From Eledone cirrhosa (lineage: Eukaryota): a stretch of DNA of 64,000 bases. The DNA lies in contig OZ024746.1 in NCBI GenBank assembly GCA_964016885.1, positions 35,526,001 through 35,590,000 on the forward strand, written 5' to 3'. Below, piece after piece: positions 1 through 64,000 of the stretch. The notes under the pieces were generated by a model that worked only from the letters and a program-made list of their open reading frames with translations, was not told where the DNA came from and did not search any database. Within the stretch, counting starts at the first letter, position 1; each line of letters starts with the position of its first letter. The translations under genes were made by a program, and so were the position numbers.

Positions 1-65
1 TATATTTATATATATATATATATGTATATACTGTATGTATATATATATAAATATATATATATACA

Positions 66-650
66 TGACATGGGGACTCTGTGATTAGAATTCATCGTTC
101 TGCATCCCCTGCATTATAATTCATCGTTCTGCATCCCCCTGCATAGAACCACAAAGGTACTAAGACATAACATATATATTTGCTAGCATGGGTGTACATC
201 GCTACACATATGTTGGTAGATGTACTAATCTCTATATTTATCTCCAAATTATTTGTTGAGCAAAACTTGCCAGAATTTACTGCTGATTCATGATAGTAGT
301 AGGCTCTTGTCATAATACCACCCCGCTCCTAACTGATTAACCTCAGTGTCACGTGATTGATTCTTTAGAATCTGATACTGACCAGAGGCTGTGAATTTTT
401 TCAGTGCTCTAGAATTTAGTCCTCGCTAGCTTCATTCCATCCACTGAATTATTATTTTTATATGGGTTCCTAGTGTCCGCGCATCGCCTGGGAACTTAGC
501 TGAGAATAGACTCCCTGATGACGTAAGGAATTCTCTATAGTTATATTACGTAAATATATTTATCCCCTTACAGAAACTAATTAGTTGGAGTGAAAACTTT
601 AGTAAGTAAGTTGATTTTTAATTTTAAAATGTTCTTATTTTACGTCTTTA
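66..650 (+). mobile_element. Short non-coding PLE-type terminal fragment with hammerhead motif, between (TA)n tracts (family A, copy 1)
   Basis: 465-650 is clearly homologous to 30950-31128; contains CTGATGA...GAAAC-TAATTA-GTT; TA repeats on both sides. Confidence 0.6.
510..591 (+). ncRNA. Type I hammerhead ribozyme (minimal, palindromic stem III)
   Basis: Stem I ACTCC/GGAGT; CTGATGA 515-521; stem II GTAAGG/CCTTAC; GAAA 573-576; stem III C-TAATTA-G; predicted GUU cleavage triplet; covaries with the copy at 30997. Confidence 0.75.
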
Positions 651-681
<31 letters not shown>

Positions 682-1395
682 TATATATATACATACATAC
701 ATACATATATATATATATATTTATATATATATATGCAGTATATATATATATAATATATATGCAGTATATATATATATATATGACCGGGGATGTACGTTGA
801 ATCATATTCAAAATTCTCATAATAAACATGCATGAAGATATGTATGAATATAAATATTTGAATGAGACAACTATTCAATTTTCAACCACAAATTGTATGG
901 AAATATGAAAAATGTATTTTATGGCTCGTATCTAAAATCAAATCTTTATACATGATTATATATGATATCTCGTGGCATCAATTGATCACATGAAGATGCA
1001 TCTATACCTTGCAGATAGTATAACATTTGCCTTGATAATTCATTTACAATGCAACGGAATGCATTTTTGAACACGTTTTACTGTAATTGCGTATATTTTT
1101 ATATCTGTGTATATGTATTTATACAAACTTCTATAAATATATATATATGCAAGCACACTATGCATAAAAGTATCGCATGTCTATAAAAGTTTGAGATATC
1201 CCCATCTATTTCCCTATACATACTCCCCATGTTCATCAATACACAAACACACACTCATATATATATATATTATATATATATATATATATATATGATAAGA
1301 TATTTGTGTGTGTGCATATGTACGTTATGAGCATTGAATTCTTAATCTTGTAATCGTATTAGCAATTGCTCTCTTCCCCATCTCTCTCTTCTCTA

Positions 1396-1497
<102 letters not shown>

Positions 1498-1501
1498 TTA
1501 T

Positions 1502-1583
<82 letters not shown>

Positions 1584-2525
1584 TTCTACCTTTCATCATA
1601 CTATTTCCATTTTTCTGTCTTAATATCTTATATTATTCAATCTCTTCCGTAATATTTCTATTCACGTTTTATTTTTCATTTTTGCTTTCGTGTTCGAACT
1701 TCCTATATACTTAACCCTTGTTTTTCATCTCTGCAAATCAATGCAATATATCTCCCGGTAATATTCAATTTTTTCTCATAATCAAACCGCTTCCACTCCA
1801 CCCCGTTAAAACGAAAGAAAAAATTTCGCTTTATGCACGAAAGTATATGGAAAGCAATCAACGTACCCCACATCTTAACGTTAGTTTTGCTGGAAATAAA
1901 TCTATATCCAATACATACGATTGATATATCATCCTATCTTCACCTATTTCTTTTGTTTCATTTGAGTGTTTTACGCACATGTATTTTTAAATCACATTCA
2001 TCATGGCCAACATAAAAAATGAAAAAAAATATTAAATAAAGAAATCATAAAATCAAGTGAACGGAATAATAATAATTTCATAAGTGATGCATCTTCTGTC
2101 AAAACTTACATTTATTTAACGAAATAAAACATTAAAATTATCTTCCACTCCCTCCAAACCTCTACCAAGAAGAAAACATTAAGATAGTAAAATGAAAAGT
2201 CTGTGAAAGAAAATATATGAAGATTTGTGACATGACATGTTAGAAGAAGGAGCTGTGAAATTCTCAATAATTTTATGTTTTGCGTGACGGATATCATTTT
2301 TTTTCTATTGAAGAACCGCATTGAACGGAATTACCTTCCCCAACTCTCTAATCATTACAAATATATGACAAATTGAGGGAAAATAAATTTCCATTTATTT
2401 GTTAGTTACATACGTCACCTGAAGATTAAATATGTTGGGTCATATCTGCAACATATCTTGCAATAGCATTTATTAATTGCCGTTACAAATGGATTGTTAT
2501 TATTATTATTACGTGGTATTAGTAT

Positions 2526-3308
2526 GAGTTCAAATCCCGTCGAGGTTAACTTTCCCTTTCATCCTTACGGGGTCGATAAAATAAAGTACCAGTAATACAC
2601 TGGGTATTTTGCTGGCCTTGTGCCAAAAGTAGAAACAATTATTATTATTACGAGGGGGTGGATTGCCAGTATCGGTAGAGGGTCGGACGCCATGCTTCTC
2701 AGCAAAGCGTTACGGCCCATTATGATATAAGTTCAAATCCCGCCGAGGTTAACTTTGCCTCACTGGGTTGATAAAATAAAGTACCAGTCACGCACTGGGT
2801 CGATTTAATCGACATTCCTCTCCCTCAAAATTGCTGGTCTTGTGCCTATATAAGAAACCATTATTATTATTACGCGGGGGTGGATTGGCAGTATCAGTAA
2901 GGGGTCGGACGCCAGGCTTTGCAGTAAAGAGATACGGCCCTTTATGGTCTGAGTTCAAATCCCGCCGAGGTTAACTTTGCCTTTCATCCTTACGGGGTCG
3001 ATAAAATAAAGTACCAGTAATACACTGGGATAATTGCTGGCCTTGTGCCAAAAGTAGAAATAATAATTATTATTACGAGGGGGTGGATTGGTAGTATCGG
3101 TAGAGCGTCCGACAACATGGTTCACGGCTTAGAGTTAATGTTATTTACGTTCTGAGATCACACTCCACCGAGTTTAGCTTTTCCTTTCATCATTACGGGG
3201 TCGATAACATAAAGCATCAGTAATGCACTGGGATCGTTTTAATCGAATCAACTTTCCCTTCAAATAGTTGGCTTTGTCCCTAAATCAGAAATCATCCTTA
3301 TTATTATT
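2526..3308 (+). mobile_element. Head-to-tail array of four tRNA-derived SINE copies (first 5'-truncated)
   Basis: Units start near 2526, 2651, 2873 and 3077; A-box-like TGGCAGTATCGG, B-box GAGTTCAAATC, core CTTTCATCCTTACGGGGTCGATAAAATAAAGTACC, (ATT)n tails. Confidence 0.85.
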
Positions 3309-3319
3309 GATATCTGCTT

Positions 3320-3780
3320 TGCAGAGTATGCCATTAAAGAGGCGAATCTGTGGCACACATTGTTAATAGATGTGAGCAATCAGGAAAAAATGTCACAAAA
3401 TCCGGCATGATGTTATCGCAGAAACCTTCATTGGGAGTTGTGGCAAACTTACAACATCGAAATGTACTCTCAGTGGTACGAACACCCACCTCTTAAATCC
3501 TGGTTTTCAGTTGAGGTAGTAAAGTTATTTTGGGACTTTGAGATCAAGACCACAAACAAAGTCCAACAACACGGCTCTGATATTGTTGCAAAAACAGAAA
3601 ATCCCTTAAATTGGATTCTAATTAATATTACGGTTCCCGAAGACCTCAATGCGGCTGTAAAGGAAATGGAACAGATCTATACGTATGCAAATTCTGCAGG
3701 CGATATAAGTACCGCGCACCATGTAGACATAAGCGTCGTGCAAATCACCATTGGGAGGCTAATCACGGTCCTTAAATGAC
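3320..3780 (+). pseudogene. Decayed C-terminal RLE domain fragment of an R4/Dong-like non-LTR retrotransposon
   Basis: RHD motif upstream of ORF 3438-3779; KLFWDFEIKT...SDIV...INITVP resembles the RLE domain at 13379-13912. Confidence 0.6.
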
Positions 3781-4039
3781 TACCATTTTGTTTCACTCTT
3801 AAGTCAAATAGGCATGACAGGGTTTATTAGGTATCCACATTTCTGTTGATTGACCACGACAGTTATATCTGACTTATTGTGCTCTAATATTTTGTCTGTA
3901 TTAAAAAGTTCCATAATATTTTACAATCTTTTAATTCAGTTACGTTTTCTGACTTATGGTTGTGTCACTCAAATCCCCACTTTTCTCAGTCTTCAATATA
4001 TAATCATGGCTATATCATCCTTATATTAAATAAACATTT

Positions 4040-4850
4040 AAAACAAATATATCAACTTCCCCAAAGTTGAGGAGACTCTAACGGTTACTCTCGTAGAAAT
4101 CCCACAAAAGCCACGGTCACCCTGCCCGCTAGGGTAAAGTGCTCTCCCAGTCTTTCTACTCCAATCTACAGGCGTATGCTCAAGGCCGGCCGATTCACAT
4201 GGACCAAGCTCGCCACTCAAACCCACCTTTCAACACACTGGTTGGAAGGCAGCACCCTGATTTTCCTCTTCAAGTGAAATCAGAAAAAGTTAATCAGGGT
4301 TTCACCAAAGAGGAAGATAGCTGTCTTCAACCCTTTCAAACGCGACCACCACACTACTTCTTTCGCCATGGCCACCAGGCAGATAAAAACTGCATGTCGT
4401 TCTTTTCTAAAGGATAACGGCGGGTCAATCTTCACACTGGACTCCGTTGATAATCGGATCCGTCCTACACGTGACAGCAAGTGCTCGACTTAAACACATA
4501 GGTCAGAAATACTCGGACACTCGACGAGCACATGCAGGACGGTTTCGCCACCCTGCGTGCACCTCGGACAGTCCCGATTGACAGCTCTTACATGCCTGTA
4601 GAGTTTATCCCGAACTGGCAAAACTCTTCGGTAGCACTGCCAGGCCAGGGATTTCTGGATATTGTCCATGGGCCCTGGCCCCAAAGTTCTCCCGAAGGGA
4701 TTGTCTGTTTGCTTTTTATTGACTCTCAGAGTCTCGCAAAGGATGTCGTCGCTCTTTCCCTCCACTAACCCTTTATAGAACCCCACAGTGGGGTTGCCAC
4801 CGATCGCAGCGCCCGATTGGTCGAGGGCTGTGAGCGCCTGAAGACATTCC
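4040..4850 (-). mobile_element. 3' fragment of L1/Tx1-clade LINE
   Basis: ORF 4490-4786 (FYKGLVEGKSDD...KSLAWQCYR...CPRC...HVLVEC) closely matches the C-terminus of the element at 5747-11290. Confidence 0.85.
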
Positions 4851-5685
4851 AGGAAATAATAATAAACATTATTATTAATCTTTCATTGTTTGCTATAATT
4901 TTCTTGGTCATGTTACTCGTATTACGAACCATAGTAGTAATAGCAGTAGTAGCGGTGGCAACAACAAGAGTAACAGCAGTAGCACTAATAGTAGTTGCAG
5001 AGGCAGCAACACTATGAATAACAATTTAATAAAAATATATAAAGAAGAAACTAAAGAAATAAAATGACTAAATTAATGTGCATTTCCATACCTGTTTGAT
5101 CGTAGCCCCCATCACGTTTTCATAGTTTATTATCGTTGATAGAATTCTAAGAAAAAGAACGAATAAATGTTGAAAGAAGGATGGGGAGGGATGAAGTGAA
5201 GAGAAGACAAAAGAAATAACAACTACATAGAGAACAATTAACTGACGCTTGAAAATCTATTAGGATTGCCGTATATAATCAAACAAACAAGCTACCCGTA
5301 CATGTTTAATGCGGAAATGAAAAGATTTGTACTTACAAATATAGTCAATACTAACAGCAATTTGAGGCATTTTTTTGCTAATGAATTCGACATTTGATAG
5401 AAGGCAAATATATTGAAATACATACGTAATTAGTTATTTCATCTAAAACAATTCTAATTCTCACTAGACCTTTAAAGCGTAACACTGAACTGCAATAAAT
5501 GCGAACAAGTATGCTTCTATGATTTGTGTTTCAGTATATATTATTGTTAATGTTTTATTCGATTTGTTTAATTTTTTTTAATATTCTTTGATTTTGTTCA
5601 TGCCTCCATATAGGCTGTTTTTTTAGGGTGTTTTTCTTGTTAAATAATTCTTATGTGAAGCGGAAATGTGTATTATGATCACATA

Positions 5686-5687
<2 letters not shown>

Positions 5688-5746
<59 letters not shown>
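5688..5746. repeat. (ATT)n microsatellite immediately 5' of the Tx1 element
   Basis: Direct reading. Confidence 0.95.
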
Positions 5747-5966
5747 GGCGACCTACGTAGTAAATCGTATCATCGTGAGCTCCGCAAAAGTTTGTTATTT
5801 TCAATTTTCAGTTGTTCAAAATTGCCATTCATGGAAAATTTAATTGTTAACTGTATATAAGTGCACATACTTTGTTATCTGAAAAGGACACCCAAAAAGA
5901 TTGGGGCCTTGAGCCCAAAATTTAAACTTTTATAATTATCAAACAACATTTTTTCTTTGAAACATC

Positions 5967-7882
5967 ATGGCCTACTCAGAGTCACTCCTTTCTCACAAAC
6001 TAACACCTCACACCGACACCCCCATTGTAAATATTACTAAGTTTGCCAACACTAAAAATATAAGCAGTAGCAATATTTTAAATTTGTCTCAGGCAGACAT
6101 TTATTTCCCACCATTACCAATGATTGCAGGTGTTAAAGCCCCCCCCCCCCCCATCCCCCACCGCGACAACAGAAACAAAAGAAAAAAAATTTACTCGTGA
6201 TATCGAAATGAATTCAACCAAAATGAACTCTTCCACGCCGAACACAACTGATCCACCACAACCACAACTGAAACTAAAATTACTAATAACAAAAATAACG
6301 ATAACAACAACAGCAACAATGACATTAAGAAAACCACCCTGAGTTTTGCCAGAGTAGCAAAACAGTGCGAAGCATTTCAGGTAACGCAGGAGGAATTAGA
6401 AGAAGCCAAAAAATGGTAAAGAAAGATGGGTACAGGGTCAGCCTTCCCCTCCCCCCACACTTAATAAAATGGAGCATCGGCGCCTATGCCCCATGTCTTA
6501 TCGAACAATTAACATAAAATCACGCCGAGTGGAACGGGCATCCGAGTCCCAAATCCAAAAAGCTTTGGTACATGTGTGGGCAAAGAAAATCCACATCAGA
6601 CGTGGGCAGAAGTATGGAACCGTGGACGTGTTCTATGAAACACCACATGAGGCTAGAGAACACTCCATGGCCCCATTAAGAAGTGACGACTACACACTCG
6701 TCCCAAGCTATTGTGGCCAGAGACTTGTAAAGATCAGGGTCACCCACGTTCCACCGGCTATCGAAATTCCCTGGCTAATAGCTGCCGTCCTCGCCGGCAA
6801 CGAAGCCAACACCAAGATAATTGAAATAACAAAAGAAAAGCAGGAGAACTGGATCGGATTTGGGATGGAGCTCCTGATCCAAGCGGACCCAAAAATCATT
6901 GATGAGATCCCAGAGGTAATAGACCTCACTGAAGGCAGCCACCACACCGTAATTGTCGAGGGCAGAAGGCTTAGGTGTGTCGTTTGTGTTGAAGGAACCC
7001 ACCTAAGGGCTTTCTGCCATCAGGCTAAAAGGTTGAGGCCACCCCTCCTACCCACACCAGTGACTCAACCATCAACACCACCAGCAACAGAGATGGCAGC
7101 AACGACTGTAGCAGCAACAACATAAGCAACTGTAACAGCAACAACCCCAGCAACAGTAGCAAAACCAACACCACCACCACCCAACGCGCCAGAACTAGCA
7201 CCAGCGCCTACACAATCCACCACGCCACAACCAAAACTAACGCCTGCGGAGGATTTTCCACTCCCCGGCCTATCACAACTGGAGACAGATTGTGACGACG
7301 AGGAGTGGAAAACGGTATCAGGAAAAATGAAAAAAAAAAAGAAACCAAAAAAGAAAAAAATTCTCTTCCTTCCCCCTCCAAAAACAAAATACAGAGGGAA
7401 ACAAATAAACTATCAAACAAAACATTTAGGACAGATATACCACCATCCACACCAGCATCACCAACCCCATCACCCCAAACACCAACACCATCACCATCAT
7501 TAACCCCAACACCACCATCACCAACACCAAAAAGCGAAACAGAAACAACCCCCAACAAACGCAAACAAAACAAAACAACTAAAACGATACACACTACACA
7601 GCATTAAATTTGAACAACCAATTATTACTCTACATCCAACACAACACCAGCATCACAGAAAAAGACTACACAACAACCCAAAAGTTCACACCACCTGCAC
7701 ACATACAAATCACTCGCATCACACAGAAAACGTACACGACACTAAAACAAAAATTCCCCAAAGATATCGAAGACTTCCGACAAACACTCTCCAGGAGGAT
7801 TTATAAGAACATCCTTCCGGAGGAGGGCACAAGCAGTGAAAAGGATGGAGAAACCATCCTTCCTCAACGAGAAGTAAGGTAA
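5967..7882 (+). pseudogene. Tx1-type ORF1 (gag-like nucleic-acid-binding protein), disrupted by frameshifts and stops
   Basis: ORF 6469-7125 has CVVCVEGTHLRAFC (CX2CX4HX4C) followed by Pro/Thr-rich and basic low-complexity pieces. Confidence 0.7.
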
Positions 7883-7919
7883 GTGGTCTTTCCCATCTTT
7901 TCCACTTCATTTCAACATA

Positions 7920-10900
7920 ACCTCACTCAGAATAGGCAGCATAAATGCGTGTGACTTGGGGTCGTCATGGAAGCAGGGCCACCTGCGCAACGACCTCAGG
8001 TCACTAAACATAGATGTAGTGGCCATCAGCGAGACCAGAATCTCCGAAGCACGGGCCTTTGCACCGATCTTCGGCGGCTACGATGTGTACGCATCTCCCA
8101 GCCGTCCAGGATCGGGGGGAAGAGTTGCTGTGCTTCTTCGGAGAGGTTTGGATCTCGCCATACGGGCCATCTTCCTGGACCCAGAAGGTAGGTTGGTGGT
8201 GCTAGACGTGACCAACGGAGACGGGCAAGCTTTCAGGCTAGTGGCCGTCTATGCCGCGACAGGAGCAGGGCGGCCTGATTGCTTCCGTCGTCTGGAGACC
8301 TCTCGTGGAACGTCCCGCTCTTTAGTGTTAGTGGGCGACTGGAACGGGATCTTAGATGAACGCTGGGACTGTGTGCAATCAGCGGATAGGGGAGGAGGGT
8401 GGAAGAGCCTCACCAATCTGCTCAGGCGTTTTGAACTGTCTGACAGGTACCGATTGGATTTCCCGAATGTACCAATGTGGACTTGGACAAATCGCATAGG
8501 GTCATCCAGATCATATCTGGATAGAGTATTTTGTAGGTAAATATATAGGTCTAGCATAGGCTGTCCACAATTCAAGATCTCTGTGCTTGACTTAGATATT
8601 CTTCATAGACGAGGAGCCGGCTACTGCAAGCTAAACGCGTCCTTACCAGCGCGCAAGGCCTACAGAGACCGGATTAGCGAACTAGTTAAGCGGGCGTTGA
8701 CGGGGGCCATCGTCAACAACAAGTGGTGGTTTGCTCTGAAAAGAGCAATTAGAATAGAGTCCATTAGGTTTAGTAAGGCTTTAGCAATAGAGAAAAATAG
8801 AGCAGAGGGAGAATTAGTTAGAAAATTAGACGAGGCGCTTAGCAAAGTCATCGCGACCGATGTACTTGCGGAGAAATTGGCCCTTTACCAATTCTTCAAT
8901 GCAAAGCACGAAGGCTGCGTTGTCAGAGCTAGGGTGCGTGCTCTCAGACACGAGGGGACGAAAACCGTTCAATGGGCCCGAGTGGCGGAGGCGCGTCGTG
9001 GCAACAAAGCCACGATCCTGTCTTTGGTGGACCACGACGGGCGCATGCTACTCGATCCCGGGCAAATGTGTGAAGCTTTTCAGCGACACTTCGCTCAGCT
9101 GTTCGGGGGCAGCGGCGGGCGGGATCGAGGGATGGACTTTAGTGTCTACCTCGATGGACTGCCGCGGCTCTCGGCCACTGAGGCGGAGTGTTGCGAAAAG
9201 CCGATAACAGCCGCTGAAGTACGGGAGGAAATGACTTGCTGCACAAGGGGTAAATCGCCTAGTTTGGACGGTCTGCCCTGTGAACTTTACGTACAGATGC
9301 CAGACTTGTTCGGAGGCCTCTTGGCGGACGTCTACTGCAACTGGCAACATAACGGGAGAATTCCCACCTTTGTAAGCCGAGGAGCTGTGGCGCTGCTTAG
9401 AAAGGATCCAAACAAGGGGGATAACATAGATAATTTTAGGCCCATAACTCTGCTAAACACAGAGTTCAAGATTTTGGCCAACGTGCTAGCAAAAAGGTTG
9501 GCGCTTGTCGTTGGTGGTCTGCTGGGAGAGGCGCAGACAAAGGCACGACAACCTCCACCTCATGCGATACATCGTAGAGGGGGTAGCCAGAGAACCTGGC
9601 ACGGGTGGTTCCTTGATCAATTTAGATCAGTCGAAAGCTTTCGATAGGGTCGACCATCGTTACCTAGCGGCAGTCCTGAGGGTGGCTGGCTTTGGGCCCG
9701 TCTTCAGAGGCTGGATCGCTGCCATACACAGCGACATCTGCTCTGTGGTGAGAGTGAACGGTCACCTTTCGGAACCGTTCAACATCATGCGCTCGGTCCG
9801 CCAAGGATGTCCCCTCTCGTCCCTCGTGTACGCATTGACTCTCGAGCCATTACTGCACAAACTGGAGACGTTGAGGGCGGTCCCGCGTGAACTAGGATGC
9901 GTAAGATCCGTGTCAGCACATGCGGACGATGTCACCGCAGTGGTGTCGAAGGGCAAACACATCGAGGCGATCGGCACTACACTAAGAGAATACGAAGCGG
10001 TGACAGGAGCAATGATCAACCAGGAAACGTCAGTGGGCCTGCAGCTCGGCACCTGGAGAGGCTGGTCCATGCCGTCCAACAGCGTCGACGGGCGCTGTTC
10101 GGACGGACCGGTTAAATTGCTCGGGGTCTGGTTCGGTCCGGATCTCCAGACGGACAAAAACTGGGACGAAGTGACGAGCAGAGTGGCTTCTCTCACCCAG
10201 AAATGGGCCGAGAGGAAGCTATCCCTGAAAGGTCGAGCGGAGGTGGCTAACGCGTACATCGCGTCTGTCATATGCTACCGCCTGACCGTCGTACCTTGTC
10301 CTAAGCCTCGCCTGACTGCGCTGGAGCGTTTGCTCTTTCGCTTTTTGTGGAAGGGACGCGCTCCGATGGTCAGGCGGTCCATCTGCTGTCAACACCCGCT
10401 ACGTGGAGGGCTGGGAATGCCGTGGCTAATGATGGGCAGACACGCGCTCAGGCTACGACATCTCCACATCTTCCTCGACGGTGATCAGGTGTGGTCGCCG
10501 TTTGCTAGACGCGCCTTTCCCCAGCTCGTCTCCTTGACGGAGCTGTAGTCCTGGGTCAAGCGAAGACCGAGAGGGAGCGCTTGTAGACTGGAATGTCTTC
10601 AGGCGCTCACAGCCCTCGACCAATCAGGCAATGTGATCGGTGGAAACTTCACCTTGGCGTTCTATAGAGGATTAGTGGAGGGCAAGAGCGACGACGTACT
10701 TGGGGAAACTCTAGGCGACGACGAAAATCAACTAGCCAATCTCTTCGGAAGAACTTTCGGGCCGGGGCCTATGGACAACTTCCAGAAATCCCTGGCCTGG
10801 CAGTGCTACCGAGGAGCTTTGCCAGTTCGGGATAAACTCTACAGGCATGGAGATGCCGTCAGCCAGGCATGTCCAAGATGCGCGCTGGGCGACGAAACCA

Positions 10901-11007
10901 TCCTGCACGCACTCGTCCAGTGTGCGAGCATTGCAATTGTTGAAAGATGTGTGAAAGAAGCAAGAATGGCCCGAGTGAATGGGCCTACTCTGAGTATGTG
11001 TCTGTAA
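7920..11007 (+). pseudogene. Tx1-type ORF2: APE endonuclease + reverse transcriptase + C-terminal zinc finger, disrupted
   Basis: DVVAISET, LVGDWN, SYLDRV (APE); NFRPITLLNTEFKILA, LDQSKAFDRVDH, VRQGCPLS, AHADD (RT); CPRC...H...C. Confidence 0.9.
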
Positions 11008-11251
11008 ATTAAAGGTGGAAAACTGGGAGAGGGCACTTGCCCTGGTGGTCAGGGTCACTGTGGCCTTTTAATGGGCTTTCTCCACAAATGTCCCTCCGAA
11101 GTCTCTCCCCTATTAGGGAATTTTTCATTGTTATTTTTTATTACAACCTCTGTTTTTTTACACGCAGAAATGCCCATTTGAACCGTCCTGTATTGTCCTG
11201 TACTGTCCTTAATGTCTACTTTATGTAAACCCTTGTGGTTAATAAAGAAAG

Positions 11252-11283
<32 letters not shown>

Positions 11284-11577
11284 TTACTATTGATCTTTGA
11301 GTCTCAGTCATTGATGTGAGTATGTGTCTGTAAATTAAAGGTGGAAAACTGGGAGAGGGCACTTGCCCTGGTGGTTAGGGTCACTGTGGCCTTTTAATGG
11401 GCTTTCTCCACAAATGCCCTTCGGAAGTCTCCCCCCTATTGGGGAATGTTTCATTGTTATTTTTATTACATCCTCTGTTTTTTTTACACGCAGAAATGCC
11501 CATTTGTACCGTCCTGTATTGTCCTGTACTGTCCTTAATGTGTTCTTTATGTAAACCCTTGTGGTTAATAAAGAAAG

Positions 11578-11638
<61 letters not shown>

Positions 11639-11664
11639 GTTTTTTGAGTCTCAGTCATTGATGT
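10991..11664 (+). repeat. Tandem duplication (~330 bp unit) of the Tx1 3' UTR, ATT tail and flank
   Basis: 10991-11316 and 11317-11664 both run TGAGTATGTGTCTG...(ATT)n...GAGTCTCAGTCATTGATGT. Confidence 0.9.
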
Positions 11665-11925
11665 TAGTTAACTGGAATGTTTGTTGAAATGAATATCAAG
11701 CCACTACCTGCAGCCTCAGATATTCAGGGCGTATCGGAGGGTTCTTGCTGTTCCCAGCAAGCATGCCTTTTGAAGCGTTCCAAAAAGCGTGGCGGGGCCA
11801 ATTTTCTTTAACCATGCCTGGACACTTTTTGAGATAGTACCTAGTGCGCCTATGACAATCGGGACCACTTTGACTTCATGGCAGTTCCAAATCCTTTTTA
11901 CCCCCCACTTTAAGTCCTGGTATCG
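11640..11925 (-). mobile_element. 3' end of an R4/Dong-like RLE LINE
   Basis: Minus strand reads VKVVPIVIGALGTISK...LQKACLLGTARTLRYALNI*, a typical RLE C-terminus. Confidence 0.7.
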
Positions 11926-12959
11926 GTCAGGCTACGACATCTTCACCTCTTCCTCGACGGTGATCAGGTGTGGTCACCGTTTGATAGACTCGTCTTTCCC
12001 CAGCTCGTCTCCTTGACGGAGCTGCAGTCCTGGGTCATGTGAAGACCGTGAGAGAGCGCTTGGAGACTGGATTGTCTTCAAGCCCTCGCAGCCCTCGACC
12101 TGTCGGGCAATGTGATTGGTGGCAACTACACCTTGGCGTTCTATAGAGGATTAGTGGAGGGGAAGAGCGACGACGTGCTTGGGGAAACTCTAGGCGTCAA
12201 CGAAAATCAACTAGCCAATCTTTTCGGAAGTACTTTCGGAACGGGGCTTATGGACAACTTCCAGAAATACCTGGCCTGACAATGCTACCGAGGAACTTTG
12301 CCAGTTCGGGATAAACTCTACAGGCATGGAAGTGTCGTCAGCTGGGAATGTCAGATATGCGCGCAGGGCGACGGAACCATCCTGCACGCACTCGTCCAGT
12401 TTCCTAGCATTGCTGACTTGTGGGTTTATGTCAAACACCTGCTATCGCGTGTAGGACGGATCCGGCTATTAGCTGAGTCCACCGTGAGGATTGCCCCGCC
12501 GTCTTCCTTTAGCCGGGAAGGGCAGGCAGTTTTTATCTGTCAGGTGGCCATGGCGAAAGAGATAGTATGGTGGACACGTTTGAAAGGGCTGAAGACGAGC
12601 ACTTACCTCTTCGGTGATGCCCTGATTGACTTTTTCAAATTTCATTTGAAAAGGAAAATCAGGGTAGAGAGGGAAGTGCTCTCTTCCCAGTATTGTGTTG
12701 AAAGATGGGTAAGAGGATCAAGAATGGCCCGAGTGAATATGTGTCTGTAAATTAAAGGGGGAAAACTGGGAGAGGGCACTTGCACTGGTGGTCAGGGTCA
12801 CCATAACATTTCTAATGGGCTTTCTCCACGATGGTCCTCGTAAGTCTCTGCCCTATTTGGTAATTTTTCATTGTTTCTTTTTTGAAATGCCTATTTGTAC
12901 CGTCCTGTATTGTCCTTAATGTCTTACTTTGTGTAAACCCTTGTGGTTAATAAAGAAAG

Positions 12960-13030
<71 letters not shown>
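11926..13030 (+). mobile_element. 5'-truncated copy of the same Tx1 family with (ATT)n tail
   Basis: Colinear with 10450-11290; retains ~280 bp that is deleted from the long copy near 10935. Confidence 0.9.
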
Positions 13031-13031
<1 letters not shown>

Positions 13032-16000
13032 AGCTGCATTTATCTTTCTTTATGTTCATACGAGTTATCACCAAGTCACAACCAGTGACCTCAAGAGACA
13101 ACAAGGTCCGCCATATTCAAGAAAGAACATACATACTCACACATGCATCTTTAGGTGTTTAGACTTGTGATGTACTTATATTGACAGAATCTTCCTTAGT
13201 ATATGGGCAGTTCCCATTAGTACTATCTTTTGTATTTCTTCCTGGGATTTGCGATAAGTAATCATTAGACCCCTTAGGTATCATTCCTAGAACGCCTACA
13301 ACCACTGGTATTGTTTTAGTTCTCAATTTCCACATTTTTCCAATTTCTATATCCAGGTCCTTATACTTGCTCAATTTTTCAAATGTTTTTTATAGATACG
13401 TTCTTAACTATTGGAACGGACGTATCAATTATCAGGCATACCCTCTTTTTAAAGTCCTTCATTATTATATCAGGTATATTTGCATCTATTTTTCGGTCTG
13501 TTTGGATGCTAAAGTTCCACAAGATTGAGATGTGATCTCTTTCAAGTATGGGACGTGGTTGATGCTCCCAACAATCCTTTTGATGGGGCAGGTCAAAATG
13601 CTTACACATTATCCAATGTATGTATTGTGCAGCTCTGTCATGCCTGTTTAGGTATTCGGTTGGAGCTATAGGACTGCACATTGAAATTATATGATCGATG
13701 GTCTCTGGTCGTTTTTTACATACACGGCATAATGGGTTGCATCCATTTTTTATTATGTTGGCTTGGTAATTTTTTGTTGGCAGAAACTGTTCTTGTGCTG
13801 ACGTAATCAATCCTTCAATCTCCGATTTCAGTCCAGAGGATGCCAACCACTGATGGATTAAAGTTTTGTCAACATCAGGATTGTTAGCTCTTTGGGGGTA
13901 TTTTCCATACAAAGGCTTTTCTTGCCATTTCTTAGCCAGTTTCTGTAGCAGTTCTTTATTTGCAGTTACTTTTACCTGCTTTGCATTTTCTGTGTTTTCA
14001 TTTCAGCAGTAAATGGAACTTCTGAGATTTGTAGTCCATTACTGTATCTTTGTGCATCTTTTGTAATGGATTATGATCTTTTGATGCTTTCGTGTTTCAA
14101 AACGACTTTGATCATCCAATCATGTGATTCCCTTAGATATGTAGATAATCCAATTGTTGCAGTTTTCAACGCAATATCTAACTGGATTAACCCACGCCCT
14201 CCTTCTTTCCTAGATATTCTATCTGTATCTGCCTTAGGGTGATGCATTCTGTGCATGGTTAAGAATTTTCTAATTTTTGTATCGAGCCTACGGATCTTTG
14301 TGCTTGACCAGTTGATGACATTGTAACTGTACGTTACTACTCGTATGGCAAGCGTGTTTATGGCATCGATCCTTTTCCTTGCATTCAATTCCGTTCTTAA
14401 GATTGCTCTTACTCTGCGGTAACATTCCTTCCTTATCCTCTCCCTCATTTTCGAAGTGCTTGATTCCGTCTCCTTCACAAACACCTATATATTTGTAAGT
14501 TTCCTCTTGATCAAGTTCTCTTATCAAATCCCCCTGATTAAGATTAATGTCTGAACTTTTCAGCAGCTTTCCTCTTGTGAACGTTGCTTTGGCGCATTTA
14601 TCTAGTCCAAACTACATTTTAATGTCATCACTGAACTGCTTCACATTGGATATTAGCCCTTGCAATTGTTCATCATTTTCTTGCAAATAGTTTCAGGTCA
14701 TCCATGTAGAAAAGGTGACTAATGATTTTGTCACAGACTTTATATCCATGTTCTGTTTCATTGAGCATTTTACTTAATGGTATAAGCGCGATGCAGAATA
14801 AAAGTGGTGATAAAGTGTCACCCTGAACAATTCCACAATTAATATTAACTTCTCCAGCTTCCAGTGATTTTGTTTTCACTATTCAAAAGGAGTGTCGTTT
14901 TCTATGTCTTCATACTGAATGAGAGGAACCTCCTGACAACGGGAGATATTTTGAAAATCTCTAAACATTTTTCAATCCAATTTTGTGGCAAACTATCGAA
15001 TGCTTTTTTATAATCTATCCAAGCAATTGATAGATTTTTGTGTCTATTATGACAATCTTCCAGTATCATTTTGTTAACCAAAAGCTGATCTTTACAGCCA
15101 TATGAGACTTACACCCTTTCTGCTCATTGGGAAATAGATCATTTGTTATCAGGTGGTGATATGTATATTCAGTTAGGAGTGATGTTAAAATCTTATACAT
15201 TGTGGTCTAGCAAGTTATCGGTCTGTAACATTTGGGATTGTTTGTCTCATCATTCTTCGGAAGTAGGAATGTAATGCCGTTAACTAGCCATGATGGTATC
15301 TTTTCTGGCTCCTTAACTATTTCATTGTAATGTTGGGCTAAAAGCTCACGAGACTCTGTGAAGGCCAATTATCCAAAAATTTGGTATTTTGTCTTTTCCT
15401 GGGGATTTTCATTTGCTGGTTTTTCTAAGAGCCAAACGCAACTGTTCAACTGTTATATTTTCCCATGTTATGTTTGTTCCTCAAGGTGAGCTGTTTCATT
15501 CATTTGTCTGTCTATCCATGGGGCATGTCTATTATGAACTTTTTCTTCAGCCCAGATCTTTTCCCATAATTCTTGCACTTCCTCCTTGGGTGGTATTGAT
15601 TTAGCAGTTATTGTGGACTTGCCAATTTTTCTATAGAATTTTCTTTGGTTGTTTTTGAACATATTATTGTCCTTATAGAATCTAGATCGTTTTTCAAAGC
15701 GCCTTATACGAGCAGTTTTGGCCGACACTTTTTGCCTGATTATTTGTATCAGCATGTATATGCCACTTGATGATTTTATACTGTATTTTCTTTTCAATTT
15801 TCTAAGTTTAGGTTGTTTAACATGTTCACCTACTTTGTAGTTTGTTAAAATTTCTATGTCATATCGGAGAAGTTTTATTTGGTGATTGATTTTTTCTTGC
15901 CAAGTAGATTTCTTGTGGGAATTCCTTTGTTTTTTCATTTTCACTCCACATAACTGAGTGGTGACTTTAGCCGATGCATAATAGAGATGATTTAGATCAG

Positions 16001-16540
16001 TAATGTTTAGTTTGTTTGTGATGATAATGTTTTTCAGAATTATGTTAGTTTTGTGTATTATCTTATGGTTCTGTTTGGAGCTCTGGATCTTAGGGAGAGT
16101 GTCTCGTTCCCCCATGTCAGTTTCTTTCATTTTCATCCATTCGATCATAATTTCATCCTTCAAGTTGGTAAGTTCATTCTCATTCATTTCTTTATCATTT
16201 ATGATCTCATTGTTTTCATTTTGTGTTTCATCTTGAGCATGCACTCCCTCTACTTTTTCGATCCTTTCTTTAATTTGTTCTCCTGTCAGTGATTCAACCC
16301 CAACCTTGGGATTCGAAGAGTTACAATTTACCTCGTTTTCACTGACACATGTTACATTTTCCCTTCGCTGACTTTGTGCTAATAGCTTGATTTGATCAAT
16401 TTCTATATCAGTTAGTAACTTTTTTTTTACAATATTTCTTCGTATATTGGCTAGTGTGTTACAGTCAATATAGCCTCTGTTTTCGGGATGTTTCTTTTTC
16501 CAGTTGATATATGTCTGTTCTGTATTCGTTCTATTTGATG
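13031..16540 (-). mobile_element. R4/Dong-like RLE-type non-LTR retrotransposon, decayed and 5'-truncated
   Basis: RT GIVQGDTLSPLLF, HLFYMDDLKLF; CCHC CRVCKKRPETIDHIISMC; RHD; PDIIMKD; KYKDL...IPVVVGVLG; 3' end runs into (AAT)n. Confidence 0.85.
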
Positions 16541-16544
16541 GGAA

Positions 16545-18339
16545 TACAACTACATCACCAATTCAAAAGCAGAACCAGCCACTTCTACGGTATCCCCAAG
16601 ACACACAAAAGCGAAGTAATAGGTAGGGCCTGCAAGCACGCCACAGCTGTTTAAATCAATACAGCCCCTCCTGATGACCTTAAATTAAGACCAATAATAG
16701 CAGGCACCAGATTTGAAACCCACTGCCTAAGCAACTTCCTAGATATTCTGCTTAAACCTTTCCTAAAACACATAAAAAGCTTCATAAGGGACGACCTTTA
16801 CATGCTCAACCACCTCACAACAAGACTCAATAATGAACATACCCTATTAGTAACCTTTGATGTCATCAATTTATATTCCAATATCCCACACAACCTAGGT
16901 ATAGAGGCAATACCATTCTGGATGGATAATTTCCCTAGGGAACTCCCACAGCGCATCCGTAAAGAATTTGTGTTGGTGGGACTCAAATTCATCGTGGAAA
17001 ATAATTTCTTCGAATTCAATGCCAAATACTACAGATAGAATTATGGGACTGCCATGAGCACGAAAATGGCCGCCTCATACGCCAACCTTGTCATGAGATA
17101 TTTGGAAACCACTCTCTACCGCAAAGTTCTAGACAAATGCGGAAACCACTTCTACCAACACATAGAAAAGAACTGGAAGAGATATCTGGCCGACTGCTTC
17201 ATCCTCTGGCATGAAAGTATAGAAAGACTGTTGAGTTTAAAACCCTTCGGAATGGACTCAACACAAACTTACAATTCACAATGGATTACAGCCATGAACA
17301 ACTTCCTTTCCTCGACATCCTCATCAAGAAAACAAGCAACGAAATAGAAACAGACATATGTTTTGACCTGCTCAGGTTGTCAAGAGCACTACATAGGACA
17401 GACAAAAATTAGCCTCCGTCAACGTAAGACCGTCCATAAATCACAAATTAAAATACAGGAATACAGAAAGATTGCATTCAGTGAACATATCGCAAATTGT
17501 GCTCACAACCAACATCCAAACCTTAAAATTTTCCCCATTTAGAAATTCATAGACATCGCTACTTTCATCCAACGTACCAATAAGGAAACATAATTCATTA
17601 ACAAATTCCAACCTTTATTTAATGCTCTAAAAATCGGACCGATCTAAAACAGCAACAAACAATAAAACATTTACAAGAGTTACCTCCCTCACACCCTACC
17701 TAAACGTTTTTCTTAAATAAATTAAATATCATCCAGCAAGAATTGCTTCCCCCTGCATATTAACTGTCTAAAAAGGGAAATCATATCAAACCTCAGTCAA
17801 CCATTTGCCTCCATCATAGAATCATGAATCAACTAAACACTCTTGCTATATTAACACATTTTGGTCTGCTTAACTTCAAGAACTATGCCTGTAAATAACA
17901 TTATTTTTTCTTCCACATTGACTTGTTATGCTCTACATTATGCCCGTTCTCTTTTTCTTCTTTCTTTTTTTCTTTTTTCTTTTTTCTTTTCACTTCATAA
18001 ACATGGTTTGTAAATAACATTATTCTTTCTGCACCTTCTCTTTAACATGTGTGACACCACACTGATACATTTCACTATCATTTGATAATGGATAAAAATG
18101 CTGAAACCGGTAATAGACAATTATTAAATATATAAATAGATAAATAAATGTCATTGTTAAATAATAAATAAATCAACTAATACCTTAACACTTCATACAA
18201 AGTAAAACATTTCGTTTTAATCATTTTCTAACCCAGAAAAAAGAGAGAGAGAAACAAAAAAGGAGAAAACAATATATTTTTCTTCCTAATTTCATATATA
18301 TATCCAAAAAAGGAGAAAACAACATATTTTTCTCCCTGT

Positions 18340-18344
<5 letters not shown>
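16545..18344 (+). mobile_element. Penelope-like element (RT + GIY-YIG), truncated and internally deleted
   Basis: LLVTFDVINLYSNIPH, AMSTKMAASYANLVM, WKRYLADCF, LPFLDILI; then LTCSGCQEHYIGQT...H (GIY-YIG); 3' UTR ends at (TA)n. Confidence 0.85.
18075..18116 (+). ncRNA. Minimal hammerhead-like motif with U3:A8 core in the PLE 3' UTR
   Basis: TTGATAA, stem II hairpin (GCAT-AAAA-ATGC in the other copies), GAAACCGGTA; stem I imperfect; copies at 20300-20340 (-) and 20940-20981 (+). Confidence 0.55.
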
Positions 18345-18418
<74 letters not shown>

Positions 18419-18432
18419 AATATATATATACA

Positions 18433-18510
<78 letters not shown>

Positions 18511-18517
18511 CTAAGTT

Positions 18518-18604
18518 TTTCGAATATTAATAATACTATTCCATTTGTTTGTAATCATGCAAACAGCCTCTTTCAAGCCATGTCAGTATTATTAATATTC
18601 GAAA
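18518..18604. repeat. Small inverted repeat between (TA)n tracts
   Basis: TTTCGAATATTAATAATACT ... AGTATTATTAATATTCGAAA, 20-bp perfect arms. Confidence 0.75.
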
Positions 18605-18714
18605 CACTCATAATACATGTATTGTATTCAGCCATGTAGAGCGATAAACAATTTGTTAGTTATATATATATAATAGAGTTTTGTAGGTTGCGTGAAGTAT
18701 TTAAATGTGTTTTA

Positions 18715-18933
<219 letters not shown>

Positions 18934-19298
18934 TCCTACAAAGCGTCCTACATATAAATGTACGTACTGCATGTTGAATAATATAAAGGGTTTTTATGAA
19001 AATGTTTGAACGCCTTTTCCTATGATTCTTAAAGGTCGTGACCAATGTCACATACCCAACCACAGCAAAAACATGGAGAAGTAATGGGCGATGCCATCGT
19101 TTCTCACTTTTTAGCTGTTATCGAAATTATCTATCGCCCTGTTTTTACTGAACATAAACTAAGGTAGCAAAAATCTTATAGGTTTCTGTTTGTGTTTATG
19201 AGTTGATGAAAACCATTTGCATGTGAATCATGCTTAAAGTAAAAAAGAAAATGCGTTAGCGCTCATACATAGCGATATACTTTGAAACACCCACCCAT

Positions 19299-19362
<64 letters not shown>

Positions 19363-19546
19363 GGCAACGATGCTTGCTAAACACTGTACGGATTAATTCG
19401 GGATGTTTGTTTACAAACAAACCGAGCATTATAATAAATGTCGGTGAATCCATACATATATATATATATATGTGTGTGTGCATGTATGTATGTATATATA
19501 TACACATACTACTGTACGTCTGTATACATATATGTACGTATACATA

Positions 19547-19580
<34 letters not shown>

Positions 19581-19584
<4 letters not shown>

Positions 19585-19740
19585 AAAAGTTATGTCTCCG
19601 ACGGCAGAGCTCAAGCCGTGTCAACGGCTATTTCTGAACTAAATTATAATTGAGATCTACCGTCGGAGTCATACCTTTTCCTATTATCCACTCTACTACC
19701 CTAAGTATTGAGTACTCTTGTGTGTTATGGTCCTTCGTTA
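19581..19740 (+). mobile_element. Fold-back hairpin+tail element, family B (degraded copy)
   Basis: Shares GACGGCAGAGCTCAAGCCG and the tail CACTCTACTACCCTAAGTATTGAGTAC with other family B copies; TA-flanked. Confidence 0.75.
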
Positions 19741-19763
19741 TATATATATATATATATATATAT

Positions 19764-19958
19764 AACGAAGGAAATGTGGTAAGGAAACAGATGGACCATA
19801 AACCACCAAAGTACTCAATACTTAGGGTAGTAGGGTGGATAATAGGAACGAGTAGAACCCCGACGGCTGAGCTCAAACCGTTTCAACGGCTAATTCTGGA
19901 CGCAGAATTAGCCGTCGAAACGTCTTGAGCTCAGCCGTCGGGGTCTTACTCGTTCCTA
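19764..19958 (-). mobile_element. Fold-back hairpin+tail element, family B
   Basis: Hairpin 19843-19958 plus ~80-bp tail; TA-flanked. Confidence 0.85.
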
Positions 19959-20015
19959 TATATATATATATATATATGTATAATAATAAAATGTGAAGAG
20001 GAAGCACACGTGTTA

Positions 20016-20101
<86 letters not shown>

Positions 20102-20102
20102 G

Positions 20103-21173
20103 TGAGAACAGGGTGAAAGAGACGATTATTAGGAAGAAAAAAATATTTGTTTCCCTTTTTATTTCCTTCTCTCATTTTTCTGGGTTAGAAAATGACTAAA
20201 ACGAAATGTTTTACTTTGTGTGAAGTCTTAATATATTAGTTGATTTATTTATTAATTAATAATGGAATTTATTTATCTATTTATATATTTACTCATCGTC
20301 TAATACCGGTTTCAGCATTTTTATGCATTATCAAATGATATTAATATGTATTGGTGTAGAATGGCGGTGTTGCACGTGTTAAAGAAATGGTGCAGAAAGA
20401 ATCATTTTATTTACAAGTCGTGCAGAAAGAATAATGTTATTAATAAGTGAAAAGAAAAAAGAAAAAAGAAAAAAGAAAAAAGAAAAAAGAAAAAAAAGAA
20501 AAAGAAAAAAGAAAAAAGAAAAAAAGAAAAAAGAAAAAAGAAAAAAGAAAAAAGAAAAAAGAAAAAAGAAAAAAGAAAAAAGAAATAATAAAAAAAGAAA
20601 AAAAGAAAAAAAAGAAAAGAAAAAAGAAAAAAGAAAAAAAGGAACGTAATGAGGAGCATAACAAGTAATGTGAAAGAAAAATGAATGTTATTTACAGGCA
20701 GATCAAAATGTGTTAATATAGCAAGAGTGTTTAGTTGATCCATGATTCCATGATGGATCAAATATGCTTGCAAATAACACTATTTTTTCTTTCACTTTGA
20801 CTTTTTATGCTTCACATTACGCCCCCTTTTTTTTTCTTTTTTCTTTTCACTTCAATAACCTTGTTTGTAAATAACATTATTCTTTCTGCACCATTTCTTT
20901 AACATGTGCAACAGCACCATTCTACACCAATACATATCACTATCATTTGATAATGCATAAAAATGCTGAAACCGCTAATAGACAATTATTAAATATATAA
21001 ATGGATAAATAAATTCCATTATTAATTAATAAATAAATCAACTAATACTTTAACACTTCACACAAAGTAAAACATTTCGTTTTAAACAGTTTCTAACCCA
21101 GAAAAAAGAGAGAAGGAGATAAAAAGGGGAACAAATATTTATTTCTTTCTAATAATCGTCTCTTTCTCCCTGT

Positions 21174-21178
<5 letters not shown>
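20103..21178. mobile_element. Inverted pair of PLE 3' ends (same family as 16545-18344)
   Basis: 20103-20760 is the reverse complement and 20770-21178 a direct copy of ~17815-18344; (TA)n on both sides; expanded (GAAAAAA)n at 20450-20640. Confidence 0.85.
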
Positions 21179-21232
<54 letters not shown>

Positions 21233-22124
21233 CATGTGTGCGTGTGTGTGTGTGCGTGTGTGTGTGTTTGTGTATGTGTGTGTGTGTGTGTGTGTATGTG
21301 TGTGTATGTATACATACACCACCTAAATGGGATTCCTCCGATTAACCGTACTCCATAAAGTGCATAGCTCGGAGATAAGAGCGTCACTACAGGTAGAGAC
21401 TGTAATTCTCCGCATTGAGAAACAACTGTTCCGATACTATGGGCATGAGGTTTGAATGTGTCAGGAAATATTCGTTGGATAAATTTTACGGGTAAAATCA
21501 AATCACCTCGCCACAAAAACACCAAAACCACTACCACTCTAACACAAAGAACCTGATACTACACCGATAAAGTTCACACCTTTACAACTACATCGCATTC
21601 ATTAAACCTCGACCACAACACCACGGGGATACCATTGCAAAATACCGCCTTTACACTATCGACAATAATTAGAACTCCATATATATCATTATCATTTCCA
21701 TTTCATTAATTAGCACACCATCACCCTTTACATTCTCCTGTATAACGAAGCCATAAGCACAATATTACAGACATTATATATAGTACGACTCCAAACGCCA
21801 CCATAACATTTTAAGACACCAGTTTCACAATGATTATTACACTTCTTACTTTCGTCATCACCATACCCTTAACAATAACCTCGTCCTTCATTTCAGTTAC
21901 TGGTGACAGACAAGCATTAGGATTACATTTCAATTTCTATGGAACCTGTCAGACGAAGAAATTCAATCTAATCGATTTGCCGATTTGCATAATTATACAG
22001 ACTGATTGATTCATACAGTTCTTTTAATACAACATTGAAATCAATAATTTTCTGTCGACTGCAAGTATTATATTAACCTCACTCTATTCCCATCTTCTCT
22101 ATTTCTTTTACCTACCAGCATATA

Positions 22125-22179
<55 letters not shown>

Positions 22180-22181
<2 letters not shown>

Positions 22182-22744
22182 GTGCAACCACGCAGTTTTC
22201 CTCTTTCTTCCCATGTTATTAATACATATTTACCTCGACTGCGATTGTCTGTTTCTCTCTTTCTGCTCCCCCGTTCTCTCTGTTTCTCTCACCTTCTTTC
22301 GCCCCATCTGTCAGTTACACTTTCTCTCGACTGACCTCTTCTTCGCACTTCCACTCACTCACTCTCTGTTTCTCCCCTTCTCACTTCCTCCCGTTCGTAA
22401 GTAGTGGGATTCTTTCTTTCTCACATCTCATTCACGTCGGACGGTCTGTTTTCTGACCGCTCATGAAATTCACCCACCATATGCTGACCGATAACCATCA
22501 TGTTGCTTGCTTTTTTCCTACCTTCGGTTTGCTTTTCCTTCTATGTTGTTTACTTGTCTCACTCGCTTTACGCGATTCACTTGTCCCAATAGCTTATTTT
22601 AGTTATTGCTCGCACCAACCTGAGGTATATGATTTTTAATGCGATGAAATACCAATGATGGTTGGAAAATCACTGATGAGGGTCTAATTTTATAATATGT
22701 AACCCATGTGCAACGACGCAGTTTTCCTCTTTCTTCCCATGTTT
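22180..22744 (+). mobile_element. ~565-bp TA-flanked element with ~37-bp terminal direct repeats
   Basis: ATGTGCAACCACGCAGTTTTCCTCTTTCTTCCCATGTT at 22180 and, with one mismatch, at 22706; CTGATGA at 22673. Confidence 0.6.
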
Positions 22745-22828
22745 TATATATATACACACATATATATATATATATATGTATGTATATATATATATGTATG
22801 TACATATATATATGTATGTATATATATA

Positions 22829-22859
<31 letters not shown>

Positions 22860-22975
22860 ATATACATATATACATACATACATATATATATATATACATA
22901 TATACATACATACATATATATATATACATACATATATATATATATAAATATATATATATATAAATATATATATAA

Positions 22976-23092
<117 letters not shown>

Positions 23093-23389
23093 TATACATA
23101 TATGTGTCGACTTGTCTTTTACACACGCGCACACTTCCACCAACATTAAAGTATCTTGGAAGATCTTTGTAGACACTATTAATAATATATGTACAAAACA
23201 CACCCCACCAAAACCTGTGAACAAAACCAAGTGTAGTATCCCCCAAAACAGAAAAACAATTATCAGAAAAATAAAAAGAACAAACAACAAAATCCACACG
23301 CCAACAGCAACACACACATTCAATGGCTATCACCCTGCTTGAGTAAAAAAAAATATAACCTCCAGCAATGCATGATGACAATCATCGAT

Positions 23390-25300
23390 AACCAGAGAAT
23401 AGCTGAAGTGAGGTGGGCCATTGAGAACAATCAAACTCAACCCCAAAGTGTTCTTCTCATTCGCTAAAAAACACATGGTCACCGTCTCCACTGTTGGCCC
23501 TCTAGTTGATGAAAATGGCACACTCCAGGACAATGCCAAAATCAAGGGCGAGATACTGCAGAAACAATACTTCTGTTTTCAGCAACCCTGATATGGCCGA
23601 TCTGGGTCGTATCAGTGATATTAACCCCCAACACAATATATCAGACATAACGTTTGGCGTCCCTGATGACTTAGCGGCAATAAACGAAATTAAACACAAT
23701 TCAGCAGTAGGCCCCGACATGTTCACTGCTTGTGTCCTGAAGGTGTTTCGACACGAACTTGCAACTCCTCTTGCTAATCTGTTGAGGAACTCACTGGACA
23801 CTGGCTATATTCCTGAAAACTTTCTGTCCCACTCCGTTGTCCCAGTCTTCAAAGAAGGAAATTAGTCCCTTGCAGTGAACTACCGTCCGATTTCACTCAC
23901 CTCTCATATTATCAAGGTATTTGAGAGGGTGGTGAGATCACCATAACCCACTTTCTTGAAAGCAACGGTCTGCTGAACTCCAACCAACCTGGGTTCCGTA
24001 ATGGAAGGGACTGCCTAACACAGCTCCTGCATCACTTTGATGATGTTTTGAGAGCCTTGGGAGAGGGCTCCAACACTGATGTCATCTACCTTGATTTCAG
24101 CAAGGCTTTCGACAGGGTTGATCAAAATATTCTACTGAACAAACTATCCAATGTTGATGTCTCTGGAAGGTTACTACAGAGGATCAAATGTTTCCTGACA
24201 GGCAGAACCCAGCATGTTGTAGTCGAAGGAGTAACATCAAGCCCTGCCAAAGGCAGCAGTGGCGTCCCACAAGGCACTGTGTTGGGCCCACTTCTTTTAA
24301 TCATCTACGTTAATGACATTACTGACATCATCAAACAGAGCAACATCAGAATCTTCGCAGATGTTTCCAAGCTCCAAAGGGTCATCAATGAGGTGGGTGA
24401 CCGGACTTGCCTTCAGTCAGACCTGCTGGCTGAGATGAATAATATGCTGTTGAATGAGGATAAATTTGAACTAATCCAGTTTGGAAAAAAGGATGCCCTG
24501 GAACTACCATACTCTCTTCCTTCGGGTGAACCTTTAGTGGCTTCCAGAGACCTGGGAGTAATTGTGGACAACAATATAAGCCGGGCCACTCATATAAACA
24601 GCAAAGTTGCTTTGGGTTGCAGAATGTGTTCCTGGATTCTCAGAATTTTCCAGTCGAGAGATATCCACACTGTTGTCCTTCTCTTCTCCACTTTTGCCCG
24701 ACCCCACCTTGAATACTGTTGTCCACTGTGGTCACCCCACATGAAACAAAGTATTATGAAAGTTAAGGCACCCCAAAGGTCAATTACAAAAAAGATAGTT
24801 GGCATGACAGGCCTTGAATATTGGTGTCGATTAGAAAAGATCAAATTTATTCTCTTCAAAGTCGCCGTGAGCGCTACATTATCTGTATGATGTGGAAAAT
24901 ATTCCATCAGCTTCGCCCAAATGATGTTGGCATCACCATTAGTGTACACCCAAGGCTTGGGCCCCGTGATATCCTCCCACAACAAAAATCCTACTCGCAT
25001 CACATAACAACAGTACGGCAAAATTATTTCACCTTAATTGGCCCTGCACTCTTTAACATTACACCAAAACACATCAAAGCAGAGACAGGTCCCATCAAGT
25101 TCAAGAAGTCTTTTGATAAATTCCGTCAAGAAATTCCGGATAAGCCTCCTACACCCGGATATGCCTCCGTAAGCAATAACTCTCTGCTCGAGTGGGCCAT
25201 GGTGCCCAAACACTGATTTGTAAGACTTCGCCAGGTGGTGCTATTAAGTTAGACATGGCCTGGGCCAATACTGGCCGAAACCTATCAAAATTATCAAAGT
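23390..25300 (+). mobile_element. CR1-clade LINE 3' portion (RT pseudogene)
   Basis: NYRPISLTSHIIKVFERVV, YLDFSKAFDRVD, SGVPQGTVLGPLL, IFADVSK, RPHLEYCCPLWSP; stops and frameshifts. Confidence 0.85.
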
Positions 25301-25396
25301 TATACATATATACATACATACATATATATATATATATAAACATATATACATACATATATACATACGTACATATTATTACATATATATATATATATA

Positions 25397-25976
25397 TATG
25401 AAAGAAGGAAGTTATAGTTCACTTGAAGCATTGTGTTATGAGGTATAAACGTTTGTATTTGTAAAGCCAAAACAATGCAGGTATAGACATAGAATATAAA
25501 TGCAAATGCAAAGATATTGTTGACAATTAGTCTTTTATCTTAAATTTATTTAAATGTCCTTAATTTTCGAGATAATATCTCTTCTTCGGAGGGGAGTAAA
25601 GCGGTTAAACCAGTGTTCTAAATAGCTTGCCAAGTGATGCTGACAGGAAATGGTGTAGAATATCTGTTCTATCTCTAACCTTAACTCTTTGACATTAGAG
25701 ATATAACATATATTCAATACCATTTCCTGTCAGCATGAATTGGTAAGCTATTTAGAACACTGGTTGAACCGCTTTACTTCCCTCCGAAGAAGGGATATTA
25801 TCTCGAAAATTAAGGACATTTAAATAAATTTAAGGTAAAAGACTAATTGTCAACAATATCTTTGCATTTGCATTTATATTCTATGTCTATACCTGCATTG
25901 TTTTGGTTTTACAAATACAAACGTTTATACCTCATTACACAATGCTTCAAGTGAACTATAACTTCCTTCTTTCATA
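25397..25976. mobile_element. ~580-bp fold-back element (family C) in (TA)n
   Basis: Arms of ~280 bp (ATGAAAGAAGGAAGTTATAG ... CTATAACTTCCTTCTTTCAT), near-identical, short spacer around 25679-25694. Confidence 0.9.
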
Positions 25977-26033
25977 TATATATATGTATATATATATATG
26001 TATGTATATATATGAATGTATATATGTTTATAT

Positions 26034-26292
26034 TGTGCAGTGCCTTTGTTCACTATAAAAGCTTCATGGCACAGGCATTGCTTTATATCTGGAGATCTCT
26101 CTGCACTTGTCGTCACATGGTACCATGGGTCCAGCACTATGTGTCAATAATTGTCACAAGTGTCGTGTTTGTACCAGGGATTTCAAGTCGCTGGCTGGAC
26201 TAAAAAGACACACTCGTTCAGTGCATCGGTTGGGGTTCTCCTACATGGATATAAAGTAGTGGCCGTACTCGAAAATGAGTTGGCAGCCACCA
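26034..26292 (+). mobile_element. Truncated copy of an unclassified dispersed repeat (family R)
   Basis: Matches 50210-50471; ends GTTGGCAGCCACC next to a TA tract. Confidence 0.85.
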
Positions 26293-26321
26293 TATATGTT
26301 TATATATATATAAAAACGTTT

Positions 26322-26410
<89 letters not shown>

Positions 26411-26483
26411 CATACCTGCACGCACATAAAAACATAGACACCTGAAACAACGCATATGTGCATACTAGTAGTAGATAAAAGCA

Positions 26484-26639
<156 letters not shown>

Positions 26640-26746
26640 AATGAAAATAGAGAAATTAATGTGACCAAGAAGCCAACAGTAATTCATAATATATAATTGA
26701 CTATTACGTCAAGATGGAAAATATTTAACGCAAGATATGGGAAAAA

Positions 26747-27194
<448 letters not shown>

Positions 27195-27382
27195 TGGCAG
27201 TATCGGTTGAGGGTCCGACGCCATGCTTTCCAGCACAGTTACGTCCCTTTACGATCTGAGTTCAAATCCCGGCGAGGTTGACTTTGCCTTTCATCCTTAC
27301 GGGGTCGATAAAATAAAGTACCAGTAATGCACTGGGTAATTGCTGGCCTTGTGCCTAAAGTAGAAACAATTATCACTAAAAT
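27195..27382 (+). mobile_element. tRNA-derived SINE with 14-bp target-site duplication
   Basis: Same family as 2526-3308; ATTATCACTAAAAT at 27181-27194 and 27369-27382. Confidence 0.85.
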
Positions 27383-28365
27383 CTTGATTTTATTTCTATT
27401 TTCGTTCTAGCTATCAACATTGTTAGGCAAATCTTATAAATTATATTTTAACTGTGGCCTCTACTTCATTTAAAAAAGAATGTAAACTATCCAGTTCTTT
27501 CTTCATATATATTTGACGTGGTATTTCAAATGTAGTTGAATTATTGTACGTAATCATTCGTAACGTTGTTTGATTATCATATTTTGTGTATATTTAAGAG
27601 TTATGTTTGTCTTTCCGTTGATGTTCTCGATGTTAGTCTTTAGCAGTTGTTGTTCATATTTGGTTTGTTGTTTGAATTGTGTTATTGGCGTAATCTTTCT
27701 ACAATCTCACCTATAAAATAATATACAGTGACGCCTATAATATGTTAATTTCAGATTGAGCTGATTAATTGATTTCATCACTTTTAGTTTCGTATTCTGT
27801 ATTAAACGAGTATTAATCTACAGCCATAGGTTTTTTTCAACCTATAGCTTATATAACCTATAGTTTATTTCCTTCTCACTAAAGAAAATCTGTGAAACTA
27901 TTTTCATTGATATGTTTCCTTATCATAATGAAACCAATTTCGAATTATATGTTTAGCCTACATCATATAAGCATCAAAAGCAACGAAAGCATTTACGCAC
28001 GCAAGCCTATTACTGTAATGAATGCATTTTGTCCCCTATATAATCACATAATATACATATATTTAATATACGGAGTAATATCACTTTAGCATCGTCATTA
28101 GAGTTGAAATCTCGCCGAGATGCACTTTGTTGCCAATTGTCTTTTCTATATTAAAAACAAATATTAGCAGAGTACTTGTTCTGCTGCTATGTCTTCAATG
28201 TTCACCAATATTAGTGGATTAAATAAAAGAAAGTCGAGATGGCATCAATATCTGCACGGGTTTACATGGGCACTTGAAACCTTTTTTATCGAGAGCATGG
28301 TACATTCTATCACTATTGCGAGTGAAGGCTGTTATGTGCGCATGTATGAAAAGGAGGGTAATTTG

Positions 28366-28616
28366 ACAGTGGCCCCTCATCTGTACGTATAAGTTGAATA
28401 TTTCTGTAGTTATTTCTGTTTGTTTTGTGTAAAATGGTTTAAAAATTGCATTAGTTTCCCCCTAGGTTAGTATAAATTATTTTGTTCTTATATTAATTTC
28501 TGTCGTTGCACTGTGTCCACGTTAGCACACCCTACACCCCCTTATGGTTGCCGGTGTAGAGGGTATTATGTGGCCGTGAAGGGTGTGGTGGCACCGAACG
28601 GTTTGAGAACTTCTGG
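28366..28616. mobile_element. Possible old hAT-like MITE
   Basis: Ends CAGTGGCCCCTCA... and ...GTTTGAGAACTTCTG loosely resemble hAT TIRs; no clear TSD. Confidence 0.25.
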
Positions 28617-28812
28617 TTTAGTTGATCATATTACGTTGCAACTTATTCAGCGGTGTGACAAAGAGGAACCGATAAATGAAGTATATAAAATGATATACTT
28701 GTGTCAATATAAATTAAATTATTTGAAGGTGTTGCACCTGTATGGTCAGTGGCCAATGATAGAAATCAGTAAAATATAACAAGACTATGCATGTATAAAT
28801 ACATACACGCGC

Positions 28813-28926
<114 letters not shown>

Positions 28927-29041
28927 ATATAAATACAAATATAAATTTAGCGGGAATCGCATTTCGGCGAGTAGAAATTAGCGAAATACAACTTCCGATT
29001 TGTGCTGGCAAGCACTCGATAGACCAGAAGAGACCAGAGCA

Positions 29042-29098
<57 letters not shown>

Positions 29099-29432
29099 GT
29101 TTATGTATATGTGAGTGTGTATATGTATATATGGCTATATATATATATGTGTATGTCTGTATTTACTTATGGAATTACTAAGACTTGCTTTGTCCTGCCG
29201 TCGCGGTAGTATGATTTATTCAAAGCTGGCAGAAATTAGATTTCGGCTCTTTATGAGAAATTTATAGTTTTCTGTGATCGTGATTTTCTTCCATCCCACG
29301 TCCACACATACACACATTTGTTCTATACATATATTTAAAGTAGTACAAAGGAATATTAAACGGTGATGAGAGATGGAAGTAGTGAATTATTAAAGAGTAA
29401 GTAGTAAACATAATATGATAAATAATATTAAT

Positions 29433-30130
<698 letters not shown>

Positions 30131-30393
30131 CATAATATTTGTATGTGTATGAATAGTTGTGTGGAAAAATGAACAAATAAGATGACAAGGAGCCAATAAA
30201 TTAAATTATGGAATCAATATTCTAATAATAATGTACAACGTGAAATGTTCGGTTATTAATAATATGAGCAATAACGCTAATATAGTTTTTAATGAAGTAA
30301 TATTACATAATCAGAATTCTTATAAAATCATTGGTGCTTTACATTTTTTCCTCTTGTTCGCATAATGCTAAATAACCTTGCATGTGTCTTTAT

Positions 30394-30565
30394 TGGTAGA
30401 AGGTCGGACGCTATGCTTTGAGGCATAGAGTTACTGCCCTTGCGATTCTGAGTTCAAATCTCGCCGATGTTAACTTTGCCTTTCATCCTTACGGGGTCGA
30501 TAAAATAAAGTACCAGTAAAGCACTGGGTAATTGCTGGCCTTGTGCAAAACGTAGAAACAATTAT
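30394..30565 (+). mobile_element. tRNA-derived SINE
   Basis: B-box GAGTTCAAATC and the same central domain as 2526-3308. Confidence 0.85.
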
Positions 30566-30586
30566 TTATTTATTTCAATATTTCCA

Positions 30587-30752
<166 letters not shown>

Positions 30753-30757
30753 ATAAG

Positions 30758-30796
<39 letters not shown>

Positions 30797-30864
30797 ACAT
30801 ATCTACATATATATATATATAAAGAATTAATATATCTAGTAACATATATATACACAGATGCATA

Positions 30865-31128
30865 CTTATGCTAGCAAATATATAGGTTTTGTCTTAGTAA
30901 CGTTGAGGTTCAATGCATGGGGATGCAGAACAATAATATGAGAGACGTATAAGTTCCCTGTGTCCACATATTGCCTGGAAACTTAGCTGAGAATAGACTT
31001 CCCTGATGACGAAAGGCTTCTCCGTACGTTTCTTCGGAAACTATGTTTATTCCCTTTCAGAAACTAATTAGTTGGAGTGAAATTTTAGTAAGTAAGTTAA
31101 TTTTATAATTTTCTTATTTTACGTCTCT
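30865..31128 (+). mobile_element. Family A hammerhead-bearing fragment, copy 2
   Basis: Homologous to 465-650; its 5' part (30867-30935) is the reverse complement of ~122-190. Confidence 0.65.
30997..31078 (+). ncRNA. Type I hammerhead ribozyme (family A)
   Basis: TTCC-CTGATGA-C-GAAAGG...CCTTTC-A-GAAACTAATTAGTT-GGAG. Confidence 0.75.
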
Positions 31129-31129
31129 C

Positions 31130-31256
<127 letters not shown>

Positions 31257-31260
31257 TATA

Positions 31261-31414
31261 TTTAGTTTCTGAATTTGTTTAGCAAGATTCTTTATCTGAA
31301 AACGTGTGTTGAAACCAATATTGTTATACTTTGGGAGGGTCATGTTGCCAATAAGAAACACACGCACATAGTGCGTGTGTTTCTTATTGGCAACCCTCCC
31401 AAAGTATAACAATA
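31261..31414. mobile_element. Small fold-back element with tail (family D)
   Basis: Hairpin 31319-31414 (3-nt loop ATA, 5-nt bulge in the left arm), tail on the left, TA-flanked. Confidence 0.75.
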
Positions 31415-31449
31415 CATATATATACATATATATATATACATATATATAC

Positions 31450-31488
<39 letters not shown>

Positions 31489-31498
31489 CATATATAAT

Positions 31499-31536
<38 letters not shown>

Positions 31537-31586
31537 ACAATATATACGATATTAATAAATGGAAAGTATATTTATAAGACCATATT

Positions 31587-31651
31587 TATTTCATTATACA
31601 TATTTCGGGGATACCAAATTAAATTATGGTATGCCTTCATCAGACAAAATA
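31587..31651 (-). ncRNA. Minimal type I hammerhead (mirror copy)
   Basis: Reverse complement TATTTTGT-CTGATGA-AGGCATACCA...TGGTATCCCC-GAAATATGTATA-ATGAAATA. Confidence 0.7.
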
Positions 31652-31799
31652 CAATATATAACAGTTTTACAAATAAGCTTTGACGTACCCTTTTAAAATG
31701 CGACCATTATTTTAAGAGGCCATCTGGATGGCCTCCAAAAATAATGGTCGCATTTTAAAAGGGTACGTCAAAGCTTATTTGTAAAACTGTTATATATTG

Positions 31800-31864
31800 T
31801 ATTTTGTCTGATGAAGGCATAACATAATTTAATTTGGTATCCCTGAAATATGTATAATGAAATA
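31800..31864 (+). ncRNA. Minimal type I hammerhead
   Basis: 8-bp stem I with two G-U pairs, CTGATGA, stem II, GAAA-TATGTA-TA, predicted AUA triplet. Confidence 0.7.
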
Positions 31865-32206
31865 AATATGGTTCTATAAATATAGTTTCCATTTATTAAT
31901 ATCGTATATCTACTCCAAATACTTGTCGAGTGCTTTATATCAGTTATAACAATATTTACTTTTGCATATATAACATATAGAACTTTTGCATATATAACAA
32001 TATAACAATATATATATATATATATATATGGGATGTAATGTGCAGTTACTGTTTGTTTCAACCGAGTAAGCACTTGATACGTAGTTCCCAGTCCTTTTAT
32101 TACACACATATACCCTTATATATATATATATGTACTTGTGTGTACGTGTGTGCATGTGTGTGTGCGTGTGTGTCTGTGTGTACGTAAGTTTGTGTGTGTG
32201 TGTGTT

Positions 32207-32237
<31 letters not shown>

Positions 32238-32329
32238 CTGTGTATGCATGTGTGTGTTGAGTGATGTTACAATGTCTGAATCATTATCTTTCGGAACCTT
32301 TGAAAATCTTGCATACGGACTGCCAACAA

Positions 32330-33890
32330 TTTCCCCTTTCCCCTATTTTGTTTTGTAGGTATTGTTTCTTGAGCCAATACTGCACACATAGGAGGAGTTG
32401 AGATGCTTCCCGTGTGAACTAGGATATGTGAGATCGATATCAGCATATGCTGATGACGTCACCGTGGTGGTGTCGAATACCAAACACATTGAGATAATTG
32501 GCTCCGGTCTCACGGATTACGAGACGGTAACGCGAGCCGAAGCTAACCAAGTAAAGTTAGTGGGCCTGTAGCATGGGACCTGGAGTGGTGGATTCCTACA
32601 GTTCAACAGCGACGTCGGCCGCTTGACGGAGGAGCGGTTAAATTGCTAGGGGTTTGATTTGGTTCTGATTTTCAGATGGAGGAAAACTGTAACGAGAAAA
32701 CGAGCAGGGTGGCCTCTCTCACCCACATATCTGCTGAAAGGAAGCTACACCCCAAGGGTCAGACAGAGGGCGGGAATGGATATATCGCGCCCATCATCTA
32801 CCACCACCTGACCATCATGCCTTGTCCCAGTTCACATGACTATACAGGAGCGTGTACTTTTTCGAATCTCGCGGAAGGGATAGGTTCAACACACTCAAAT
32901 ATACAGTTATGCTACGCCATCTCCACCTCTTCCTTGACAGTCAAAACGTGTAGGCGCCGTTTGCTAGACGCGTTGTTTCTCCCCATCTCGTCTCCTTGGT
33001 GGAGCTGCAGTCCTGGATTAAGCGTAAATCGAGAGGAAGCGCCTGCAGACTGAACTGTCTGCAAGCACTCAGAGCGAATCAGGCAGTATGATCATTGGAA
33101 AATCCATGTTCGCGTTCTCCAGATGGTAAGTGGAGGGTATGAGCGACAACAACTTTCGGGAAAATTTGGGCATCGATGAAAATCAAATAGCCAATCATTT
33201 CCGGAGTATTTTCGGGCCGGGGACCATGGACAACTTTCAGAAATCTATGGCCTGGCAGTGCTACCGGAGAGCATTGACAATTCGAGATGAACTCTCCAGG
33301 CATGGAATTGCCGTTAGTCGGGTCTGTCCAAGCTGTCAATATAAAGACAAAAAGTTCCTACACGAACTCGCCTTGTGTCCGAGAATTGCTGACTTATGGG
33401 TTTATAACAAATATCTGCTGTCACGTGTAGGAGGGATCCAGCTGCCAGCTGAGTCGATCGTCAAGATTTCCCCACTACTTTCCTTTAGCCGTTGTCCAGG
33501 GTGAAAGAGGTATTCTGGTGGATAGGTATAACAAGTCTGAAAAAAAACACTTTCCACTTTGGCGAAACCTTGTTAAACTTTCATTTAACAAGGTTTCATT
33601 AACTTTCATTTAAAGAAAATCAGCGGGGAGATGGGTATGCTACCCTCCAAGTAGTTTATTGAAAAATGGATGAGAGAGGAGAGTGCGGCCAGTGTGAGAT
33701 AGGCCTGCTCTGAGTATGCGCTTGTAGATTGGAGGTGGAAAACTGGAGAGGGCACTTGCCCCGGGGTTAGTGTGACCTTGGATTTTTGTGGGATTTCTCC
33801 ACGTGTGAATCTCTCTGTACCTTCATTAATGTTTTTCTTCATGTAAATTCTGCGTGGCTAATAAATAAATTATTATTATTATTATTACTT
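32330..33890 (+). mobile_element. Old, diverged Tx1-family 3' fragment
   Basis: SAYADDVTVVV near 32440; FGPGTMDNFQKSMAWQCYR...CPSC; similar 3' UTR and ATT tail. Confidence 0.85.
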
Positions 33891-33962
33891 ATTAATATAT
33901 ATATATATATTATTATTTTGACCGTCGTAGCTATTATTATGTATTGTAATATTGGTGGTGGT

Positions 33963-34042
33963 AGAAGAAGAAGAAGAAGAAGAAGAAGAAGAAGAAGAAG
34001 AAGAAGAAGAAGAAGAAGAAGAAGAAGAAGAAGAAGAAGAAG
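33963..34042. repeat. (AGA)n microsatellite
   Basis: Direct reading. Confidence 0.95.
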
Positions 34043-37000
34043 ATCAATTATTATGAAAGGAGAAGATGATGTTTTCAACGGAAGGATGGCAAAGGGGATG
34101 TTGTGGATAGGAGTGTTGATATATCCTTTGTCAGCTCTTGCGTAAAGATAACCAAACGAACAGAAAATGTTCTGTTCTTGGTATAGAATGTGACGGAGTC
34201 CTAATGCCAGCTTTAGCTAGAGAACAAGAGATGGCAATGGGAAATTGATTGGGAGATAATGGCGAAGAGGTGGTAAGAGTAAAGAAAAATAGAAAGAATG
34301 AGTGTGTGAATGAGATGGTGGGTGATAGATATATAAAGAGGGTTAGAGCAATTTAGTATGCATGTTTGATGAATGTGAAGGTGTAGTATAATGATAGTGT
34401 CGATTGATGTGCTGTTATTTGTTGGTGGGTTTCACTTTTATAGTGCTTGGCTTAAACATGTTTTTGGTTTTGATTTAACTGGTGTTGCCGCTTGGTGTTG
34501 AAAACATCCTTAGTGTAGTGTTGTTTGTTGTTTTTGTAATAATAGCGTGGCCTTTTTGGGGGATTGTTTTGTGATGGTTGAAGTATGTTATGACGGTTGG
34601 TTGATGTGATGTTTGGAGGTAGTTCTAGAATTATTGGGTGTTGTGTTGATTGTTGTTTTCATAGTAATGTGGTGCTGATGGCTTGTATAGACCTGTTAGA
34701 AATTGCTTTTGTGATTGTTAGGTGACATTGTGTTAGGGGGTATGTGTTATGATGGTTACCGGTGTTGTGTTGCTTGGTCGTGTTGTGACGTTGGTTAATG
34801 TTGCGTTGTTGTTTGGCATTGGGATTTTGGCTTCTGTGATATTTATATTTGGAGCTTTAATTGAGGTTCATACTGGTATGGTGATACATGTTCTATACGG
34901 ATGTGTTAAGTTGGTACGTGGTATGACAATTGTATTTCAATTTGTTTGTGGTAGTTTGGCGTGTTGCTTAAATCTGAGCTGGTGAATAACATGTCATTCC
35001 TAAATATTAGTTACTATTGTTGAAAAATTAAGACAATATTCTTTAACGCTCGAAAGGGAGATTTGTGGGGATGATTGAAATGGTGATCTCAATCTTGTTG
35101 CTGTGACAGTATGGTATCTACGTCAGCAGGATGGCAGGATCGTTAGAGCTTCAAATATAATACTTTGCGATATTTATTCCGGCTATTGTCAGTCTGAGAT
35201 CGCGTGGCATTGAGGTTATCTTTTCCATTAGTTTTCTAGTGTCAGTAAAATAATTTCCCAGTCAAGTACTGATATCGATTTAATTGACTTTCCTCTCCAT
35301 CCATGGATGCTGGATTTGTGCCTAAACTAAAACATTTAAGAGTTTGATATTTTGTATTACTAGGCGTGATTTACGTGTAATTGTATGAAGGTGGGTCTGC
35401 TTGCCAAGTAATTGTAGATCTAGCTGCAATAACCTTTTCTAAAGTTGAAATAGTGTTGGTATAGGTGACAATATATTGGTTTGTTATTATATTAAGTTGG
35501 ACAGAAATTCCTCACCGTTTTTCAAATTTTTATTCCCCTTGACGCTTGTTAACATTAGGAATATTTCACCAACCAAAATTATCGCCATTATTTGCGATTA
35601 CCGTCTGCCACCGTTTAAGATACTACATGATTCCATCTCTTTAGAACTAATCTGGCTTCGATGCAAATAATTCCGATAGCCACTGTTTTCATTGGGGAAA
35701 TTCGTTGAGTGCATTGTCAATGAGATGCCTCGATGCCCTTGAGCGTAGGCCAGATTAGAAGTCGTAAAGCGAACAGCCACGAATAAATGATTTGGATAGA
35801 TGCATGTTTCTTTGCCTTTGACGGCGTATCAGAGAATGAGAAATGCACATAGTGTAAACCAATATCATTTTTCAATATATCAACAAAAAAAAAAAAAAGG
35901 AAGAAAAATGATCAAACTAACTGCTTTTTATAAATAGTCGGGAACCATTTTCCCAACGCAATATATCCGTTTGTGCGAACTCTATGTGTAATTTTAAGTT
36001 TTAAAATATCTAGACACAGTTGTACCTTTTGTTTAGCAGACTTATGATCAATGTCATTCCATCTATGGATAATATCTTTTCTAAAAACATATTATTGAAT
36101 TTAGATTACATTCTCATTGTCATATTTTAAAAGAAAATGGATGTGTTTTAAGGGTTCTCTGATTGTTCCTTTTTGTAGATTAAGTTAATAATTACCTTTT
36201 TCTATTGTTTGATATTTGGAGGGAAACACTAAATTGAAGATTGTTGTAAAACGTAATTTTAGAGTGAGATTTGGGAATTGTATTAAAGCTTCTCAAACAA
36301 TATCGAAAATAATGTCACGTGGTCATTTTTATTATATATATATATATATATATGTTTAACAATCATCACTGTTTAACATCCATATCCTTGCTCACATGGG
36401 ATATAGATGTTATGAAGCTATAGAGCTCAGAGGAGAATTTCATACAATCCGTTTTTGATTTGGTTTTCTATCACTGGATGCCTATTGTAATATCAGGCAC
36501 ATTAGATCGTATTTTGAGGCTTTGTTTCGTGTCACGACCCTTAACACCTTACAAGTTGGACAAGGAGTCTTTTTTATCGTGCCAAAGCGTGTGTCTGTGT
36601 GTATGTTACTCGCACTATTATTATTCGCACGATTGTTTCACTAATTTGAATTACTCATTCCATCCTTCCCTTGCTGCCACTTTACGTCCTATACGCTAAC
36701 TCCTAGATATCTCTTTTGTACTGATTTCGTTATTGAATTCGCCAACATATTCTCAACCCGCGTTTCATTATTAATCTTTCTATGTCTTTGAGCCATGAAA
36801 ACAAGAAAGAATAAAACTCTGATGAAAGGTCTGCAAATAGCCAAGATACACATTCTGCATTACACATTCTGCATTACACACGTCATTACCGGAATGAATG
36901 CATATTTACTAACCATATACCTCACCTTGGATTCCTGGATTATAATCATTGCTCCATAGTCCATATGCTGCGGATGATGATGGAATATGTGACAAAACTA

Positions 37001-37215
37001 ATGTCCAGGGGCTTCTCATATTTTAATAGTTAAATATGTGAGTGAAGGAGATGAAAATAAAACTTCCATCTATTTCTCATGTTAACTTGCCCACCAAATA
37101 GTTGGCCGGTCACAATAAATTCCAGTTCTGAAAGAAAAACTAACATACACGCCAAAATACATACACACAGATACACATCATACGTACATATATACATAAA
37201 TACTTATATATAGAC

Positions 37216-37613
37216 ATGGTGGATGCCAACTCGTTTTCGAATACGGCCACTACTTTATATCTATGTAGGAGAACCCCTACCGATGCGCTGAACGAGTGTG
37301 ACTTTTTAGTCTAGCCAGCGACTAAAAAACTCTGGTACAAACACTACACTTGTGACAATTATTGACATATAGTTCTGGGTCCATGGTACCATGTGACGAC
37401 AAGGGCAAAGAGATCTCCAGATATAAAGAATGCCTGTGCCGTGAAGCTTTTATAGTGAGCAAGGGCACTGCACAAAGCCAGTCCCACTCTCTTAACCAAG
37501 ATGATATATACCAAAAAGAAGAACAAGTCAACATCATTGGATACCATCAGGGTTGCAGGTGTTATGTCAGAGTTTTCCTTCTCCTAGAATTCTGCCTTGA
37601 CTAAGGCTAAGGA
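37216..37613 (-). mobile_element. Family R dispersed repeat
   Basis: High similarity to 37867-38273 and to the reverse complement of 50064-50471; strand inferred from the truncation pattern. Confidence 0.85.
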
Positions 37614-37661
37614 TACATACATATATACATACATACATACATACATACATACATACATACA

Positions 37662-37693
<32 letters not shown>

Positions 37694-37866
37694 CATACAT
37701 ACATACACACATACATACATATATGTATGTATGTATACATACATATATATGTATGTCTATATACATACATATATATGCATACATACATATATAGATATAT
37801 ACATACATATATACATACATACATATATACATCCATACATATATATATACATACATACATATATAT

Positions 37867-38273
37867 ATGGTGGTTGCCAACTCGTTTTCGAGTACGGCCA
37901 CTACTTTATATCCATGTAGGAGAACTCCTACCGATGCGCTGAACGAGTGTGACTTTTTAGTCCAGCCAGCGATTTGAAAACTCTGGTACTAACACTACAC
38001 TTGTGACAATTATTGACACATAGTGCTGGGCCCATGGTACCATGTAACGACAAGTGCAGAGAGATCTCCAGATATAAAGCAATGCCTGTGCCATGAAGCT
38101 TTTATAGTGAGCAAAGGCACTGCACAAAGCCAGTCCCACTCTCTTAACCAAGATGATATTTACCGAAAAGAAGAACAAGTCAACATCATTGGATACCATC
38201 AGGGTTGCAAGTGTTATATCAGAGTTTTCCTTCTCCTAGAATTCTGCCTTGACAAAGGCTAAGGAGTCATCTC
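37867..38273 (-). mobile_element. Family R dispersed repeat
   Basis: As above; separated from the previous copy by (TACA)n. Confidence 0.85.
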
Positions 38274-38293
38274 ATATATATATACATATATAT

Positions 38294-38444
<151 letters not shown>

Positions 38445-38687
38445 CACATATACACACATATATATAAATATATACATACATATATACATATACAAACATA
38501 TGCATACATATATATTCATACATATATACATACATACATATATACATACATATATACATACATATATGCATACACATATACATACATATATACATACATA
38601 TATACATACATAAATATGTATATACATACATACATACCTATATATATACATACACACATACATACATACATATATACATACATATAT

Positions 38688-39640
38688 AGGTGGAGAGGTA
38701 TGGAATAAAGCCTGATATAAATCTCTCACCCAGAGGAATCAGAAGACCCTATTCAATGTTCAAACAAGATAAAAAAATTGACCAATTTACAGAAAAAGTT
38801 GTGCATGGATACTTGAGACGTAAAACACAGACTATAGAGGGGATAAACCACTCAAAAAGCCTGGCATGGTGTTCCGACGAGTTTATGACATCACACCTTG
38901 AGGGATATCTCTATGCAATACAGGAACAAGAACTCGCTACCAAATATCTGCTGCACAAAAGAGGAGGACCAGCAGCTGACAATAAATGTAGGCTATGTAA
39001 AACAAAGATCGAGGATGTAAGCCACATTGTTGCCAGCTGCAAAAGAATGTCATCTCGCTACTACTTCCCCATGAGACACGATGGGGGTAGCTAGAACCAT
39101 CTGGAATGCACTTCGGAAAACAAAATTAACAACAAACGAGGAAGGATATATTGAGACAGATGGCACTAAGGAATACTGGTGGAACCTGAAAATAAAAACT
39201 GCCACCAAATTAAAGCACAACCGGCCTGATGTTGTTTGGGACCAGACATTGAAAACGTGTTCTGTTGTGGAGATCAGCTGCCCACTTGATGTAAACGTTG
39301 TCAGAAAAATACAGGAGAAGGAGGACATCTACAGACCATTGATGAGGAGTTTACAAATCCAGTATCCAAGATACAACTTTACCTTCATACCTATCATTAT
39401 TGGAGCTACGGGTTATATACCAACCCGCTTGGACCAAAGTATGACTGAACTTGGATTTGCGGACAAAAAGCGCAGCTCCCTAATTCATAGTCTACAAATG
39501 GCTGCGATAGTTGGCACCTTCAAAATTTGCAAAACATTCTTGCGATTTAAGGGATGACAATTTCTTTTCTTTTACAACCTTGCCACCAGGAAGGTGGCCG
39601 GTCAAAAAAAGATATAGTCGAAATTAAGAGAAAGAGATAA
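38688..39640 (+). mobile_element. 3' fragment of an RLE-type (R4/Dong-like) LINE within (TACA)n
   Basis: AIQEQELAT, CRLCKTKIEDVSHIVASC, RHD, RPDVV, EISCP, IPIIIGATG; one frameshift near 39085. Confidence 0.85.
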
Positions 39641-39656
39641 CATATACATACATACA

Positions 39657-39692
<36 letters not shown>

Positions 39693-39837
39693 CACATACA
39701 TATATACATACATATATATATATATATACATATATATATACATACATATATATATATACATACAAATATATATACATATATATACATACATACAAATATA
39801 TATACATATATATACATACATATATATATATATATAT

Positions 39838-39870
<33 letters not shown>

Positions 39871-40065
39871 CATACATATATATATATTTATATATATACA
39901 TACATACACATATACATACATACATATACATACATATATATATATACATATACATACATATATATATATATAAATACATATATACATACACGTATATATA
40001 CATATATATATATATATATACATACATATATATATACATATACATATGCATACATACATATATAC

Positions 40066-40110
<45 letters not shown>

Positions 40111-40232
40111 TACATACATATATATATATTTACATACATACATATGTATTCATATACACATACATATATTATATATACATTTATACATACATATATATAT
40201 ATACATATATACATACATATATATATACATAT

Positions 40233-40335
<103 letters not shown>

Positions 40336-40942
40336 CATATATACATACACACATATATACATACATAAATGCATACACACATGCATACATAAACACATGC
40401 ATGAATATATACGCACATATATACATACATAAATACATACCCACATATATACATACATAAATACATACATGCATACCTATATGACGACTTTTGATTTGTT
40501 ATCAAGCATGAAGATATTTTACGGTCCCCATCACATTAAAGAAGTAATACTTTGTTTACGGACATTGAAAGTGGCGAAGACACAATAACATGGAAATATG
40601 AACAAATTATGACGTAGAAACCGGTCGCCCATCAATATTTGGTTCACCTGTACAGCTCTCGAAAGAATCGCATCATTCAGTCATGTATAAATCCAGTCGA
40701 TTCGTCCATAATATTTTCACATCTATAAATTCATTCATCTATCCATTTATCCCTCTATCAATACATCCACCCATACATACACATATACATATATGCGTTA
40801 ATACACCCAGCCACCCATACATACATACGTACATACATACAAACACTCACATACACACACGTATATTTTATATATATACACACAACCCCCCCCCCCCACA
40901 CACACACACACATACATACATATATATGTATATATATATATA

Positions 40943-41173
40943 TTATTAGAAATGTTAGCTATCGCCGTATTTTGACTAAAGAAATTAAAGAAATTATTTA
41001 GCCTGATAGTGGGAGAAATGGAAAAAGATGAGTATTCTTTTTCCATTTCTCCGAGGGTTCTTAACCCCACTATCAGGCTAAATAATTTCTTTAATTTCTT
41101 TAGTCAAAATACGGCGATAGTTAACATTTCTAATAATTTCAAATCCACTCGGTGTTTCGAAAATATGCTTACT

Positions 41174-41176
<3 letters not shown>
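40943..41176. mobile_element. Branched fold-back element with tail (family F)
   Basis: ~70-bp arms 40943-41013 / 41067-41137 enclose two inner hairpins; ~40-bp tail; TA-flanked. Confidence 0.85.
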
Positions 41177-41248
<72 letters not shown>

Positions 41249-41249
<1 letters not shown>

Positions 41250-41446
41250 GTTATTCCGGGTTGAATCGGAGGAAACCACAGTAAGTAAGGTACTCAATAC
41301 ATAGCAGAGTATAAAAGTTTTAATATAGATGAGATTCTACAGGACTAGAACTGTTTCATTCTTTAGAAATCATCAGGAATCAGATTCCTGATGATTTCTA
41401 AAGAATGAAACAGTTCTAGTCCTGTAGAATCTCATCTATATTAAAA

Positions 41447-41449
<3 letters not shown>
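41249..41449 (-). mobile_element. Fold-back element with tail (family G)
   Basis: Perfect palindrome 41315-41449 (axis 41382) plus 66-bp tail; TA-flanked. Confidence 0.9.
41382..41432 (+). ncRNA. Canonical type I hammerhead ribozyme (mirror copy on - strand, 41332-41381)
   Basis: Stem I AGATTC/GAATCT; CTGATGA; short stem II TTCT-AA-AGAA; GAAA; stem III CAG-TTCTAGTC-CTG; GUA triplet. Confidence 0.8.
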
Positions 41450-41492
<43 letters not shown>

Positions 41493-41759
41493 TGTATATA
41501 TATATATTCATACATGTATACATGATTACTTGCGTACATATATGATATTAGATTGTATCTTTGAGAACATCTGTAGCCTGGATATAAAAGCGAGAAAGAG
41601 AGTATTCACCACTGCCGATATCCATATCAACAACGACACTAGCAATGTTTATATGTATATTCAGCACACCATTATTATTCAAATCGCGAGTATTTTCTGC
41701 GAACAATTAATGATAGATTTTACAGATACCTCTCAGAAGAACAAGCGTTTGCGCTTCAT

Positions 41760-42200
41760 GAACAGGAATGAATATTAAGTATCTGATCAAGTTAAAAAAT
41801 AAGGATGGCTCCAAAATTCTTGAAGGGAGAGAAAATATTGATTATCCTTTAGCAGCGTAGTACATATCACTCACAACACAACCAGCAGGTCAAATATGAT
41901 GTTATTTTCGATGAAACATAACAGAACGGCAATCAAAATAAACTTAGACGCCCAAGGGATTTCAATATCATGGCAGTGAAAATAAGAGAACAACAGTGGG
42001 ACATTAATACAGATAATAAAGGTCTTGTATTGTGGTTACAGATTCGCATTTAAGCATAATATCATCGGTGCAATGTAGCAACAGATTTGGATAAACACCT
42101 TAAAATGCAGGGATTAACAGGGAATAACCGAAAACACGGACTCAACTACTCAAAATCAACTTGATTACATTTACAGAGAAGATAAACCAACAATTTTGCT
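41760..42200 (+). pseudogene. Possible highly decayed RLE-LINE C-terminus
   Basis: Fragments such as LIQIIKVLYCGYRFAFKHNIIGA resemble the end of ORF 39081-39557. Confidence 0.25.
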
Positions 42201-42608
42201 CTTGAGTTTCCAGGAATAAACATATATATATGATCACGTAGCAAAAACATATATACATATATACATACCTGAATTAGAATAACAAACATACAGAACTGAT
42301 AAGATATACATCTATACAGATAAATAAAATCATTTTCCACAGAAATGTAATGAACATAGACTATAAATCGTATATATTATAACTCCCATCCCATTTAAAT
42401 CTCTTTACAACCAGAATATCAAATATCGAAATCATAAAAGAGACATAGTACTAACATTATGAACGCACACGACCCACACTCACACGCACACACACACACA
42501 CACACACACGCGCGTATTAACATATGTATTCATTTGTCAGTGCGTTTTAATGTGGGCGTATATATAGATGTATGAAATATATATGATCTCACTCTCTTTC
42601 TCTCTATC

Positions 42609-42829
<221 letters not shown>

Positions 42830-42880
42830 AAGATAAATATATACATAGATAGATAGTTAGATACGTACAACACAACGCAC

Positions 42881-42911
<31 letters not shown>

Positions 42912-43171
42912 TGTGCGTATGTGCGTGTGTGCCTGTGCAAATGTTTGTCATCTTTTGTTTCTGTGTTTGTAGTTTTAAAGATTTGAAGATAAACGTTTGC
43001 AAATATTTTAGAAGCCAATACAGTTTATTTCAGTACACACACATACACACAAACACACACATACATACGCATACATACACACACACATACATACACACCC
43101 ACACATGTCCCACCCTACACACACATATATATATATATATACGTAAAATAACTGTATGCACACATTCGTCT

Positions 43172-43237
<66 letters not shown>

Positions 43238-44079
43238 TTCTGTGTGTGTGTATGCGCGTTTGTGCGTGTGTGTGCGAGTCTGTGTGTTTGTGTGTGTTAT
43301 TTTCTGGTGTATCATTGTGTAATCTCGAATGAGGTAGACACATTGGTGTCAAAAAGGCGTTAAAGTTGGATAAACACAGTCAACTAAAAATGTTACTATC
43401 GTCTAAGAAGTATGATTTATATAAGTTATAGATTTGGATTTGTTTTGATTATATATCATCTTTTCTTAATCACGTTTGTTATACCTATTGAAATATGATA
43501 AGAGGCAGGAAGATGCACAAATATCGAACTACTACTTGAGTTACATAGAAACTTGGTTTCCAATAAGTAGATTAAATATAAGATCTTCCAACTTCCCACT
43601 TCCTTTTCCTACTAACCATACCAAAGAATATTCACACATCCATCCATCACGCTCAAAAATACAGACATAACACACAAACCTGACTAAATGCTTTGAATTA
43701 CATAAAACACGTCAATATCAATTCGTAGAACTCTTAAATAAGCTTCAAACATATATTACTCTTGGGCATAAAATTTATTTTCTACTAGAATTACCGTATA
43801 GTGCCTTTGCACAAACAATATCTTACATCCATTACAGAATATAGTTTTCTATGAGACTCTGTTCTTCAGAATCTAATTAAAAGGACTTAACTTATATATA
43901 CAGGGTAGATCAAACTATCAATGAAGGCCAAAACATCGCTTGGAAAACAAGGCAACAAGAAAAATACACCAGTAACCGTTCTTGAAAATACTGAATAAAA
44001 GAATTCTGGATTGAACGTTTGTCAGACGATATACAATAGTTATGAGACAAAAGAAATCGTTAAGCAGTGACAGTTGTAA

Positions 44080-44222
44080 AAATTGTTCCTACTTTAGGCA
44101 CAAGGCCATCAATTTGAAGAGGAGGGGGAAGTTGATCAAATCGACCCAGTGCATTACTGGTGTATTATTTCATCAACGCCGTAAGGATGAAAGGCAAAGC
44201 TAGCATTGGCGGCATTTGAACT
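44080..44222 (-). mobile_element. Diverged SINE copy
   Basis: Reverse complement of the SINE B-box and core. Confidence 0.75.
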
Positions 44223-44742
44223 CCATCTGTTGTAATGATATAAATGAGTGTGATATCACAGCATGAAATGGTAAATAAAACACAGACATCGCTTATTCAT
44301 TTACAAATCATCATAATACATTTATAAGGAGTAGTTCCCAATTAACAGGTCTTCGAAGACCACTGTGCCTGAATCATCATATCCACACGCACTCTGCACA
44401 CTTTATATATATGTGTTGATAATATTCTGCTTGATTGAATCAACCATTTGCTGTCAAAAAGATAAGTGCTCAGCCGTAGGGCATGACATTAACATAATAC
44501 CTACACTTCCTTAAATATCAAGTATTATACTGAACGATGGCCTTATTAGTCTTAACTAGAAACTCACCATATACATATGCATATATAATAAGGAGTTGAC
44601 GGACGCACCATATTTATCAATGCCAGGACCACTTGTATCTCAGAGTACTCAATATGCAATGTAGTATTCGCTTCAACACAACATACGTAAAACGGGTGCA
44701 TATATATATAATATATATATATATATAATATATATATATATA

Positions 44743-44952
44743 TAGGAGTAAGTAAGACCCCTCGTATGCAAGCCGGTGCGGCTCGCTCTGAGCACTCTAA
44801 TTTTTTCACAGTGAAAATTAGAGTGCTCAGAGCGAGCCGCACCGGCTTGCATACGAGGAGTCTTACTTACTCCTATTACCCACTCTACTACCCTAAGTAT
44901 TGAGTACTTTGGAGCGTTATGGTCCACCTGGTTCCTTACCACTTTTCCCTCG

Positions 44953-44953
<1 letters not shown>
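44743..44953 (+). mobile_element. Fold-back hairpin+tail element, family B variant
   Basis: Hairpin 44743-44875 with a different inner sequence; same tail as family B. Confidence 0.85.
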
Positions 44954-44990
<37 letters not shown>

Positions 44991-47900
44991 CTACATTTTT
45001 TTTCATTAAGTTCCTTCTGTAGACGGGAGATATACCGTTTAGTATATTTAGTGATATATGGGTGACCGTTGCGATAATAGGCTGGGATAATGACTCTAAC
45101 ATAAGCATATCTCTATAGATAGGGAAAGACAGAGAGAAAGCAATTGCATTACTTATTAAGTTGATACAGAATATGTGGCGCTCATCTTTCAGCCCATATT
45201 GATGACACACATTCGGAATTTCCCTTTTTTTTAAAATGTATTTTTCTATCTTGTTTATGTATAGACGAGTCTATGTAAAACTGCTGTGGTGTTGAAATTC
45301 AAACTTAAATATTCCCTTTGGGTCTAATAAAGAAACGATTATTATTTTGATTAACATCAATAGTAGAGGTCACATTAGTAGTAATGAACACAATATTATT
45401 TGCAGCAGTGAGAAGGTACTAGCACGAACATCGAGAAGGCAAACACATATTGAAGATTATACGCCTTCAATTTTAATTAAATCTGATGTTGGTAACCTAA
45501 TTGAGCCTATATTTATAGACAGTGTTAAATACAACCAGTTCCTGATAGCTCGAGGTAGTAGAATACACATACACACACACATGCATAAATATACATACAC
45601 ATACAGAAATACGCAGAGCCATACAAGAAGATTTTTACATATATGAACAACACCATTCATATATTTTAGATATATTTGTTGCTGCAACATCTCAAATACC
45701 TTGTATTACTGTATCACTCAATTCTATTTCATTTTGTCGGTAGGAGGAGGCGTACACACAGACGCTCTTTTTGTTTACATTGTGACTGTACATTTGGGAT
45801 TCGATTTCAGAACGTAAATGGGTGAAAATTAAATATCATGAGTTGTCTTGAGCTATGTTCAGCCATATCTGCCATTATAAGTCTCTAAATGTATTATTGT
45901 CTTTTTTTTAATTAGGTACTTGACTAGTACATTATGCTATTGCTTAAGGTCGGATAAACATCACACTTGACTTCGGTAGGATTTGAACCAGGAATCCAGG
46001 AATAGAGACGGGTGTAAAATAAATGCAAAGCAATTTCTTTGCCACCTCATCTCCAGACTCTTTGTCTAATGTAAAACAAAACAAAAACCCAGCATGATAC
46101 GTAAAGATTGTCTCTCAAAATAATAAAGAGAAAGTTTAAAACATACATTCAATATTTGGGAAATAATTCAAAGCTATGCTTTTATAAGGAAAACTATATT
46201 TTATAAGTTATACAATTATGGAAATATGATAAAAATTAAAAACAAAATTGCTGTATAGTAATGCTGAAGAAAGGACTATAAATGCCATCAATGTGAAGCA
46301 AAAGAGGGAAAGAACAAGGACCATTAGGCAACGGTAGAAGGGGAGCAGGAAAGGGGTAGGGTAACAGACAGTGCGTAGGTCAGGGCGGTGTTTCGGGTAT
46401 AACCCATGGACAAACTGGAAAGTCATTTCTGTGAAGAATGGACAGCGATACCTGCTGCGACAGTCACCTCACCTCATGGGGCGTTCCGATTTTATGCAGA
46501 AGACCGGTTATACGAGATTCGAGCATGCTTGTGATCTCCGCAATTATACCTCGATACAGATGAAATTTTATGATTAAACTTATCACAGAATATACTCAGT
46601 TTCGGCAAGTGTAAAGATATTAATATGTTTTAAAATATCAATTCACAAATTTAATGGTGCAGCTACCGAATTGGTACTGACTATCGATAAATTATAGATA
46701 TATTCTTGGAATTGAGTTTCATGTAGATATTTTGGAATTAGTGTCGATGATCATATCAGCTTGCACATTTTTATGTATTGGAACTGTTTAATTATAAGTT
46801 TACTCTGGAAATAGCTAACACAGTGTATATTAAATCTAAACGAGAACCATGGCCATACCCTGGATCTCGTGCTAATTATAGTAAACTTCACATATTTACA
46901 TAAGCACTGTAAGAATTAGCATATTAAAATACTGCATGCTGATTTTACTACCTACCTCTTTCGTTGACCACATCTCACCTATCAGACAGTGTAACACATT
47001 CACTCCAGCGTTTCAAGACAGAGGGTCACTTATTAAATTTTCATCAGTGGATTGCCCGAGCGTGTATTGGTTTGAGGATAGTTTATCAATCCCGGGTACT
47101 TTGAAAACGTTCTTGCGGACTACTCCCATTTAACAAACTAGTGGAAAAAGAACAAGCCCACATATCGGCAATAATATTCTCACTTTATCTTTATCTTTAT
47201 CCATGTATTTACTTTTCTCTATTTCACCTTTTCCTATATAATTTCCATGCTTTGCAAACCTAATTTTCATATGTTCAACACTTTTAGATTCCGCCACTGA
47301 GAAATATTTCAATTCAATCACTAACGAATAAGACAACAGAAACTGCAAAGTACATATCATCTGTATCTATAATCAGAGCAAGTTGTAAGAAAAGATGTAG
47401 GAAAAAAGTAATGAATATTTTGGCTTCTTTTAAATTCGTTTGCATCGCAGATTTATTCTGAAGGCGTCTTTTAATCTCTGAACTATTTACATTCTTAACC
47501 ATCATCTCATCTAATTTATGTTCTATGTAATTAATAAATTAATCTTCTTAATATATGAAGAATTAGATGCAAGCTAATAATGCCAATTTCATTTGGACAA
47601 ATAATTCTCTATAAGCAGATTTCATTTTTTGTTTGGAATAGAGGCAGATTTAAGATTCCTAACTGGATTTGGAACAGACAAATAGTAACAAAATATTGCT
47701 GGGTTTACATTGTTAAATACCATTCCCAAAGAAAAGGGTCCATGTTCAAAATGGATGTTTCAGTACAAAATAGTTGCCAGTTAACACCAAACCCCAAATA
47801 AAATGAGGTCAATGCATCCAAACTAACCGGGAGCATGTATCGTGCAGTCAGCGGTATGAAACAATTTTAGCATGCTGTTCACTTAGAAAAGACGTGACCA

Positions 47901-48954
47901 TCTCAACTGTTTAGTCTCTTTATCACCACGTACTAATTGCGATGTTGTATTAACTGAACTCGTAGAATCTACATTGATATTATTCATGTTTATCGCCAGA
48001 TTAGCACTAAGAGCTCATAACTTTAATTAATGACTTTGCCAACTAATTTATACAGTCTGTCTAGAACAATGTTAATAAATCCAACGTTCTATTTCTTAAT
48101 TCTGTGATATTTGAGGTAAATTTGATGCCAAATATGTTCAGGGTTAGCTCACATTAGATTATAGAATATCCATAGAATTCACATGATGTTCATTGCAATG
48201 TGGTGTCAAATTTATTTCGGATCACTGGAAAATCTGTGTTGCACCGAATGGAGAATTTTCTATTATCTCTTTAATATAGATAGCTGCAATAAGTACAGTG
48301 TCTCCATTCTGACCTGTTGTGATTCGATAAAAAAGTCAATATATTCTTAAACACAAAATGTTTCGAAAATTACAGTAGTTAGTGAATCAAGAGAAATGAG
48401 GAGACGTCCAATGCTCGTGGTATTGCCTAATAAAAAAAAGTAATGGGGAACAAAACGCAAACTTAATAAAACTATAGGAATATAAATATTCTATACACGT
48501 GTGCCCGTATATGTGAAATGTGTGGCTATTTTATATGAATAATCTATGTGTATGCCATGTGCTTGTGTTAGTATTTGTGGTTGTACGCGTGTGTACGCCT
48601 ATATATATATTTTTTTTCATAAAACTGACTGAGTTAATGTCTATATTTACAAATATTATAGGTTCTGTCTGGTGTTGTTCTGTAATTTAGCAGTGCGACA
48701 CAAACATAGCCATAAAATAATCATTACACTGAAAGATTTACTTAGGTTGATAAACAAGTGGGAATTTTAAAATGATGCAGCAACATGGCAGTAGGTTTGA
48801 GAGGGATGCAAATAATGTAGGGATATAACTCTTCAACCTTTTCACTTTTAAATCACATAGATATAAGCGTGGAGACACAGACCCACACACACACAAACAC
48901 ATATACACGCACACGCACGCACATACACACATATATATATTAATATATGTAGCA

Positions 48955-49062
48955 ATAATTGTTTCTACTTTAGGCACAATGCCAGCAATTAACCAGTGCA
49001 TTACTGGTACTTTATTTTATCGACCCCGTAAGGATGAAAGGCAAAGTCAACCTCGGCGGGAT
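48955..49062 (-). mobile_element. 5'-truncated SINE copy
   Basis: Reverse complement of the SINE core and tail. Confidence 0.85.
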
Positions 49063-49519
49063 GTAACAATAATGAGCTGCTACGACCGCCTCTAAGTCAA
49101 AAACAAGAAAAACATTTTTTCTTCTCTGTTTTTTTCTCTCTCTCGTTTCTTCTTCTTTAAAGCCTCTTGGAATGAGTTTACCATTCTTCCTCTTGTATAT
49201 AGCTATTATGCAATTATACACTTGATGATGCCGCTGAAATATGTTTGTAAAAAACAAAAAAATTCAAGAAATTCAAGATAAAGGTAATATAAAGAATCTT
49301 GTAGCATAATGGAGATGCTATAAAATAGCTTATAGAATAGGGTGAAAACCCTTAATATACCGAGAAAAGGTGGCCGTCTGCGGGTATGAAAAAATTGAAA
49401 CACATATTTGTTGGATTCCAATGTCTGAGAAATATGGGGTCGATGGTAACCTCCTTTACTCTCTTTTAATCGTCTTGAACCTATTTAATAAGCTATTCAC
49501 TGCATCCCCGCACAAAGAG

Positions 49520-49563
<44 letters not shown>

Positions 49564-49578
49564 TAGAGAGAGAGAGAG

Positions 49579-49666
<88 letters not shown>

Positions 49667-49861
49667 TGTCAATCGTGGGATTTATATATTTCTATATCCA
49701 CTCTAAATCTCCCCATGTATCGAGATGTACATAGTTAGTGATCTCTCCAGTCTCAGCACTGCACACACATACATATTCTCTCTCTCTCGCTCTATGTATG
49801 TATGTATGTATGTATGTATGTATGTATGTATGTATATCTATATATATATATATATATCTGT

Positions 49862-50468
49862 GTCAGGTCACCAGTTGGTGCTATTGGTAACATGTATCCC
49901 AGTACAACCTGTCTCATGGTCGGGTCGTTGGCGACTAAACTGGCAACCCCACCAAGGTTTCTTGGTGAGGGGGGTGGCTTTGGACATCCTGCAGGACTAA
50001 AAATAAAACCTGTCAAAAGGCAAAGGGGCTCTTAAGAGTCAATAGCCATCCAAAATCACCGGGGAGATGACCCCTTAGCCTTTGTCAAGGCAGAATTCTA
50101 GGAGAAGGAAAACTCTGATATAACACCTGCAACCCTGATGGTATCCAATGATGTTGAATTGTTCTTATTTTTGGTAAATATCATCTTGGTTAAGAGAGTG
50201 GGACTGGCTTTGTGCAGTGCCTTTGCTCACTATAAAAAAGCTTCACAGCACAGGCATTGCTTTATATCTGGAGATCTCTCTGCACTTGTCGTCACATGGT
50301 ACCATGGGCCCAGCACTATGTGTCAATAATTGTCACAAGTGTAGTGTTTGTACCATAGTTTTCAAGTCGCTGGCTAGACTAAAAAGTCACACTCGTTCAG
50401 CGCATTGGTAGGGGTTCTCCTACATGGATATAAAGTAGTGGCCGTACTCGAAAACGAGTTGGCAGCCA

Positions 50469-50471
<3 letters not shown>
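49862..50471 (+). mobile_element. Longest (~610 bp) family R copy
   Basis: Contains all other copies plus a GC-richer 5' extension; microsatellites on both sides. Confidence 0.85.
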
Positions 50472-50540
<69 letters not shown>

Positions 50541-51104
50541 ATATATATATAAATAAGAGCTTATCGTAAACTAGATTTCTACATGCTAGAACACAGTTTC
50601 ATGTCAAAGAGAACACATTGCCAATGCAATTAGATGTCTTGCATTGGAAGACAATGTGTTGTGCTTACCTCCTGCTTAGTCGGCACATTTTTGAATTATC
50701 AGATTCTAAGAATTATAACAAGGCATATACTAAACATATTTACTTAAAATAGCATCATTTGTTTAAGGCAGACTGAAGATCACTGATAACCACTTGTGAT
50801 CGCCATTGGACCGGAAGCTATGTTACTATTTTAAGTCATCTTTCCGTTTACCTTATATTATTATATTGATTACATTTTAAAACATGAAATATTCTAGAAA
50901 ACATCTTCTGCTATGGATATTGCCTTTGAGGTTTCCAATTTAAAATGCTACGTTTTGTCATAATTCGTTCATATAATTTATCTTGCATGTACTTTACATT
51001 CCTCACTGTTAATCAATGTGTGTGTATCTACATGTAGGTATGTATGCATTCATATATGTTTTGTATATACGTATATATCTATGTTATTATGTATTTATGC
51101 ATGC

Positions 51105-51152
<48 letters not shown>

Positions 51153-51154
<2 letters not shown>

Positions 51155-51312
51155 CGCACCAAAGTACTCACTACTTAGGGTAGTAGAGTGGGTAATAGGA
51201 ACCAGTAAGACCCCGACGGCTGAGCTCAAGCCATTTCGACGGCTAATTCTGGACTAAAATCAGAATTAGCCGTCGAAACGGCTTGAGCTCAGCCGTCGAG
51301 GTCTTACTGGTT

Positions 51313-51316
<4 letters not shown>
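51153..51316 (-). mobile_element. Fold-back hairpin+tail element, family B
   Basis: Hairpin 51196-51316 with shortened tail; TA-flanked. Confidence 0.85.
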
Positions 51317-51347
<31 letters not shown>

Positions 51348-51534
51348 TTACTTGGGTAGGGTCATATTTGTGTAATATTGCCAGAATTAATAACAGAACA
51401 CACTCACGGTGGTTTTCGGTTTTCGCTTCTGTGTCTTTTATATCGGTTAATTTAATTTATTCGGTCCTCAATGTTGCCATTGTCTGACCAACGGTCAAAA
51501 ATACAGATACAATATAGACACAAACACATATATA

Positions 51535-51586
51535 TAGTATATCAAAGATCTTTTGTTGCACATCTGCAACATCGTCAGTGGTGCTA
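51535..51586 (-). ncRNA. Degenerate minimal hammerhead
   Basis: Reverse complement TAGCACCA-CTGACGA-T-GTTGCA-GATG-TGCAAC-AAAA-GATC-TT-TGAT; GAAA reads AAAA and stem I is weak. Confidence 0.45.
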
Positions 51587-51634
51587 TTGTTTTCTCCCGT
51601 TGCATTGTATGTCTACGCCATCTTTATTTAGTCT

Positions 51635-51686
51635 GTTTATATATTTATTTATATATATATTTATTTATTATATATATATATATATT

Positions 51687-51762
<76 letters not shown>

Positions 51763-51950
51763 TTATTTATTATATATATCTATATATATATATATATATT
51801 ATATATATATATATATATATATTATTGTATTTATTATATTATATATATATATATTCATATATTTATTTATTATAAATATATATATATTATACATATATAT
51901 ATTTATTTATTATATATATATATATAATATATATATATATATATTATATA

Positions 51951-52019
<69 letters not shown>

Positions 52020-52155
52020 ATTTATTATATTATATTATATATATTTATTTATTTATTATATTATATTATATATATATATATTATATATATATATATTATC
52101 ATATATATATATTATATATATATATATATTTATTTATTATATATATATATTTATT

Positions 52156-52195
<40 letters not shown>

Positions 52196-52220
52196 TTATT
52201 TATTATATATATATATATAA
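51635..52220. repeat. Degenerate (TA)n/(TTTA)n tract
   Basis: Direct reading. Confidence 0.95.
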
Positions 52221-52643
52221 GAAATACTTAACACATTTCAGTATTATATATATATACCGCTGATACCATCAGACGTCCTTTTTCGTTTCAAATGATTGCA
52301 ATGATAGGAGACAGTTACACAATGAGCATTAGTAAGTCCCAAGGTAAAATACTAGAGGCTGTCGGTCTCGTTCTAGTCTAGGCTGTTTAAAAAAAAAAAT
52401 TAAGAAAAAGGTTTAATATATCGTATATACTGAAGTTCTGTAAATATTTTATGATTTTAATAGAATGCAAGTTTCTATTATTTTCTTACATTCTGTAATT
52501 ATATATGCTACATACATTTAAAAAACTGTGTTGAGCAATATTTAAATATCTTTTCATAGAAGATAGGCATTATGATAGATGGTTTTTAAATAGATTTGAC
52601 AACAATACAGACCGGACCGTAAGCCGGAACGCAGCTTGTATAC

Positions 52644-52965
52644 ATGGGGGCTGCCAACTCGTTTTCGAGTACGGCCACTACTTCATATCCATGTAGGAGA
52701 ACCCCTACCGATGCGCTGAACAAGTGTGACTTTTTAGTCCAGCCAGCGACTGGAAAACTCTGGTACAAACACTACACTTGAGACAATTATTGACACATAG
52801 TGCAGGGCCTATGGTACCATGTGATGACAAGTGCAGAGAGATCTCCAGATATAAAGCAGTGCCTGTGCCGTGAAGCTTTTATAGTGAGCAAAGGCACTGC
52901 ACAAAGCCAGTCCCACTCTCTTAACCAATATGATATTTACCAAAAAGAAGAACCACTCAACATCA
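52644..52965 (-). mobile_element. Family R dispersed repeat, truncated
   Basis: Matches 37867-38190. Confidence 0.85.
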
Positions 52966-52989
52966 TACATACATACACCCCCCCCCCCC

Positions 52990-53022
<33 letters not shown>

Positions 53023-53931
53023 AAAAGGGCGTAATATCATATAATAAACAGAGGTTATAGAGAAAAATAGTCGGTTTGGAAACAACACCGACCTATATTT
53101 AAATAATGTTTGTCTATCTTTTTATTTGATCCGTCCAAGTGGAATTGTTGAAAAAATAAGAAGAATATTTATTTTTAAAGGAATTTATGAAGTATTTAAA
53201 ACATTTAAAATATTACCTTTTTCGACGTAATCCATCTCATCTAATATTACATATTATACACACACACACATCTATATACATAAATATATTTACATTGATG
53301 TGCTTTTATATTTAATGACTTGGTTAAGTGAAAGAATTAGTTTTGTTAAATAAGCAGTTCTTCTATTTAGATACCTGGCAGTGCTGTTCAGAATGTGGAA
53401 TAGGTCTTGAGGAAGTGCTTTCTACACTTAAAGAGAATCAAACACATATATCACTTAATCTAACCATAATTTCTTGCGTTGCCTGGTGACTGGGCGTAGC
53501 TGAAAAAATATGTTTCCCCCGTTGCAGCATGGCTAGAAGTACATGTTCGAGACACCAGTGTGAGAGAAAATGATCAATTGAAGGTAGTTCTCAAAATCAA
53601 GATGCAGTCATCATGTATGTATGTACGTATGTTTGAATGTATGTATATATGTATGTATGTATGCTTGCATCTATATATATATATATATATGCATATATGA
53701 ATGTGTGCGTATGTAAGCATGTATGTATCCGTGTTTTTAAGAAGGTATTTTTTTACAAAATGGAATCTGACGTTATTTTCCAATAGATGCTTTGTTTATT
53801 GTTGGTTTTGTTTTCCGTGTGATTTGTTTACACACAGAGCATTACATGATCGCTCGAGATTGTTTTATATATATTAAGAGTTGGTATCGTAGGTGAATAG
53901 ACAGGCTGTAGCAATAACGTTCTTATTTACG

Positions 53932-53971
<40 letters not shown>

Positions 53972-54620
53972 TTATTGAGGTTTGTTGGTTCACCACTGGA
54001 TATAACTGGTCATTCCGTATGGTCAAACTCGATGTAATATTATGGAGAGCAATCAACGTAATGCAACTCACCCATCTTCGTTTGTGTAGTTGGTGGTGCG
54101 AGTACGGAGTTAATTATTATCGTGACTATCTCTAATACACTTAAACTTTTTCATAAAAGCCTCCTTCTGTAAATTCTTTAACTAAATCTCACAACTTTAA
54201 AACTTATTTTTCTAATTTCATCTTAAATGGCATCTTCTAACTCTAAACATAAATTTAACGTTTCTAATTGTTAATCGTAATTTCTGTCCATACATTATAC
54301 CATGCAGACGCCCACTATTTATTACTATATATAGGTTAGTTAAAGATAGATATTATTTGATAAAATATTTCTCGTGGAACATTCTAGCACGAATGACCAG
54401 CTTGATTGTAACCTGATCTCAACGCTGGCCTCTGTCTTTGGCGTGGTGGTAGTAGTACACTATAAGCCTACGCCCCTTCACCAGATGGACATAAGTAGGC
54501 TTAATAATCACCACATCAGGGCGGTCGACTGGGGTAGAAGCTGCTAAATGTTCGGTCGCCCTCATGTCTTTTGGGCAGCACTATGGATTTTGTCTATTAT
54601 ATTCCTTTGTTATAATTAGA

Positions 54621-54678
54621 ATACCTGATGATGTCACCCGATTCATACTGAACTCGATCATTGAAATGATCACAGTAT
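54621..54678 (+). ncRNA. Degenerate minimal hammerhead near the end of a TA-flanked segment (~53970-54735)
   Basis: ATAC-CTGATGA...GAAA-TGATCA-CA-GTAT; palindromic stem III, but the U16.1 position is C. Confidence 0.5.
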
Positions 54679-54738
54679 AATAAATATTTTAAGGAATTAA
54701 GGAATTAAACCAGTCCAGCCTCCTGATATTTTATAATG

Positions 54739-54810
<72 letters not shown>

Positions 54811-54843
54811 ATATATATATACATTATATATATATATTATATG

Positions 54844-54956
<113 letters not shown>

Positions 54957-54962
54957 CATATT

Positions 54963-55027
54963 TATTTCATTATACATATTTCAAGGACACCAAGTTAAAT
55001 TATGGTGTGCTTTCATCAGATATAATA
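54963..55027 (-). ncRNA. Minimal type I hammerhead at the PLE 3' end
   Basis: CTGATGA-AAGCACACCA...TGGTGTCCTT-GAAATATGTATA; covaries with the 31587 copy. Confidence 0.7.
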
Positions 55028-57290
55028 TAATATCGAGCAGTTTTATGAATAAATATTGAGATAACCTTAAAGAATGCAACTATTACTGTTGGAAGCTCCC
55101 GGATAGTGGAGTTATAACTTTAATTATATTATTAGGTAAGTTAGTATTGGATATTTTTAAATAAGCCGTTGGGTTACGGAGAAAGAGAAAGAGAAAGAAA
55201 GAGCAGAACAACAGAGAGAAAAAAGATAGAGAGAGAGGAGACAGAAGAAAGGAGAGAGAACGAAAACTCTAAGTCATATCTTGTTGAGTTATCTTAACAT
55301 TTGAGATGACGTATAAATAAATAAAATTAGAAATGTTAATAATCATGAATGGAATATACATATATAATATGAGAAATTTTACCATTGTTTAAATATGATT
55401 AGATGTTTAGTTAATCAGTTAAATATTGAGATCAATACATTAAAAATTGGGATCTATATATTAAGAATTCTATATATTATTATTAAGACTATATTGTGAA
55501 AGATCTATATATTATATAACACGTATACACACGCAAAAATACATACATATAAATATATATACACACACGTATAAAACTATATATACATATCTAACTACGT
55601 ATATAATATATACATACAAAATATAAAGGATTCTTTAATTTAAGATATAGGAGTCTTATAAAATCAGAGAAAGTTATTTCAATGTAGTATCAAAGCAGCG
55701 TGAAGGAAAATTACGTTATTTAGTTATATCAATGTTACAATTGTTGAGATATTAAAGGACATTTTATGTTATACACACTTTATTTTATTACATAAAACAA
55801 ATTTGTTTTATATAAGTTTTATAAGATTACCTCTTATGTATTTATGAACTGTTATTATATGTTTATTTGTCACGAATCTTGGGATAATCCCTATAAATAA
55901 GTGCAATCGAATTGTATGGATATACACGCACATATACATACACAATTCCTACATATACATACATATATAGGTAGATACGCATCACGTATATATATGCATA
56001 CAGAAATACATACACGCATAAAACATATGTACATGTATATCAATACACACATACGCATATATATACACACATAGAGAGAGAGATGTATATATAAATACAG
56101 TACATAGTATAATTGAAGTACATAAAATACAAAATAATTATATTACGATTTGGAAATATAATTATAAGCAATATAACATTAAAAACAATATAACTTTAAA
56201 ATTATTATAGAATATTTCAAGTTATAATTTCAAAATAATAATATCTTTAATAGATTTAGTATAGAAATTATCTACGTATATTTAACTTAATTTTATATCC
56301 ATAAGAGAAATAAACAGAAACTTTCAAAAGATAAACCTTCGAAAATAGGATAAACTATCAAACAATAAAAAAAAAAAAAAAAAAAGATAAAAAATATTTT
56401 CCCCCTTTAAGAGCTTTCAGTATATTTCTCTAGAATAGTTTATTATATTTATTTACATTTAGGAAGAAAAGTTTTTTTTACTTGAGTGTATAAGCAGTTA
56501 AAAAATAAAGGAATCTAATGATTTATCGACAGGTTCAATATATTAATAGAATTAATTAATTATATATTACATTTTAAATTTATATTTAAACGTTGAGTTT
56601 AATTTATGTCTACAGCAACTGAATAAATTGTTCCTTAGGTTCAGGAAACTTTTGGTCTTTAATATAAAGAATATTTCCTCTATACAAAGATCACAATTTC
56701 CTGAAGAGGAGTTAAAAGGAGTAGCATTTGAAATAATATTCCAAATCAACGAATATTCAACGTTCTTTAGTTTGAGGTCCCATAATAAGCTAGATAGAGA
56801 AGTTGAAAATTTTTTGTTTGGATCTGGAAAATAATGTTTATGATTATTGAAGCGGGATTTAAACTCTGTGGAAGTGGATCCCACATAATTAAATGAATTT
56901 AAATTAGTTTTTACATTACAATTATATACTATATTTTTAGCTAAGCAATTGTTATTTAACGGACAGTTAGATCTATTTCTACAGTTACATTTATCAAATT
57001 GGATATTGCTTGGGTTATTAGTGGTGTTTTGGTTAGGTTTTAAATTTCTATTATTAATTCTATTAATATTTTGCGCTAAATTTTTGGTGGAAGAATAAGT
57101 TAATTTTATAGTATGTCTATTAAAAATTGAGTAATATCTATGTGTTCTAGGGAAGCATTTGTCAAAGGCTTTAAAACATAGTTTAGCAATAGGGGTTTTA
57201 ATATTTAATGAGAAAGGAGGGGCGAACCATAATATGTTCCTAGTTCTATTTCTTTTTCCGCTTTCGGAATTATTGTATTGTTTTCTATTA

Positions 57291-58278
57291 TCTATATATA
57301 TAAAACTGTGGTTGTCTGTCTGTCTATCGATTTTTGGCACACATCTCCTCTTAGAATCTCTCACGGAATTGCACCGAAATTGCTATACTTGTACATTGAT
57401 CCCTAGCGAAGACATCGGAAAAAAAATATTTCAAATTGACCCACCCTATGTGACGAAATCGAATATAATGTGTCGATTTTTGAGCGTAAGTTATCAGTTA
57501 TTTCCCTTTGTTCTGTTTACATTGAGCGTCTTACGTAAAAAATTACGCTGGCTTTCTCAGCGTTTAAAATGACATTAACACAATACACGAACAGTTGTCG
57601 TCGAGCCAGCAAAATATTGACCTGCAAAATTCATCAGTTCGAACAATAAGCTTCCGTTTTGCTTCATTTCCATTTAAAAGCATTTTAAAACAATATTTTT
57701 ACTTGAAAACAAGTCTATTTAAAGACTACGTAAAACAAGCAAATATTTCGTCGTTAGGCGTGCAGACAGACAGTCGTGCAGACAGACAGTCGTGCAGAGA
57801 GGTGATATACGCGTGCAGACAGTCAGTCGTGCAGAGAGGTGATATAGGCGTGCAGACAGACAGTCGTGCAGAGAGGTGATATAGGCGTGCAGACAGACAG
57901 TCGTGCAGAGAGGTGATATAGGCGTGCAGACAGATAGTCGTGCAGAGAGGTGATATAGGCGTGCAGACAGACATAACTGATAATTTGGTTACGCTAATGT
58001 TTTTCTCTGCGTTGCAGTGTTTACATTTTCGATCTTTGTTAATAAATAACCAGTGCAGTTTCTATCCCCAGCATCCTCTTTTGTTATAACATTTGGGTTA
58101 TCGTTATGTTTTCTTAACTTCATAAGGCATATTGTTGGTTGAGGGAATATTAATCAAAAACACCACATGCAAGTCTGCACAGTAGACACTACAGTTTTTA
58201 AGCCAAGAAAGAAACTTAACATTGTAACTTTAACACAGCTACTGAGCGACCCCGAGCAACGCCGGGCTTTACTGCTAG
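57291..58278 (+). mobile_element. Non-autonomous Helitron (988 bp) inserted in the PLE ORF
   Basis: 5'-TC start, 3'-CTAG end, subterminal hairpin CCCGAGCAACGCCGGG, inserted between A and T with no TSD; removal restores the reading frame NNY|NRKQY. Confidence 0.85.
57757..57972. repeat. ~37-bp minisatellite inside the Helitron
   Basis: Unit AGGCGTGCAGACAGACAGTCGTGCAGAGAGGTGATAT, about 5-6 copies. Confidence 0.9.
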
Positions 58279-59854
58279 TAGTTGTTAAAATTGTTAAAAT
58301 AGTTAAAATTGTTACGATTAGTGTTAGTTGTTATATTATTATTTTTATCAATGTATTTAATTTTATTTCTATACCCAGCTCTACCTAACGCTTCGTTGTA
58401 ATAATGTGCTTTTTCATCAAATATATTCTTATTAGCTGACATTCTCGAAATTCGTTCCTGTACAGAGTTCACTATAGTATTTTTAACGGATCTGGGGTGA
58501 TTAGAGTTAAAATTGACGTAGTTTAAGTTCTCATTTAGTTTGTGAAATGGATAATGAAGACATCTGTTAAGATTTAGTGTTACATCTAGAAAGTTAACTA
58601 TTTTATGGTTATTCTCTATTTCTACTTTTAGATTAAGGTAATTAAAAAATTGTATAATTTGTTTTCTTTTTCTATTTAGATCACAGCTATTATTTTCTAT
58701 AAGTAGAAGCATGTCGTCAAGATCTAAACCTCCGGTTATCTCAGGTATTTTCCTATGTAGAGAATTATTTATAAAGAGGCCCACAAGATCCGTTACCTGA
58801 GCGGAATCGGGTGATCCCATAGTTATATCGAAGTTATTATTTCTATCTGCCCTAGTCCAAAGTTGGTTATTATATTCTATTAATGTTTTCCGTGCCGATA
58901 ATATAATGTGCATTTCATTGCTAGTTAGGTCTGTATGTTTAAATGCGTAAGTTAGTGCTTTATTCAGTAGATTAGGAGTGATAGAGGAGTAATAGTTAGC
59001 AATATCCAACTGAATAAACTTATTATTATAGTTATATTTAATTTCCTTAAACCAATCGATAACTTCACTAGTTACTTTCCATAATTTTAAATAAGATAAA
59101 TTCTTAATTTGTGGTATTATTCTGTCTAGAATATTTTTGCTAAGTCTGCCCAGGTCCGATTTAGATGGTGCAATTAATCTGACTGGTAAATCAGTTTCGA
59201 AGTTCCTTTTATGATCCTTCATATTAATCTTAGGTTTCCTTGGCATGAAGGGTTGTGTCCTATTTTCAATGCCTAGTTCATGCATTATATAAGAGGCATC
59301 TGTATTCAATTTTTCAAGGTCGTCTTTATTTGCTACTTTGTATTTCTTCCTTAATTCCTTTAATATAAGATCGTTATAAATGTCCTTTTGTATTCCGTAA
59401 AGATTATTGGTTTTGTCAGATTTGACTAGAATTTTCTCCGTTTTCTCCAAGTTTTCAATATTATTTTTAATATTTCTTAACTACTCGTGGCCTTTGAAGT
59501 TGTTTTTGAATTTGATGCTTTGGATGATAGATATGATATCATTTTCAAAATCCATTAGTAGTTTGTTGGGGGGTGAAATTTTTTTAGATTTGAAGATTTT
59601 ATCCAGATTGGAGACATTTTCATTTAGATTAGATTTATCGAAGTGGAAAGCACGCCACCTTATTCTTCTTATAAAAGAGTCTGATTTTTCTATTAATTGT
59701 TTAATAAAATCTTTATTCCTAGGTAAAGGTATGTCCTTTAGAGAAGAAGATATCTTAAAGAATTCCATTTTACAGTTATAATATAAAGCGCTCGACAATA
59801 CAGGAGCAGAATATATATACATATATATTATATATATATATTATATATATATAT

Positions 59855-61400
<1,546 letters not shown>

Positions 61401-62748
61401 TGTAGTGCAGTTTCAAGAGTATAGATAAATGAAAAAGATCTGTCTATGTTAAGTTCAAAACTAAATTACATTATTATAAATATATTTTCAACGCAATTTC
61501 TTACTACCTAAAACCTCAATACCACACTTGCATAGTTCTTAACGATGTTATATCTTCTAGTGCTGCTTATCATTCAGCTAATAACAAGATGACTGACCTT
61601 ATTTACATATCTCCTAAAACATAATGGAGGTATTAATAATGTTACTATAAAATTGGCATTTTTGTTATTCAGAATGAGTAATTCATTTGTCAGTAGTTTT
61701 TTTTTTTAAATCTTACCACTCAAAATAGACGTAAATGTAAGAAAATAAGTATAACACGGTGTACATCCCTTAATCTCTAGCAGTCGTCACTAACTTAGGC
61801 AAAACATTCTTATACTTAATAGACAAATATTTCCAACCTCAACAGGGAATTTCTCATCATGCATACTGTGAAGATCTGCTACTCCGGCTGACCTTCCATG
61901 AAGGCAAAAATAAAAAGTACCTGATGTAAATTTGGGATGTTCATGAAGGACCAATAAACATGTAACGTCAAATCGGTCGTATACGAAGCAACCTACATAC
62001 AATTTACAACCAATGAAACAGTCATCAAAGAAAAAATACGTGGGTATGACACAAGATGTGTTTAAACAATGGTACCATTCTCATATCATGCGTTTCAAAC
62101 GCTAGGATAGAGAACAGCTATGTGTTAGGAAAATCTTGTGTGGGAACTGAAAGATAAATCTACACCGTACGTGATTATATGAAACCGGCTGGAGAAGAAC
62201 AAATAGATGTTCACCTTAACACAGTGAAAAATTATAGCTATTACTGGGGCTGAAATCTTCGGATAAATACCCAAAGATAAACTGGAGTTATTTAGACGAT
62301 GCCTACATATAAAATAAAATATCCTTGAAACATGAAGGAATACAGGCCAAGGCACACAAATCACCATTATTGTACACCAGCTATAGTTCCCTGTATTGGT
62401 GTCAGGACTAAACTCACATCATACTGCACCCAGACACATATACCTACAACAAGCTATACACAGGCTATACACATAACACATGCATTTTGAAACAAATACA
62501 TACAGTACTCCACCTATATTTAAAATATACATATAAATACACACTGACATTACTTATACTTTAACAAATAAAGGTATAATTACATTAAACAAATATAAAC
62601 ATACAGGCACAGGAGTTATTCCACCTGAATAACAAGAACACCAAATGCATTATTACATTATTACTACATCCCTTTAACTTGACGTGAACTCATGTACATA
62701 ACGTCGGGCATATAGGCATAGTACAAAGGATAAGCAACCCTCGCAGAT

Positions 62749-62853
<105 letters not shown>

Positions 62854-62989
62854 TAGAAAGTGAGGTTTTTTTTACAAAATGAAAAATAACCGAGGTGTCC
62901 TACACGAGTGGAAGTATAAAGAAAAAGGGATGAAATCGAAAATGCAACTGAAGTCTTATTTTTTTAAAAATATATATATTTATTTGGTT

Positions 62990-63027
62990 CCTTTACCGGT
63001 TTCGCAGTTCTTCTGCTTTTCAAAAGG
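62990..63027 (-). ncRNA. Minimal hammerhead with U3:A8 core (mirror copy)
   Basis: Exact reverse complement of 63103-63140. Confidence 0.75.
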
Positions 63028-63102
63028 TGAGTTGAGATGGAGGGTCTGTGGTTTTTCTCACATCAGATGTGAGAAAAACCACAGACCCTCCATCTCAACT
63101 CA

Positions 63103-63140
63103 CCTTTTGAAAAGCAGAAGAACTGCGAAACCGGTAAAGG
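63103..63140 (+). ncRNA. Minimal hammerhead with U3:A8 core
   Basis: CCTT-TTGAAAA-GCAG-AAGAA-CTGC-GAAA-CCGG-TA-AAGG: perfect stems I and II, palindromic CCGG stem III, GUA triplet. Confidence 0.75.
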
Positions 63141-63209
63141 AACCAAATAAATATATATATTTTTTAAAAAAATAAGACTTAAGTTGCATTTTCGATTTCA
63201 TCCCTTTTT

Positions 63210-63318
<109 letters not shown>

Positions 63319-63333
63319 TATATACATACATAC

Positions 63334-63375
<42 letters not shown>

Positions 63376-63407
63376 GTATATATATATATATATATATACA
63401 TACATAC

Positions 63408-63440
<33 letters not shown>

Positions 63441-63447
<7 letters not shown>

Positions 63448-63633
63448 TTTCAAAAAATTTGATATCAATGGCCTGTTTCCAAGGTTGTCACATTGAAATA
63501 TATATTGTGAATTAATGATATAGCGTGGACATGTTTTGAGGAATGAATCTTGTTACTCAACATGGAGCCTGCTTAGTCGTAGTTTCTGGGATATTTACAT
63601 CTCAAATGATATTAAATTCTTTGAAACACCCTG
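63441..63633. mobile_element. Tc1/mariner-like MITE
   Basis: 27-bp imperfect TIRs TAGGGTATTTCAAAAAATTTGATATCA / TGATATTAAATTCTTTGAAACACCCTG, flanked by TA. Confidence 0.7.
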
Positions 63634-64000
63634 TATATATATATGTATATATATAGTATTAAGGATACTATTTATGGTTATGTATATACTCAAACTTTTT
63701 ATAGTTATATATATTTTAAACCCTAAACAGTGAAAGACAGTAATGTATTACTACCTTATTACCAGTAAGATAAATAGCTCAATGTAATAACATCAGTTGT
63801 TCTACAGAGCAGTTATATAGAATTCATAGGAATCAAAGTTATGTTCAAACCATTTATTAGCTTACAATTGTTTCTTCCAAACCGAGCCTTGTAGTCTTCG
63901 GAGCATTTTCAATGTTTGTATACATACATGACCTCCTTTCCAACGCAAGAGACATACAGATAAATAGGCATATATTGATGCACAGTGGGGTGACATATAT

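Follow-up and report, generated by a model that had tools for sequence, protein, structure and literature searches.

Half-hammerhead palindromes of Eledone cirrhosa as probable short head-to-head insertions of a Penelope element

The repeats described here, palindromes built from two copies of one half of a hammerhead ribozyme, are very short head-to-head insertions of the pLTR end of a Penelope element, probably made by priming from two target strands on one RNA, run-off at the 5′ end of that RNA, and joining of the two cDNAs. The origin of the inverted repeats and the one-sided tail of Penelope-like elements (PLEs), and the cutting of their hammerheads in vivo, are open questions according to the available text of earlier work (PMC8557442, PMC3846280, PMC11167929).

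Palindromes in the window and their copy number

The window (the whole stretch of 64,000 nucleotides that was analyzed) holds four copies of the unit, here called family B, of ~160–190 nt each and lying between (TA)n runs; three of the four are palindromes, composed of two ~55-nt arms with a ~80-nt tail at one side. Arm identity is 46/51 in 19765–19956, 51/53 in 51154–51314, and 49/50 in 61027–61217, and every arm of these three reads GAAAC-GGC-TTGAGCTC(A/T)-GCC-GTC-GGGGT. A sequence-only reading of the window had drawn attention to this arm motif and to the absence of CTGANGA, and both were seen again in all three. A 5′ hammerhead core was found in none of the four window copies, so that the palindromes lack a complete catalytic core; for the window, Rfam returned low-complexity miRNA-type matches only, and no hammerhead, among the 150 of 233 matches listed. 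The segment 61037–61127 folds with a z of −17.95, and the four copies have four different joints. The features are as follows, read from the sequence except where comparison with the parent element is named.

19765..19844, minus strand: tail, the first ~80 nt of the parent 5′UTR, which runs on into the 5′UTR and ORF in full-length copies
19845..19901, minus strand: tail-bearing arm, the 3′ hammerhead half, extending 17 nt 5′ of G12 (parent comparison)
19902..19902, no strand: joint, a single base outside both arms (read against the parent)
19903..19956, plus strand: tail-less arm, extending 14 nt 5′ of G12, with TA at its end
19583..19738, plus strand: neighboring copy with a right-hand tail
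51154..51314, minus strand: copy with a shortened tail, starting at another TA within the tail
61027..61217, plus strand: copy with a right-hand tail
44745..44953, plus strand: family B end and tail, with arms running into an 18S rRNA fragment

The tail-bearing arm at 19845..19901 runs in the order helix II 3′ strand, GAAA, helix III, GUC site, and helix I 3′ strand; in the tail-less arm at 19903..19956, GAAA occupies 19917–19920 and the predicted scissile site follows 19939. We infer that the TA at 19763–19764 is the distal RT start site and the TA at 19843–19844 the proximal one.

Across the 3.0-Gb genome, the exact palindromic core pattern occurs at 15,732 places, against 0 for a control with the pattern reversed, and the arm-plus-tail pattern at 22,700. 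Each pattern recovers the other in part, the arm-plus-tail pattern finding 22 of 47 core matches and the core pattern 25 of 98 arm-plus-tail matches, and from this cross-recovery a rough recapture estimate of ~40,000–50,000 copies is obtained. Copies in such numbers constitute a large natural record of the reaction, showing a pair of start sites, a single stop site, and arms independent of each other. Most of the sampling fell within the first 26 Mb of one chromosome, and the patterns favor young copies; the long-arm sets were chosen for having a long arm. Contigs of sequencing runs X1, X2, and X4 contain the family, with no piece spanning the whole of the copy under study.

Other families were encountered in the same window. 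At 41249–41448, a complete C3-G8 type I hammerhead motif of a different family (core at 41388) is set as a palindrome, with a one-sided tail of its own that shares a motif, GTACTCAATAC. Another palindromic family, at 62855–63212, has a complete-looking U3-A8 core (TTGAAAAG...GAAA) in both arms. Further inverted repeats between (TA)n runs lie at 25334–26033, 26749–27194, 31425–32030, 40942–41137, and 20046–21235, and these five are probably inverted insertions of other Penelope families; the one at 31425–32030 contains a CTGATGA...GAAA pattern. A family ending in a CTGATGA hairpin stands close to (TA)n at window positions 515 and 31003.

The unfolded parent and its hammerhead

Rare longer arms led to the unfolded copies of the family, which represent a ~3.05-kb Neptune-like Penelope element with an RT and, at its C terminus, a GIY-YIG. 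The layout is pLTR-tail-5′UTR-RT-EN-3′UTR-pLTR, with ~3.05–3.1 kb from arm to arm in L295, L300, and L303 (among 20 long copies fetched), and from this layout the tail can be identified as the first 80 nt after the pLTR, with a TA dinucleotide at both ends. There are at least seven outer-arm subfamilies, each with its own unfolded parent. In one copy (L091), an RT frame of 318 aa is accompanied by a Cys-rich linker, a GIY-YIG-type C-terminus, and C-terminal Cys/His motifs. The frames of two broken natural copies (L091 and L308) are 32–40% identical to four proteins of 806–953 aa, two of which have weak Pfam GIY-YIG matches below the cut-off; the EN region matches at E values of 2e-11 and 2e-18. 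Pfam gave no match for the parent's own frames, and an intact ORF occurs in 0 of the 20 long copies examined.

The available text of PMC8557442 and PMC3846280 describes EN+ PLEs of the Neptune clade in which the RT is followed by a GIY-YIG EN, a Cys linker lies upstream of that EN, and the pLTRs, in partial tandem, carry a hammerhead. The element found here shares with EN+ PLEs the order of RT and GIY-YIG, the partial tandem pLTRs, the inverted 5′-truncated copy, and the tail at one end; of the Neptune features (a CX2-5CxxC-type linker before GIY-YIG, a CCHH motif, and (TA)n targets), it shows the Cys-rich linker and C-terminal Cys/His motifs seen in L091, and (TA)n targets, which tail-less arms adjoin at a fixed distance in 73 of 118 cases. 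It is assigned to a known order because PLEs are already described as targeting (TA)n, carrying a one-sided tail and pLTR hammerheads, and leaving inverted truncated copies (available text of PMC8557442); by its motifs the clade is probably Neptune, with Hydra as a possible alternative, and the family may already be named in Repbase. Unlike in the EN+ PLEs of those accounts, the tail is ~80 nt rather than 30–40 nt, and most insertions consist of two ~55-nt arms stopping inside the ribozyme, a hot spot of a kind that their available text does not describe.

An RT lying upstream in another copy (L094) was considered as the parent RT and rejected, since it belongs to another Penelope family and L094 is a chimera. 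A second abundant Penelope family (L254, L238, L248, L257) has a long low-complexity insertion between its RT and endonuclease regions. Repeated RT-containing parent copies (L305, L311, L312) lie at 352.0–352.5 Mb of contig C4, a region that also carries 18S genes ~40 kb apart.

The parent pLTR reads ACCCC-UUGAAAA-G, followed by helix II with a ~31-nt loop, GAAA, helix III, GUC, and GGGGU. This is a complete type I hammerhead motif in which U3-A8 replaces C3-G8 and the 5′ core is UUGANAA, and it occurs at 281 exact places genome-wide, against 0 in the control. The sequence-only reading had interpreted the arms as one half, the 3′ one, of a type I hammerhead from a Penelope element, and it would have yielded either to the lack of an unfolded parent with a complete core or to transposition as a fixed unit with DNA-transposon hallmarks; the arms do match the motif of the unfolded parent, that parent exists in 281 exact copies, and no such fixed unit was found. 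The half that it supposed to have been replaced, CUGAUGA, is in fact UUGANAA: among 72 unselected complete cores, U3 is present in 68, U4 in 71, G5 in 65, A6 in 69, A8 in 69, and A9 in 68, with position 7 depending on the subfamily. Its predicted parent pattern, containing CTGANGA, gave 55 matches, and the 30 examined include no parent, all being chance matches in joints or chimeras with the hammerheads of other families.

Helices I–III are paired in 90% of 410 cells, compared with 28–51% when slid. Covariation gave 0 pairs changed on both sides among 18 close copies, Rfam returned no hammerhead match for L062, and the parent fold has a z of about −1. The Cercyon PLEs of Schistosoma mansoni have U3-A8 for C3-G8 in a pLTR type I motif, with motif pairs on opposite strands 100–700 bp apart (available text of PMC4209133). 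Two features set the parent apart from Cercyon as described there: a helix III of 5 pairs closed by a 9-nt loop (monomer-type), and a long helix II that contains an internal loop. Ribozyme searches based on CUGANGA miss such U3-A8 repeats. One subfamily (L139, L182; 4/72 cores) has C3 opposite A8 (CTGAGAA), a predicted mismatch. At L051, GAAA is the point where the hammerhead 5′ half of the CTGATGA-hairpin family meets the 3′ half from family B; this hybrid motif looks complete, and the search pattern itself selects such joints.

Joints, arm lengths, and the stop within helix II

In the proposed mechanism, both nicked strands of a (TA)n target would prime RT on one element RNA at two TA sites that lie 80 nt apart, so that one cDNA begins at the tail end and one at the arm end. 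Both cDNAs would run off the RNA 5′ end, inside the helix II loop, and their ends would be joined bluntly, with short templated insertions, or through microhomology of 1–4 nt; read-through tandem or circular RNA would account for the minority of long copies. The model combines the in vitro reaction of Poseidon with the stop, tail, and arm-length counts given below. With Anolis Poseidon PAc, both target strands are nicked and extended, and two internal RT start sites delimit the tail (PMC11167929, available text); here, likewise, two putative internal start sites bound the tail, and the targets are AT-rich in both. The available text of that paper contains no discussion of products that are inverted or palindromic, and its authors found no reads ending at the ribozyme site, whereas some genomic copies here end at the predicted cleavage site. 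The model is directly testable with the existing in vitro Penelope assay and a 5′-end map. In L1 twin priming, the second target strand primes on the same RNA, giving an inversion with a microhomology joint; L1 inverts a different stretch, whereas here one and the same stretch would be copied into both cDNAs, with a palindrome offset by a fixed 80 nt as the product.

The two arms of a copy appear to come from one template. In 88 of 102 copies the two arms disagree at no more than 1 of 10 diagnostic letters, compared with 16% between copies, and short and long lengths are paired: 163 arm pairs include 128 short-short, 19 long-long, and 3 long-short. A long arm has a short partner in 3 of 27 cases. 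Both the agreement and the pairing argue for a single template. Among 47 palindromes taken regardless of tails from the 50 listed core matches, 45 have one tail, 1 has two, and 1 has a truncated tail.

The joints themselves vary. Genome-wide, their position is spread over about 12–21 nt 5′ of GAAA on either arm. For 61 short joints not selected for the joint, the median reach is 15 nt 5′ of G12 on both arms, and the tail arm exceeds the other in 27, falls short of it in 24, and matches it in 10 (rho 0.00). The sequence-only reading had placed the axis at exactly the same point in several copies, which does not hold, since there are 54 distinct joints in 61 copies, and in the window copy at 19583–19738 the left arm reaches ~27 nt past G12 while the right arm begins within helix III, without GAAA. 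Among 13 copies of a young subfamily whose members are near-identical, 12 joints are distinct, and both length directions are represented. Arm length ranges from about 55 nt to >2 kb; of 26 long insertions, 20 could be cleanly parsed, and in these the longer arm is the tail arm 7 times and the tail-less arm 13 times, with a median difference of 221 nt. Flip-flop of a fixed loop was rejected as an explanation, since the joints differ in length and not in orientation alone.

The main rival to two-ended priming, and an unlikely one, is that a single cDNA folds back near its 3′ end and primes its own extension into a hairpin, which is trimmed afterward at either of two TA sites. Such self-priming has been proposed for inverted junctions of Penelope (available text of PMC3846280); it would give arms from the same template and an rRNA joint common to both arms of the 18S chimera described below, and among 34 insertion-free joints 12 are compatible with fold-back of one or other arm (5 with the tail arm, 7 with the other). 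The other 22 fit neither arm and leave no room for a 3-nt loop. Self-priming needs a longer tail arm, or trimming that leaves exactly one tail on either side, whereas the arm lengths are symmetric and uncorrelated, the youngest copies included. Head-to-head joints with other Penelope families (L031, L040, L034, L197), moreover, are impossible from one cDNA.

The form of self-priming that had originally been suggested takes the central GACGGCTA...TAGCCGTC hairpin as helix II and as the primer. It should have kept the parent loop and made the tail-bearing arm always longer, and both expectations are contradicted: the tail arm is not consistently longer, and none of 86 parsed palindromes retains the 5′ half of the parent loop, a single pattern match being due to chance. 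A spacer long enough for the loop occurs in 1,205 matches, and by eye none of the 50 listed contains it. Nor is the central hairpin helix II, since its left half mirrors the right arm and the ~31-nt loop of the parent is absent.

Two-ended priming with run-off at an RNA 5′ end bears also on where the arms stop. Among 98 tail-bearing arms from the listed arm-plus-tail matches, 60 stop 11–24 nt 5′ of G12, 13 stop at 25–54, and 11 pass the core; the other 14 stop earlier or have no anchoring. At ~0.09 stops per nt, the hot spot has about 100-fold the rate found further upstream, where 23 stops over 30 copies and 26,314 nt past the core give 0.0009 per nt. The exact extents of 188 arms fall at −17 in 27, at −18 in 24, and at −19 in 3, with other peaks at −12 (24) and −14 (35), and solo arms and chimeras stop at the same site without a palindrome. 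In the upstream pLTRs of full-length copies, 0 of 10 stop at −11 to −26; the hot spot is therefore not a barrier on every passage.

The predicted RNA 5′ end inside the hammerhead helix II loop is likely, on the motifs around it, to be a transcription start. Position −18 is the A of TTAGTC, an initiator-like motif present in 48 of 53 unfolded copies, and a TATTTA-like box lies 29–31 nt upstream in 49 of 53. The motif and the distance of the box agree with the Inr and TATA consensus and spacing, and the conservation of the box has another explanation as well, since it is also the helix II 5′ strand. In 58 distinct solo arms joined to (TA)n, the non-A/T bases directly 5′ of A(−18) are G in 8 and C in 6, by eye, a weak suggestion that an extra G there is a cap-templated base. 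Under a start-site model, the peaks at −12 and −14 would require trimming or early stops. An RNA starting near A(−18) would not be cut at its 5′ end, because only the 3′ half of the ribozyme lies there. The D. virilis Penelope, according to the available text of PMC2377424, starts upstream of an intron whose end is helix I (available text of PMC4209133), so that its start is not inside helix II.

It is conceivable, and in our view quite improbable, that priming is two-ended and the common stop is instead a structural stall, for example if helix II forms again once the RT has passed and the cDNA is thereby displaced. The parent does fold helix II, and the hot spot starts just beyond the lower helix II 3′ strand (−3 to −11), as a stall would have it; however, none of the 10 second passages in full-length copies stops there, a long arm with a short partner is rare (the 3/27 above), and the edge at −18/−19 is sharp.

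The excess of short over complete copies (15,732 against 281 exact) would suit a non-autonomous family of short palindromes, re-transcribed and re-mobilized with its center reshuffled in each round. This is very improbable in the face of at least seven outer-arm subfamilies that each have their own unfolded parent, of joints that are nearly all distinct, and of solo arms and chimeras that stop at the same site with no palindrome; the short copies, further, are without the 5′ ORF region that the Poseidon protein required on its RNA (available text of PMC11167929). Fixed ends, TA flanks, and inverted arms notwithstanding, a DNA transposon with terminal inverted repeats, whether a MITE or another kind, is scarcely credible, being refuted by the parent structure, in which the ends fall at TA sites inside an RT-GIY-YIG element, and facing a one-sided tail, arms of about 55 nt to >2 kb, and long copies examined that contain no transposase frame and no fixed internal sequence between the repeats. 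Such palindromic repeats are easily mistaken for MITEs.

The 18S rRNA chimera and a wider reading

Both arms of the copy at 44745–44953 switch to 18S rRNA exactly at the predicted hammerhead scissile bond, with the 18S pieces lying at 44762–44815 (antisense) and 44812–44856 (sense). A pattern for this 18S fragment gave 23 matches; of five loci scanned, four are SSU rRNA genes and the fifth is this chimera, the only locus joined to family B among 20 fetched. The occurrence of one rRNA joint on both arms requires either an RNA-level chimera or the copying of one cDNA. The fusion would fit an RNA cleaved by the hammerhead and then joined to rRNA by a template jump or RNA ligation, a hint from one chimera only, whose rRNA joint on both arms is also expected from fold-back and whose center fits fold-back with a 3-nt loop. 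Among incidental tail-bearing copies, 4 of 59 end at the predicted cleavage site, by eye and with the chimera included.

It is possible, and we propose it tentatively, that two-ended priming at two RNA start sites explains the inverted pLTR plus tail across the whole order. The start would split the hammerhead, so that only the 3′ copy cuts; the palindromes would be paired "strong-stop" cDNAs, and the 18S fusion would reflect cleavage in vivo. In the papers searched, we found no family whose insertions consist mostly of two independent stubs that end at one intra-ribozyme site, and no two-ended priming model for PLEs; the available text of PMC13282606 contains neither "hammerhead" nor "palindrom." A non-LTR retrozyme, defined by units in tandem, every one of which has a complete type I hammerhead (available text of 10.64898/2026.07.22.740005), was considered and rejected, the copies here being dispersed, inverted, and half-ribozyme.

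Three further loci (L333, L338, L346) contain short 18S fragments whose 3′ ends lie a few bases from the chimera joint and which continue into non-rRNA sequence; one of them, L338, resembles a palindromic insertion.

Follow-up and report, generated by a model that had tools for sequence, protein, structure and literature searches.

The window analysed here, a 64,000-nucleotide stretch of an Eledone cirrhosa contig (OZ024746.1), contains near its middle a long inverted repeat, palindrome E, and farther downstream, at 54951-59840 on the minus strand, an element coding for a reverse transcriptase (RT) and an endonuclease. The locus raises the question of what the palindrome is, how it is related to this element and how it may have arisen. 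A preliminary description considered it to be the folded 3' end of a relative of the resident element, which was termed a Naiad-like PLE, with a hammerhead motif encoded on both strands.

Palindrome E and its parent element

Our analysis identified palindrome E as a head-to-head pair of truncated PLE 3' tail ends within a (TA)n repeat. Its arms (31542-31724 and 31727-31909; 183 nt each, 96% complementary) are separated by a 2-nt spacer and differ from each other at seven positions. The locus is composed of the following parts:

31415..31541, no strand: tract rich in (TA)n, adjoining the left arm at its outer (3') end, identified by reading the sequence
31542..31724, minus strand: left arm, 3'-terminal 183 nt of the PLE 3' UTR in sense orientation on this strand, 5'-truncated at the palindrome centre
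31727..31909, plus strand: right arm, a second copy of these 183 nt in sense orientation on this strand
31910..32030, plus strand: 'tail' of the right arm, a rearranged copy of an 89-nt segment followed by (TA)n

The repeat-coverage profile also has its onset at approximately 31415. The left arm, which carries five differences from the commonest genomic copy, has a short, tail-less outer end ('A' type). The tail is confined to the right arm (a long, 'B' type end), which differs from the commonest copy at two positions, including a C to A change in stem II (arm position 96).

Both arms are similar to the 3' end of the resident element. In searches with the 64-kb window as search space, the right arm matched 54951-55105 without gaps (80.5% identity over 154 nt, E 5.7e-37) and the left arm matched the same region with 81.1% identity over 143 nt (E 8.4e-35). 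The previously proposed alignment of the arm with 54951-55100 is therefore significant (approximately 80% identity, gapless, E 6e-37), and the view that both arms represent the 3' end of an element related to the one at 54951-59840 was borne out.

The parent of the arm is a high-copy retroelement with one ORF, which codes for a reverse transcriptase and, C-terminal to it, a GIY-YIG nuclease. The copy residing in the window has the following structure:

54951..56566, minus strand: 3' UTR of the resident Hydra-type PLE, ending in (TA)n 20 nt past the predicted cleavage site
56567..57291, minus strand: linker (CNCRNRSNC, i.e. CxCX5C) and GIY-YIG nuclease part of the PLE ORF, from the translation
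57292..58278, no strand: insertion of ~990 nt (987) with internal repeats, placed by BLAST coordinates and a repetitive ORF
58275..59840, minus strand: RT part of the PLE ORF (RWR, DKT and RT motifs), from the translation and homologues

The insertion splits the RT from the nuclease, and the RT part contains one in-frame stop codon (59478-59480). The 5' UTR begins beside (TA)n at ~59815; the element (54951 to ~59815) is 4.9 kb long, or ~3.9 kb minus the insertion. A copy at another locus, L031, does not contain the insertion: it has a contiguous RT-nuclease ORF (93+419 aa) followed by a 1.1-kb 3' UTR with a hammerhead, and an inverted 5'-truncated copy lies on its 5' side. The nuclease part of the window ORF is 87% identical to the L031 homologue. 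Tracts of (TA)n adjoin both ends of the window element, as well as nearly all 3' ends in 63 loci.

The PLE ORF has 76 protein homologues (the best is from Argonauta hians), whose precomputed family annotation is PF26215. The motifs RWK, DKT, YRDD, CxCX5C, GIY..YIG, CxxC-E and N..CxH are conserved in an alignment of 21 sequences. A Pfam scan of nine window ORFs, also under relaxed settings, yielded no RT (RVT_1) or GIY-YIG match, and a sequence profile built from the 21-protein alignment gave nothing in the PDB at E up to 10. The domains were recognized at the level of structure. A wide structural search with the model of the L031 homologue revealed similarity of residues 295-397 to I-TevI (Z 8.7, rmsd 2.2, 88/92 residues), as well as to T4 EndoII (Z 7.1) and UvrC GIY-YIG (Z 6.0), and of residues 1-151 to the palm of HIV RT (Z 7.7 and 7.4). 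The top Foldseek matches of this model in the PDB were all reverse transcriptases, although weak ones (E 0.03-0.2); the GIY-YIG fold surfaced in the wide search only and was absent from the Foldseek PDB matches.

Hydra and Naiad clades

Judged by its motifs and domain order rather than by phylogeny, the PLE fits the published description and alignment of the Hydra clade, whereas Naiad does not fit. According to Craig et al. (2021, PMC8557442), the Hydra clade is marked by a C-terminal GIY-YIG domain, DKT and a CxCX5C linker, while Naiads have an N-terminal nuclease and no canonical hammerheads. The term 'Naiad-like' is thus not supported for the resident element, in which the nuclease is C-terminal to the RT, DKT stands in place of DKA and the CxCX5C linker is present. 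The change of DKG to DKT and the RWK-type motif were recognized both in the window ORFs (SDKTNN, IRWRAF) and in the homologues (ADKT, RMRWKAF), and the CNCRNRSNC linker, CDLCIEE and NN..CCRH in the window ORFs, L031 and the homologues. On reading the sequences, no CCHH was found between the GIY and YIG motifs, and neither the window ORF nor the homologues contained a nuclease motif upstream of the RT.

The features shared with the Hydra clade (PMC8557442) are (i) one ORF with RT and then a C-terminal GIY-YIG nuclease, (ii) an RWK-type motif, DKT, CxCX5C, CxxC before E and CxH after N, (iii) insertion into (TA)n, and (iv) a type I hammerhead that precedes the 3' end by ~50-150 nt and has a helix III of 3-4 bp and a loop of 1-3 nt. 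In contrast to the length of <3 kb given there for the clade, the window PLE comprises ~3.9 kb minus the insertion, with 3' UTRs of 1.1-1.6 kb. It also differs from the Hydra clade in its very high copy number. With the Naiads (Naiad_Ovul, Naiad_Obim) it shares the cephalopod host and the (TA)n insertion, and some Naiads have a hammerhead core or half core only; the Naiad-specific characters described there (N-terminal nuclease, CxC domain, DKA, insertion-in-fingers domain and no canonical hammerhead) do not fit the element.

The published metadata table contains only one Octopus Hydra family, Hydra-1_Obim (Octopus bimaculoides; 2.5 kb, no pseudo-LTR). Comparison by eye revealed SDKTNNLY, LWFAP.FSLN and YVGS in common with this element. 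However, the hammerhead sequence of Hydra-1_Obim differs, the present one having a conserved C.C mismatch in its helix II (9-10 bp) and only A/U in helix III. Furthermore, Hydra-1_Obim is listed as 'no pLTR', whereas the full-length copies found here have clear pseudo-LTRs. The analysis adds abundant, young Hydra-type PLE families to an octopod genome.

Inverted pairs in the genome and their formation

A search of the 3.0-Gb genome with the arm gave 2092 first-look candidates (1313 were obtained for the 54951 family and 924 for the PLE 5' region); all 40 arm candidates that were scored were 95-100% identical to the arm. In 30 loci, selected by full coverage of the 183-nt query, which hides shorter arms, most copies had an inverted partner in the order (-,+). 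These partners start at arm positions 2 to 109 and end at position 183. Across genomic pairs the 3' ends point outward, the outer ends are fixed and run into (TA)n on both sides, and the inner ends are variable.

In full-length copies the 89-nt tail segment sits between the end of the 3' UTR and the 5' UTR. The tail is the segment between two alternative 3' ends, the other arm ending directly in (TA)n. Exactly one tailed end was observed in 24 of the 27 pairs of both families together, i.e. in 15/16 distinct pairs of family 1 (in this count four arms were scored by eye) and in 9/11 pairs of family 2; none of the 27 pairs had two tails. The assumption that the tailed arm is always the longer one had to be rejected: the tail is on the longer arm in L002, L011 and L013, but on the shorter arm in L005, L010, L014, L018, L020 and L024, i.e. 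in six of nine unequal pairs.

This layout is not without precedent. The preliminary description regarded the palindrome as a second direct link between fold-backs and a PLE. Such a link is indeed present, but it is not new, since inverted 5'-truncated neighbours and opposite-strand hammerheads have already been published. An inverted 5'-truncated copy beside a PLE copy is described as a hallmark of these elements in PMC8557442, as are a tail at one end and the preference for (TA)n. For an anole PLE, cleavage and extension of both strands by the element's protein have been reported, and its tail spans the distance from one internal start site to the other (Frangieh et al. 2024, PMC11167929). 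Our pairs resemble the described insertions (Evgen'ev & Arkhipova as cited in PMC8557442; PMC11167929) in (i) the head-to-head inverted copy with its 3' ends outward, (ii) heavy 5' truncation, (iii) a one-sided tail, and (iv) two alternative 3' ends with the tail between them. They differ in that the tail is 89 nt long, compared to the 30-40 bp described, and in that both putative start sites end in UAUAU, matching (TA)n, whereas the anole PLE starts at a site non-homologous to its target. In addition, both copies are often cut to ~190 nt, which makes the unit look like a bare palindrome. The inverted-pair layout with hammerheads is thus already known for PLEs, and palindrome E is real but ordinary.

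Taken together, palindrome E most probably represents head-to-head 5'-truncated 3' ends of a Hydra-clade PLE in a (TA)n microsatellite, presumably resulting from one insertion event. In such an event, the cut (TA)n would be likely to prime reverse transcription from each of its two DNA ends. The two 3' ends would mark two positions on the RNA at which reverse transcription starts, as has been demonstrated in vitro for the anole PLE, and the two cDNAs might then be joined at their inner ends via microhomology. The one-sided tail statistics (24/27) fit the 2024 in vitro result that the PLE protein primes both strands and uses two internal start sites.

The nearly obligate presence of one tailed and one untailed end may have a stricter meaning, which we propose tentatively and do not favour: both arms could be made in a single concerted event by a dimeric RT-nuclease, which would start on a single RNA at two neighbouring sites, each serving one strand of the broken (TA)n. 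If so, the RNA would bridge the break, inverted twins would be the normal outcome because the target is self-complementary, and the pairs would provide genomic evidence, from in vivo insertions, for two-strand priming that sets PLEs apart from LINEs. A comparison of variants between arms, which serves as a test for one template RNA per pair, revealed one shared and 32 private variants in 16 pairs, whose copies are too near the commonest sequence for this ratio to be informative.

An alternative that we find rather doubtful is that the unit is not a randomly truncated PLE, but a non-autonomous hammerhead element in its own right, with a defined RNA 5' end (an animal 'retrozyme' or a SINE-like pseudo-LTR copy). 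Approximately 17 of 30 main arms do begin within ~15 nt of ACTATCCAGATGG, and 5 of the 14 upstream pseudo-LTRs of full-length copies start close to this point; the short copies are very numerous, and a recent preprint (bioRxiv 10.64898/2026.07.22.740005) argues that animal retrozymes derive from PLE pseudo-LTRs. However, the arm sequence is near-identical to the 3' UTR of the coding copies, and longer arms of many different lengths are also present. The animal non-LTR retrozymes are likewise short, non-coding, equipped with a type I hammerhead and thought to be mobilised by PLEs, but they are direct tandem repeats that give rise to circular RNAs (Cervera & de la Pena 2020, PMC7229834). In contrast, no regular direct tandem arrays were detected in 60 sources (267 kb), where the matches form mostly inverted pairs. 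Only one pair of same-strand neighbours was present among the 134 matches in these sources (L024, positions 2415 and 2726), and it consists of two different subfamilies.

It is also unlikely that the pairs arise by snap-back, i.e. that one cDNA initiated at the tailed, outer site folds at a short internal inverted repeat and copies itself outward, to halt at the first UAUAU run and join the other (TA)n end. This process would account for one long and one short end; moreover, the natural centre sequence ATCCAGAT is near-palindromic, many junctions lie within ~15 nt of it, and the arms of palindrome E are equal in length. Many other pairs are unequal, with partners starting at arm position 31, 36, 41, 61, 83, 90 or 109, and the location of the tail on the shorter arm in most unequal pairs is the opposite of what a simple snap-back predicts. 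The extension of both strands by the PLE protein in vitro (PMC11167929) also argues against it.

The hammerhead motif

A hammerhead motif is present on both strands (31794-31872 on the plus and 31579-31657 on the minus strand), as had been claimed, because the arms are inverted copies. Together with the resident PLE, the window contains three copies of the motif:

31579..31657, minus strand: left-arm hammerhead motif (covariance model 100.8 bits; predicted cleavage after A31595, i.e. 31595/31594)
31794..31872, plus strand: right-arm hammerhead motif (covariance model 97.6 bits; predicted cleavage after A31856)
54955..55033, minus strand: hammerhead motif of the resident PLE (covariance model 96.5 bits; predicted cleavage after A54971)

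The motif has a type I layout, with CUGAUGA (31808-31814 in the right arm), a helix II of 9-10 bp, GAAA (31845-31848) and the cleavage triplet AUA; helix III consists of 3 bp and a 2-nt loop, and helix I of 8 A/U-rich bp. CUGAUGA, GAAA and AUA are present in all three window copies, which are also identical in CTGATGA and GAAATATGTATAATGAAATAAATATGG, as noted previously. The core is intact in 39 of the 46 distinct covariance-model matches, the other seven being junction-truncated or point-mutated.

The stem II strings were quoted correctly in the preliminary description (GCATACCA/TGGTATCC in the left arm, minus strand, versus GCACACCA/TGGTGTCC at 54951; U-A to C-G), and the covariation, instead of vanishing with more copies, gained support, up to 15/20 pairs. 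In a MAFFT alignment of 25 distinct sequences, picked by a core-requiring pattern and hence leaning towards the structure, 95.4% of the cells were paired and 13 of 20 pairs had changed on both sides; none of 500 shuffles scored as high, and slid controls were 38-52% paired. The alignment of the 46 distinct matches, which leans the same way, as it was fitted to the covariance model, gave 95.8% paired cells, with changes on both sides in 15 of 20 pairs (helix I 5/8, helix II 9/9, helix III 1/3), again with 0/500 shuffles as high and with 37-58% pairing in slid controls. Furthermore, when the 3' UTRs of the two families were compared, the 60-column windows containing the hammerhead had 41 and 49 identical columns, versus 15-38 elsewhere; no other part of the 3' UTR is as well conserved between them. 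These results identify the motif as a real conserved structure with helices covarying between diverged families, in which self-cleavage is predicted from the sequence.

The motif appears to deviate in several respects from known hammerheads. In the register used, the first pair of helix II is A-U (A.C in the left arm, where a U-to-C change just before GAAA breaks it) and not the G10.1-C11.1 typical of hammerheads (PMC4209133). In each arm of palindrome E one helix II pair is broken by a substitution, and most families have a C.C mismatch in this helix. In this register, the closing pair of helix II (columns 25/72) is AU in 28, GC in 6, GU in 3 and other in 9 of the 46 sequences; an extra nucleotide after A9, frequent in PLE hammerheads (PMC4209133), would shift this register. 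Folding of single sequences gave z-scores of +0.97 to -2.08, i.e. weak thermodynamic support, and the right arm does not form a hammerhead in its minimum-energy fold.

Otherwise the motif resembles the PLE hammerheads of Cervera & de la Pena (2014, PMC4209133) in (i) its type I topology within flanking repeats, (ii) a long helix II and a short near-palindromic helix III, implying dimers, (iii) the many covarying variants in one genome, and (iv) motif pairs 100-700 bp apart on opposite strands, already reported in 2014. It differs from them, in the register used, in the A-U first pair of helix II in place of the conserved G10.1-C11.1, and in a longer (8 bp), almost purely A/U helix I; it also escaped detection by Rfam models. 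The predicted ribozyme would act as a dimer via its near-palindromic helix III (AUAUGUAU), possibly when full-length copies give rise to tandem or pseudo-LTR transcripts. If the palindrome is transcribed by read-through, the ribozyme would probably be locked in the 180-bp hairpin and inert.

It is improbable, in our opinion, that the helix II hairpin is conserved for another role (protein binding or an RT start signal) and that the hammerhead-like core is non-catalytic. The lack of an Rfam hammerhead match, the non-standard first pair and the conserved C.C mismatch of helix II would agree with such a role. The same is true of the weak in vitro activity of PLE hammerheads, whose minimal forms cleave poorly (PMC4209133), and of the anole hammerhead, which needed protein and whose cleavage is dispensable for insertion in vitro (PMC11167929). 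However, CUGANGA, GAAA and UA/A hold their exact places around three covarying helices in families whose flanks no longer align, and the change of AUA/UAU to AUG/CAU in helix III retains both the pairing and the palindromic character. Moreover, canonical hammerheads are reported at this position in Hydra-clade PLEs (PMC8557442). For studies of PLEs, the motif may be of interest as a hammerhead variant missed by Rfam, with clean covariation and a conserved C.C mismatch in helix II.

An Rfam search of the whole window at gathering scores gave no match, and a permissive one (E up to 10) of both window regions and four diverged-copy loci no hammerhead family; the permissive matches were sub-threshold microRNAs and (TA)n artefacts only. 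We find it very hard to credit that palindrome E could be a microRNA-type hairpin gene, an artefact of the assembly or a fold-back DNA transposon (MITEs included), despite the long, perfect-looking hairpin (-266.8 kcal/mol, z -40) and the microRNA matches that cover it, since the latter are far under the gathering scores (e.g. 97 vs 330 bits), the arms are a retroelement 3' UTR with fixed outer and variable inner ends, the reverse of a TIR transposon, and the seven arm differences and the recurrence of this architecture at dozens of loci are unlike a chimeric read. For genome annotation, the present analysis accounts for a class of palindromes flanked by (TA)n, which might otherwise be misread as fold-back transposons or microRNA hairpins.

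Palindrome E and its source element

The following features of the window are relevant to the analysis.

31542–31724: left arm of palindrome E, palindrome partner of 31727–31909
31727–31909: right arm of palindrome E, palindrome partner of 31542–31724
31910 to about 32000: rearranged tail, on the right arm of palindrome E
54951 to about 59815, − strand: resident Penelope-like element (PLE), (TA)n on both flanks
58275–59840: ORF with homology to the RT part of the L031 ORF
56567–57382: ORF with homology to the nuclease part of the L031 ORF
57292–58278: 987-nt insertion interrupting the resident PLE between its RT part and its nuclease part

Palindrome E (31542–31909, + strand) is near-perfect, with 183-nt arms that are 96% complementary (7 positions differ between them) and a 2-nt spacer. 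As claimed in the preliminary description, the arm aligns with the 54951 region: both arms matched the reverse complement of 54951–55105 without gaps, at 80.5% identity over 154 nt for the right arm (E 5.7e-37) and 81.1% over 143 nt for the left (E 8.4e-35; 64-kb search space in both cases). The stem II strings quoted there (GCATACCA/TGGTATCC versus GCACACCA/TGGTGTCC) are present, and CTGATGA and the 27-mer GAAATATGTATAATGAAATAAATATGG are identical between the compared copies; the structural reasoning is sound and the finding is real. Rfam microRNA models (MIR869, mir-617, MIR1878) also gave E values down to 2e-23 on 31542–31909, far under their gathering scores, and PLE fold-backs of this kind exemplify sequences that could be mis-called as microRNA precursors.

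The arm yielded 2092 first-look candidates in the 3.0-Gb genome (all 40 that were scored showed 95–100% identity), and the 54951 relative 1313. In 30 fetched loci most copies were paired with an inverted copy, arranged head to head with the 3' ends outward as they are in palindrome E. All partners reached arm position 183 or nearly so, their start positions ranged from 2 to 109, and at other loci the arms exceeded the 183-nt query length. Since the outer ends are fixed and the inner ends variable, the arms bear the signature of 5'-truncated retrotransposed copies rather than that of a transposon with terminal inverted repeats.

In a long copy fetched from the genome (L031), the arm is the terminal part of a 1.1-kb 3' UTR downstream of a contiguous ORF, to whose 5' side an inverted 5'-truncated copy is joined. 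The encoded protein is 87–90% identical to the two window ORFs of the resident PLE, which carries one in-frame stop. The insertion at 57292–58278 contains internal tandem repeats, and its ORF 57726–58061 encodes a peptide that is itself repetitive. Immediately past the (TA)n that borders the resident PLE on its 5' side, ORFs at 59787–60486 (+), one with ...ISLIDVAAKTF..., resemble by eye a partial non-LTR (LINE-type) reverse transcriptase.

Protein architecture and clade assignment

A Pfam scan of the window ORFs and a PDB sequence profile search gave no match. For the RT ORF, 76 homologues were retrieved, with the best one in Argonauta hians. Language-model neighbours fell into clusters with HTH_animal, GIY-YIG (21–27% of members) and RVT_1 (13–23%). 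An AlphaFold prediction for the L031 ORF (mean pLDDT 74, with 81–93 in the nuclease part) was compared with 48,161 chains. The top match, over its residues 295–397, was the I-TevI GIY-YIG catalytic domain (Z 8.7, rmsd 2.2, 88/92 residues); T4 EndoII (Z 7.1) and UvrC (Z 6.0) were among the matches as well, and residues 1–151 matched retroviral and group II intron RTs (Z 6.3–7.7). On this evidence, the protein is an RT followed by a C-terminal GIY-YIG nuclease, the canonical PLE architecture.

An alignment of 21 sequences revealed the motifs RMRWK, ADKT, GLYRDD, CNCRx5C, (I/V)(I/V)Y...Y(I/V)G, CxLCxxE and LNxR...CRH. Craig et al. (2021, PMC8557442) give as marks of the Hydra clade a C-terminal nuclease (CxxC and CxH at its conserved E and N, no CCHH), RWK, DKT replacing DKG, a CxCX5C linker, (TA)n insertion and canonical hammerheads. 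Hydra-1_Obim, an Octopus bimaculoides family listed in the supplement, has SDKTNNLY, LWFAP.FSLN and YVGS in common with the Eledone protein when compared by eye. The clade's elements are described there as under 3 kb, whereas the Eledone element is about 3.9 kb. The "Naiad-like" label is unsupported, because the nuclease of Naiads, as characterized in the same paper, is N-terminal, and they carry a CxC domain and DKA but lack a canonical hammerhead, in contrast to the C-terminal nuclease and DKT seen here; cephalopod Naiads are said there to be only old remnants. Motifs and architecture fit a Hydra-type element, and the Naiad clade label is wrong.

The hammerhead motif

The predicted type I hammerhead, given on the sense strand, is laid out as follows.

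Helix I, 5' strand: UAUUUUGU
Core: CUGAUGA
Helix II: AGG-C-AUACCA ... UGGUAU-C-CCU
Core after helix II: GAA
Helix III: AUA-UG-UAU
Cleavage nucleotide: A
Helix I, 3' strand: AUGAAAUA
Predicted cleavage sites: after 31856 (+), 31595 (−) and 54971 (−)

Rfam gave no hammerhead match to this motif in the window or further loci, and single-sequence folding was unconvincing, so the case rests on the comparison of copies. A pattern scan of 64 sources yielded 29 distinct sequences, 25 of which were aligned and scored against a hand-written structure: 95.4% of cells were paired and 13/20 pairs altered on both sides, in a set silent on the conservation of core and helix III because the pattern demanded both. 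None of 500 shuffles scored as high, and slid controls reached 38–52%.

A covariance model, searched over 267 kb and then 170 kb, found 87 matches (46 distinct), including families with flanks that can no longer be aligned. With an alignment fitted to the model, and thus biased towards the structure, 95.8% of cells were paired and 15/20 pairs altered on both sides (helix II 9/9, helix I 5/8, helix III 1/3); again, 0/500 shuffles were as high. The helix III change is A-U to G-C in 10 sequences, yielding AUGCGCAU. The core was intact in 39 of the 46, and the others are either point-mutated or truncated within the motif. The C.C mismatch at helix II position 4 (31818/31842 in the right arm) is kept across families sharing little else, with C in 42/46 and 37/46 distinct sequences (alignment A5, columns 28 and 69).

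Between the relatives of the palindrome E arm (family 1) and of the 54951 copy (family 2), the motif differs at 7/79 positions, and no other stretch of the 3' UTR is as well conserved. Of these seven, five are paired positions with pairing kept, one lies in loop 2 and one outside helix I. It agrees with the Hydra-clade hammerheads of File S2 of PMC8557442 (helix III of 3–4 bp, loop of 1–3 nt, A/U/C at the cleavage site), and helix III reads AUAUGUAU, a near-palindrome like that of PLE hammerheads proposed to act as dimers (PMC4209133).

In palindrome E itself, a private substitution in each arm breaks a helix II pair, and a transcript through the palindrome would, as computed, form a 180-bp duplex at −266.8 kcal/mol, versus −7 to −12 for the ribozyme region; both count against ribozyme activity at this site. 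Minimal PLE hammerheads are described as having low activity (PMC4209133), and cleavage in an anole PLE is protein-assisted and dispensable for insertion (Frangieh et al. 2024, PMC11167929).

The covariance model also matched further families at 30–47 bits (L033:5350–5431; L018:808–889 and 1007–1088; L016:1239–1323; L036:839–923; L037:2536–2620; L056; L058; L010:647–931, all fetched loci). Their helix III is perfectly palindromic AUGCGCAU, or AUGUUCAU, and helices I and II are different, which indicates several PLE lineages in the genome.

Alternative 3' ends, insertion and neighbouring repeats

Copies end either in ...CGTATAT or 89 nt further on in ...TTTTGCATAT, each followed by (TA)n. In full-length copies this 89-nt stretch (the tail) lies between the hammerhead-bearing 3' UTR end and the 5' UTR with the start codon, and is therefore part of the pseudo-LTR junction. 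Exactly one arm was tailed in 15/16 distinct family 1 pairs (11 pairs by script, 4 with one arm by eye; three duplicate loci dropped), the remaining pair having no tail, and in 9/11 family 2 pairs, with two lacking it; no pair of either family had two. The left arm of palindrome E has no tail. These pairs match the tail "present only at one end" noted for PLEs in PMC8557442.

Frangieh et al. (2024, PMC11167929) showed in vitro that both strands of the DNA are cut and extended by a PLE protein, and that reverse transcription can start at two internal sites, with the tail corresponding to the sequence between them. When the self-complementary (TA)n is broken, each of its two 3' ends may prime at a different one of these sites, on a UAUAU run in the RNA, and the two cDNAs would then be joined at their inner ends through microhomology. 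Many junctions lie at the near-palindrome ATCCAGAT. A snap-back origin of the head-to-head palindromes appears unlikely: it would account for arms of equal length, but many pairs are unequal. The longer arm of a pair does not track the tailed one.

About 17 of 30 main arms (loci L001–L030; in palindrome E the inner ends lie around 31716–31735) start within about 15 nt of ACTATCCAGATGG. Among upstream pseudo-LTRs of full-length copies, 5/14 begin close to this point too, which could be the RNA 5' end of the element or a preferred junction at ATCCAGAT.

All parts of the finding are matched in the literature: hammerheads in PLE repeats, opposite-strand pairs included (2014; PMC4209133), the Hydra clade with its (TA)n target and one Octopus family among its members (2021; PMC8557442), and inverted 5'-truncated copies with one-sided tails (2021, same paper; 2024, PMC11167929). 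The novelty is modest and consists of further Hydra-type families that are very abundant and have clear pseudo-LTRs, a hammerhead variant missed by curated models in which a C.C mismatch is conserved, and clean counts for the one-tail rule.

A second long palindrome (25339–25678/25695–26034) has arms of 340 nt with 91% complementarity, and (TA)n-like sequence again adjoins its outer ends. The hammerhead model had no match within 25339–26034, and reading the right arm by eye revealed no CUGANGA. This palindrome may derive from a different element that targets (TA)n and inserted as a head-to-head pair, and is perhaps the first link between fold-backs and a PLE implied where the preliminary description called palindrome E the second. 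Immediately to the left of the (TA)n tract is a small palindrome at 31300–31420, with arms of about 50 nt around ...gtgcgtgtgtttcttattggcaa.... Its start, AAACGTGTGTTGAAACC.ATATTGTTATACTTTGGGAG, is also found after the (TA)n tail in L017 (about 1790–1860), where the copy is unrelated, so that it represents another repeat neighbouring (TA)n.

Follow-up and report, generated by a model that had tools for sequence, protein, structure and literature searches.

A U3:A8 hammerhead motif in a probable fold-back copy of a young Penelope-like element from Eledone cirrhosa

The window, a 64,000-nucleotide stretch of the genome of Eledone cirrhosa (contig OZ024746.1), contains a hammerhead motif with a U3:A8 core. 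This motif is probably the hammerhead of the pLTR of an abundant, young Penelope-like element (PLE), and the locus around it a promoterless, 5'-truncated fold-back copy in (TA)n that is likely to have arisen by reverse transcription of a short uncut RNA. U3:A8 in PLE hammerheads and pairs of motifs on opposite strands are known already, as are inverted truncated copies and tails (PMC4209133, PMC3088659 and PMC8557442). The additions made here are modest: the scale of the U3:A8 dominance, and a suggestive, testable hint of cleavage in vivo.

Sequence and predicted fold of the motif

The 38-letter motif is present as the preliminary description stated (Table 1). The halves of stem I are CCTT (63103-63106) and AAGG (63137-63140). 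The core TTGAAAA (63107-63113) corresponds to U3, U4, G5, A6, A7, A8 and A9, and stem II is formed by GCAG (63114-63117) and CTGC (63123-63126), with AAGAA as the loop between them. The 3' portion of the core consists of GAAA (63127-63130), CCGG (63131-63134), T16.1 (63135) and A17 (63136), and the scissile bond is predicted at 63136/63137, after A17 (GUA). The conserved core (position 3, U4, G5, A6, position 8, A9, G12, A13, A14, A15.1, U16.1, and an H17 that is not G) is found complete within 63107-63136. Helix II is closed by the G10.1-C11.1 pair, and stem I, with 4 bp, lies within the 2-5 bp of the short helix I of PLE motifs. There is no extra nucleotide between A9 (63113) and G10.1 (63114), which follow each other directly, and the motif has neither this nucleotide nor the larger helix II of the min-HHR consensus of Cervera 2014.

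Among 77 sampled copies, the core is intact in 66, and positions 3 and 8 form a U3:A8 Watson-Crick pair in all 77. In 41 of them stem I is down to 3 bp, with A and G mismatched at its fourth pair. Among 100 listed core matches, 99 have U3:A8 and the remaining one has a G at position 3. The identification as a hammerhead-type motif with a U3:A8 core is thus borne out, both by the sequence and by the genome counts against reversed controls (see below). That this core is surprising is not supported: it was reported in 2011 in natural hammerheads, where it is stated to be active in vitro (Perreault et al. 2011, PMC3088659), and for PLEs three years later by Cervera and de la Pena (2014, PMC4209133), who had about 1,300 matches in Schistosoma mansoni.

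For the excised 38-mer, stems I and II form with a minimum free energy (MFE) of -6.4 kcal/mol (z = -0.94; 37 of 200 shuffles are equally good), and the best fold also pairs U3 with A17. In the predicted native transcript the pair probability is 0.13 for stem I and 0.90 for stem II. In an RNA that spans the palindrome it is predicted to be 0.0 for both stems; the predicted structure of this RNA is a hairpin of -248 kcal/mol, which buries the one sense motif of each strand. The motif had been described as cleanly folding. This holds for the stems of the excised 38-mer but not in view of the z score, the U3-A17 competitor and the burial in a hairpin at the locus, and by these predictions the clean fold is dependent on context.

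Upon co-folding of two copies, the intermolecular pair probability of ACCGGU is predicted to be 0.92-1.0. The double-hammerhead fold has an energy of -18.9 kcal/mol as compared to -20.3 kcal/mol for the MFE fold, which carries U3-A17 pairs. As this U3-A17 fold lies 1.4 kcal/mol below the active dimer fold, cutting would be expected to be slow and dependent on a partner or a protein, as reported for PLE motifs. PLE hammerheads are reported to show dimer cleavage of low activity (PMC4209133) and are described in a review as cleaving as dimers (PMC6765202); the hammerhead of the Anolis PLE system is protein-assisted (PMC11167929). The U3-A17 competitor resembles the C3-G17 trap described for minimal hammerheads in PMC3884650.

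Organization of the locus

The motif and its mirror copy lie in the two arms of a head-to-head palindrome (Table 1). The stretches 62959-63064 and 63066-63171 are 99% complementary, with a 1-nt spacer. Alignment of the arms, which are 212 nt (left, read on the minus strand) and about 150 nt (right) in length, shows 2 differences in 148 positions. The statement in the preliminary description that the motif is present on both strands is correct in that an identical minus-strand copy exists. However, as both copies belong to one palindrome centred at 63065, the two-strand occurrence reflects one event, not two. The tail is found in one arm only, and in tandem copies its sequence is that with which the following unit begins.

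Table 1. Features of the palindromic locus, in window coordinates
Positions	Strand	Feature	Basis
63103..63140	+	Type-I hammerhead motif, U3:A8, stems I and II of 4 bp each	Sequence, fold
62990..63027	-	Motif in mirror orientation, opposite arm; scissile bond predicted at 62994/62993	Sequence, identical copy
63130..63135	.	ACCGGT, self-complementary (A15.1 to U16.1), predicted dimerisation helix (helix III)	Co-folding of two copies
63065..63214	+	Right arm, element positions 1 to ~150: pLTR from predicted transcription start to first 3' end	98.7% identity to L050 1-151
62853..63064	-	Left arm, element positions 2-213: pLTR and tail	100% identity over 218 nt to L050 5' pLTR
62853..62914	-	62-nt tail, one arm only; 68 nt including TA microhomology to 62847	Copy comparison
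63065	.	Palindrome centre, element position 1, predicted transcription start	5' ends of copies
62749..62852	.	Left flank, target microsatellite rich in (TA)n	
63213..63442	.	Right flank, target microsatellite rich in (TA)n	

The TATA box that the parent element has at position -30 is missing here, and by its sequence the window copy is therefore without a promoter of its own. Any read-through RNA is predicted to be a hairpin of about 150 bp that buries the motif, so the window copy would be a relic.

The parent element

A DNA search of the animal's own genome (3.0 Gb) gave 143 candidates, of which 40 were scored and 30 loci fetched. The scored copies are 91-100% identical to the window query, and some of them extend upstream into a UTR of about 1 kb located behind a GIY-YIG frame. 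A piece of the GIY-YIG protein has 11,516 candidates in the genome, many within 775-aa frames. Twenty such regions were fetched, and the order pLTR, ORF1, ORF2, UTR, pLTR is found in L049, L050 and L051. The unit is 4.68 kb long and there is one hammerhead per pLTR; in L050 the two hammerheads flank the ORFs on the same strand, 4,679 nt apart. The parent PLE, which the preliminary description had proposed to locate, is hence identified, with the left arm in the window matching the 5' pLTR of L050 completely.

ORF2 (775 aa) matches the Pfam families GIY-YIG with E 3.7e-6 (above the cut-off) and RVT_1 with E 4.9e-6 (below the cut-off). Two cysteines are located between GIY and YIG in the ORF2 protein P0002, LIYAIKCKGCNEDYIG, and the linker CGRSNCGTC in front of the endonuclease fits CX2-5CxxC (as CxxxxCxxC). 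From this protein sequence, the parent is assigned as an EN+ PLE, with an RT followed by a C-terminal GIY-YIG domain. The hallmarks of PLEs are present, namely partial tandems (pLTR), an inverted 5'-truncated copy, and a tail at one end. The architecture (linker, microsatellite target) is the basis for a putative placement in the Neptune/Nematis clades. The 12 intact copies of ORF2 are 98.8-100% identical, which points to a young family. One locus (L048) holds a tandem pair of intact 775-aa copies, 3.9 kb apart, with an inverted pLTR before each.

The two ORFs overlap at U_UUU_UUA, with ORF2 in the -1 frame; this arrangement is identical in all 13 listed copies and would give one fused protein. 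The ORF1-ORF2 junction is likely a site of programmed frameshifting, to judge from this arrangement. The ORFs of the parent are at 2260-3461 and 3371-5698 of L050 (C1:399392000 region), ORF1 having 400 aa and no Pfam match, and a hairpin is found downstream of U_UUU_UUA. In a degenerate copy (L198) of the family with 57% identity, ORF1 ends at a U run and ORF2 is in the -1 frame. A frameshifted ORF1 is allowed in the legend of Fig. 1 of PMC8557442, which names no clade for it.

Copy number and conservation between families

Exact matches in the genome number 11,663 for the 30-nt core pattern and 17,841 for a 20-mer that lies downstream of the motif; the reversed control is 0 for both. The UUGANAA-type pattern search suggested by the preliminary description, with TTGANAA-N10-24-GAAACCGGT, gives 23,474 CCGG-loop matches (control 57). 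The corresponding pattern CTGANGA-N10-24-GAAACCGGT gives 118 (control 157), among them one real repeat family. Among CCGG-loop cores of the Eledone cirrhosa genome, to which this comparison is limited and which are not a full hammerhead census, U3:A8 thus outnumbers C3:G8 by about 200 to 1. The U3:A8 core is also unchanged in contigs of five other organisms (X4, X5, X7, X8 and X9, a few contigs each).

That CUGANGA searches miss the motif, as had been predicted, is confirmed by these counts and by the lack of a hammerhead match in Rfam. A search of Rfam over 63085-63160 gives three matches at E ≤ 10, none of them to a hammerhead family; a local MALAT1 match (E = 2) and the two weaker ones were treated as chance. 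Among the best 150 of 318 Rfam matches in the whole window none is a hammerhead, and nearly all are miRNA-like matches on repeats and palindromes. Ribozymes may be undercounted, as also suggested earlier, in so far as 23,474 CCGG-loop cores stand against 118, but these numbers count transposon copies, mostly dead, and not ribozymes shown to be active. With 118 of these cores found by CUGANGA and 23,474 by UUGANAA, hammerhead surveys of such genomes need both descriptors.

Most of the 100 listed C3:G8 matches belong to a small repeat family (L189, L196) with a canonical CTGATGA core and GAAACCGGTC, the stem II of which pairs poorly. The C3:G8 copies L190 and L191, within the lineage, were considered as evidence for covariation and set aside, as chance should produce about two double mutants in some 20,000 copies (an estimate).

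Four U3:A8 families have the stem II sequences GCAG/CTGC, GATGG/CCATC, GATG/CATC and GCAT/ATGC. Three of the four are located behind PLE ORF2 homologues (the parent, plus homologues of 57% and 50-53% identity), and one of these three is the 18075 family of the window. At least four stem II pairs are present in 17 of 45 distinct inner sequences as compared to 1.9 expected by shuffling, these sequences not being independent (most are variants of one family) and their core letters being fixed by the search pattern. The pairs were counted by script, and MAFFT misaligned stem II between families. In the sister families stem I is reduced to as little as about 2 bp, and some older subfamilies keep just 2-3 stem II pairs. 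A G at H17 is found in one copy only when all motifs of the fetched loci are counted. The conservation within a family reflects recent amplification and not selection, whereas the structure shared between families does carry weight.

Formation of the copies

The ends of the copies were mapped from 100 listed matches of the downstream 20-mer, a sample that is blind to the 5' end. The 3' ends are near position 151 in 39 of the 100 copies and near 219 in 58. In 48 copies the 5' end is at -2 to +9, that is, at the predicted start 72 nt upstream of the scissile bond, and an inverted partner is located directly upstream in 54. DNA reads have loose ends at the same 5' place (position 1). Upstream of it, the parent has TATAAAA at -30, CCAAT at -79 and GCGCGAAA at -108, which we take to be TATA, CCAAT and E2F-type sites, respectively. 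Position 1 would therefore be a transcription start, driven by a TATA promoter in the 3' UTR. A promoter in the pLTR has been described before, as TATA-less and internal (PMC2377424) or with a putative TATA (PMC3846280).

The short copies are solo or head-to-head, with inversion points from far upstream to +137. Among 15 scored loci, which include the best matches to the window (and are hence biased) and two misaligned ones, eight different junctions are found, the junction of the window being the commonest (6 of 15); the comparison of arm versus arm is not decisive in these loci. As there are eight kinds in 15 loci, formation of the palindrome at each insertion is favoured. In two copies (C1:395478765 and C1:115113288), the leader near position 18 is joined straight to 72-77, and the hammerhead is deleted.

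A mechanism can be proposed from these observations. Transcription from the TATA promoter in the 3' UTR would begin 72 nt before the scissile bond. The lone motif in this RNA would barely cut, given a helix III of 2 bp, a stem I of 3-4 bp and an A17 that is open to pairing with U3; an ACCGGU duplex and a cut after GUA would need two motifs or the protein of the element. As a result, most templates would stay uncut, and a minority are probably cut. The short copies would be cDNAs of RNA that is uncut at position 72/73 and was reverse-transcribed to its start, and the palindrome would arise by fold-back at the end of the cDNA. PMC3846280 invokes self-priming on an antisense template instead. Cutting of full-length RNA at both pLTRs would free a unit-length RNA; after circularisation, this RNA could be copied again together with its upstream promoter.

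5' ends at the scissile bond

For several sites, we counted the copies that begin there after a TA run. The start site has 721 raw matches (286 on the strand without duplicate counting), and the scissile bond has 60 distinct ones (84 rows counted by hand). The control sites have 7 (position 50) and 4 distinct ones (a GTA/A site at -17), which, scaled for the copies at risk, predict about 8 and about 13 as compared to the 60 observed (binomial p 4e-11 and 2.5e-4). In searches of equal design, ends or indels number 545 at 64-77 and 244 at 31-44. About 32 of the first 100 listed are ends at 70-75 (hand count), a broad rise with no sharp peak. In the blind sample ends at position 73 are found in 2 of 100 copies, too few for a test.

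This excess is tentatively suggestive of a footprint of cleavage in vivo. The scissile site is the sole TA within the first 72 nt, and some of the TA runs derive from the partner arm. Alternatively, the excess may come from RT stalling at or below the stems. A broader reading, which we put forward with rather less than even confidence, is that the genome holds a fossil record of cutting in vivo by a U3:A8 PLE hammerhead, that the U3-A17 pair is a built-in brake, and that U3:A8 took over at least four PLE families of this lineage, at some 200 to 1 over C3:G8. The function of PLE hammerheads is called unclear in PMC8557442. With a young family of near-identical intact copies, a predicted start, and a small excess at the scissile bond, cutting of PLEs in vivo becomes directly testable.

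Alternative explanations

A chance hammerhead look-alike in repetitive AT-rich DNA is refuted by the 23,474 matches against 57 in the reversed control. The compensatory changes of stem II between families and the location in the pLTR, the known place of PLE hammerheads (PMC4209133), also go against it, and we give this explanation practically no weight in spite of the non-significant folding z-score and the absence of a hammerhead match in Rfam. It is unlikely, though a more serious prospect, that the motif is catalytically dead, being a passenger in the pLTR or a protein-binding or RT-pausing structure that never cuts. Such a motif would fit the weak and variable stem I, the U3-A17 pair in the MFE folds of both monomer and dimer (analogous to the C3-G17 trap in PMC3884650), the extension of most copies through the uncut site, and the finding that PLE insertion in vitro is unimpaired by hammerhead mutants (PMC11167929). 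It would not fit the complete core and paired stem II in four families with differing flanks, the single copy with G at H17, the activity of U3:A8 in vitro stated in PMC3088659, or the excess of 5' ends at the scissile bond.

The remaining alternatives concern the start site and the palindrome. The pile-up of 5' ends at position 1 could mark a splice acceptor (CAG) or an RT stop and not a transcription start, with the rest of the reading unchanged. The sequence there is ...AACCAG/ATG, and according to PMC4209133 the Penelope element of D. virilis has a pLTR intron that ends at helix I. However, the AG here is not preceded by a pyrimidine tract, TATAAAA is located exactly at -30, and the short copies are preceded by a microsatellite or an inverted arm, with no common upstream exon among the 100 listed, which makes a splice acceptor or RT stop quite improbable. 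It is very doubtful that the 360-bp palindrome is a self-propagating, non-autonomous, retrozyme-like mini-element with one ribozyme per strand. The exact junction of the window does recur in 6 of the 15 scored loci, all of them (in this biased set) of the ACC subfamily or its point variants. Yet eight junctions exist in these loci, the inversion points range up to +137, the single sense motif of each strand is buried in the -248 kcal/mol hairpin, and the unit is short, has no promoter, and is without head-to-tail arrays.

Comparison with known systems

As in the PLE hammerheads of PMC4209133, there is U3-A8 covariation, a G10.1-C11.1 pair, a short helix I and a small palindromic helix III. The location in the pLTR, the mostly solo copies, the opposite-strand pairs (dual motifs 100-700 bp apart there) and the predicted action as dimers are also shared. 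In most min-HHRs there, an extra nucleotide separates A9 from G10.1; the motif here lacks it and has a stem II of 4 bp. The ratio of U3:A8 to C3:G8 is 23,474 to 118 here (CCGG-loop cores) and about 1,300 to about 2,000 in S. mansoni. In the variants of PMC3088659 the Watson-Crick pair 3-8 is exchanged in the same compensatory way; unlike in those examples, the passages on which give no retroelement context, the residue at position 17 here is an A that can pair with U3.

The parent is similar to the Neptune/Nematis EN+ PLEs (PMC8557442, PMC3846280) in its RT and C-terminal GIY-YIG, CX2-5CxxC linker and partial tandems. The insertion units also correspond (Craig et al. 2021; Arkhipova et al. 2013), with an adjacent inverted 5'-truncated copy, a palindromic head-to-head junction, a tail at one end and a microsatellite target; the inverted copy, tail and (TA)n bias of PLEs are described in PMC8557442. 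There are differences from the elements of these two papers, however. The tail is 62-68 nt here and 30-40 there, two overlapping ORFs joined at U_UUU_UUA are present in place of one, and the hammerhead is in the 5' leader, 72 nt after the predicted TATA-driven start.

For the Poseidon element PAc of Anolis, Frangieh et al. (2024, PMC11167929) found that the RT starts at two internal sites, by which the tail is defined, and that it mainly uses uncut RNA; likewise, two fixed 3' ends bracket the tail here, and uncut RNA would be the main template. The core of PAc is C3:G8, and no reads were found at its cleavage site, whereas the corresponding site here has a small excess of genomic 5' ends. Non-LTR retrozymes (PMC7229834; bioRxiv 10.64898/2026.07.22.740005) are also short, non-coding and PLE-related, with a type-I hammerhead, but they consist of head-to-tail units of 170-400 nt with canonical motifs and circular RNAs, in contrast to the head-to-head, two-arm stub here. 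Our literature search, with subscription papers mostly outside it, found nothing on the dominance of U3:A8, nor on 5' ends of genomic copies at the scissile sites of PLEs.

Other elements in the window

A second hammerhead family, at 18075, differs in stem II and flanks, in agreement with the preliminary description, which treated the two as separate. It also has U3:A8, with the core TTGATAA and an extra U on either side of stem II. Its region of the window includes 16562-17629 (+), 18075-18119 (+) and about 20300-20340 (-). PLE ORF2 fragments (53% to P0002) precede the motif at 18075 by about 450 nt, and its inverted partner is located at about 20128-20491.

At 56567-59480 (-), broken frames have 20% identity to P0002 (E 0.14) and no relevant Pfam match; from RT-like and GIY-YIG-like motifs, this stretch would belong to a distant Penelope-like family. 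Beside the palindrome, at 61900-62300 (+), there are fragments that are presumably decayed GIY-YIG-like sequence, to judge from their motifs. This stretch was considered as the parent and rejected, having no match to the DNA or protein of the element. A fragment at 60091-60486 (+) resembles, by its motif, a LINE reverse transcriptase.
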